From positions 1 through 36,052 of the forward strand of contig CAYMQR010000002.1 of assembly GCA_964392195.1 (NCBI GenBank): a stretch of 36,052 bases of DNA, read 5' to 3'. Position numbers and translations under genes: made by a program. Positions within the stretch are counted from its first letter, which is position 1; every line of letters begins with the position of its first letter. Origin of the DNA: an uncultured bacterium (GTDB taxonomy: Bacteria > JADJOY01). The notes below the pieces were generated by a model. That model was not told the origin of the DNA and searched no databases. It saw only the letters and a list, made by a program, of their open reading frames with translations. Shown in pieces: positions 1 to 36,052 of the stretch.

Positions 1-381
1 TTCGACCACGTCTCGATCTGCGGCGTCGACGAGTACTGGAGCGGCGACCCCGACGCCGACCGCGCCTTCGCCAACGCCAACGGCACGCGCGTGCTGCTCA
101 TGCACTCGCCGTGCACGCTGCACGCGATCGACGGCCACCGCTTCGATCTCGCGGTGTGCGGCCACACTCACGGCGGCCACATCGCCCTGCCCGGTGGGCG
201 GCCGATCTGGATCCCGCAGGCCGAGATCAACGCGCCCTACGTGCACGGACGCTTCCAGCTCCCGCCGCCCCACGCCGGCGCGCTGGTGGTGAGCCGCGGC
301 GTCGGCGCCCTCGAGGTGCCGTTCCGCTCCTACGCGCCGCCCGACGTGCTGATCGTCCGCTTCGGGCCGAACGACGGCTGA
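1..381 (+). CDS. metallophosphoesterase (YkuE/COG1408-like), C-terminal part; 5' end lies outside the window
   Basis: Frame +1 is open from base 1 to TGA 379-381. The translation contains the calcineurin-like phosphoesterase motif CGHTHGGH. Its composition is ordinary, unlike the Arg/Pro-rich overlapping frame (111..476). Confidence 0.8.
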   Translation, partial: FDHVSICGVDEYWSGDPDADRAFANANGTRVLLMHSPCTLHAIDGHRFDLAVCGHTHGGHIALPGGRPIWIPQAEINAPYVHGRFQLPPPHAGALVVSRGVGALEVPFRSYAPPDVLIVRFGPNDG

Positions 382-415
382 AGGCCGCGCCGGCGCCGCC
401 GGAACTTCACAAACC

Positions 416-468
416 GCCATCGAAAATCATCACAATATGCCATCGTAAACTTTTACTTCACGCCATCC
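416..468. repeat. three GCCATC(G/C) direct repeats at exact 23-bp spacing inside an AT-rich island between convergent genes
   Basis: GCCATCG occurs at 416 and 439 and GCCATCC at 462. The surrounding region 400-520 is visibly far more AT-rich than the rest of the window. Confidence 0.5.
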
Positions 469-534
469 CACTTTGAAACTGTTCGCTCTCAGAAGAGATC
501 GTTTCCCCCTTGAATCAGGCTTTTTTCGCCGCCC

Positions 535-2373
535 TCACTCGAGCCCCGTCAGCAGGAAGTTGAAGTCGATGTGCAGCAGGTTGCTCCACGGCCCACCCGC
601 GACCGGCCGGGAACGGGTGTCGTCGGGGTCGAGGTAGGGATTCCCGATGCGGCAGTGCCAGTTCACGATCGCGTCCGGCGTGTAACGCAGCGCGAGCCAG
701 TAGCGCCCCGGCGCGAGCGTCGCGCTCTCTCCGAGCGCGCGGAAGCTGAACGGCACCCACGCGAAGTCCTTGCCGAGCGGCACCTCGCCGAGCGGCACGC
801 GGGCGCTCGTGAGTCGCACTCGTTGGCTCGGCAGGCCGCCCGTGTCGTCGAGGATCTCGACCCACAACGCGCCGTCCTCCTCGCCGCCGAACCTCTGCAG
901 CGCGAGCTCGGCCTCCCACAGCCGCAGCGGGCGGCGAAGCTCGAAGCGCTGGGCGTGGACCTCCTTCGAGGTCACGTACTCGTAGGCCTGCTCGGAGAGA
1001 TCGAGGAGGCCGATCTCGGCCAGCTCATCGAACACCGGCGCTTGCGGAGACGGCGGTGGGGGCGGCGGATTGGGCGCTCGGACCTCGGTTGGCGGAGCAG
1101 GCTCGGGGGGCGTGGGAGGCCGTGGCGGTGTCGGCGCGGGGCGCTCGGCGGGCGCCGGAGGAGCAGGCGGGATCTTCGGAACCGGCGTCGGTGCCGGCAT
1201 GGGCGGCGTGCCCCCCGGCACCGCGGGGGGTTGCTCGCGAAGCCGCGGGTCGACCACCAAGAGCGGCTTCGGCCGCGGTGGCGGTGGTGCGACCTCGGCT
1301 CCGCCCACCGCTGGCAGCACCAGTCCCGCGATGATGAAGCTCTCCGGAACCGGGGCGGCGGCGCGCAGCGCGAGCGTGTTGGTCTCGCCCGAGTATTCGG
1401 CCTCGATCGTCTCCTGGAAGCGATTCCTGCGCCCGTAGCCGGTGAAGCGATCCGCGACCTCCGCCGACTCCAGCGCCACCGCCTGCCGGATCAAGTTGGT
1501 GCTGACGAAGAAGTGGCTGCTCTGGGGATCGAACGACACCCAGCCCAGCTCGGGAAGCCGCACCTCGACCCACGCGTGGCGCCCCTGCGCGTTGTCGAAG
1601 GTGAGCGTCCCATCCGTGAGCGGCACCCGCCACGCGTGCTTGAGCGAAAGGCCGTTCACGACCCGGGCCTCGAGCCCGAGGTCGTGAAGCAGCGCCACCG
1701 CCAGGTGCGCGTAGTTCTGGCAGTTACCGCGCCCCTTCTCGAGGGCCTCGGTCGCCGAGTAGCTGGGCGGATTCACCACGTAGTCGACGTGGTCCACGAC
1801 GTAGCGCAGCACCGCGACCAGGGCGTCGATCTGGCCCCGCGCGTCCTGGCCGAGCTTGCGCGCCAGGCCGCGGATGGCACGGTCGTCCTGGTCGAGCATC
1901 CGCGCGTCCTGGAGGTACGGGACGCCCGAGCGCTCGCGCGCCGGGTCGAGCGAGCTCTCGGTGAGCTCACCGAGCGGCTCCAGGTTGGTCGCGAGGCGCG
2001 CGGTGAAGTCGACGGTGCAGACGATGCGGGTCGGCGCCTTACGCCACTCGCGCTTCTCGAAGTGGTTGCCATGGCGATCGCTCTCGGGCGTGACACGGTC
2101 GGGCGGCGGAGTGCACTCGGTGCGGAAGTTCTCGATGCGTTGGCGGTTGACGGGACCCTCGAAGGACTCGTAGCGCGCCGCCTTCGCCGTGAACGGCCCC
2201 GCCATTCCCTCGAGGTCGAAGCGCTGCTCCACGTGGATGCTCACGTCGGCGGCGAGCTCACCCGAGTACCAGAAGCTTCGCGCGTGGGCCGGGGCCTCGA
2301 AGGCCGTCGCGCCGAGCACGAGGGCGAGCACGGCGGGTCGGCCGTGGGTGCGCAGCGAGCGCCGGGATCGCAC
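535..2373 (-). CDS. secreted transglutaminase-like (Cys-His-Asp core) protein with a long Pro-rich linker and a C-terminal domain of unknown function
   Basis: GTG start at 2373 lies 7 nt after the upstream stop (TGAGGCGGCCGTG). Signal peptide is ...AVLALVLGATAFEAPAHA. The TGase core reads GRGNCQNYAHLAVALL...RHAWVEV...VSFDP. A linker of about 90 aa is rich in PPAPxP. This is the last gene of the minus-strand operon. Confidence 0.8.
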   Translation of the reverse strand: MRSRRSLRTHGRPAVLALVLGATAFEAPAHARSFWYSGELAADVSIHVEQRFDLEGMAGPFTAKAARYESFEGPVNRQRIENFRTECTPPPDRVTPESDRHGNHFEKREWRKAPTRIVCTVDFTARLATNLEPLGELTESSLDPARERSGVPYLQDARMLDQDDRAIRGLARKLGQDARGQIDALVAVLRYVVDHVDYVVNPPSYSATEALEKGRGNCQNYAHLAVALLHDLGLEARVVNGLSLKHAWRVPLTDGTLTFDNAQGRHAWVEVRLPELGWVSFDPQSSHFFVSTNLIRQAVALESAEVADRFTGYGRRNRFQETIEAEYSGETNTLALRAAAPVPESFIIAGLVLPAVGGAEVAPPPPRPKPLLVVDPRLREQPPAVPGGTPPMPAPTPVPKIPPAPPAPAERPAPTPPRPPTPPEPAPPTEVRAPNPPPPPPSPQAPVFDELAEIGLLDLSEQAYEYVTSKEVHAQRFELRRPLRLWEAELALQRFGGEEDGALWVEILDDTGGLPSQRVRLTSARVPLGEVPLGKDFAWVPFSFRALGESATLAPGRYWLALRYTPDAIVNWHCRIGNPYLDPDDTRSRPVAGGPWSNLLHIDFNFLLTGLE

Positions 2374-2380
2374 GGCCGCC

Positions 2381-3016
2381 TCACTCGTACCCGGCGCCGC
2401 GCAGGCCGGGGATGGCCCTCAGCGCGGCGAGGCCGTCCTCGAGCCGGGACGCGGGCAGGCTCACCCGGTAGTTCAGTGTGAGCTCGGTGCGTTCCGCGTC
2501 CCACGCGAGCTGCGCGAGTTGGCCGCGGTAAGGCGCGAGTACCGCGGTGACCTCCGGCACGCGCGCCGGATCGGCGACCACCACCTTGAGATCTCGCACG
2601 TAGCCGCCGATCCCGTGGCGCTCCAGCCAGCCGTCGAGAACCAGCACCATCACGATCATCCCGAACGCCGCGCCCGCGGTCTGGTACATCGCGGCACCGA
2701 TCGATGCGCCGATCGCGGCCATGAGCCAGATGCTGGTCGCGGTGGTGAAGCCATGCGCGCGCCCACCCCGGCTCGAGAGCGCGCCGGTGCCCAGGAAGCC
2801 GACGCCGGCGATCAGCCCGCTGGTGAGACCGAGGTCGATCCCCGCGTAGCGGGTCTGGATCTGCACCAGCACGAACAGGCACGAGCCGGTGCACACCAGG
2901 ACGTAGGTGCCGAACGGCACCGCCTTGCGCGCGAACTGCCGCTCCAGCGCGATCAGCGAGCTCGCTCCGAACGCGACGATCAGACGGAACACGATGGCGG
3001 TCCATGCCTCTTCCAT
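2381..3016 (-). CDS. MgtC/SapB family membrane protein
   Basis: ALERQ near the N-terminus and GFTTATSIWLMAAIGASIGAAMY are typical MgtC-family motifs, and the N-terminal half is hydrophobic. ATG 3016 has a GAGGAG Shine-Dalgarno 6 nt upstream. The GTG at 3058 used in the ORF track is an alternative start. Confidence 0.8.
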   Translation of the reverse strand: MEEAWTAIVFRLIVAFGASSLIALERQFARKAVPFGTYVLVCTGSCLFVLVQIQTRYAGIDLGLTSGLIAGVGFLGTGALSSRGGRAHGFTTATSIWLMAAIGASIGAAMYQTAGAAFGMIVMVLVLDGWLERHGIGGYVRDLKVVVADPARVPEVTAVLAPYRGQLAQLAWDAERTELTLNYRVSLPASRLEDGLAALRAIPGLRGAGYE

Positions 3017-3067
3017 GACGGTCTCCTCGAGCGATGCGAGCCGAATCCGGGTTGGCACGCGCCGGCG

Positions 3068-5074
3068 TCACAGCGCGGCGGCGATCCCGCGAACGATCTC
3101 CTCGGTCGACCCCGCCTCCCGAACGCGGTCGACGTAGCCGTGGAAACGCTCCACGTAGCGGCGCCCCTCGGGCGCGATCGCGCGCCGCCAGTCGCCCTTC
3201 GCCAGCGCCGCGTCGACCGCCCCCGGCCCCTGGTTGTAGGCCGCGAGCGCCAGGTCGAGCGCCTCGACGCGATGGCGCGCGCGATAGCCGACCACGTAGC
3301 GCGCGAGCTCGCGACCGGTCTTGAGCGCGCTCGCGCGCGGCGCGAACGGGATGCTGGGCGGCTCGGTGCGCAGGTAGAAGTGGTACGTGTGCTGGAACGG
3401 GCCGAGGGCACCGGTGGGCGAGACGGCGAACAGGTGACCGCGTGACTCGATCGCCAGCAGCGCGAGGAGCCAGCGCATCGCCTCCGCCGACGACACCTCT
3501 GCGTCGCGCGCCACCACCGCCGCCGCCGCCTCGAGGTCGGCACGGAAGAGCGTCGTGAACGCCTCGAAGGTCACTTGGTCACCGACGACGCCGACCTCGG
3601 TGCCGAAGTGGCGCGCGATCTCGCCCACCCGGCTCCGCGCCATGGCGTCGCGCTCGGCGGGCGCCAGACGCTGGTAGATCGTCAGGATCAGCGGCCGGAT
3701 GAAGTCGATGTGCACCTGGCGCGGAATCCGCTCCAGGATCGCGCGCGGCGCGCGCTCCCCGGCGAAGGCGTCGCCGGTGTAGCCGAGCAGCTCGTAGCGA
3801 GGCAGCACGAAGTCGCCACCCGGCACCGCGTAAGGCTCGGCGAGCAGCCCCTTGAGATCCGCGAGCCCGAGCGCACGCTCGGCGCGATCGAAGAACAAGG
3901 TGTCGTTGCGCACGCTCCGGTAGCGCTCGAAGAACGCCTGATCGCTCATCGCGGTGAGCACGAAGAGGCGGTTCTCGTACGCCTCCTGCGGGATCTCGCG
4001 CGCCGGTCCGCGCGAGCCTCGCGGGGCCGAGCGCAGGAAGCGGCGCAGCTCGCGGGTGCGCGGTGGCAGCGCGGGATCCGCGATCGTCTGGCGCGCGGTC
4101 GCGGCCAGGAAGGAGAGCGAGTCGGCATCGCGCGCCTCGGGCGCGATCGCGCCGCGCGCGAAGTACGCGGCGGTGACCAAGGTGATCGGCTGGGCGCGAG
4201 CGGGGCGCGTGAGCTCCTCGGTGAGGCGCGAGAGCCGGAACGGGCCGACCGCGAAAGGCGCGTTCGGCCGCGAGCCGCCGGCCTCGGCCTCGAGCAGGTA
4301 GAGCATCAGCTCGTAGCGGTCGGCGAAGCGGCGCTTGGCGGCGAAGTCGTCGTCGTAGAAGAGATCCACGGCTTCCCAGAAGCTCGCGAACGCGCTCGGG
4401 TCCGCGAGCACGACGGTGGGCGCGCCGTTCTCGTCGGCGATCCGGGCGCGCTCGCCGGCGAAGGCGCGCGCGAGGCTCGCGCGGCGTGCCGGGTCGAGCA
4501 GCGGTGGATCAGCGCTCAGCACCTCGCGCCTCAGCGTGCCGAGCGCGTCGCGCAGCGCGCCGAAGCGCTCGTCGAAGCGCCGCACCGCGGCCTCGCCGGC
4601 GCCCCGATCGGCGGCTCGCGCGCGCTCTTCGTCGCGCGTGAGCCGCCACGCGTCCACCGCCGCGCGCGCCACCAGGTTGTGGGTGAAGTTGGGGTCGAAG
4701 GGTCTGCGGGTCTCGACCTCGTGGAGCACGATCTCCTGCAGCAGTTCCACCTGCTCGCGCGCGAGCCGGTCGAACCGTGTATCGAGCCGAGCGAGTCGCT
4801 CCCGATCGGCAGCGTCCAGGCCCGTCCCGGCCGCGGCGATGCGCTCGCGCGCCGCCGTGTAGGTCTTCTCCTGGCCGTCGCACAGGTTGCGGATGAACAC
4901 GAGCCGCGTCGCGACCCAGGCGTCGCCGGCATAGAGCGCCAGGAAGTCCTCGATCTGCGCGCGGACCGGGTCGGTGAGGCTCGCGCCGCCGCCCGCCGCC
5001 GTGCCGGCGAGCACGAGCGAGATGGCGATGCCGCTCGCGACCACCGCGATTCGCGAAGCGCGCGCGCGCGTCAT
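3068..5074 (-). CDS. large periplasmic/anchored protein with a C-terminal SLT (lytic murein transglycosylase) domain
   Basis: ATG 5074 overlaps the upstream stop (ATGA at 5071-5074). The N-terminal signal/anchor is MTRARASRIAVVASGIAISLVLAG. The C-terminus has LLAIESRGHLFAVSPTGALGPFQ ... LAAYNQGPGAV (the ES...GxxQ...AYNxG SLT signature). About 450 aa of N-terminal region is unassigned. The extra 249 aa in ORF 3068..5821 is an Arg-rich shadow. Confidence 0.8.
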   Translation of the reverse strand: MTRARASRIAVVASGIAISLVLAGTAAGGGASLTDPVRAQIEDFLALYAGDAWVATRLVFIRNLCDGQEKTYTAARERIAAAGTGLDAADRERLARLDTRFDRLAREQVELLQEIVLHEVETRRPFDPNFTHNLVARAAVDAWRLTRDEERARAADRGAGEAAVRRFDERFGALRDALGTLRREVLSADPPLLDPARRASLARAFAGERARIADENGAPTVVLADPSAFASFWEAVDLFYDDDFAAKRRFADRYELMLYLLEAEAGGSRPNAPFAVGPFRLSRLTEELTRPARAQPITLVTAAYFARGAIAPEARDADSLSFLAATARQTIADPALPPRTRELRRFLRSAPRGSRGPAREIPQEAYENRLFVLTAMSDQAFFERYRSVRNDTLFFDRAERALGLADLKGLLAEPYAVPGGDFVLPRYELLGYTGDAFAGERAPRAILERIPRQVHIDFIRPLILTIYQRLAPAERDAMARSRVGEIARHFGTEVGVVGDQVTFEAFTTLFRADLEAAAAVVARDAEVSSAEAMRWLLALLAIESRGHLFAVSPTGALGPFQHTYHFYLRTEPPSIPFAPRASALKTGRELARYVVGYRARHRVEALDLALAAYNQGPGAVDAALAKGDWRRAIAPEGRRYVERFHGYVDRVREAGSTEEIVRGIAAAL

Positions 5075-8000
5075 CGCGCCTCCAGGTGGAAACGCACCGT
5101 GGTCTCTCGCGCGGTTGTATCGCGAGCGCGGACGTCGACGACATGGCGTCCGGGTGGCAGTACCAGGTCCGCCTCCCACACCTCGGCTCCGCGGGCGGGG
5201 ACGTAGCCACCCTGCTCGTCGAGGCGGACCTCGACCTGCTCCACGCCGAGGGCGTCCTCGGCGAAGCCGAGGACGTGGACCTCGCCCGCGGCGACCACCT
5301 CTCCCTCGCCGTGGGACGAGACGCGGATGCGAGGCGGGTCGAGAAGGTCGTGGCCGTCGGAGCGCAGCTCCGCGCCGAATCCGAGCGCCGCGGCGATGGT
5401 GGGCGCGATGTCCTCGTTGCCGACCGGCAAGTCGACCGCGAGGCGCGGATGGCCGGGCGGATTCACGATCAAGAGCGGCACGTGGTCCTGTTCGCCGTCG
5501 GCGCCGCCGTGCTCGCCGCGATAGGTGTGCCCCTCGACGGCGAAGTAGTAAGGCGCGCGCGCCTCGACGAACAGATCGCCGGAGCGCGCCGAGCCGGCGA
5601 GGCCCGCGAGGCGTTCGGCGAGACGATCGCGGCGGCCGGTCTCGACGAGTGTCCACGCGCCGTCCGATCCGCCACGCGCCCCGACCGGAACGAACGCGTG
5701 CACGGGCGCTCTCTCGGCCCCGGTCGCGCGCCCCAGCGCGTGGATCCTCTCGACGAATGGCTGCGCGGCGAGCGCCGCGGCCACCGGCTCGAGCGCGTCG
5801 AGCCCCGGTGCGGTGCCCCACCCCGCGCCCGGACGGCGCACGCTCACCAGCGCGGCTCCGCCGTTGTCGCCTCCCGTGAACACCAGGCCGACGTCGCGGC
5901 TCTGGACGTCGACGTCGCCGCCGCGGTCGAGCGGCACCTGGAGGCCGGCACGCGCGAGCGCGCGATAGACCTCGCGATCGGAGATCGCGTGGCGCGCGTC
6001 GTTCGCGACCTCGCGCTGACCGTGGTCAGCGCTGACCACGAGCAACGTCTCGGCCAGCAGACCGCGCCGATCGAGGGCGTCCGCGACCTCGCCGATCAGC
6101 GGGTCGATGTGACGCTCCAGGTACCCGGCCTGGCGGTCGCCCGCCGCGCCGGCCGGTCCGGGCCCCTCGAGGTGGGACCACGAGTCGAGACCCGGGAACC
6201 ACAGCCCCAGCAGCTCGGGTGGTCGGTCTCCCTCGATCCGCGCGATCGCCTTGGCGGCGGCGTCGGCGTCGATCTTGGGGAAGTCCTCGAGGAACCCGAA
6301 GAGCTTGCCGCCGAACAGCGCCTCGAGGAGGCCGGGGGACGCGACCTCGCCACCGCCCCGGCGGACGGGGTCGAACACCACCGCGGTCTCGACCTTGCGC
6401 CCGCGCGCCGCCTCGGCGCCAGCGAGCGCTTCGTAGATCGTCGGCACGTCCGGCGCGAGGTCCGTCTCGAGCAGCGCGAACCCCGGGAAGCTCCACGCGC
6501 GGCCGAGCCCGGGATCGTCGGCGGATCCGAACTTGAGGTACTCGCGGCTGCGCCGCGCGAGCGGCTCTCCGACGTCGAGCGTGCGATCGAACCACTCGTT
6601 GCCGGTGATCTCGTGGCGCCCCGGGAGCGCGCCGGTGAAGATCGTGGTGTGGTTCGGGATCGTGTCGGCGGGCAGTGCCGCGAGGCAGCGCTCGAAGCGC
6701 ACGTAGCCGCGCTCTTGCAGCAGCCCCGCGAGCCGCGGCAGGCGCCCGCCGTCGAGCGCCGCGTAGAGCGAGCGCGCGCGCAGCGCGTCGATGACCAGCA
6801 CCACCGCGCGCGCGCGCACGTCGAGGCGATCGCGCAGCGCCTTGAGCGCGGTGAGCGCCTCCGCCCCGGTCACCGGGTCGCGTGGACGGAAGCGCTCGCC
6901 GGCCTCGCCACCCGCCCCCAGGATCCCCAGCGCCCGCGCCAGCTCGGCGGCTCCGCGGTACCACGCGTGCGGATCCACGTCCGCGAAGTGCGCCGGCTCC
7001 CCCACGCCTCGCAGCCCGAGCGTCGCGTCGCGCGACGAGCGGCTCAGCAGGTCCTCGATCACGCCCGCCAGCTCGGCGCGGCTCACCGCCTCGTCGGGGT
7101 GGAAGCCGCCGTCGGCGAACCGCTCGAGGCCGCGCACTCCCTGCGCGAGGACGCGGCCGATGTCGGTGGCGTGGCGGTTCGCGGCGGCGTCGCCCGGCAG
7201 CGCCGCCGGCGGGCGCGGCGCGGGCACTGCCCTGGGCGGCTCGTAGGTCGGGGGACCGGGCAGCGGCGGCAGGCGATCCACCCGGAGCTCCTGGACGAGC
7301 AGTGCCGCCAGCTCGCCTCGCGACAGGCGATCGAGCAAGCCCAGGCGCCTCCCTTCGGGGCTGCGCGGCGCCGCGGCGCGCACGGTCGTGAGTCGCGCCA
7401 GCGCGGCGCCCAGCGCCGCCGCGTCGACGTCCGCTCCTCCCAGATCCCGGGCGCGAGAGAGAGCCTCGGCGGCGCGCGCCAGGTCGAGCCCGGCACGAAA
7501 GATCGCGCCGAGGCGTGCCAGCGACGCGCCGTCCTCGGCGCGCTGAGCGCGCAGTACCGTCCATTCGCGCGCCGCGAGCTCGAGACCGCCGGACGGCGGC
7601 GCATCGCGCGCGCTCGCGTCGGCGAGCACGGCGACGATCGCCCGCGCCACCGCGACTCGCTCGTCGCGGGTCCGGGCCTGGACCAGGGCGCGCCGCAGCA
7701 CCTCCAGCGCCGTGTCCACGCGACCCGCCGCGCTCGCGCGCGAGGCGGCGTCGAGGGCCTCGGCGAGGCTCGCGCCGAGGGACACGAGGCCCGCCGTCGG
7801 TGGCGCCGCCTGGCTCCCGAACGCCTTCACGAAGCCCGCGAGATCCCGCCAGTAGATGGAGAATCCGAAGTGCTCCATCTCGAGGCGCGCGTCCGCGGGC
7901 GGCCAGCCCTGCACCTGCATGCGGTAGATCGCGGCCATCGCCCCGGTGCGGTCCTCGCCGTTGCGGCAATGGAAGAACACCGGACGCGCCGCGGGATCGG

Positions 8001-8343
8001 TGACCACGTCCAGGAAGCGCTCGATGTCGGCGGCGGACGGCGGCTCGCTCGGCGCGAGCGGGATGTGCACGACCCGAAAACCCAGGGCCTCGGCTCGCTC
8101 CCGGTACGGGACCGCGTCGCGCAGGCACACCAGCGTCTTCACCTGGGCGCGCTTCAGCACCTCGAGCCCAGCGTCGGTGGGCGACGCGCCGCGATAGACG
8201 CCGTCGTCGATGCGCGCGAAGCGCTCGATCCCGTCGACCTGGAACGTCTCGGCCTGCTCCAGCGGCGCGACCTCCGCGCGCGCTGGCCGAGCCGCGCTCG
8301 CCAGCACGAACCACACCGCGAGCGCAACCGCGAGGCGGGTCAT
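5071..8343 (-). CDS. secreted multidomain protein: Cys-X5-Arg (PTP-like) phosphatase + helical region + SLH repeats + nucleotide pyrophosphatase/phosphodiesterase (alkaline-phosphatase superfamily) + C-terminal beta domain
   Basis: ATG 8343 overlaps the upstream stop (ATGA at 8340-8343). Signal peptide is MTRLAVALAVWFVLASAARPARA. The phosphatase P-loop reads FFHCRNGEDRTGAM. SLH-type segments are FHPDEAVSRAELAGVIEDLL and FADVDPHAWYRGAAELARALGIL...FRPRDPVTGAEAL. NPP motifs are VLVIDALR, TIPNHTTIFTG, SADHGQ and GEHGG. The 411 aa upstream in ORF 5071..9576 is a shadow frame. Confidence 0.8.
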   Translation of the reverse strand: MTRLAVALAVWFVLASAARPARAEVAPLEQAETFQVDGIERFARIDDGVYRGASPTDAGLEVLKRAQVKTLVCLRDAVPYRERAEALGFRVVHIPLAPSEPPSAADIERFLDVVTDPAARPVFFHCRNGEDRTGAMAAIYRMQVQGWPPADARLEMEHFGFSIYWRDLAGFVKAFGSQAAPPTAGLVSLGASLAEALDAASRASAAGRVDTALEVLRRALVQARTRDERVAVARAIVAVLADASARDAPPSGGLELAAREWTVLRAQRAEDGASLARLGAIFRAGLDLARAAEALSRARDLGGADVDAAALGAALARLTTVRAAAPRSPEGRRLGLLDRLSRGELAALLVQELRVDRLPPLPGPPTYEPPRAVPAPRPPAALPGDAAANRHATDIGRVLAQGVRGLERFADGGFHPDEAVSRAELAGVIEDLLSRSSRDATLGLRGVGEPAHFADVDPHAWYRGAAELARALGILGAGGEAGERFRPRDPVTGAEALTALKALRDRLDVRARAVVLVIDALRARSLYAALDGGRLPRLAGLLQERGYVRFERCLAALPADTIPNHTTIFTGALPGRHEITGNEWFDRTLDVGEPLARRSREYLKFGSADDPGLGRAWSFPGFALLETDLAPDVPTIYEALAGAEAARGRKVETAVVFDPVRRGGGEVASPGLLEALFGGKLFGFLEDFPKIDADAAAKAIARIEGDRPPELLGLWFPGLDSWSHLEGPGPAGAAGDRQAGYLERHIDPLIGEVADALDRRGLLAETLLVVSADHGQREVANDARHAISDREVYRALARAGLQVPLDRGGDVDVQSRDVGLVFTGGDNGGAALVSVRRPGAGWGTAPGLDALEPVAAALAAQPFVERIHALGRATGAERAPVHAFVPVGARGGSDGAWTLVETGRRDRLAERLAGLAGSARSGDLFVEARAPYYFAVEGHTYRGEHGGADGEQDHVPLLIVNPPGHPRLAVDLPVGNEDIAPTIAAALGFGAELRSDGHDLLDPPRIRVSSHGEGEVVAAGEVHVLGFAEDALGVEQVEVRLDEQGGYVPARGAEVWEADLVLPPGRHVVDVRARDTTARETTVRFHLEAR

Positions 8344-16053: not shown

Positions 16054-16088
16054 CCGGATCGCGGTGCGCCCGGCGTCATGGCGCGTCC

Positions 16089-17312
16089 TCACAGGAAGAA
16101 CGCGCGCATGCCGAGGAACACCGCGTTCGTGCTGTAGTTGTCGATCTCGAACCGGGTGCGGTAGCCGAGGTTGAGCACGAAGCTGCGCGTCACGGCGTAG
16201 TCGCCGGAGACGAGCAGCGTGGTGAACGAGCCGACGTCCTCGAGGTCGCTGGTGTCGCCCGGCTTGAGCGCCGTGGTGCGGTAGGCCTGGAGGTTGAACG
16301 CGAACGACTCGAACAACGGCACGCCTACGCCGCCGCCGTACGCCACCGAAACCACGTAGTCGGTCTTGCCGTCCGGCCGATCGATGTCGCTCAGCACTCC
16401 CTGCCCCACCACGCCGAGCGACAGGATCGCGGGGCCGAGAACGAAGTGAGCCCCGCTCAACAGCCCGCCGCCGTAGAGGAAGGCATCGTCGGGCGTCGAG
16501 TCGACCCAGTCGACGTTGCCGTAGAGGCCGATCAGGAAGTAGTCGCCGAGGTCCCAACGCCAACCGAGCTTGCCGCGCGCGGTGTTCTCGCAGGTCACGT
16601 CGTCGCCGTCGATCCGCGAGTAGGCGCCGTCGGCGAAGAAGGTGCTGCCGTCGCTGGTGCTCGAGTAGCCGAGCGAGATCTGGTAGGTGCTGCCGTCGAT
16701 CGGGTCGGCCTCCCAGAAGTCGGCGGTCACGTTGGCGTCGACGGCGCTGAACCTGAGCACGGTCTTCTCGCCGCTCACCGCGGCGCCCGGCGGCGCCTCC
16801 TCGGCGGGTGCGCCGGCGCCCGTGGCACCCGACTCTGCGCCGGCCCCGCCAGCCGCGGCGTTCGCCGTCGAGGTGGCCGCGCCGCCGGCCTGCGGCAGCA
16901 GCGACTCCGGCACGGCGCGCACGACCACGTGATCGCTGAACACCGAGACCACGTTCTCCTGCGCGACGTCACCCGTGCTGCCCGCCCCGGCGACACCGGT
17001 GCCGGCGCCGCCGCCGAGGCACACCCCGCCGACCGCGTCCACCGCGAGCGGGTAGCAGTCGCCGCGCGTGCCGCAGCCCGCGAATTCGCCGAGGCCCGTG
17101 CCGCGATCGGTGATGTAGCCGGCCGCCGCGGACGCGCACGACGATTGGAAGTCGTAGTACTCGAAGCACTCCTGGAGCTGCGCCGTCGTGGGGTCCGGGA
17201 TGGTGCAGCCGATCGGCACTTGCGCGTGCGCAGAGCCCCACAACAGCGCGGTCGAGGCGACCGCGCAAGCGCACGTCCACAACCGTCGAAGCCACGTCTT
17301 CGATCGCTTCAT
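16089..17312 (-). CDS. outer-membrane beta-barrel protein with a Cys-rich N-terminal module and an Ala/Gly-rich linker
   Basis: ATG 17312 is preceded by GGGAGGAG. Signal peptide is MKRSKTWLRRLWTCACAVASTALLWGSAHA. About 70 aa carry 6 Cys, followed by low-complexity AGGA. The C-terminal ~230 aa has alternating hydrophobic/aromatic strands ending ...NAVFLGMRAFFL. The extra 162 aa in ORF 16089..17798 is discarded. Confidence 0.7.
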   Translation of the reverse strand: MKRSKTWLRRLWTCACAVASTALLWGSAHAQVPIGCTIPDPTTAQLQECFEYYDFQSSCASAAAGYITDRGTGLGEFAGCGTRGDCYPLAVDAVGGVCLGGGAGTGVAGAGSTGDVAQENVVSVFSDHVVVRAVPESLLPQAGGAATSTANAAAGGAGAESGATGAGAPAEEAPPGAAVSGEKTVLRFSAVDANVTADFWEADPIDGSTYQISLGYSSTSDGSTFFADGAYSRIDGDDVTCENTARGKLGWRWDLGDYFLIGLYGNVDWVDSTPDDAFLYGGGLLSGAHFVLGPAILSLGVVGQGVLSDIDRPDGKTDYVVSVAYGGGVGVPLFESFAFNLQAYRTTALKPGDTSDLEDVGSFTTLLVSGDYAVTRSFVLNLGYRTRFEIDNYSTNAVFLGMRAFFL

Positions 17313-17705
17313 GGGAGCTCCTCCCGCGGCGGCGCGCTCGTGCGCGCTCGCCTCGCGAAATCGAGAGATCGAGACCGCCGCCGGGCCGCCAGGTCGCGCT
17401 CTCGGGAGGCGGTGTGCCGGGCTCCCGCGTGGACCGGTAGCGCCAGAAATCCGCTCCGTGATCGAGCAAGGCACGTGCCGCGCGCCACCACGGCGCCGAG
17501 GGCGGCGCGTGGGCGCCCGGCGCCTCGGGCACGGTAGGGCGCCGTGGTGCTTTGTCTCGATGCGCGGACGTTCGTGGGGGAGCGAGCCCGCCGCGGCCGC
17601 CACGCGCACTACGGAACGGAACCCACCAGCGCCGTCGTCGTTACCGGACCGCCACCGCATGCGGCCACGAGGCCATGCGAAACACGCTGGTTCCGAATCG
17701 GACCG

Positions 17706-17721
17706 TGGCCGGGCACTTGCA
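17706..17721 (+). promoter_or_regulatory. sigma-54-like promoter upstream of the metallophosphoesterase lipoprotein gene
   Basis: TGGCCgggcacTTGCA has correct GG-N10-GC spacing and a TTGCA -12 box, but the -24 hexamer is imperfect. It sits about 56 nt upstream of ATG 17777. Confidence 0.35.
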
Positions 17722-17776
17722 ACTACACGAACCTCGCTGGCGTCGGAGTGAATCACGCATCCGGGAGGGCTCGGCC

Positions 17777-19057
17777 ATGACAGGATCCGCTCGACCACGT
17801 ACGGCGTTCGCGGCTTTCGTGATCTTGCTCACGGGACTGGTCCCCGCCTGCGGCGGTGGTGGAGGAGGAGGCGAGCCGACCGCCGATCCGCCGGAGCGAC
17901 CGAGCGAGCTAGTCGCGCGCAACGACCTCGGAGTTTCCCCTGCCCCGGGTGCCGGCGGAGCCGCGGGCCTCCTGCTCCGCTTCGTCCAGCTCACCGACCT
18001 CCACGTCATCGACGAGGACTTCCGCTTCTTCTCCGAGGACCTCGAGGACCTGATCGACGACTTCGGTGACGCGATCGGCTTCGGCGGCTACCAGCGCTCC
18101 GCCGACCAGGAGACCCGCGACGAGGACGTGGTGAGGGCGTTCGTCGCCACGATCAACGCGATGAGCCCACCGCCGGGCTACGTGATGTGCACCGGCGACA
18201 GCGCGGACTCGGGGATCGTCGGCGAGGCCGAGACCGCGCGCGACCTGCTCGACGAGCTCCGCGTGCCGTGGCTCCAGACGGTCGGCAACCACGATGACAT
18301 GGCGCTCGGAGTGATCCCGCCCGAGGTCGCCGACGACGTGGTGGACGGCGACTTCATGCAGATGGACGACTTCGTCGCGGTCACCTTCGGGGGCCGCCAC
18401 GAGCCGAGCGAGCGGCTGGCACGGGGCCACGGGTTCGCCCTCAATCCGCGCTACGACGGCACGGATCCGCGCACCAGTCGTGCCTACTACGCCTTCGACG
18501 CGGCCCCGCCGCTGGACGGCAACCCGGGCATCCGCTTCATCGTCCTCGAGACCACCGAGGAGGACGGCGGCGCCAACGGCTCGATCGGCGACGAGCAGCT
18601 CCGCTGGCTCGGCGACGAGCTCGACGCGCACGCCGACCAGCTCGCGGTGGTGTTCAGCCACGACCGGCTCGCCGACATCGACAATCCGCTCGGCCCCCGC
18701 GACGGCCACGACGTCGCCCGGGTCCTCGACCGCCACCCGCAGGTCATCGCCCACGTCTCGGGACACACCCACATCCACTCGGTGAGCGCCCACGCTGGCG
18801 CCGCTCCGGGGCAGGGATTCTGGGAAGTCCAGGGCTCGTCGCTCATCGACCAGCCCCAGAACGGGCGGGTTTTCGAGATCTCGAGCAACGGCGACGGCAC
18901 AGGCACGATCGTCAGCTACGTGTTCGAGCAGCGCGCCCGGGGCGCTCTCGGCGAGAGCGCGCGGATCTCCGCCGCGGCCGCGGCGCAGGACCCGTTCGAC
19001 GGCTCGGGCGAGCCCGACGACCGGAACGTCGCGCTCACGTTCGCCTTCCCGGGCTGA
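17777..19057 (+). CDS. secreted metallophosphoesterase lipoprotein (calcineurin-like)
   Basis: ATG 17777 is preceded by GGGAGGG. The lipobox is LLTGLVPACGGGGGGG. Motifs are QLTDLHVID, TGDSADSG, GNHD, VFSHD and SGHTHIH. Confidence 0.85.
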   Translation: MTGSARPRTAFAAFVILLTGLVPACGGGGGGGEPTADPPERPSELVARNDLGVSPAPGAGGAAGLLLRFVQLTDLHVIDEDFRFFSEDLEDLIDDFGDAIGFGGYQRSADQETRDEDVVRAFVATINAMSPPPGYVMCTGDSADSGIVGEAETARDLLDELRVPWLQTVGNHDDMALGVIPPEVADDVVDGDFMQMDDFVAVTFGGRHEPSERLARGHGFALNPRYDGTDPRTSRAYYAFDAAPPLDGNPGIRFIVLETTEEDGGANGSIGDEQLRWLGDELDAHADQLAVVFSHDRLADIDNPLGPRDGHDVARVLDRHPQVIAHVSGHTHIHSVSAHAGAAPGQGFWEVQGSSLIDQPQNGRVFEISSNGDGTGTIVSYVFEQRARGALGESARISAAAAAQDPFDGSGEPDDRNVALTFAFPG

Positions 19058-19135
19058 ACGCCCGGCGCGACCGCACCAGCAGCGAAGCAAGCGACCTGGG
19101 GGCGGGGCCTGGGCCGGATCCGCGGCGAGGGACCA

Positions 19136-19227
19136 GGGGCCAACGGCCCCGTGCGGCTCCAACGGACGGGGCGGGGTCTTGGAAAGACCCCGAGAAAGCC
19201 AGTGGCGGGGGTCTGGAACAGACCCCC
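19136..19227. terminator. three consecutive GC hairpins between convergent genes (candidate bidirectional terminators; the latter two belong to the dispersed G-rich hairpin family)
   Basis: GGGGCC-aac-GGCCCC (19136-19150). GGGGTCT-tggaa-AGACCCC (19163-19181), followed by GAGAAA. GGGGGTCTG-gaa-CAGACCCCC (19207-19227), followed by GTTT. Confidence 0.5.
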
Positions 19228-19229
19228 GT

Positions 19230-21785
19230 TTACAACCCCGGCGGGTCGAAGCGGCCGTTGCCGTCGACGTCCACCCACACCGGGTTGGTGAACGCGGCGG
19301 GGTGTTCGTCCTGCGCCGGGGCGGCGACGGTGTCGCCGAGCGCGGTCGCGACGAGCCAGGTGTCTTCGCTGACCCGCACCGTGACGGTGGTGTCGAGGCG
19401 GGTGACCGACGTGGAGGGCGGCACGGGAAGGTGGGCGAGCGGCAGCCCGTTGCCGATCACCTCGACGAAGTCGACGTCGATCCACGGCGCCGCCTGGACG
19501 CGCACGTGGACGTCGACCAGCCCGTCGGTGTCGGTGAGCGAGTCGCCGATCTGCGCCCGCCCGTCGACCTCCATGGTCAGGAACGGGCCCGAGGTCCACG
19601 TGCTGCGGTGCGCCCGCAGCGCGTCGACGAGCGCCTTCGGCGACACGCTGCGCGGATCGTCGGTACCGGCGTGGACGTAGTTGCGGAGCTGGCCGACCTC
19701 GCTCCCCTTGAGCCGGTGGGTGTCCGAGTTGCCGGTGGCGGTGAACGTGTAGCCCTGGTTCAGGAGGCTGTACCAGTCGAACAGCAGGTCCTGGGTCAGG
19801 TTCACCTCCAACGCGTCGAAGTTCGTGTAGAAGGGCCGCTCGGTCTTGCCGGTGGTGCGGTCGTAGCCGACGTAGTCGAGCTGGCCGAGCAGCCCCGAGC
19901 GGCCGTGGTTGAGCTGGGTCAGCGGGTGCGCCGGGTCGCGCTTGGCGGCCTCGTAGATCTCGCCCGCGGTGAGGTCGTTCCAGTCGAGCGCGCCGCCGTC
20001 GGGGATGTTCGCGTCGGGCGTGAGCGGGAACGCGTTGAAGTGCCCCATGGTCAGCGTCGAGATCTCGTTCCCGGGCATGGAGTGGAAGACCGGGCTCAGG
20101 CCGAGCTCCGCGACCAGCGGCTCGAGGTCGGTCACGAAGTCGTGGTCGGTGCTCGCGACGTACTCGAGGCCCATCGCGACGTTGCTGATCACGCGGTCGC
20201 GGCGCCCCACCGGCGAGTCGTCCGAGTTGGTGCAGTGCTGGTGGAAGTCGGCGGCGAGCCAGCCGCGGGTGTCGACCACACGCTCGAGCGCCGCGGTGAG
20301 CGGCACGGTGCCGCCTGCGGGCACCTCGAGTCGATCGGTCACGCTCAGCGTGTATTCGGGGCCGCGCGTGACCGTCACGCGGTAGGTGCCGGCGGGCACC
20401 GCGACCTCGCCGCCGCCGGTCGCGGTGTAGACGTAGTTGCCGCTCGCCTCGGCGGTGTTGCGCGGGCCGAGGTCGGGGTCGAGCCGGGAGTCGAGGGCGC
20501 CGTCCGTGCCGTAGGCCTGGAAGATGAGCTTGCCCGGCGACGACACGCCGCCCGCGGTGAGCTGGTACGCGACCGAGCCGGTGGTGCCGAGGGTGAGGTC
20601 GCGGGTGGCGGCGGCGCCCGCGCTCACCTCGACGCTCGCGAAGGGGGACGGGTGGCGGCCGAAGGAGCGCGCCACCATCGAGTAGGTGGCGGGCGGCAGC
20701 TCGGTGGCGAAGCGGCCGTCGGCCGCGAGCGCGACGCGCCCCTGGTACGAGCTGTCCGCGCCGTAGAGGTCGATCCAGCTCCCCGCGATCGGCGCGCTGC
20801 CGTCGGCGTTGGTGACGCGCCCCTCGAGGTGGCCGGTCGCGGCGCCGCGCAGCGCCAGCACCTGCGCGGAGGCGCTCACGCTGTCACCGTGGCCCACCGT
20901 GACCCAGCGCTCGTAGCTCGCGCTCGCGCCCGGGTCGATCGAGAGCCCCTTGAGGCCGTTGGTGAGCGCGCCCGTCTGGGAGGCGTCGACGATCGGCAGG
21001 ATCAGCTTCCCGCCCGCCGTGCCGTAGCCGTAGCTGGTGCCCTCGCCGATTCCCACCAGGTGATCGACGGTGGCGAGGGTGGGAAAGTCGTCGAGCGGAT
21101 AGCCGGGTCCGAACACCTGCAGGTCGGACCCGAACAGGATCACGTCGCCGACGATCACGGTGCGGCGCTTCGAGCCGCGGTTGGTGAGCGTGGTGCGGAT
21201 CGTGACGTGGGCGTCCCCGGGTGCCAGGACGTAGTCGGTGGTGAACGCCAGGTCGAGCGGCGTGTCGGGCAACGAGATGTCGCCGAGCGTCTGGAGGAAG
21301 CTGAACGAGCCGTCGTGGCCGGTGACGCGCAGCACCGCCGGCTCGCCGTCCGCGCCTTCGGCGACGACCTCGACGCGCTCGGCCTCCGCCCCACGGGGCA
21401 GGAACACCGGGAAGGTCTGGGTGATGCGGTCGTTGCCGGGCTCGCCCTCGGCCCGCACCAGGTCCGCGTCGAGGATGCCGCCGCCGAAGGCGCCCATGAA
21501 CCCGATCGAAAGCCCCGCGTCCTCGACGATCACGCGGATCCGGTCGTTGCGGATCATCCAGTCGCCGATGCCGGCGATCGCGGCCGGCCCGCCGATCAGC
21601 TCCGCGGGATCGGTGATGCGGTACGCCGTGGCGCGCGCGCTCGTGGTGGGCGGGCTCGCCGATCCCGAGCCGCCGCTGCAGCTCGCGGTACCGAGCGCGA
21701 CGAGCGCCGCGAGCGCGGCCACCAGCCGCCTCGCCACCGGCCCGCGCGCAGCGCGCCTCGCCGCTGTTGGTGAAGCTTCACTCAT
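19230..21785 (-). CDS. CehA/McbA-type (PHP-like) metallohydrolase lipoprotein with carboxypeptidase-regulatory-like beta domains
   Basis: The lipobox is LVALGTASCSGG. Motifs are ADFHQHCTNSDDSP, ASTDHD and GNSDTHR. A CarboxypepD_reg-like segment reads GHLEGRVTNADGSAPIAGSWIDLYG. Start ATG 21785 (MSEASP...) is preferred, with 21809 as an alternative. The stop is TAA at 19230. Confidence 0.75.
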   Translation of the reverse strand: MSEASPTAARRAARGPVARRLVAALAALVALGTASCSGGSGSASPPTTSARATAYRITDPAELIGGPAAIAGIGDWMIRNDRIRVIVEDAGLSIGFMGAFGGGILDADLVRAEGEPGNDRITQTFPVFLPRGAEAERVEVVAEGADGEPAVLRVTGHDGSFSFLQTLGDISLPDTPLDLAFTTDYVLAPGDAHVTIRTTLTNRGSKRRTVIVGDVILFGSDLQVFGPGYPLDDFPTLATVDHLVGIGEGTSYGYGTAGGKLILPIVDASQTGALTNGLKGLSIDPGASASYERWVTVGHGDSVSASAQVLALRGAATGHLEGRVTNADGSAPIAGSWIDLYGADSSYQGRVALAADGRFATELPPATYSMVARSFGRHPSPFASVEVSAGAAATRDLTLGTTGSVAYQLTAGGVSSPGKLIFQAYGTDGALDSRLDPDLGPRNTAEASGNYVYTATGGGEVAVPAGTYRVTVTRGPEYTLSVTDRLEVPAGGTVPLTAALERVVDTRGWLAADFHQHCTNSDDSPVGRRDRVISNVAMGLEYVASTDHDFVTDLEPLVAELGLSPVFHSMPGNEISTLTMGHFNAFPLTPDANIPDGGALDWNDLTAGEIYEAAKRDPAHPLTQLNHGRSGLLGQLDYVGYDRTTGKTERPFYTNFDALEVNLTQDLLFDWYSLLNQGYTFTATGNSDTHRLKGSEVGQLRNYVHAGTDDPRSVSPKALVDALRAHRSTWTSGPFLTMEVDGRAQIGDSLTDTDGLVDVHVRVQAAPWIDVDFVEVIGNGLPLAHLPVPPSTSVTRLDTTVTVRVSEDTWLVATALGDTVAAPAQDEHPAAFTNPVWVDVDGNGRFDPPGL

Positions 21786-21879
21786 CGGCCACGGGATGGT
21801 CACACACAAGCCGCGCGAACTTCAATCGAGCCCCTCGGGAAGCTGGTAGAACCGGGTCGACCGCACGCCGAGGATCCCG

Positions 21880-24288
21880 ATGCCACCCAGCGCACGCTCG
21901 ATCGCCACTTCCCTCGCGCTCGCCGCCGTGTTCGCGCACACCGGCTGCTCCGGCGGCTCCGACGGCGGCGGAGGAGGAGGCCGCGGCGGCCTCACGATCC
22001 GCGACGAGGCGCTGCTGCCGGTGGGGGCGGCGGGCGCCGGGAGCTGGATCCTGCCAAACGGCCGCCGCATCGAGCCGGCGGGCACCATGGTGCACGTCGA
22101 CTCGCTGCCCCTCGGCGTGGTGCTGAGCGGCGACGGCCAGACACTGTTCGTGACCTCGAACGGCTCGGACGGTCGGCTCGCGGTGAGCGCGATCGACACT
22201 GTCGGCGGCACGGTGGTGTCCTCCCTCGAGCAGCGCGAGGGCCTCTACCTCGGCCTGGCGCTGGCGCCCGACGGCCGCACGCTCTACGCGGGCGGTGGCG
22301 GCGCCGAGCGCATCGTGGTCCTCGGCTGGGACGGCGCGGCGCTCACCGAGCAGCGCGCGTTCGCGGCCGGCGAGTTCCCCGCCGGCCTCGCGCTGAGCGC
22401 CGACGGCCGCACGCTGTTCGCGCTCACCCAGTCGTCGAACGGACTCGCCAGCTACGACGCCGCGAGCGGCGAACGGCTCGGCACGGTGCCGACCGGCGGC
22501 AACCCGTACGCGGTGGCGCTCTCGCCCGACGGCGGCGAGGCCTACGTGTCGTCGGAGAAGAGCGAGACGGTGGGCGTGTTCGACGTCCGCGATGCGGCTG
22601 CCATGCGCCAGGTCGCGACGATCCCGGTGCAGAAGAACCCGGAGGCGCTGGCGCTGTCCCGCGACGGCGCGCGGCTCTACGTGGCGAACGCCGACGAGGA
22701 CTCGATCTCGATCGTCGACGTCCGCAGGCGCAGGGTGGCGAGCACCCTCGACCTGCGCAGCATCAACGCGCAGGGCTACGGCACCGGCCCCAACGCGCTG
22801 GCGCTGTCGCCGGACGGCCAGCGGCTCTACGTGGCGCAGGCCGCGGACAACCGCGTGGCGGTCGTGGACCTCGGCGCCAGCGCGGTGATCGGCGCGATCC
22901 CCACCGCGTGGTACCCGACCGCGCTCGCGCTCTCGCCCGACGGACGGCGCCTCCACGTGGCGTGCGCCAAGGGCATCGGCGCGGGGCCCAACGACGTCGA
23001 GGGCAACGACCTCGTCAACCGCTCCACGATCCAGATCGTCGACGTGCCGAGCGACGCCGAGCTGAGCGCGGCCGCGCTGCGCATCGACGAGATGAACTCG
23101 CGCGCCGCCCGCCTCTACGACGTGGACGAGAGCCGCTTCTCGAACCCGATCCCGCTCACCCGTGGCGGCCCCACGCCGATCGAGCACGTCTTCCTGGTGG
23201 TGCGCGAGAACAAGACCTACGACGCGCTGCTCGGCGACTTCGCGGGCGGCAACGGCAAGCCGGAGAATTGCCTCTACTGTGGCGATCCCACGCCCAACCT
23301 GCACGCGCTGGTCGAGCGCTTCGCGAGCGCCGACAACTACTACACCAACGCCGAGACCTCGGATCAGGGGCACCAGCTCCTGACCTCGTCACTCTCCAAC
23401 ACCTACGTGGAGAAGGTGCGCTTCGCCGAGGAGCGGCCGCTGCCGTTCGAGGCCGAGATCTACCTCAACCCGGCGGTATGGCCGAAGCGCCAGTACCTCT
23501 TCCAGGCGCTGCTCGCGAAGGAGATCCCGTTCCGCATCTACGGCGAGGCGGTGGGCACGTGGATCGGCAAGCTCATCTTCGACGCGCGCTACGTCCACTC
23601 GAGCCGGATCGACCCGCCGTTCTTCTGGCAGTACAGCCGCGACATCGACAAGATCGAGGAGCGGATCGTCGGGTGGGAGCGAGATGGCGTTCCGCCGTTC
23701 GTCTACATGCTGCTGCCCGACGACCACACCCTCGGCTGCGATCCGCCCTACCCCACGCCGCGCTCGATGGTCGCCGACAACGACCTCGCCACCGGGCGGT
23801 TCGTCGATTGGCTCACCCACAGCAAGTACTGGGACACCTCGGTGGCGTTCATCGTCGAGGACGACCCGCAGGCCGGCATCGACCACGTCGACGCGCACCG
23901 CTCGATCTTCGTCGCGGTGTCACCCTACGCCCGCCGAGCCCACGTCTCCGGCGTGATCGCCCACGAAGGCAGCCTGCTCGCGACGATCGAGCACCTGCTC
24001 GGGCTCGACCCGCTCACGATCTACGACGAGCTCGCGCAGCCGATGTGGGACCTGTTCACGAGCACGCCCGACCGCGAGCCGTTCGAGGCGCGCTCACGGC
24101 GAGTGCCGGAGGAGATGTCGATGCCGGGCACCAACTGCGGCTTCGCCACGCGCACCATGAACTTCCTCGACCCCGACCAGAACCCCGGGCTCGACGCCGT
24201 GCTGCGCGCCCACGAGCGCGAGGCCAAGGCCGCCGCGAACGAGCCGTCGCGGCGGTGGCAGGAGGTCGTGGACGAGAGCGGGCGGTAG
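21880..24288 (+). CDS. bifunctional lipoprotein: YncE/YVTN beta-propeller + AcpA/phospholipase-C-type phosphoesterase
   Basis: ATG 21880 is preceded by GAGGA. The lipobox is FAHTGCSGG. Repeated segments such as ALSPDGxxLYVA and ALAPDGRTLYAG mark propeller blades. The phosphoesterase family signature is VFLVVRENKTYDALLG, PNLHALVERFASADNYY and IVEDDPQAGIDHVDAHRS. Confidence 0.85.
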   Translation: MPPSARSIATSLALAAVFAHTGCSGGSDGGGGGGRGGLTIRDEALLPVGAAGAGSWILPNGRRIEPAGTMVHVDSLPLGVVLSGDGQTLFVTSNGSDGRLAVSAIDTVGGTVVSSLEQREGLYLGLALAPDGRTLYAGGGGAERIVVLGWDGAALTEQRAFAAGEFPAGLALSADGRTLFALTQSSNGLASYDAASGERLGTVPTGGNPYAVALSPDGGEAYVSSEKSETVGVFDVRDAAAMRQVATIPVQKNPEALALSRDGARLYVANADEDSISIVDVRRRRVASTLDLRSINAQGYGTGPNALALSPDGQRLYVAQAADNRVAVVDLGASAVIGAIPTAWYPTALALSPDGRRLHVACAKGIGAGPNDVEGNDLVNRSTIQIVDVPSDAELSAAALRIDEMNSRAARLYDVDESRFSNPIPLTRGGPTPIEHVFLVVRENKTYDALLGDFAGGNGKPENCLYCGDPTPNLHALVERFASADNYYTNAETSDQGHQLLTSSLSNTYVEKVRFAEERPLPFEAEIYLNPAVWPKRQYLFQALLAKEIPFRIYGEAVGTWIGKLIFDARYVHSSRIDPPFFWQYSRDIDKIEERIVGWERDGVPPFVYMLLPDDHTLGCDPPYPTPRSMVADNDLATGRFVDWLTHSKYWDTSVAFIVEDDPQAGIDHVDAHRSIFVAVSPYARRAHVSGVIAHEGSLLATIEHLLGLDPLTIYDELAQPMWDLFTSTPDREPFEARSRRVPEEMSMPGTNCGFATRTMNFLDPDQNPGLDAVLRAHEREAKAAANEPSRRWQEVVDESGR

Positions 24289-24393
24289 AGCCGGACGTAC
24301 AGCGAACCGCGGTAGCGCCGATGCCTGCGTCACCGCGAATCGGCGGGCGCCCGGCGCGCGCCCCTCCCGAACGGTGTGAAGGCGGCGCGCCGC

Positions 24394-25497
24394 TCAGGCC
24401 CGGCGCAGGACCTTGTCGAGGAACGAGCCGCCGGAGCGGGCCTTCGGGTTGATGCGTTCGAGCGCGTCGAGCGCCGCGGCGCGCACCCTCTCGTCCTCGC
24501 TCTTCACCAGCTTGCGGAGCGCGCCGAGCGCCGGCTTGGCCGCGGGGCCGATCAGGCCGAGGGTGCGCGCCGTGAGCGCGCGCACCGTGGGGTCGTCCTT
24601 CTTGAGGAGCGCGCACAGCGGATCGACCGCCGGGCGCGCGGCCCAGCCGACGCGGCCCAGAAACTCGATGCACGCCTCGCGCACCCGCGCGTCGGCGAGC
24701 CCCTCGATCAGCACCGGCACCGTGGCCGACGCCTCGGCGCCGATCGTGACCATCGCGCCCGCGGCGATGTAGCGCAGGCTCGGGTCCGTCAGCATCGTGC
24801 GCAGCTTCGGCACCGCGGGCTTGGCGGCCGGTCCGATGCCGGCGAGGGCGCGCGCCGCGGCGCCGCGGAAGCCCTCGACGTCGAGCGAGTCGACGAGCAC
24901 CGGCACCGCGTCCACCGCCTGCGGGCCGATGCCGCCGAGCGCCAGGAAGATCGACGGTTTGGAGCGCGCGTCCGCGGTCTTCGCCATGGCGATCAGGGTC
25001 GGCAACGCCTCGATCGCCCGCGGGCCGAGGCGGCCAAGCGACTGCACCGCCGCGTCGCGCACGGTGAGGTCCGCGTCCTGGAGCGCGGCGAGCAACAGCT
25101 TGATGCAGTCCTTGAACTCGAGGCCGACGCGGCCGAGCGCCTCGACCGCCGTGGCGCGCACCATCACGTCGGTGCCGGAGAGCGCCTTCAGCAGTGCGTC
25201 GTTCGAGATCTTCGCCACCGCGTAGCCGGCCTCCGAGCGCACCGCGGCGTGGCGGTGCTTCATGGCGGTGTGCAGGGCGGGGAGCGCGGTGCGCGCAGGT
25301 GAGCCGATCGCCGCGAGCGCGTCGATCGAGCCGGTGACGATGTCCTCGTTGTCGTCGGCGAGCGAGTCGACCAGGTCGGGGACCGCGGCCATGCCGATCT
25401 TGACCAGCGCGTCGATCGCGGAGGTGCGGACGTGGGGGTCGCGGTTCTTGAGCGCCTCGATCCAGACCACGGTCGACTTGCCTTGGTACACCGCCAT
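24394..25497 (-). CDS. HEAT-repeat (PBS-lyase-type) cytoplasmic protein
   Basis: ATG 25497 is preceded by GGGAG. Repeats of about 30 aa occur throughout, such as DPxVRxxAxxALGxIGxxAxxAVPxL. No signal peptide is present. Confidence 0.8.
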   Translation of the reverse strand: MAVYQGKSTVVWIEALKNRDPHVRTSAIDALVKIGMAAVPDLVDSLADDNEDIVTGSIDALAAIGSPARTALPALHTAMKHRHAAVRSEAGYAVAKISNDALLKALSGTDVMVRATAVEALGRVGLEFKDCIKLLLAALQDADLTVRDAAVQSLGRLGPRAIEALPTLIAMAKTADARSKPSIFLALGGIGPQAVDAVPVLVDSLDVEGFRGAAARALAGIGPAAKPAVPKLRTMLTDPSLRYIAAGAMVTIGAEASATVPVLIEGLADARVREACIEFLGRVGWAARPAVDPLCALLKKDDPTVRALTARTLGLIGPAAKPALGALRKLVKSEDERVRAAALDALERINPKARSGGSFLDKVLRRA

Positions 25498-25609
25498 GGA
25501 AACTCCCGTCGGCCGTCAGCCGGTGCGTTCGATCGCGTTCGTGTGGGCGGGCACGGATTCGCGGTCCAGCGGCCGCAGGCGGTTCGGGTCGATCTCCGTG
25601 GCGCGCGAA

Positions 25610-25635
25610 GGGGCGCTCAAGGAGCGCTCCTTTTT
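25610..25635 (+). terminator. canonical-looking intrinsic terminator with no annotated upstream gene on its strand
   Basis: GGGGCGCTC-aag-GAGCGCTCC forms 9 bp with one G-U pair and is followed directly by TTTTT. It lies in the HEAT/dusA divergent intergenic region, 180 nt upstream of the dusA ATG. Confidence 0.4.
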
Positions 25636-25815
25636 CCTTCCACGTCAAGCGGCGCCGGACGGCGCGTCGGTCGGCAGGGTAACCGCCCGCGCACCGATCC
25701 GCGTTCGGGCACGCGGCCACGCTCGCGGACGACGCCAGCGACGCGCCGGAGCCGCTACATTTCCGCGCACCGGACCACGCCGCGCCGCGAGCGCGCGGCC
25801 GGACCTCCGCCCACG

Positions 25816-26868
25816 ATGAGCACGCCGAGCGACAGCCGCTCCACCCGTCCTCCGCACGCGTTCAGCGTCGCGCCGATGATGGACCGCACCGACCGCCACT
25901 TCCGGTGGCTGGCGCGCCAGCTCACGCGCCGCGCGCTCCTCTACACCGAGATGGTGGTCGCCGACACCATCCTCCACCACGTGAGCGACGGCCGTCTCGA
26001 GCACTACGTCGGCTTCGACCCGATCGAGCACCCGGTCGCGATCCAGCTCGGCGGCGACGACCCGCGCAAGCTCGCCGAGGCGTCGCGGATCGTGGCCGAG
26101 CGGGGCTACGACGAGATCAACCTCAACGTCGGCTGCCCGTCGGAGCGGGTCAAGGACGGCTGCTTCGGCGCAGTCCTGATGCGCGAGCCGGAGCGCGTCG
26201 CCGGGATCGTCGCGGCGATGCGCGACGCGGCGCCGGGCGTGCCGGTCACGATCAAGCACCGCATCGGCGTCGACGAGCTCGACCGCTACGAGGACATGGC
26301 GCGCTTCGTCGAGGTGGTGGCGGGCGCGGGCGTGACGAGCTTCGCGGTGCACGCGCGCAAGGCGTGGCTGAGCGGACTCTCGCCGGCCGAGAACCGCACC
26401 ATCCCGCCCCTGCGCTACGACGACGTGTACCGGCTCAAGAGCGAGCACCCGGATCTCACCATCGTGATCAACGGTGGCGTGGTGGGGATCGACGCCACGC
26501 TCGCGCACCTCGAGCGCCTCGACGGCGTGATGGTGGGACGCGCGGCCTACGACGATCCGCTGTGGCTCGGCGAGGTCGACGAGCGCGTGTTCGGGGTCGC
26601 GCCGCCGGCCACCGCCACCGACGCGGAGGCGCTCGTCGAGGCGACGATCGGCTACGCGAGCCGCACGGTGGCTGGCCGCACCACGCTGCGCGCGATCTAC
26701 CGCCACCTGCTCGCGCTCTTCCACGGCCGCCTCGCGGCGCGCCGCGGGCGGCGCCTCCTGAGCGACGCGCTGGCGCGACCGGGCGTGGGGCCGGCCGCGC
26801 TCCGCGACGTGCTGCGCCACGTGCGGCGCGAGGTCGACGAGCTCGAGGCGCTCCGCCGCGCGGGGTGA
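25816..26868 (+). CDS. dusA: tRNA-dihydrouridine synthase A
   Basis: FSVAPMMDRTDRHFR, YDEINLNVGCPSERV and VTIKHRIG are typical DusA motifs, and the ~350 aa length fits. ATG 25816 is the first Met before the conserved N-terminus. Confidence 0.85.
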   Translation: MSTPSDSRSTRPPHAFSVAPMMDRTDRHFRWLARQLTRRALLYTEMVVADTILHHVSDGRLEHYVGFDPIEHPVAIQLGGDDPRKLAEASRIVAERGYDEINLNVGCPSERVKDGCFGAVLMREPERVAGIVAAMRDAAPGVPVTIKHRIGVDELDRYEDMARFVEVVAGAGVTSFAVHARKAWLSGLSPAENRTIPPLRYDDVYRLKSEHPDLTIVINGGVVGIDATLAHLERLDGVMVGRAAYDDPLWLGEVDERVFGVAPPATATDAEALVEATIGYASRTVAGRTTLRAIYRHLLALFHGRLAARRGRRLLSDALARPGVGPAALRDVLRHVRREVDELEALRRAG

Positions 26869-26886
26869 CGGATAGACTCGCCCCCC

Positions 26887-28053
26887 GTGAACGCACCGAT
26901 CACGCCCTCGTCGCTCGATCCTGATCTGGAACGGGACCTGAGCATCCTGCGCCTCGGCACACCGGGCACGCCCGCGCCGCGGCGGCGCCGCTTCCCGTGG
27001 GGCAAGCTCGTCACGCTGGTGGTGCTGGCGGCGGCGATCGGCGGTGGCGTCACCTACTGGCGCGTCACCAAGCCGATCGAGGTGTCGCTGGTGTCGATCG
27101 CACCACGCGACCTCGGCCTGCCCTCCACGCTGCTCACGGCGTCGGGCTACATCGTCGCCAAGCGCCAGATCACGGTGAGCAGCAAGACCCAGGGCAAGAT
27201 CGTCGAGATGCCGGTGACGATCGCCACCGAGCTCGAGCAGGGCGCGCTGATCGCGCGCGTCCAGGACGACGAGCAGCGCGCGCAGGTCAAGGTGGCCGAG
27301 GCCGAGCTCGCGCAGGCCGAGCTCGACGTGAGGCGCGCCCGCGAGCTCAGCCGCGACCGCATCGCCTCGCAAGCCGACCTCGACAAGGCCGAGACCAACG
27401 TGCTGGTGGCGCGCGCGCGCCTCGAGCTCGCGCGCGAGGCGCTCGCCGACACGCTGGTGACCGCGCCCATCGCCGGCACCGTGATCCGCAAGATCCGCGA
27501 CGTCGGCGAGTTCCTCACGCTGGGCGTCACCGCCGAGGGAGATCCCGGCTCGTCGGTGGTGACGTTGGCCGACATGTCGGCGATCGACGTCGAGCTCGAG
27601 ATCAACGAGACCGAGATCACCAAGGTGAAGATGGGCGGCCCGGCGATCGTGACGCCGGAGGCGATCCCCGAGCGCCGCTACCTCGCCGACGTATTCGAGA
27701 TCGGCGCGATGGCCGACCGCAAGAAGTCGGTGGTGCCGGTGAAGGCGCGGCTGCGCGAGCCGAGCCACGACCTGCGTCCCGACATGTCGGCCAAGGTCAC
27801 GTTCCTCGTAGAGGAGCCGAGGGGCGCGATCGTGGTGAAGCCCGCGCTGCCCACCTCCGCCGTGGTCCAGCGCGGCGGGCGCAGCGTGGTGCTGCTGGTC
27901 GAGAACGATCGTGCGGTGGAGAAGCCCATCGAGACCGAGCCCGCCGACACCGGCTTCGTGGTGGTGAAGAGCGGCGCCACCGAGGGCACCTTCGTGATCG
28001 ACCAGCCGCCGCCCGAGCTCGCCGCCGGCCAGCGGGTGCACGTCAAGTCGTGA
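26887..28053 (+). CDS. efflux/export periplasmic adaptor (HlyD/MacA family)
   Basis: There is an N-terminal TM (LVTLVVLAAAIGGGV), a lipoyl-like segment, a coiled-coil hairpin (AEAELAQAELDVRRAREL...LELAREAL) and then ...VTAPIAGTV. GTG 26887 is the only in-frame start before the TM. No clear Shine-Dalgarno is visible. Confidence 0.75.
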   Translation: MNAPITPSSLDPDLERDLSILRLGTPGTPAPRRRRFPWGKLVTLVVLAAAIGGGVTYWRVTKPIEVSLVSIAPRDLGLPSTLLTASGYIVAKRQITVSSKTQGKIVEMPVTIATELEQGALIARVQDDEQRAQVKVAEAELAQAELDVRRARELSRDRIASQADLDKAETNVLVARARLELAREALADTLVTAPIAGTVIRKIRDVGEFLTLGVTAEGDPGSSVVTLADMSAIDVELEINETEITKVKMGGPAIVTPEAIPERRYLADVFEIGAMADRKKSVVPVKARLREPSHDLRPDMSAKVTFLVEEPRGAIVVKPALPTSAVVQRGGRSVVLLVENDRAVEKPIETEPADTGFVVVKSGATEGTFVIDQPPPELAAGQRVHVKS

Positions 28054-28772
28054 GCGACGGGCGCGCCAACGCCGCGATCGCAGCCGGCGCACCGCTGGTC
28101 GAGATCGCGGGGCTCGGGAAGACGTACCACCGCGGCGCCACCGACGTGCCGGTGCTCGTGGACGTCAACCTGACGATCCGCGCCGGCGAGTTCGTGGCGC
28201 TGATGGGGCCGTCGGGCTCGGGGAAGTCGACGCTCCTCAACCTGATCGCCGGCATCGACCGGCCCACCACCGGCTCGCTCAAGATCGCCGGGCGCGACAT
28301 CCAGGGGCTGACCGAGCGCGAGCTCGATCGGTGGCGGAACCGCTCGATCGGCTTCGTGTTCCAGTTCTACAACCTGATGCCGGTGCTCACGGCGCTCGAG
28401 AACGTCGAGCTGCCGCTCACGCTCGTCGACATGACGCGCGACGAGCGGCTGGCGCGCGCCGCGGCGGCGCTGCGGATCGTGGGACTCGGCCACCGCATCA
28501 GCCACCGTCCGTCCGAGCTCTCGGGCGGCGAGCAGCAGCGGGTCGCGATCGCGCGCGCGCTCGTCACCGACCCGCTCCTGGTGCTCGCCGACGAGCCCAC
28601 CGGCGACCTCGACGCCAGGAGCGGCACCGAGATCCTCGGCATCATGCGTCTCCTCAACCGCACCGCGGGCAAGACCTTCGTGATGGTCACCCACGACCCG
28701 CGCGCCGCCGCCACCGCGGACCGGCTCGTCCACCTCGACAAGGGCCGGCTCACCGACGAGCCCACCCCGTGA
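28050..28772 (+). CDS. ABC transporter ATP-binding protein (MacB/LolD-type)
   Basis: GTG 28050 overlaps the upstream stop (GTGA). Walker A is GPSGSGKST, the signature is LSGGEQQR and Walker B is LLVLADEPTGDLD. Confidence 0.9.
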   Translation: MSDGRANAAIAAGAPLVEIAGLGKTYHRGATDVPVLVDVNLTIRAGEFVALMGPSGSGKSTLLNLIAGIDRPTTGSLKIAGRDIQGLTERELDRWRNRSIGFVFQFYNLMPVLTALENVELPLTLVDMTRDERLARAAAALRIVGLGHRISHRPSELSGGEQQRVAIARALVTDPLLVLADEPTGDLDARSGTEILGIMRLLNRTAGKTFVMVTHDPRAAATADRLVHLDKGRLTDEPTP

Positions 28773-29920
28773 ACGCGCTCAAGCTCCTGGTCCGCGGGCT
28801 GGCGCGGAACCCGCGCCGCACGCTGCTCACGTTCCTCGGCCTGGTGGTGTCGTTCTTCGTCTACACCTCGCTCGCCAGCATCCTGTTCACGCTGACGCAG
28901 ATGATCGAGCGCACCGGCAGCTCGACCACGCTCTTCCTGCGGCCCAAGTTCGGGATCCGCTTCTGGCGCGCCGAGATCCCGCTCACCTATCTGCCGAGGA
29001 TCCGCGCCCTGCCCGGCGTGGTCGCGCTCACGCCCTACGACTTCTTCCTCGGCGAGGGGAAGAAGAAGGGCGACTTCGACGTGGCGATCGGAGTCGATCC
29101 CGCCACCATCGCCCAGGTTCGCGATCTGAAGGGCGCGTCGAGCGCCGAGCTCGCCACCTTCGCCGCCGAGCGCAGCGGCGCCCTGGTGGGCGAGCGGATG
29201 CTCGAGAACAACCACTGGAGGATCGGCGGCGAGGTCACCATGCGGAACCCGCTCAAGGGGCAGAACCTGCCGGTGCGGATCCGCGGCAGCCTCGATCGGG
29301 ACGGCGACTTCGGCGACGTGCTGCTGGTCCACAACGACTACCTGCAGGACGCCAACGGGCGCACCGGCAAGACCGTGTTCGTCATCGTGAAGGTGGCGCG
29401 CCCCGACCTCGCGACGAGCGTGGCGCGCACCATCGACGAGGGCTTCAAGAACTTCACGGTGCCCACCGAGACCATCACCGAGAAGGCGTTCACCGACACC
29501 GTGATCGGCGGGCTCTCCGACACGCTGCGCGCGCTCACGGTGATCGGCTACCTGACCCTCGGTGTGACCATGCTGGTGGTGGCGAACACCGTGGCGATGA
29601 GCGTGCGCGAGCGCACCACCGAGATCGGCACGATGCGCGCGCTCGGCTTCAGCTCGCGGCGGGTGCTCGGGCTGGTGGTGGGCGAGGCGTCGCTGGTGTC
29701 GCTGATCGGCGGGCTGGGCGGCGCGATGCTGGCGTGGGCGGTGTTCCACTTCCAGTGGATCGAGCTGCCGGAGGAGGTGGGGCTCGACATCCGCACCTCG
29801 TGGCAGGTGGTGGCGCGCGCCGCCGCGCTGGCGCTGCCGATCGGCGCGCTCGCCGGGCTCAAGCCCGCGTGGGACGCCTCGCGCATGGCGATCACCGATG
29901 CGCTGCGCCACGCGGACTGA
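28769..29920 (+). CDS. ABC transporter permease, FtsX/MacB-type (permease 1)
   Basis: GTG 28769 overlaps the upstream stop (GTGA). The N-terminus is LARNPRRTLLTFLGLVV, followed by a large periplasmic loop and a C-terminal 3-TM FtsX-like region ending ...ITDALRHAD. Confidence 0.85.
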   Translation: MNALKLLVRGLARNPRRTLLTFLGLVVSFFVYTSLASILFTLTQMIERTGSSTTLFLRPKFGIRFWRAEIPLTYLPRIRALPGVVALTPYDFFLGEGKKKGDFDVAIGVDPATIAQVRDLKGASSAELATFAAERSGALVGERMLENNHWRIGGEVTMRNPLKGQNLPVRIRGSLDRDGDFGDVLLVHNDYLQDANGRTGKTVFVIVKVARPDLATSVARTIDEGFKNFTVPTETITEKAFTDTVIGGLSDTLRALTVIGYLTLGVTMLVVANTVAMSVRERTTEIGTMRALGFSSRRVLGLVVGEASLVSLIGGLGGAMLAWAVFHFQWIELPEEVGLDIRTSWQVVARAAALALPIGALAGLKPAWDASRMAITDALRHAD

Positions 29921-29930
29921 GGGAATCGCG

Positions 29931-30107
29931 ATGGCCCTGCCCCTCGCTTACTCGTGGCGAAACGTCATGGCGCGCAAGCGGTCCACGCGCGGTTTCCACG
30001 GGGGGCTGTACCAGCCCCCCGCCCCTCCGAGAGCGCGGTCTCGGAGGGGCCCCACCCCCGAGCCGCTCGCTGCGCTCGCGCGGTGCCGCTGGCACCGGCC
30101 GAGATAA
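29931..30107 (+). pseudogene. displaced original 5' end of the permease-2 gene (19 codons) fused to repeat-element sequence and ending at TAA
   Basis: ATG 29931 has a GAGGGA Shine-Dalgarno in the normal coupled position after permease 1. The first 58 nt match 30129-30186 at 54 of 58 positions. After codon 19 the reading frame runs into hairpin repeats and stops at 30105-30107. Confidence 0.6.
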
Positions 30108-30128
30108 GACACCGTCGGAGCACCAAGC
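29989..30128. repeat. 140-bp stem-loop element inserted in the 5' end of the permease-2 gene, flanked by 58-nt direct repeats of the gene start
   Basis: It contains GGGGGGCTG-tac-CAGCCCCCC (30000-30020), the same stem as 33879-33900. It also contains CCCCTCCGAGA-gcgcgg-TCTCGGAGGGG (30022-30049) and GGTGCC-gct-GGCACC. Its left edge cGCGGTTTCCA matches 33848-33857. It ends with TAA, then GGAG, then GTG. Confidence 0.65.
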
Positions 30129-31286
30129 GTGACCCTGCCCCTCGCCTACTCGTGGCGCAACGTCATGGCGCGCAAGCGGTCCACGCTGGTGGTGGTGTTC
30201 GGCGTGGCGGCGTCGGTGCTGGTGTTCGTGGTGATGGCGGCGACGGCCAGCGGGATCTCGCGGGTGTCGGTGTCGACGGGCGATCCGCGGAACCTCCTGG
30301 TGATGTCGAAGGGCGCGCCGTCGGCGGAGGGATCGAGCCTGTCGCGCGAGGTCGCGAACATCGTGCGCTACCACCCGGGCATCGCTCGCGACGCCCACGG
30401 CGAGCCGCTCGCGAGCCCCGAGCTGATCCTGCAGCGGCCGATCCCGCGCAAGGGCGAGCCGCTCGGCTCGATGGTGGGCGCGCGCTACACGCCGATCCGC
30501 GGCGTGACGCCGAAGGTGTTCGAGGTCCACACCGGCGCACGCCTCATCGCCGGGCGTTTCCCGCGCGAGCCCGGCGAAGTGATGATCGGCGCTCTCATGC
30601 CCGCCAAGCTCGCCGGAGTGGGACTCGGCGACGAGCTCGCGTTCGGCCGCCAGCTCCACCGCGTGGTCGGCGTGTTCGCCGCGGCCGGTCAGGTGTTCGA
30701 GGGCGAGGTGTGGGCCGAGCTCGACGACCTCATGAGCGAGAACCACGTGAGCGAGGTGTCGCTGGTGGTGGCGCGGGTCGCGGAGCCGCGGCGGGTCGCC
30801 GAGCTCGGCAAGCAGCTCGAGGACGCCCGCAACATCTCGGTCGACGCCAAGCCCGAGCCCAAGTACTACGAGAACGTCGCGCGCTCGGCGGTGGGGTTCC
30901 GCTTCCTGGGCAACCTGATCGGCACGATCATGGGGCTCGGAGCCGTGTTCGCCGGCGCCAACACCATGTACGCGGCGATGAGCAAGCGGGTTCGCGAGAT
31001 GGGGACGCTGCGCGCGCTCGGCTTCGGCGCGTGGTCGGTGGCCGCGGCGCTGCTGATCGAGAGTACGCTGGTAGGGATCCTCGGCGGCGCGCTCGGCATC
31101 GCCGCGTCGTTCGCCTTCGACGGCTACGGCATGGACCTCTTCGAGCTGTCGTTTCGCCTCGACGTGACCCGCTCGGCGGTGGCCGGCGGCGCGGCGCTCG
31201 CGCTCGCCTCCGGCATCCTCGGCGGGCTGCTCCCCGCGCGCGCCGCCGCGCGCCTCGAGATCGTCGACGCCCTGCGACACGTCTGA
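30129..31286 (+). CDS. ABC transporter permease, FtsX/MacB-type (permease 2)
   Basis: GTG 30129 has GGAG 8 nt upstream. The N-terminus is LPLAYSWRNVMARKRSTLVVVFGVAASV, and the C-terminal FtsX region ends ...IVDALRHV. ATG 30162 is an alternative start. Confidence 0.8.
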   Translation: MTLPLAYSWRNVMARKRSTLVVVFGVAASVLVFVVMAATASGISRVSVSTGDPRNLLVMSKGAPSAEGSSLSREVANIVRYHPGIARDAHGEPLASPELILQRPIPRKGEPLGSMVGARYTPIRGVTPKVFEVHTGARLIAGRFPREPGEVMIGALMPAKLAGVGLGDELAFGRQLHRVVGVFAAAGQVFEGEVWAELDDLMSENHVSEVSLVVARVAEPRRVAELGKQLEDARNISVDAKPEPKYYENVARSAVGFRFLGNLIGTIMGLGAVFAGANTMYAAMSKRVREMGTLRALGFGAWSVAAALLIESTLVGILGGALGIAASFAFDGYGMDLFELSFRLDVTRSAVAGGAALALASGILGGLLPARAAARLEIVDALRHV

Positions 31287-31410
31287 TCACGCCGCGACGC
31301 AGCCGATCGCTGTCGTAGCGCGGGGCTCGTCCCCCGCTCCGTCGTCGACCCTTCGGAACCGTTCCTGCCATTCTTCCGCCGCCGATCACCGCTCACGCCG
31401 AGGGCCGCGC

Positions 31411-32286
31411 ATGGAACCGATCGATCGCTACGTCGAGCTGCAGCGCGGGCTCAGGCTCCACGTCCTCGAGTGGGGATCCCCGCACGCGCCCGTGGTGGTC
31501 ATGGTCCACGGCTGGATGGACATCGCGCGCTCCTGGGATCCGGTGGCCGAGCGCCTCGCCGCGCGCTACCGCGTGCTCGCCGTGGATCTTCGCGGCCACG
31601 GCCACTCGAGCTGGATCGGCGCGGGTGCCTACTACCACTTCCCCGACTACCTCCTCGACATCGACGCGGTGGTGCGCGAGCTGGCCGGGCACGAGCGCGT
31701 GGTGCTGGTCGGCCACTCGATGGGCGGCATGGCGTGTGGCCTCTTCTCCGGCACCTTCCCCGAGCGCGTGCGCGGCTACGTGAGCGTCGAGGGCCTCGGG
31801 CCCGGCGCGATGCGCTTCGACGACGCGCCCGATCACTTCGCCGAGTGGGTCCGCACCAACCGCGAGCAGCTCGCGAAGCAGCCGCGCCCGTACACCACGA
31901 TCGCCGACGCGGCGGCGCAGCTCCGCCACGCCAACCCGAGGCTCGCCGAGGCGCGCTCGCTGGTGCTCGCCACCCACGGCACCGAGCGCGGCGACGACGG
32001 GCTCTATCGCTGGCGCTTCGACCCGCTCCACAAGAGCCGGACGCCGCAGCCCTTCTACGTCGACCAGGCACGCGCGTTCTGGCGCCGCATCACGGCGCCG
32101 GTGCTGGTGGTGATCGGCAAGGCGAGCTGGGTACTCGACGTGGTGCCCGACTGGCGCGAGCGCATGTCGGCGATCGCCGACGCGCGGGTGGTCGAGATCG
32201 AGGACGCGGGGCACATGATCCACCACGAGCGCCCCGACGAGCTCGCCGCCGCGATCGAGGAGTTCCTCGCCACGCTGCCGCCGTAG
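31411..32286 (+). CDS. alpha/beta-fold hydrolase
   Basis: ATG is preceded by GAGGG. Motifs are VVMVHGW, DLRGHGHS, the nucleophile elbow GHSMGG and a C-terminal ...AGHMIHHERP. Confidence 0.85.
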   Translation: MEPIDRYVELQRGLRLHVLEWGSPHAPVVVMVHGWMDIARSWDPVAERLAARYRVLAVDLRGHGHSSWIGAGAYYHFPDYLLDIDAVVRELAGHERVVLVGHSMGGMACGLFSGTFPERVRGYVSVEGLGPGAMRFDDAPDHFAEWVRTNREQLAKQPRPYTTIADAAAQLRHANPRLAEARSLVLATHGTERGDDGLYRWRFDPLHKSRTPQPFYVDQARAFWRRITAPVLVVIGKASWVLDVVPDWRERMSAIADARVVEIEDAGHMIHHERPDELAAAIEEFLATLPP

Positions 32287-32287
32287 C

Positions 32288-32408
32288 GCGTCGCAGCGAC
32301 GCCACGAGCGAAGCGCGGAGCCCGCCGCTTCGTCGGCGGGGAGCGTCTCGACAGGCGGCGCGGCAGAGCCGCGCCCTCCAGGCGGGCGGGGGGCTTGAAA
32401 AGCCCCCC
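32288..32408. repeat. array of four GC stem-loops (H1-H4) filling the convergent intergenic region
   Basis: H1 is GCGTCGC-a-GCGACGC (32288-32302). H2 is CCCGCCG-cttcgt-CGGCGGG (32321-32340). H3 is GCGCGGC-aga-GCCGCGC (32358-32374). H4 is GGGGGGCTT-gaa-AAGCCCCCC (32388-32408). Related copies of each recur at 33999-34245. Confidence 0.7.
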
Positions 32409-32415
32409 GAGAAAC

Positions 32416-33009
32416 TCAGGTCGCGGAACGAAGCGCCTCTTCCACGAAGTCGAGGCGGTCGTTGCCCCAGAACATCTCGTCGTCGTTGACGAAGAACGTG
32501 GGCGCGCCGAAGGCGCCGCGCTCGACGGCCTCGTTGGTGTTGGCGGTCAGCTCGTCCTTCACGTCCTGGCGCTCGATCGCGGCGAGGAACGCACCGGGCT
32601 CGAGACCGGTGCGCTCGGCGATCAGGCCGAGCCCCTCGCTCGAGCTCGCGTCGATACCCTCGGCCCAGATCGCGTGGAAGCAGGCGTTGCGGAACACGCG
32701 CTCACGGTCCTCGCGGGCCGCCACCACCGCGCCGCGCATCGCCTTGAGCGAGTTGAACGGAAACACCGACGGCATCTGGATCGTGACGCCGTAGCGGCGC
32801 GCCCAGCGCCCGAGGTCGCCGAACATGTAGGCGCCCTTGGCGGGCACGGTCGCGGGCGGCGCGTTGCCGGTCGCCTTCATCACGCCGCCCAGGAAGAACG
32901 GGCGCGCGACGAGCTGGCAGTTGGTGCGCGACACGATCCCCGGGATCTGCGCGTTCGCGAGGTACGTGAACGGGCTCACGAAGTCGTAGAAGAATTCGAG
33001 CTTGGCCAC
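32416..33009 (-). CDS. 2-hydroxychromene-2-carboxylate isomerase / DsbA-like thioredoxin-fold protein
   Basis: GTG 33009 is preceded by GAGAGAGGAAG. The sequence runs LEFFYDFVSPFTYLA ... GAFGAPTFFVNDEMFWGNDRL, which is typical of the HCCA isomerase family. The upstream 135 aa of ORF 32416..33414 is an Arg-rich shadow. Confidence 0.8.
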   Translation of the reverse strand: MAKLEFFYDFVSPFTYLANAQIPGIVSRTNCQLVARPFFLGGVMKATGNAPPATVPAKGAYMFGDLGRWARRYGVTIQMPSVFPFNSLKAMRGAVVAAREDRERVFRNACFHAIWAEGIDASSSEGLGLIAERTGLEPGAFLAAIERQDVKDELTANTNEAVERGAFGAPTFFVNDDEMFWGNDRLDFVEEALRSAT

Positions 33010-33148
33010 CGCTTCCTCTCTCGCTCGGCGCGCGGCGTCCGCGCCGGATCTCGTCCGTCGACGGGGGCCGAGTGTAGCCGACGCGCGAGCCTCTCTTCGC
33101 GCGCTCGTGCGGCGCGCGGATCCGCCCGCCGCGGCGCGCGGCGCGGCG

Positions 33149-33174
33149 GCGATCGATGGCCTCCCATCGATCGC
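33149..33174. promoter_or_regulatory. perfect 11-bp inverted repeat (candidate operator) in the HCCA-isomerase/HU divergent region
   Basis: GCGATCGATGG-cctc-CCATCGATCGC is a perfect 11+11 palindrome with a 4-nt spacer. Confidence 0.3.
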
Positions 33175-33324
33175 GCGAGGAAGTCGGATGCTCGCTACAC
33201 GGAAACGCGGACTGCGCGGGACGCGCCGCGACGGCTCGCTCGCGAGCACGATCACGCGGGGGCGCGACGCTCGCGCGCGCTCGCGCCGGCTCTCGAAGGA
33301 GCCGCGAAACCTCGGCGTTTCCGC

Positions 33325-33353
33325 TTGACGCGCGCACGCGATGCTCCTAATTT
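33325..33353 (+). promoter_or_regulatory. sigma-70-type promoter for the HU gene
   Basis: TTGACG, a 17-nt spacer, then TAATTT. It is one of the few AT-rich hexamers in the region and lies about 84 nt upstream of ATG 33437. Confidence 0.45.
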
Positions 33354-33436
33354 CAGGCGCATTCCACGTCTTCCTTCGACCGCATGGGGCGGTTCGAGAC
33401 CTGCGAGACGACACGCATCACAGAGGAGAGTCACGA

Positions 33437-33778
33437 ATGGCGACCAAGAAGGCAGCGAAGAAGCCCGCCGGTGCGAAGCCACCCACCAAGTCCGAGGTGT
33501 ACGCGGCGATCGCGGAAAAGACCGGGCTCGCGAAGAAGCAGGTGGCGGGGGTCTTCGAGGCACTCGCGGGCGTCGCTGCGTCGAACCTCGGCAAGAAGGG
33601 ATCGGGCGTGTTCGTCGTTCCGCCGGGTCTGCTCAAGCTGACGGTGAAGAACATCCCCGCCAAGCCGGCCGGGAAGCGCATGGACCCCTTCACCAAGACC
33701 GAGAAGATGTTCCCCGCGAAGCCGGCCAGCAAGCGCGTCCGCGCCCGGCCGATGAAGTCGCTGAAGGACATGGTCTGA
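33437..33778 (+). CDS. HU-family DNA-binding protein with a Lys/Ala/Pro-rich N-terminal tail
   Basis: ATG 33437 is preceded by GAGGAGAG. The tail is MATKKAAKKPAGAKPPTK. The HU-like fold follows: SEVYAAIAEKTGLAKKQVAGVFEAL...KRMDPFTKTEKMFPAKPASKRVRARPMKSLKD. Confidence 0.8.
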   Translation: MATKKAAKKPAGAKPPTKSEVYAAIAEKTGLAKKQVAGVFEALAGVAASNLGKKGSGVFVVPPGLLKLTVKNIPAKPAGKRMDPFTKTEKMFPAKPASKRVRARPMKSLKDMV

Positions 33779-33817
33779 TCGACCACGCATCGACCTCGCT
33801 CGTCCGCCCCGACCCAC

Positions 33818-33975
33818 GGCCTGGAAACCTCGGCCGCGCGATGTGCCGCGGTTTCCAGGCCTGACAGCGGTCCGGGGCGGGGGGCTGGCCTCAGCCCCCC
33901 CCCGGCTTTCCCACCTCGTCAATCCTAAGTCCCAGACGCAGCGACCAACGGTCTCCTGACCGTTGCGGTCGCTGC
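33818..33975. repeat. three strong stem-loops downstream of the HU gene (terminator candidates / repeat family members)
   Basis: GGCCTGGAAACC-N20-GGTTTCCAGGCC has a 12-bp stem (33818-33861). GGGGGGCTG-gcct-CAGCCCCCC spans 33879-33900. GCAGCGACCAACGGTC-tcct-GACCGTTGcgGTCGCTGC forms 16 bp with a 2-nt bulge (33938-33975). Confidence 0.65.
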
Positions 33976-33998
33976 GCGGCGCCGCGCGACGCCTGGAG

Positions 33999-34245
33999 CC
34001 CGTCGCTTCGTCGGCGGGAAGCCTCTCGTTCCCTTGCGCACGACGAAGCGTGTGCCTCCACGCGGGCGGGGGGCTCGAGAAGCCGCGCGGTCAGCAGACC
34101 GCGCCTCCCTGGATCCCGGATCGCGGAGCGAAGGGACTCGCCGAGGTGCGCGTCGCAGCGCGACGCCGCGAGCGAGAGCGAGCGCCTCGGGGGTGGGACC
34201 CGCGCGGATTCACTCCGCGCGGGCGGGGGGCTTGAAAAGCCCCCC
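33999..34245. repeat. second, reshuffled array of the H1-H4 stem-loop repeats
   Basis: The H2 copy is CCCGTCG-cttcgt-CGGCGGG (33999-34018). A degenerate H4 is GGGGGGCTCGAGAAGCCGCGC (34068-34088). The H3-like copy is GCGCGGTC-agca-GACCGCGC (34085-34104). H1 is GCGTCGC-agc-GCGACGC (34150-34166). An exact H4 is GGGGGGCTT-gaa-AAGCCCCCC (34225-34245). Confidence 0.7.
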
Positions 34246-34253
34246 GCAGCAAC

Positions 34254-35210
34254 TCAGTCGCACCCGGCCTGCAGGTCGGCGCAGTCGTGACCGTCGAGGT
34301 AGGCCCCCGACCGGAAGTCGGTGTCGAGGATCGCCGCCACGTCCTGGCCGCACACGGTCCGCGTCAGCAGCCGGCTCGTCGCGGTGGCGTCACCCTCGAG
34401 CCAGCGATCGAACCACGCGTGCGTGTACCAGTGGACGAGGTCGTGCTTGTCGGGTGTCCACCCGGAGCCGAACCAGCTATGGGTGGAGGCGGCGAACACG
34501 ACCTCCATGCTCTCGGTGCGGTTGGCGCGCCACCACGAGTACGCAGTCTTCTTCGCCTCGGGATCGGTGACCACGCAGTCGTCGGACGCCTGGCCCATCG
34601 CGGGCACCCGGGGCGTGCGGTACTCGGTGCCCGTGAACCCACACGTCGGCGAGCCGTCGTCGCCGGTCTCGCGCACCGCGAGGTTGTCCCACGCCACCAC
34701 GGCCTTCACGCGCGAGTCGAGGTCCTGGGTCCTGGCGAGCGAACGCGCACCGAGCGACCAGCCGGCGATCCCGACGCGCGTGATGTCGGTGTCGGCGCGG
34801 TACGGATTGTCCGCCGAGCCGAGGAAGTCGAGCGCGCCGCGCAGCGCGAGATCGTAGCTGTCGGGGCTGCCGCCGTTGGACGGCCGCACCACGATCGCCA
34901 CATAGCCGGAGCCCGCGAGACGTTGCGCGGCCCAGTCCACCGAGTCGGTGTCCGAGAGCCCGGCGGGAAGAATGCCGATCGCTGGATACGGGCGAGTCGG
35001 GTAGGCGGTGGGATCGGGTGCGAAGATGCGGGCGCCGAGCGGCAGCCCGGTACCGAGCTCCGCGACGCTCACGTCCTGGAACCGGATCGTGCCCTTCGAC
35101 GGGTCACAGGGCTCGGGTTCCACCGGTGGACACTCCGCGCCCATCGTCGCCAAGGCGCAGAGCGCCACCCCCACCAGCTTCCGTGCCGCGCGCGCCGCGC
35201 TCGATCGCAT
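34254..35210 (-). CDS. secreted alpha/beta hydrolase (dienelactone-hydrolase/cutinase-like)
   Basis: ATG 35210 gives MRSSAARAARKLVGVALCALATMGA, a signal peptide. The nucleophile elbow is GIAGWSLGA. 35255 is an alternative start. Confidence 0.7.
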   Translation of the reverse strand: MRSSAARAARKLVGVALCALATMGAECPPVEPEPCDPSKGTIRFQDVSVAELGTGLPLGARIFAPDPTAYPTRPYPAIGILPAGLSDTDSVDWAAQRLAGSGYVAIVVRPSNGGSPDSYDLALRGALDFLGSADNPYRADTDITRVGIAGWSLGARSLARTQDLDSRVKAVVAWDNLAVRETGDDGSPTCGFTGTEYRTPRVPAMGQASDDCVVTDPEAKKTAYSWWRANRTESMEVVFAASTHSWFGSGWTPDKHDLVHWYTHAWFDRWLEGDATATSRLLTRTVCGQDVAAILDTDFRSGAYLDGHDCADLQAGCD

Positions 35211-35359
35211 CGCTCGGTCCCCCCTGGCCGACTCTCTCCGTTCGTGACGCTGCAAGACGAACGCCGACGAGGCGGGCGGCGCACGATACAGATTCGTGCG
35301 TTCTCATTGAAGAAAATTCTTCCCGCGGCGACATCACGCCGATTTTCTGACGTCGATCG

Positions 35360-36052
35360 TCAGGGCTCGGCCAGCACGACCCGGTCGAGCCGGATCAGCT
35401 CGCCAACCGACCAGGCCTGGAACGGGCAGCCGCGCGGCTGGTGCGGCGTGTCGGCGTCCGCGATCTCGGAGACGTGACCGAGCCCGGCGTGATCGAGGTG
35501 CCGCACGAGCGGATCGTAGAAACGCGCTCGCGCCTCGCGCTTCGCCTCCGCGCCGCCGCCGTTCACGCGCACCCACGCCTCCACGAACGGTCCCGCGAGC
35601 CACGGCCACACGGTCCCCTGGTGATAGGCGCCGTCCCGCTCCCGGACGCCGCCCTCGTAGCGCGCCACGTATCCGCGCTCGCCGGGCGCGAGCGAGCGCG
35701 GCCCGAGCGGAGTCCAGAGCCGCCGCAGCGCGGCCTCGACGATCGCGCGCGCGCGCGCGCCGTCGATCACCGCGCGCGGCAGCCCGCCCACCGCGAAGAG
35801 CTGGTTGGGGCGGATCGCGTCGTCGTCGACGCCGGGCCGGTGATCGGCGTCGATCACGTCGAACAGGCAGCCGCGCTCCTCGTTCCAGAAGCGCGCCGCG
35901 AAGGTGCGCTCGCCGCGCTCGAGCACCTCGCTCCAGCGCGGCTCGAAACGCGCTCCGATCGCGAGCGCGTTGAGCCACAGCGCCTGCACCTCCACCGGCT
36001 TGCCGATGCGCGGCGTCACCACCCAGTCGCCCACCTTGGCGTCCATCCAGGT
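35360..36052 (-). CDS. amylo-alpha-1,6-glucosidase / glycogen-debranching-type (GDE_C) protein, C-terminal part; 5' end outside the window
   Basis: The frame is open to the window edge. The sequence runs VEVQALWLNAL...IRPNQLFAV...YHQGTVWPWLAGPFVEAW...SEIADADTPHQPRGCPFQAWSVGE, which is typical of GDE C-terminal (six-hairpin) enzymes. Confidence 0.8.
   Translation of the reverse strand, partial: TWMDAKVGDWVVTPRIGKPVEVQALWLNALAIGARFEPRWSEVLERGERTFAARFWNEERGCLFDVIDADHRPGVDDDAIRPNQLFAVGGLPRAVIDGARARAIVEAALRRLWTPLGPRSLAPGERGYVARYEGGVRERDGAYHQGTVWPWLAGPFVEAWVRVNGGGAEAKREARARFYDPLVRHLDHAGLGHVSEIADADTPHQPRGCPFQAWSVGELIRLDRVVLAEP

What the first reader, a model, noticed from the sequence alone, without database searches (positions are those of the whole stretch)
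5071..8343. Periplasmic fusion of a Cys-based phosphatase, SLH anchors and an NPP-type phosphodiesterase
One secreted polypeptide combines three elements. The first is a PTP-like P-loop (HCRNGEDRTG). The second is SLH-type repeats. The third is a complete nucleotide pyrophosphatase/phosphodiesterase catalytic set (DALR, TIPNHTT Thr nucleophile, SADHG, GEHGG). Two mechanistically unrelated phosphoesterases tethered to a cell-wall-binding module, inside the lipoprotein operon and translationally coupled on both sides, is an unusual architecture. It hints at processing of a phosphodiester-linked envelope polymer or a nucleotide-type substrate in the periplasm.
Basis: partly seen in the sequence, partly recalled or inferred. 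Interest (0 to 1): 0.6.

Follow-up and report, generated by a model that had tools for sequence, protein, structure and literature searches.

The report
Wall-tethered exported double phosphatase fusion
This gene encodes a real, conserved but rare exported protein that joins a cysteine phosphatase, a complete cell-wall-binding (SLH) module and a zinc phosphatase/phosphodiesterase, in bacteria that lack the usual machinery for making what SLH modules normally bind, so its target is unknown.

Summary
Window 5071-8343 (-) encodes a 1090-aa Sec-exported protein. In order it has a TpbA-like Cys phosphatase (HCX5RT intact), TPR-like helices, a complete three-repeat SLH domain, and an NPP/PafA-clade two-metal phosphoesterase. 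That last domain has all six metal ligands, the Thr nucleophile and the contact Asn invariant. A C-terminal Ig-like domain follows. ATGA overlaps link the gene to both neighbours.

The whole architecture recurs in about 19 protein clusters, found in the window's own genus and in Syntrophaceae MAGs. Nothing else among 1.84 billion representatives has it. Each module also has stand-alone relatives.

The functional reading is only partly supported:
- No CsaB pyruvyltransferase and no LCP ligase was found in 7-8 genomes that carry the gene or are close relatives. A canonical phosphodiester-linked SLH ligand polymer is therefore unlikely.
- The closest solved relative of the "NPP" domain by profile is the monoesterase PafA, so diesterase activity is unproven.
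- The phosphatase Cys is lost in one subclade while the NPP site stays invariant.
- In Syntrophaceae the gene stands alone among housekeeping genes.

Best reading: a periplasmic, wall-docked phosphoesterase whose core activity is the metal domain, probably releasing phosphate from organophosphates. This is a new variant of a known kind, of moderate interest.

The parts
8275..8343 (-). Sec signal peptide, residues 1-23, predicted cleavage ARA|EV. The ATG overlaps the TGA of the upstream FlgT_N-like lipoprotein gene (ATGA).
   Evidence: Translation. Junction sequence. Homologues start at the same position with hydrophobic N-termini, and some carry lipoboxes.
7816..8238 (-). Cys-based dual-specificity/PTP-like phosphatase domain, residues 36-176. 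P-loop H125-C126-x5-R132-T133. Candidate acid E100.
   Evidence: Pfam PF22741 70.8 bits, PF22785 and PF03162. TpbA 4r0s E 1.3e-13 over residues 24-173. P-loop comparison across the family.
7369..7776 (-). TPR-like all-helical spacer, residues 190-325.
   Evidence: AF2 helices H193-H324 with pLDDT about 80-93. TPR_19 is above cut-off in the Syntrophaceae homologue, which carries an extra repeat. This is the least conserved module.
6823..7368 (-). Complete three-repeat SLH domain, residues 326-507. The TRAE-type motifs are SRGE (R342), SRAE (R422) and TGAE (no Arg).
   Evidence: Pfam SLH 36.6 bits against a cut-off of 20.8. The AF2 sub-model matches Sap and SpaA SLH domains. Motifs and invariant columns.
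5359..6813 (-). NPP/PafA-clade alkaline-phosphatase-superfamily domain, residues 511-995. Metal ligands D519, D720, H724, D773, H774, H945. Nucleophile T561. Contact residue N582. Family-specific inserts carry REYxKxG..DPGLG and DPVRRG.
   Evidence: Pfam Phosphodiest 93.3 bits. Alignment to Xac NPP. Invariance in 15 homologues. Foldseek to NPP5, Xac NPP, NPP7 and SPAP with TMt about 0.7. Profile against PDB, best hit PafA.
5074..5337 (-). C-terminal Ig-like beta-sandwich (Big_7-like), residues 1003-1090. The stop codon at 5071-5073 overlaps the ATG of the downstream gene.
   Evidence: Big_7 is below cut-off here (12.6 bits) but above it in the L019 homologue (26 against 24.1). AF2 predicts an all-beta domain with pLDDT 80-90. 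The same module occurs as repeats in other proteins.
8340..9599 (-). Upstream lipoprotein with a weak FlgT_N-like N-terminus. It is the only neighbour conserved next to the target within the genus.
   Evidence: Pfam FlgT_N 22.7 bits, below cut-off. Synteny in L011 and L017 at 70-71% identity.
3068..5074 (-). Downstream exported protein with a C-terminal SLT-type lytic transglycosylase domain, translationally coupled in this window only.
   Evidence: Pfam SLT 20.0 bits against a cut-off of 21.3. ES...GPFQ...AYNQG motifs are visible in the translation. No match in L011 (only about 1.8 kb held downstream of the target) or in L017.
9596..10774 (-). Stand-alone TPR-SLH paralogue of the target's central module.
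   Evidence: Pfam SLH 45.1 bits plus TPR families. 27% identity to target residues 315-512, E 1e-9. It is the only other SLH hit in the genome.

Best explanation
The gene encodes a genuine Sec-exported multidomain enzyme of a diderm bacterium. It arose by fusing three kinds of protein that also exist separately: a roughly 200-aa TpbA-like Cys phosphatase, a roughly 390-aa TPR-SLH protein, and a 500-800-aa NPP/PafA-type two-metal phosphoesterase. An Ig-like tail is added at the C-terminus.

Shown: the architecture, the intact catalytic residues of both enzymes, the complete SLH fold, conservation of the whole protein, and export signals.

Inferred:
- After export, the SLH module docks the protein non-covalently to the peptidoglycan layer, or to an anionic glycan on it, in the periplasm.
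- The invariant metal domain is the core catalyst. It attacks a phosphoester with Thr561 on a two-metal centre.
- The Cys126 phosphatase adds a second, dispensable phosphomonoesterase activity.
- The most likely physiological role is release of phosphate from organophosphates or envelope-associated phosphoesters reaching the periplasm. This fits the several other exported phosphoesterases encoded beside it in this genus.

The protein works as a self-contained unit. It does not depend on the lipoprotein operon into which it is inserted here.
For: - Domains and thresholds.
- Catalytic residues aligned to solved enzymes and invariant.
- Folds.
- Export and diderm status: signal peptides or lipoboxes in all homologues; Omp85/BamA present in the genomes.
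- Whole-protein conservation at 46-80% identity in two distant lineages.
- Stand-alone relatives exist for each module.
- The stand-alone TPR-SLH family lies in cell-wall contexts: an LPP20-like partner, and in L027 an Amidase_3 gene.
- The NPP site is invariant while one clade lost the PTP Cys, Arg and acid residue.
- Neighbouring exported phosphoesterases: Metallophos at 17552-19057 and an AcpA/PLC-type gene at 21850-24288; another Metallophos downstream in L017.
- The gene is autonomous in Syntrophaceae.
Against: - No substrate is identified.
- Monoester versus diester specificity is unresolved: PafA is the best profile hit, while NPPs are the best fold hits.
- The SLH ligand is unknown, because the canonical CsaB and LCP machinery was not found. 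Wall docking is therefore inferred from fold alone.
- No Pho-regulon gene or regulatory signal was shown.
- In Syntrophaceae there is no phosphoesterase neighbourhood.
- Final localisation (periplasm or cell surface) is not established.
Confidence: 0.55

Rival explanations
1. The SLH module binds an endogenous phosphodiester-linked secondary cell-wall polymer. The NPP domain cuts its phosphodiester linkage or backbone, and the Cys phosphatase trims the resulting phosphomonoester. This would be turnover or remodelling of an envelope polymer.
For: - A complete SLH fold, with the ligand-binding Arg kept in two of the three TRAE-type motifs.
- Translational coupling to an SLT-type lytic transglycosylase and a FlgT_N-like lipoprotein in this window.
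- The related stand-alone TPR-SLH genes sit with LPP20-like genes, and in L027 also with a PG-amidase gene.
Against: - No PF04230 pyruvyltransferase in 8 genomes and no PF03816 LCP ligase in 7. The SLH-using controls (Synechococcus, Thermus, Deinococcus, Thermotoga) have both.
- At the search threshold, SLH was detected at only 0-2 sites per genome, and every site examined lies in the fusion or a TPR-SLH-type protein. There is no sign of a general SLH-anchoring polymer.
- The envelope gene context is absent in Syntrophaceae.
- The closest solved relative is a monoesterase.
Confidence: 0.17
2. A periplasmic signalling enzyme. The TpbA-like domain dephosphorylates a periplasmic protein domain, as proposed for TpbA acting on TpbB/YfiN. 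The NPP domain degrades a nucleotide signal.
For: The best solved match of the N-terminal domain is the periplasmic phosphatase TpbA (E 1.3e-13). TpbA acts on pTyr peptides from the periplasmic part of TpbB (PMC4409338). NPP-family enzymes hydrolyse nucleotides and cyclic dinucleotides (titles of the hits).
Against: - The catalytic Cys and Arg are lost in a whole subclade that keeps every other module.
- The position after the nucleophile is Ile or Leu. From memory, Xac NPP and NPP1 have an aromatic residue there that stacks on the base.
- No diguanylate cyclase or kinase partner is encoded nearby in any locus.
Confidence: 0.08
3. A surface-exposed or released enzyme whose SLH module recognises a foreign ligand, namely pyruvylated wall polymers of other bacteria or their remains. 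This would target the two phosphoesterases to exogenous cell-wall debris for phosphorus recovery.
For: - The carriers appear to lack the machinery to make the canonical SLH ligand, yet keep the Arg-containing binding motifs.
- Some homologues carry lipoboxes, which could allow surface display.
- In the genus the gene lies beside CsgG-like outer-membrane lipoprotein genes.
Against: - Only a Sec signal is present in the window's protein.
- No secretion system is linked to the gene in Syntrophaceae.
- There is no direct evidence of an extracellular location.
Confidence: 0.1
4. An artefact: a chimeric assembly, a mis-called fusion of adjacent genes, or a decaying pseudogene.
For: The genome is a fragmented MAG (850 contigs, 75% complete). 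Its high G+C content produces long spurious ORFs.
Against: - A single uninterrupted frame with no stops.
- The same full-length architecture occurs in about 19 clusters from independent assemblies, including a closed chromosome.
- Catalytic residues are invariant.
Confidence: 0.01

Closest known systems
TpbA (PA3885) of Pseudomonas aeruginosa, a periplasmic dual-specificity phosphatase (PDB 4r0s, 2m3v)
   Same: Both are exported. Both have the DSP fold with an HCX5R P-loop. The alignment runs over about 150 residues (E 1.3e-13). The PTP loop is described in PMC4409338.
   Different: TpbA is a stand-alone protein of about 200 aa. Here the domain is the N-terminus of a 1090-aa fusion. The TpbA general acid D105 aligns to S99/E100, so it is not clearly conserved. 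One subclade of the family has lost the Cys.
PafA and PhoK/SPAP: Thr-nucleophile alkaline phosphatases of the NPP-like branch (PDB 5tj3, 3q3q)
   Same: PafA is the best profile match (E 3e-27). Both share the GN(D/E)W(Y/F)D motif around the contact Asn, the Thr nucleophile, the two-metal ligand set and a similar C-terminal segment. PafA active-site residues are described in PMC10629569.
   Different: Equivalents of the monoesterase-specific K162 and R164 could not be aligned. The window's domain has its own inserts (REYxKxG..DPGLG, DPVRRG). It is also fused to PTP, SLH and Ig modules.
Xanthomonas NPP and the vertebrate ENPP1-7 nucleotide pyrophosphatases/phosphodiesterases
   Same: These are the best fold matches (TMt about 0.7). 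All six metal ligands, the Thr and the Asn align. Pfam Phosphodiest is well above cut-off.
   Different: Sequence identity is only 13-18%. The residue after the nucleophile is Ile or Leu rather than aromatic. The domain is about 100 residues larger because of inserts. Diesterase activity is untested.
SLH-anchored wall enzymes and S-layer proteins of Firmicutes (Sap, SpaA), and SLH-bearing outer-membrane tethers of Deinococcus-Thermus, Cyanobacteria and Thermotogae
   Same: Same three-repeat SLH fold, with TRAE-type motifs carrying Arg in two repeats. The SLH module is used as a non-catalytic part of a larger exported protein.
   Different: Those organisms carry CsaB and LCP enzymes, as the controls show. 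The carriers here have neither detectable. SLH hits in them are confined to this fusion and to TPR-SLH-type proteins.

Membership tests
Cys-based PTP/DSP superfamily (TpbA-like, PF22741/PF03162) | Sequence match above the curated family threshold | tested here: met
   PF22741 70.8 bits, PF22785 46.2, PF22784 37.4 and PF03162 36.4, each against a cut-off of 27. TpbA E 1.3e-13.
Cys-based PTP/DSP superfamily (TpbA-like, PF22741/PF03162) | HCX5R(S/T) phosphate-binding loop with nucleophilic Cys and Arg | tested here: met
   H125-C126-RNGED-R132-T133, aligned to TpbA 131-HCKHGNNR-138 (PMC4409338). It is not met in the relatives P0011, P0013 and P0014 (no Cys or Arg) or in P0010 (Arg replaced by Gln).
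Cys-based PTP/DSP superfamily (TpbA-like, PF22741/PF03162) | General acid Asp in the acid loop | tested here: inconclusive
   TpbA D105 aligns to S99/E100. An acidic residue (E or D) occupies that column in most Cys-containing members and is absent in the Cys-less clade. Its role is inferred only.
SLH domain (PF00395) | Sequence match above the curated threshold | tested here: met
   36.6 bits against a cut-off of 20.8, two stretches. 29.3 bits in the six-frame genome search.
SLH domain (PF00395) | Three repeats forming the SLH pseudo-trimer fold | tested here: met
   The AF2 model of residues 315-512 (pLDDT 81, pTM 0.82) aligns over about 197 columns to 3pyw, 6bt4 and 7sv3 (prob 1.00, TM 0.51-0.64).
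SLH domain (PF00395) | TRAE-type motif with ligand-binding Arg in the repeats | tested here: met
   SRGE (R342) and SRAE (R422) are invariant. The third repeat is TGAE, without Arg. The role of the Arg is taken from knowledge of the Sap and SpaA complexes.
Canonical SLH-SCWP anchoring system | CsaB-type pyruvyltransferase (PF04230) encoded in the genome | tested here: not met
   0 of 8 genomes: the own genome, 5 relatives and 2 Syntrophaceae including a closed chromosome. The controls hit in 9 of 14 genomes.
Canonical SLH-SCWP anchoring system | LCP (LytR-CpsA-Psr, PF03816) ligase that links a polymer to peptidoglycan by a phosphodiester | tested here: not met
   0 of 7 genomes. All four SLH-using control genomes have it.
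NPP / alkaline phosphatase superfamily (PF01663) | Sequence and fold match | tested here: met
   Phosphodiest 93.3 bits against a cut-off of 23. Foldseek to NPP5, Xac NPP and NPP7, E about 1e-13, TMt about 0.7.
NPP / alkaline phosphatase superfamily (PF01663) | Six ligands of the two-metal site, the Thr nucleophile and the contact Asn | tested here: met
   D519, D720, H724, D773, H774, H945, T561 and N582 align to Xac NPP and PafA. They are invariant in 15 homologues, and also in an 8-sequence alignment of three family members with five stand-alone relatives.
Nucleotide-specific NPPs (Xac NPP, ENPP1/3) | Aromatic residue after the nucleophile that stacks on the base (Phe91 in Xac NPP, from memory) | tested here: not met
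   The aligned position is I562, Leu in the Syntrophaceae members. The second clamp residue was not alignable.
PafA-type phosphomonoesterases | K162 and R164 contacting the phosphoryl oxygens (PMC10629569) | tested here: inconclusive
   The profile alignment to 5tj3 skips this segment.
Big_7 bacterial Ig domain (PF17957) | Match above the curated threshold | tested here: inconclusive
   12.6 bits against a cut-off of 24.1 in the window's protein. 26.0 bits in the L019 homologue. AF2 predicts a confident beta-sandwich.

The most novel reading that the evidence does not exclude
The SLH module here is an 'orphan' that recognises something other than a self-made pyruvylated, LCP-attached wall polymer. 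It might bind peptidoglycan directly, a new anionic or phosphorylated glycan, or wall debris of other bacteria. In that case the protein would be a self-contained bind-and-cleave machine in which the SLH domain acts as the substrate-targeting module for two phosphoesterases. That would be a new ligand class and a new use for SLH domains in Desulfobacterota-type diderms and in a barely sampled phylum.
Probability: 0.2. Interest if true: 0.7.

Novelty: new variant of a known kind. Interest (0 to 1): 0.42.

Why it matters
If the activities are confirmed, this would be a compact natural example of two unrelated phosphoesterase chemistries delivered to one envelope location by an SLH module. One chemistry uses a Cys thiolate and the other a two-metal Thr alkoxide.

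The SLH aspect has more general interest. The current picture ties SLH function to CsaB-made pyruvylated polymers, yet these carriers keep the binding motifs without CsaB or LCP. The protein therefore offers a tractable handle, a soluble 180-residue module, for asking what else SLH domains can bind.

The NPP-like domain and its stand-alone relatives also define an uncharacterised branch between PafA-type monoesterases and NPP diesterases. This is relevant to organophosphorus turnover in soils and sediments.

None of this changes a major paradigm. It is a specialist curiosity with clear experiments attached.

Tried and rejected
1. **Conserved-operon idea.** I ran tblastn of 13 window proteins against 7 related loci. 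Only the FlgT_N-like gene, the CsgG-like pair and nearby phosphoesterases are syntenic within the genus. Nothing is shared with the Syntrophaceae loci.
2. **Rosetta-stone search for separate PTP, TPR-SLH and NPP genes as neighbours elsewhere.** Contexts of stand-alone relatives showed no such linkage. They showed only an LPP20-like/TPR-SLH gene pair.
3. **Other long proteins combining this PTP domain with anything else.** The region search returned only the same family.
4. **Literature.** I found no paper on SLH plus phosphodiesterase or alkaline phosphatase fusions. There were no hits for the Pfam 'DSP-PTPase' names, and a first PafA/NPP query returned nothing.
6. **Taxonomic placement.** I do not adopt that label.
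7. **Recent transfer by composition.** The gene's G+C (74-77%) matches its surroundings, so there is no signal.
8. **Model coordinates.** They were not available in the Python box, so I could not measure active-site geometry or the distance of candidate Arg residues from the metals.


Full report
**1. What is there**

The window is about 72% G+C, so long spurious ORFs abound. The frame at 5071-8343 (-) translates to 1090 residues without a stop. It begins with a typical Sec signal, MTRLAVALAVWFVLASAARPARA|EV. The start ATG overlaps the TGA of the upstream gene (8340-9599), and the stop TGA overlaps the ATG of the downstream gene (3068-5074). Both junctions read ATGA.

**2. Domains**

Pfam gives three blocks above the curated cut-offs:
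- A Cys phosphatase at residues 40-176: PF22741 70.8 bits, PF22785 46.2, PF03162 36.4.
- SLH: 36.6 bits against a cut-off of 20.8.
- Phosphodiest at residues 514-788: 93.3 bits against a cut-off of 23.

A weak Big_7 hit lies at 1004-1067. It rises above cut-off in a homologue. NCBIfam adds only partial similarities, to PhoY, PhnA and PafA.

Against solved structures, the N-terminal domain matches the periplasmic phosphatase TpbA (E 1.3e-13). HCRNGEDR lies on TpbA's HCKHGNNR (PMC4409338). The C-terminal enzyme aligns to Xanthomonas NPP with D519, T561, N582, D720, H724, D773 and H774 on the known ligands.

An AF2 model of the whole protein (mean pLDDT 75) has NPP5, Xac NPP, NPP7 and SPAP as its best fold matches (TMt about 0.7).

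I modelled residues 315-512 separately (pLDDT 81, pTM 0.82). This piece matches the full three-repeat SLH domains of B. anthracis Sap and P. alvei SpaA over about 197 columns (prob 1.00). The SLH element is therefore a complete domain, not scattered motifs. Its TRAE-type motifs read SRGE, SRAE and TGAE, so the ligand-binding Arg is kept in two of the three repeats.

Between the phosphatase and the SLH domain lie seven confident helices (190-325). In Syntrophaceae homologues these score as TPR.

**3. Is it real and conserved?**

A search of 5.8 billion clusters found 15 clusters, including the query's own, all full length. A region search added four more. Those with organism labels come from the window's own genus (66-80% identity) and from Syntrophaceae or 'delta proteobacterium' MAGs (45-49% identity), including a closed 2.9-Mb chromosome.

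An exhaustive HMMER scan of 1.84 billion representatives found only one other representative with the whole architecture. Every other hit covers a single module:
- exported phosphatases of about 200 aa (40-49% identity);
- TPR-SLH proteins of about 380-400 aa;
- NPP-like proteins of 480-800 aa (31-37% identity);
- Ig repeats.

The protein is thus a rare fusion of three stand-alone protein types. One of them, the TPR-SLH type, is also encoded two genes upstream (9596-10774).

The window's phylum holds only six species genomes in the collection. Four of the five genomes of the genus have the gene, and the sister genus lacks it. A tree splits the family cleanly into the two host lineages.

**4. 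Catalytic integrity**

In the 15-sequence alignment, the six metal ligands, T561 and N582 are invariant. They stay invariant when stand-alone relatives are added.

The phosphatase P-loop is intact in the window's protein and in most members. One well-supported clade (P0011, P0013, P0014) has lost the Cys, the Arg and the acidic loop residue together, while keeping all other modules. P0010 has Arg replaced by Gln. The metal enzyme is therefore the indispensable catalyst, and the Cys phosphatase is accessory.

**5. Phosphodiesterase or phosphatase?**

A profile of the domain plus stand-alone relatives hits the monoesterase PafA best (E 3e-27). ENPP4, PhoK and Xac NPP follow. The GNEWFD motif mirrors PafA's GNDWYD.

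PafA's monoester-specific K162 and R164 (PMC10629569) fall in a segment that does not align. The residue after the nucleophile is Ile or Leu, unlike the aromatic residue of nucleotide-specific NPPs (that comparison is from memory). Specificity is therefore open, and the 'phosphodiesterase' label rests only on the Pfam family name.

**6. Context**

In this window the gene lies between a FlgT_N-like lipoprotein gene and an SLT-type transglycosylase gene. Nearby are LPP20-like, GNA1162/beta-helix and CsgG-like lipoprotein genes, and several exported phosphoesterase genes.

Within the genus, the syntenic set is the FlgT_N-like gene, the CsgG-like pair and neighbouring phosphoesterases. The TPR-SLH, beta-helix and SLT genes gave no match in the related loci. 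Another Metallophos gene lies downstream in L017.

In Syntrophaceae the gene sits alone among PGK, LeuA, aconitase, RNR, OsmC and HpaB genes, and its neighbours differ between genomes. The protein is therefore an autonomous unit.

**7. The SLH puzzle**

The carriers are diderms, with Omp85/BamA present. No PF04230 pyruvyltransferase was found in 8 genomes, and no PF03816 LCP ligase in 7. The four control genomes that use SLH (Synechococcus, Thermus, Deinococcus, Thermotoga) hit for both.

At the search threshold, SLH hits in these genomes number 0-2 each. In the own genome and in G041 they lie only in the fusion or the neighbouring TPR-SLH gene. The hits in G001, G002 and G004 on other contigs were not examined further. 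What the SLH domain binds remains open.

Stand-alone TPR-SLH relatives are paired with LPP20-like genes on several unrelated contigs. In one locus a peptidoglycan amidase gene also lies nearby. This keeps a cell-wall location plausible.

**8. Verdict**

The best explanation (confidence about 0.55) is an exported, wall-docked phosphoesterase with two catalytic domains. Its invariant core is the NPP/PafA-type metal domain, and it probably releases phosphate from organophosphates in the periplasm.

The rivals are:
- endogenous polymer processing (0.17);
- foreign-ligand targeting (0.10);
- TpbA-like signalling (0.08);
- artefact (0.01).

I class it as a new variant of a known kind, because SLH-tethered hydrolases and multidomain phosphatases are both familiar. 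The SLH domain without CsaB or LCP is the most interesting loose end.

Noticed in passing
window 9596-11803; L024 2-1709; L027 7073-9215; L028 4312-6472; L029 2-1601: An LPP20-like lipoprotein gene (the family of window 10832-11803, 40-55% identity) is directly followed by a roughly 400-aa TPR-SLH gene on several unrelated metagenomic contigs. In L027 and L028 the pair is preceded by an Amidase_3 (peptidoglycan amidase)-TPR gene and a further TPR gene. This looks like a conserved, undescribed wall-associated gene pair.
   Followed up: partly
P0011, P0013, P0014 (Syntrophaceae-type homologues), alignment A1 columns for residues 93-136: One clade of the fusion family has lost the phosphatase Cys, the Arg and the acidic loop residue together, yet keeps the domain (66% identity within the clade). 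This is a likely pseudophosphatase retained for binding or structure.
   Followed up: partly
P0017, P0019-P0021, P0023-P0025, P0028-P0030 (stand-alone relatives); L023 112-1920: The closest relatives of the NPP-like domain are proteins of 480-800 aa. The three N-termini I read (P0017, P0019, P0020) show no obvious signal peptide. These proteins share the family's REYVKY...DPGL insert and often have a helical C-terminal tail. This is an uncharacterised branch of the alkaline phosphatase superfamily. In L023 the neighbours are a DAGK_cat/YegS lipid kinase gene and an alpha/beta hydrolase gene.
   Followed up: no
whole genome G000 and relatives G001-G005: In the collection, the window's phylum contains only six species genomes (one family, two genera).
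   Followed up: partly
window 9596-14728 versus L011 and L017: The TPR-SLH gene and the 950-aa GNA1162 + beta-helix lipoprotein gene are present in this window but missing from the otherwise syntenic loci of two congeners. The LPP20-like gene is present in L011 only. The lipoprotein cluster is therefore modular and indel-prone.
   Followed up: partly
window 3068-5074 (-): A 668-aa exported protein whose C-terminus carries the ES / GxxQ / AYNxG motifs of family-1 lytic transglycosylases. It scores just under the Pfam SLT cut-off (20.0 against 21.3 bits). The long N-terminal part has no family match.
   Followed up: no
window 17552-19057 (+), 21850-24288 (+); L017 13370-14842 (-): Further phosphoesterase genes flank the lipoprotein cluster in this genus: a calcineurin-like Metallophos, a beta-propeller with a marginal AcpA/PLC-type 'Phosphoesterase' hit (23.6 bits against a cut-off of 23), and another Metallophos in the congener. 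I did not check their export signals. This suggests a phosphorus-acquisition neighbourhood.
   Followed up: partly

What the first reader, a model, noticed from the sequence alone, without database searches (positions are those of the whole stretch)
29931..30186. 58-nt duplication of a permease gene start flanking a 140-bp stem-loop element: integration scar or miniature element that rebuilds the gene's 5' end
Seen in sequence: 29931-29988 and 30129-30186 are direct repeats with 54 of 58 identical positions. The mismatches are at repeat positions 1, 4, 18 and 30, and the last 28 nt are identical.
- Copy 1 keeps the native context, with a GAGGGA Shine-Dalgarno and ATG 10 nt after the permease-1 stop. 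It runs into the insert and terminates at TAA 30105.
- Copy 2 starts with GTG behind an insert-supplied GGAG and continues into the full FtsX permease.
- The mismatches at positions 18 and 30 are synonymous (GCT/GCC and CGA/CGC).
- The 140-bp insert consists of strong hairpins. One of them (GGGGGGCTG/CAGCCCCCC) and the left edge (GCGGTTTCCA) recur downstream of the HU gene at 33848-33900.

Inference: 58 nt is far too long for a transposase target-site duplication. The 5'-biased mismatch pattern resembles attL/attR pairs made by site-specific integration of an element that carries a replacement gene 5' end. In that case most of the element has since been lost. The alternative is a REP/MITE-like insertion with local duplication.
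Basis: partly seen in the sequence, partly recalled or inferred. Interest (0 to 1): 0.65.

Follow-up and report, generated by a model that had tools for sequence, protein, structure and literature searches.

The report
Repeat insertion that duplicated gene start
A 140-base copy of a hairpin-rich repeat that is scattered through the genomes of a group of uncultured Polyangia-like bacteria sits inside the start of a transporter gene, and the first 58 bases of that gene were duplicated around it so the gene stayed intact; this is a clean, conserved case of a rare and poorly understood kind of DNA insertion, not the scar of a lost integrated element.

Summary
Window 29931-29988 and 30129-30186 are a 54/58 direct repeat around a 140-bp insert.

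- **What the insert is.** It is a complete member, not a remnant, of a multicopy three-hairpin repeat I call E. The profile gave 164 hits, 132 of them unique copies, in 778 kb sampled from related MAGs. It has no Rfam, plasmid or phage match.
- **Empty site.** A relative (L114) has permease-1 TGA, 10 nt, then the permease-2 start. More distant relatives have a 0-1 nt spacer.
- **Conservation.** The closest relative found, long-read MAG JADJOY, carries the same arrangement at the same gene, amplified to T-E-T-E-T. So it is neither an assembly artefact nor recent.
- **Other loci.** Unrelated loci show the same pattern at gene ends, with different duplicated sequences of 15, 73 and 73 nt. This rules out a common att site.
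- **Best reading.** This is an "insertion with long target duplication" of a REP/BIME-like element. It was tolerated because the duplication rebuilt the conserved N-terminus.
- **Relic start.** It heads a 58-codon ORF through E that stops 21 nt before the new GTG. I infer, but have not shown, that this keeps the two permeases translationally linked.
- **Open question.** The insertion enzymology is unknown.

This is a new variant of a known kind, of moderate interest.

The parts
26887..28053 (+). Periplasmic adaptor (HlyD / RND_mfp type), first gene of the operon.
   Evidence: Pfam HlyD_D23 and HlyD_3. NCBIfam TIGR01730 at 148.8 bits, above the cutoff.
28050..28772 (+). ABC ATPase of the LolD/MacB/DevA type. 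Its GTG start overlaps the adaptor stop (GTGA).
   Evidence: NCBIfam best hits are LolD, DevA and the MacB ATPase domain, all below equivalog cutoffs. Sequence.
28769..29920 (+). Permease 1 (FtsX plus MacB_PCD). Its start overlaps the ATPase stop (GTGA). Stop TGA at 29918-29920.
   Evidence: Pfam. Sequences.
29921..29930 (+). Native 10-nt spacer carrying the native Shine-Dalgarno (GAGGGA, 29919-29924). This is the ancestral permease-1/permease-2 junction.
   Evidence: L114 has TGA, 10 nt, then GTG. L117 has TGA followed directly by ATG, and L118 has a 1-nt gap by the called gene coordinates.
29931..29988 (+). T1, the upstream copy of the duplicated target. It is the relic start of permease 2 (ATG GCC ...).
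   Evidence: 54/58 identical to T2. It keeps the ancestral state at 3 of the 4 mismatch positions judged against JADJOY.
29931..30107 (+). 58-codon bridging ORF: the relic start, then hairpins 3, 2 and 1 of the insert, then TAA.
   Evidence: JADJOY has the same frame and a stop at the same alignment column (TGA). Openness alone is not unusual.
29989..30128 (-). Full-length copy of the three-hairpin repeat E, in reverse of the family reference orientation.
- Tail: 29989-29998.
- Hairpin 3: 29999-30021.
- Hairpin 2: 30021-30050.
- Conserved C-rich linker CCCACCCCCGAG: 30051-30062.
- Hairpin 1: 30081-30097.
- Left extension: 30098-30128. It supplies the TAA stop and the GGAG (30117-30120) used by permease 2.
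   Evidence: Alignment to other copies. nhmmer hit 30103-29997 covers profile positions 3-109, E = 7e-16. Folds. Covariation.
30129..30186 (+). T2, the downstream copy of the duplicated target. It is the first 58 nt of the working permease-2 gene (GTG ACC ...).
   Evidence: The N-terminus M-x-LPLxYSWRN is conserved in homologues down to 55% identity.
30129..31286 (+). Permease 2 (FtsX plus MacB_PCD, 385 aa).
   Evidence: Pfam. 257 homologues at E <= 1e-20.
34149..34247 (+). Another full E copy in the window. Its hairpin 3 lies 7 nt before the stop of the converging PETase-like gene, which ends at 34254.
32290..32415 (+). Related 'type-B' repeat that shares only hairpin 3 and the tail with E. 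It lies between the converging hydrolase and DsbA genes. A second, degenerate copy is at 33968-34090.

Best explanation
A complete ~140-bp copy of a high-copy, three-hairpin, non-coding repeat (E) was inserted into the 5' end of the second FtsX-type permease gene of an adaptor-ATPase-permease-permease exporter operon. E is REP/BIME-like and lineage-specific to a clade of uncultured Polyangia-like bacteria. The first 58 bp of the gene were duplicated on both sides of it, giving T-E-T. This is an 'insertion with long target duplication'.

Shown:
- The insert is a family member.
- The uninterrupted junction exists in relatives.
- The T-E-T is inherited, because it is also present in the closest relative found.
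- Other family members at other gene ends carry their own long duplications.

Inferred:
1. The duplication is the reason this insertion survived. The permease N-terminus (LPLAYSWRN...) is conserved and could not be replaced. Where the N-terminus is dispensable, as in the ATPase of L002, an insert simply supplied a new start.
2. The relic start with its native Shine-Dalgarno still initiates. Its 58-codon ORF carries ribosomes through the hairpins and releases them 21 nt before an insert-supplied GGAG and GTG. This would keep the permease-2 start unfolded and tied to translation of permease 1 (the RNA-unfolding type of coupling). The single TAA also prevents an in-frame permease with a doubled N-terminus, because T1 plus E is 198 nt, or 66 codons.
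3. The insertion chemistry is not a fixed-stagger transposase. The most likely route is a break- or replication-associated copy-in, such as template switching at the stalling hairpins or a variable stagger. The outcomes of that process are then filtered by selection, so that only duplications that preserve the gene survive at gene ends.

Once made, the two T copies allow unequal crossing-over, as seen in JADJOY with two units.
For: Family membership:
- The insert aligns with window copies at 34149-34247 and 32378-32411 and with two tandem copies at the same junction in L001.
- An exact scan for the hairpin-3 pattern in one genome per species hit at least 108 stretches, almost all in 5 MAGs.
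- The profile finds 164 hits and 132 unique copies in 778 kb, and the window copy is full length.

Structure under selection:
- Hairpin 2 has 8 pairs with compensatory changes. Of all cells, 96.3% are paired, against 79.5% in shuffles and 46-60% when the partners are slid. The covariation score is 0.419 against 0.117.

Empty sites:
- L114 has TGA, 10 nt, then GTG. L117 and L118 have a 0-1 nt spacer.
- T1 and T2 both align to the single L114 copy.

Not an artefact, and old:
- JADJOY010000016 (L062) has three identical 50-nt T copies at 6488, 6661 and 6834, with two E copies between them at the orthologous gene.
- It shares the orientation, the junction between E and the start codon, the ORF frame and the column of the stop codon (TAA in the window, TGA in JADJOY). 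The T1-E junction differs by a 24-nt in-frame indel.
- Permease 1 is 92.7% identical at the nucleotide level and its 4-fold sites are 18.5% diverged. The E core differs at only 3 of about 100 positions, and two of those form a compensatory pair.

Recurrence elsewhere with different T sequences:
- L016: 73 nt, the 3' end of a gene that looks like a GMC oxidoreductase from its C-terminal sequence (my reading, not tested).
- L012: 73 nt, a gene 3' end plus downstream sequence, arranged T-E-T-E-T.
- L021: 15 nt spanning a stop codon.
- L002 ATPase|permease-1: the overlapping NTGA is duplicated as ATGA...TTGA, and E is exactly spanned by an ORF.
- L048 against L020: a 177-bp extra E body flanked by identical 33-nt copies.
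- Permuted flank pairs give no common substring of 18 nt or more.

Contrast case: the L002 ATPase N-terminus was replaced rather than duplicated.

Literature:
- Insertion with long, variable target duplication without mobility genes, followed by amplification through the repeats, is a described class (PMC2853133).
- RNA-unfolding coupling works at spacings of tens of nt, whereas termination-reinitiation fails by about 20 nt (PMC12548453 and PMC10666635).
Against: - More than 90% of E copies have no flanking direct repeat of 10 nt or more. Long duplication is therefore not an obligatory signature of E insertion, and I cannot show that duplication and insertion were one event.
- No enzyme, terminal inverted repeat or autonomous partner was identified.
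- The bridging-ORF idea is not statistically supported by openness alone. In shuffles of the insert, 57% stay open and 11% stop in the last 45 nt.
- A 21-nt gap is too long for efficient termination-reinitiation (PMC10666635).
- The low divergence between T1 and T2 (4/58) and the zero divergence in JADJOY could reflect gene conversion rather than constraint.
- Whether the window and JADJOY structures come from one event or two is inferred, not proven.
- No expression data exist.
Confidence: 0.7

Rival explanations
1. E is a non-autonomous element (MITE) moved by a transposase that makes long, variable staggered cuts, as IS1549 and IS1634 do. On this reading the 58 bp is an ordinary target-site duplication of that enzyme.
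For: - IS1549 and IS1634 give direct repeats of 8-514 bp with no known mechanism (PMC2266710).
- The duplications seen with E are variable: 15, 33?, 50-59, 58, 73 and 73 nt.
- The family is multicopy and its presence varies between orthologous sites.
Against: - The E copies whose ends are defined by T-E-T have no terminal inverted repeats (read).
- More than 90% of copies lack any flanking repeat of 10 nt or more, although the copies themselves are 80-95% alike.
- No transposase was seen next to E ends, but this was not searched systematically.
Confidence: 0.12
2. Homology-facilitated illegitimate recombination. DNA from a relative that already carried E just upstream of permease 2 (the L001-like state) was taken up. 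It recombined homologously inside permease 2 on one side and joined illegitimately at +58 of the resident gene on the other side, giving resident T1, then donor E, then donor T2.
For: - Relatives with E directly upstream of the start and no T1 exist (L001).
- The leader between E and the start codon is similar in the window, JADJOY and L001.
- The 'insertion with long target duplication' cases are mostly in naturally competent species (PMC2853133).
- There is imperfect similarity at the junction: GCGGTCCACGC | GCGGTTTCCACGG.
Against: - It does not explain the independent T-E-T cases at gene 3' ends.
- JADJOY shares the structure, so the event would have to predate the split anyway.
- The similar segments at the junction lie side by side rather than merged, which is not how a microhomology join looks.
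- Competence of these organisms is unknown.
Confidence: 0.08
3. attL/attR scar. A site-specific integrative element carrying a replacement 5' end integrated here and was later almost completely deleted.
For: - The flanking direct repeats are of att-like length.
- The downstream copy rebuilds the gene.
Against: - The insert is a complete unit of a family with about 130 unique copies in the sample, not a remnant.
- There is no integrase.
- Other T-E-T sites have unrelated repeats.
- The mismatch bias is not significant (P = 0.065).
- The same 140-bp unit is conserved in JADJOY.
Confidence: 0.02
4. Assembly artefact: a collapsed or expanded repeat, or a chimaera of two strains, one with E and one without.
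For: - The window is a metagenome-type contig.
- E is a multicopy repeat, and many contigs of the related MAGs end inside E (hits at contig ends).
Against: - The two copies differ at 4 positions, so this is not a graph loop.
- The T1-E junction shares no long k-mer with any alternative path.
- A long-read MAG has the same architecture at the same gene.
Confidence: 0.02
5. The whole T1-E-T2 block is primarily a regulatory leader, for example an attenuator that sets the ratio of permease 2 to permease 1 or makes permease 2 conditional. On this reading it is kept by selection for that function and is not merely a tolerated selfish insertion.
For: - The E core is far more conserved than 4-fold sites between the window and JADJOY, and one difference is a compensatory pair.
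- The uORF frame and the stop position are conserved despite a 24-nt indel.
- Hairpin 3 is phased about 6 nt after stop codons genome-wide, which points to a function at the level of translation or RNA.
Against: - L114 and all more distant homologues do without it.
- L001 has E but no T1, and L002 has an unrelated spacer.
- There is no promoter or terminator consensus and no Rfam family.
- The conservation could come from gene conversion among copies.
Confidence: 0.06

Closest known systems
Insertion with long target duplication (Nobusato et al. 2000, cited from memory; Furuta et al. 2010, PMC2853133)
   Same: - The inserted DNA is absent from a related genome.
- It is flanked by direct repeats of more than 30 bp that both align to a single-copy target.
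- The insert carries no mobility gene.
- Repeat length differs from case to case.
- The repeats can later mediate amplification.
   Different: - The described cases carry kilobase-sized restriction-modification genes. Here the cargo is a 140-bp non-coding structured repeat from a multicopy family.
- The event recurs with the same family at several gene ends.
REP / BIME elements of proteobacteria
   Same: - Short GC-rich palindromic modules at high copy in extragenic DNA.
- Mosaic combination with other motifs, and clustering.
- Position just after stop codons.
- Selection on the stem rather than the sequence.
   Different: - No GTAG or CGTC head.
- Arrays are head-to-tail rather than alternating.
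- The unit is about 110-165 nt with three different hairpins.
- REPs are not known to carry long target duplications.
- A link to a RAYT transposase was not tested.
MITEs (e.g. Correia/NEMIS, RUP, Nezha)
   Same: - Small, non-coding and multicopy.
- Presence or absence varies between relatives.
- They can sit inside operons and supply expression signals.
   Different: - No terminal inverted repeats.
- No fixed short target duplication.
MIRUs of mycobacteria (Supply et al. 1997, cited from memory)
   Same: Repeat units inside operons that are spanned by small ORFs touching the stop and start of the flanking genes. This was read as preserving translational coupling. Copy number varies between strains (1 unit in the window, 2 in JADJOY).
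   Different: - MIRUs are 40-100-bp tandem units without strong hairpins.
- They do not duplicate the start of the downstream gene.
- Most E copies lie at gene 3' ends, not inside operons.
IS1549 / IS1634 (long, variable direct repeats on insertion; PMC2266710)
   Same: The target duplications run to tens or hundreds of bp, vary in length, and have an unexplained mechanism.
   Different: Those are 1.5-2-kb insertion sequences with a DDE transposase and inverted-repeat ends. E has neither, and most E copies show no duplication.

Membership tests
Insertion with long target duplication | The inserted segment is absent from the orthologous site of a related genome. | tested here: met
   L114 has TGA, 10 nt, then the permease-2 start. 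L117 and L118 have a 0-1 nt spacer.
Insertion with long target duplication | The flanking direct repeats are longer than 30 bp and both align to the single-copy target. | tested here: met
   The repeat is 58 bp at 54/58 identity. Both copies align to the one L114 copy at about 82% and 86% (read from the alignment).
Insertion with long target duplication | There is no transposase or integrase in or beside the insert. | tested here: met
   The insert is 140 bp. Its only ORF is the read-through from T1.
Insertion with long target duplication | The duplication length varies between events. | tested here: met
   15, 50-59, 58, 73 and 73 nt, and possibly 33.
MITE | Terminal inverted repeats. | tested here: not met
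   The ends defined by T-E-T in the window, L016, L012 and L062 show no inverted-repeat match (sequences).
MITE | A short target-site duplication of fixed length. | tested here: not met
   The longest common flank substring is 10 nt or more in only 8.6% of copies, against 2.3% in permuted pairs. Lengths vary.
MITE | A parent IS with the same ends. | not tested
   This needs whole genomes. Only 8-kb blocks around the hits were held.
REP/BIME | A 20-40-nt GC-rich imperfect palindrome at high copy in extragenic DNA. | tested here: met
   Hairpin 3 is 23-26 nt. There were at least 108 exact-pattern stretches, and 112 unique copies were analysed.
REP/BIME | A conserved GTAG or CGTC tetranucleotide head (PMC3733652). 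| tested here: not met
   The consensus GGGCGGGGGGCTKGAAMAGCCCCCCGAGAAAC has neither.
REP/BIME | An associated RAYT (IS200-like) gene flanked by REPs. | not tested
   No genome-wide protein search was possible.
REP/BIME | Alternating orientation of the palindromes within clusters. | tested here: not met
   All 22 close pairs are head-to-tail (++ or --).
Site-specific integration scar (attL/attR) | The same att core at every insertion of the element. | tested here: not met
   The flanking repeats at the window/L062, L012, L016 and L021 loci are unrelated.
Site-specific integration scar (attL/attR) | An integrase gene or a remnant of one between the repeats. | tested here: not met
   The insert is a 140-bp full-length non-coding repeat unit.
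MIRU-like operon spacer with a bridging ORF | A small ORF through the repeat that overlaps or abuts the stop and start of the flanking genes. | tested here: inconclusive
   - Window: the ORF starts 10 nt after the stop and ends 21 nt before the start.
- L002 ATPase|permease-1: exact ATGA...TTGA overlaps.
- L002 permease-1|permease-2: a called 56-aa ORF ends at the ATG.
- Open frames are common in this GC-rich DNA.
Known RNA families (Rfam 15) | A match to a curated covariance model. | tested here: not met
   No hit at gathering thresholds across the whole window, and none at E <= 1 for 29900-30200.

The most novel reading that the evidence does not exclude
E may be a previously undescribed kind of small mobile element whose insertion is tied to gene ends. 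Three observations point that way. Hairpin 3 sits exactly 6 nt after stop codons in 20 of 112 unique copies. The element also splits NTGA stop/start overlaps. Its insertion makes target duplications of very variable length, from 3 to 73 nt. A mechanism that would fit is template switching at a replication or transcription-translation block caused by its own hairpins, or an RNA-mediated route that would also explain the members truncated at the hairpin-3 end in arrays. On this reading, hosts then keep the copies as translated 'bridges' inside operons.
Probability: 0.15. Interest if true: 0.75.

Novelty: new variant of a known kind. Interest (0 to 1): 0.45.

Why it matters
- **A second kind of cargo for an unexplained insertion mode.** 'Insertion with long target duplication' has so far been described mainly for restriction-modification genes. 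Here it also applies to a small structured repeat family, and it recurs, so these genomes could be used to work out the mechanism.
- **A concrete route past purifying selection.** A selfish or regulatory hairpin element can enter a translationally coupled operon that encodes a heteromeric transporter without killing it. The target duplication rebuilds the conserved N-terminus, and the relic start becomes a leader ORF across the element.
- **A practical point for annotation.** Gene callers will mis-start or split such genes, and E copies break short-read assemblies. Many contigs of the related MAGs end inside E.

Tried and rejected
- An exact-protein look-up of permease 2 in public assemblies found nothing on record.
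- A metagenome scan for close relatives of permease 2 gave only 3 loci. One of them, L114, supplied the empty site.
- Rfam at gathering and at permissive thresholds gave nothing.
- Consensus scans for sigma-70 promoters and intrinsic terminators across 29700-30400 gave nothing.
- blastn of the insert against the plasmid and phage collections gave no match.
- I looked for short fixed target-site duplications around 81 full copies. There is only a weak excess of 8-9-nt matches over permuted flanks, not a usable signature.
- I looked for terminal inverted repeats and GTAG/CGTC heads and found none.
- I considered that the 5' clustering of the mismatches marks an att crossover. It is not significant (P = 0.065).
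- I considered that the window and JADJOY structures are independent hits on a hotspot. I now favour one ancestral event, because orientation, the junction between E and the start codon, the frame and the stop column are all shared. I cannot exclude two events.
- I tested whether the bridging ORF is statistically unusual. It is not.
- I searched the sampled loci for further pairs of filled and empty sites. Only L048/L020 turned up.
Full report
**1. The observation**

The sequence is as described. Window 29931-29988 (T1) and 30129-30186 (T2) are direct repeats, identical at 54 of 58 positions. The mismatches are at positions 1, 4, 18 and 30. Between them lie 140 bp (29989-30128).

T1 begins with ATG, 10 nt after the TGA of an FtsX/MacB_PCD permease gene (28769-29920) and behind GAGGGA. 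Its frame runs into the insert and stops at TAA 30105-30107. T2 begins with GTG, 8 nt after a GGAG that lies in the insert. It continues into a second FtsX/MacB_PCD permease of 385 aa.

The operon is periplasmic adaptor, LolD/MacB-type ATPase, permease 1, permease 2. Upstream of the permease-1/permease-2 junction the genes overlap by GTGA.

A 54/58 match within 200 nt cannot be chance, at roughly 1e-16 by my arithmetic. The other close direct repeats of comparable length in the window are 60-73% identical modules inside repeat proteins. The insert folds into three strong hairpins.

**2. What the insert is**

Read on the opposite strand, the insert aligns with other intergenic sequences of the window: 34149-34247, and the hairpin module at 32378-32411. 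It also aligns with two tandem copies that occupy the same permease-1/permease-2 junction in a relative, L001 (GCA_964447125.1, permease 2 86% identical).

Nearly all of them came from five MAGs:
- three 'binchicken' uncultured bacteria;
- a 'Deltaproteobacteria bacterium' from activated sludge (JADJOY);
- STL-UNK1.

There were single or few hits in a 'Polyangia bacterium' and, oddly, in a MAG labelled Acidobacteriota.

A profile built from 61 copies finds 164 hits, of which 132 are unique copies, in the 778 kb I held. The window insert covers profile positions 3-109 of 109.

The unit, which I call E, reads in its reference orientation as follows:
- a variable left extension;
- hairpin 1;
- a conserved linker, CGAGCG.AGCGAG..G.CTCGGGGGTGGG;
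- hairpin 2;
- hairpin 3;
- a 6-10-nt tail (GAGAAAC-like).

Hairpin 2 is hypervariable in sequence but always paired. Eight of its pairs show compensatory changes with up to four pair types. Of all cells, 96.3% are paired, against 79.5% in column shuffles and 46-60% when partners are slid by 1-3 columns. Hairpin 3 is invariant partly because I selected on it.

E has no Rfam match, no promoter or terminator consensus and no match in the plasmid or phage collections.

So the insert is a complete copy of a lineage-specific, structure-constrained, multicopy repeat. It is not the stump of something larger.

**3. The empty site and the age of the structure**

A metagenome contig encoding a permease 2 that is 85% identical (L114) has the uninterrupted junction: GAC TGA, gcgccgcgcc, GTG CCG CTA CCC .... 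Homologues at about 57% identity have a spacer of 0-1 nt. The tight junction is therefore ancestral, and T1 sits exactly where the gene used to start.

The closest relative I found is JADJOY010000016 (L062). There permease 1 is 92.7% identical at the nucleotide level and its 4-fold sites are 18.5% diverged. This relative has the same thing at the same gene, but amplified. Three 100% identical 50-nt copies span -15 to +35 of the gene, at L062 6488, 6661 and 6834, with two E copies between them.

JADJOY contig names (tig...) indicate a long-read assembly. This, together with the four mismatches between T1 and T2, rules out an assembly loop.

The window and JADJOY share several features:
- the orientation of E;
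- the junction between the left extension of E and the start codon;
- the reading frame of the ORF that starts at the relic ATG;
- the alignment column of its stop (TAA in the window, TGA in JADJOY).

The T1-E junction differs by a 24-nt in-frame indel. The leader peptides are nearly the same:
- window: MALPLAYSWRNVMARKRSTRGFHGGLYQPPAPPRARSRRGPTPEPLAALARCRWHRPR
- JADJOY: MALPLAYSWRNVPLPGGLFQPPAPPRARSRRGPTPEPLAALARCRWHRPI

The E core differs at 3 of about 100 positions, and two of those are a compensatory pair in hairpin 2. That is far less than the 18.5% seen at 4-fold sites.

I read this as one insertion in a common ancestor, kept since, with later unequal crossing-over in JADJOY. Two independent hits cannot be excluded.

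Other relatives solved the junction differently:
- L001 has a palindrome plus two E copies and no T1.
- L002 has an unrelated 160-bp spacer spanned by a called 56-aa ORF that ends at the permease-2 ATG.

**4. Is the long duplication a property of this family?**

I compared the left and right flanks of every copy. Long flanking direct repeats occur at only a few places, all at gene ends and all with different sequences:
- the permease-2 start (window and L062);
- L016: 73 nt at 86-87% identity, the last codons and stop of a gene that looks like a GMC oxidoreductase from its C-terminal sequence (my reading, not tested), with a 165-nt E between;
- L012: 73 nt at 92%, the last 24 nt of a gene plus its stop and 46 nt, arranged T-E-T-E-T;
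- L021: 15 nt spanning a stop codon and the first arm of a terminator-like hairpin.

At the ATPase|permease-1 junction of L002 the ancestral NTGA overlap is present on both sides of an E copy (ATGA ... TTGA). E is spanned exactly by an ORF from that ATG to that TGA.

One pair of filled and empty sites turned up, L048 against L020. It shows a 177-bp extra E body flanked by two identical 33-nt copies of hairpin 3 plus tail. Those copies share a derived base, while the two E bodies are only about 83% alike.

Against this, more than 90% of copies have no flanking repeat of 10 nt or more. There is only a weak excess of 8-9-nt matches over permuted flank pairs. No terminal inverted repeats are visible at the ends defined by T-E-T.

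A useful contrast is the ATPase of L002. There an insert landed in the first codons, and the gene simply acquired a new, unrelated N-terminus and start. Permease 2, by contrast, has a conserved N-terminus, M-x-LPLxYSWRN, down to 55% identity.

**5. How it most likely works**

Shown:
- E is a repeat-family member.
- The junction was once tight.
- The T-E-T is inherited.
- The family recurrently carries long duplications of variable length at gene ends.

Inferred:
- (a) The duplication is what made this insertion viable, because it rebuilt a conserved N-terminus. Across the family one sees whichever outcome leaves both neighbours intact: a 3-4-nt duplication of NTGA, 15 nt across a stop, or 50-73 nt across a gene end. 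In intergenic DNA nothing recognisable remains. That pattern fits an insertion process with variable outcomes filtered by selection better than a transposase with a fixed stagger. Template switching or break repair at the stalling hairpins are candidates, but no step of this was tested.
- (b) The relic ATG keeps its native Shine-Dalgarno. Its 58-codon ORF passes through hairpins 3, 2 and 1 and ends 21 nt before the GTG, with the insert-supplied GGAG in between. Because T1 plus E is 198 nt (66 codons), the single TAA is also what prevents an in-frame permease with a doubled N-terminus. It is the only stop in any frame of E on this strand.
- The literature says termination-reinitiation is nearly lost by about 20 nt (PMC10666635), whereas coupling by RNA unfolding works at spacings of tens of nt (PMC12548453). 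So I propose the unfolding type.
- The minimum-free-energy fold of 29915-30170 pairs the GUG region with the 3' end of T1 across the base of E, which translation of the leader ORF would open.

These are inferences. Openness of the ORF is not unusual in this GC-rich DNA: 57% of shuffles stay open.

**6. Comparison with what is known**

The architecture meets every criterion used for 'insertion with long target duplication' (PMC2853133):
- it is absent in a relative;
- the repeats are longer than 30 bp and align to a single target;
- there is no mobility gene;
- the length is variable;
- later amplification through the repeats is seen.

What differs is the cargo, a 140-bp structured repeat from a multicopy family rather than restriction-modification genes.

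E resembles REP/BIME elements in being palindromic, extragenic, mosaic, clustered and close to stop codons. It lacks the GTAG/CGTC head, and its arrays are head-to-tail. It fails the MITE tests for inverted-repeat ends and a fixed short duplication. IS1549 and IS1634 show that long variable duplications can be transposase-made (PMC2266710), so a MITE of such an enzyme remains a rival. The bridging ORF recalls mycobacterial MIRUs (from memory). The att-scar reading fails on every defining feature.

**7. Verdict**

The finding is real and well explained as an old, conserved insertion of a REP/BIME-like repeat with a 58-bp target duplication that rebuilt the gene start. It is a new variant of a known but mechanistically unexplained class. 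Interest is moderate at 0.45.

The more novel possibility is that E is a distinct kind of element targeted to gene ends. The phasing of hairpin 3 six nt after stop codons and the variable duplications hint at this, but I put it at about 15%.

Noticed in passing
L006-L113 and window 34221-34256: Hairpin 3 of the repeat is phased relative to stop codons. Of 112 unique copies, 66 have a gene reading into hairpin 3. In 35 of those the stop lies 5-10 nt from the stem base, and in 20 it lies exactly 6 nt away (stops: TGA 49, TAG 15, TAA 2). The other side of the element shows no fixed spacing (13-198 nt). This suggests either targeting to gene 3' ends or a function at translation termination or the RNA 3' end.
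   Followed up: partly
L048:770-1330 against L020:1040-1420: These are orthologous loci in two MAGs. L048 has an extra 177-bp E body flanked by two identical 33-nt copies of hairpin 3 plus tail. The copies share a derived base, while the two E bodies are only about 83% alike. It looks like another insertion with target duplication, this time into an existing E.
   Followed up: partly
L001, L024, L030, L039, L046, L082, L083, L086, L090, L101, L107-L109 and others: Head-to-tail tandem arrays of E with a period of about 160 nt are common: 22 close pairs, all in the same orientation. The upstream member often has hairpin 3 cut off after AGCCC. L082 and L109 have three units with 98-100% identical inter-unit segments.
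   Followed up: partly
L002:6145-11280: In this relative most internal junctions of the adaptor-ATPase-permease-permease-hydrolase cluster carry an insert: 330 bp including a partial E, an N run and poly-C/poly-G hairpins; a full E; an unrelated 160-bp spacer; and another full E. The ATPase acquired a new N-terminus. In the window only the permease-1/permease-2 junction is occupied.
   Followed up: partly
L016:972-1244; L012:5545-5764; L021:469-604: Three more T-E-T structures at gene 3' ends, with duplications of 73, 73 and 15 nt whose sequences are unrelated to one another.
   Followed up: yes
window 32290-32415 and 33968-34090: A second repeat type ('type-B') shares only hairpin 3 and the tail with E. 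Its body contains GGAGCCCGCCGCTTCGTCGGCGGG and CTCCAGG. A similar unit fills most of the 185-nt spacer after permease 1 in JADJOY (L062 about 6300-6487). It follows a relic ATGGCC that looks like an even older permease-2 start.
   Followed up: partly
L018, L031, L033, L096 (JADJOY); L001:544-585, L028, L030, L073 (CAYUSL/CAYVDO): Two other small repeat families are present. One is a GTAG-headed, REP-like palindrome, CGTAGCGACGGGGGTTCCATCCCCCGTCGC. The other is a CTAGCCCTGAAG...CTTCAGGGCTAG palindrome that overlaps TAG stop codons.
   Followed up: no
L051, L102, L113 (CAVSQV010000003 and CAVSQV010000007): Good E-like copies occur in long contigs of a MAG labelled Acidobacteriota. Either the label is wrong or the family crosses phyla. 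There were also single pattern hits in MAGs labelled Gordonia and Thermoanaerobaculia.
   Followed up: no
window 29980-29988 with 30126-30134: The two non-synonymous differences of T2 (ATGGCC changed to GTGACC) make GCGUGACC complementary to GGUC(C)ACGC at the end of T1, and to the same sequence at the end of T2. The minimum-free-energy fold pairs them across the base of E and sequesters the GUG start. In this GC-rich sequence that could be chance.
   Followed up: partly
window 22250-23000 and 24400-25400: Internal direct repeats of 88-135 nt and 93-99 nt lie inside a beta-propeller (YNCE-like) gene and a repeat protein that looks HEAT-like (my reading, not tested) on the opposite strand. These are ordinary protein repeats and are unrelated to the finding.
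   Followed up: no
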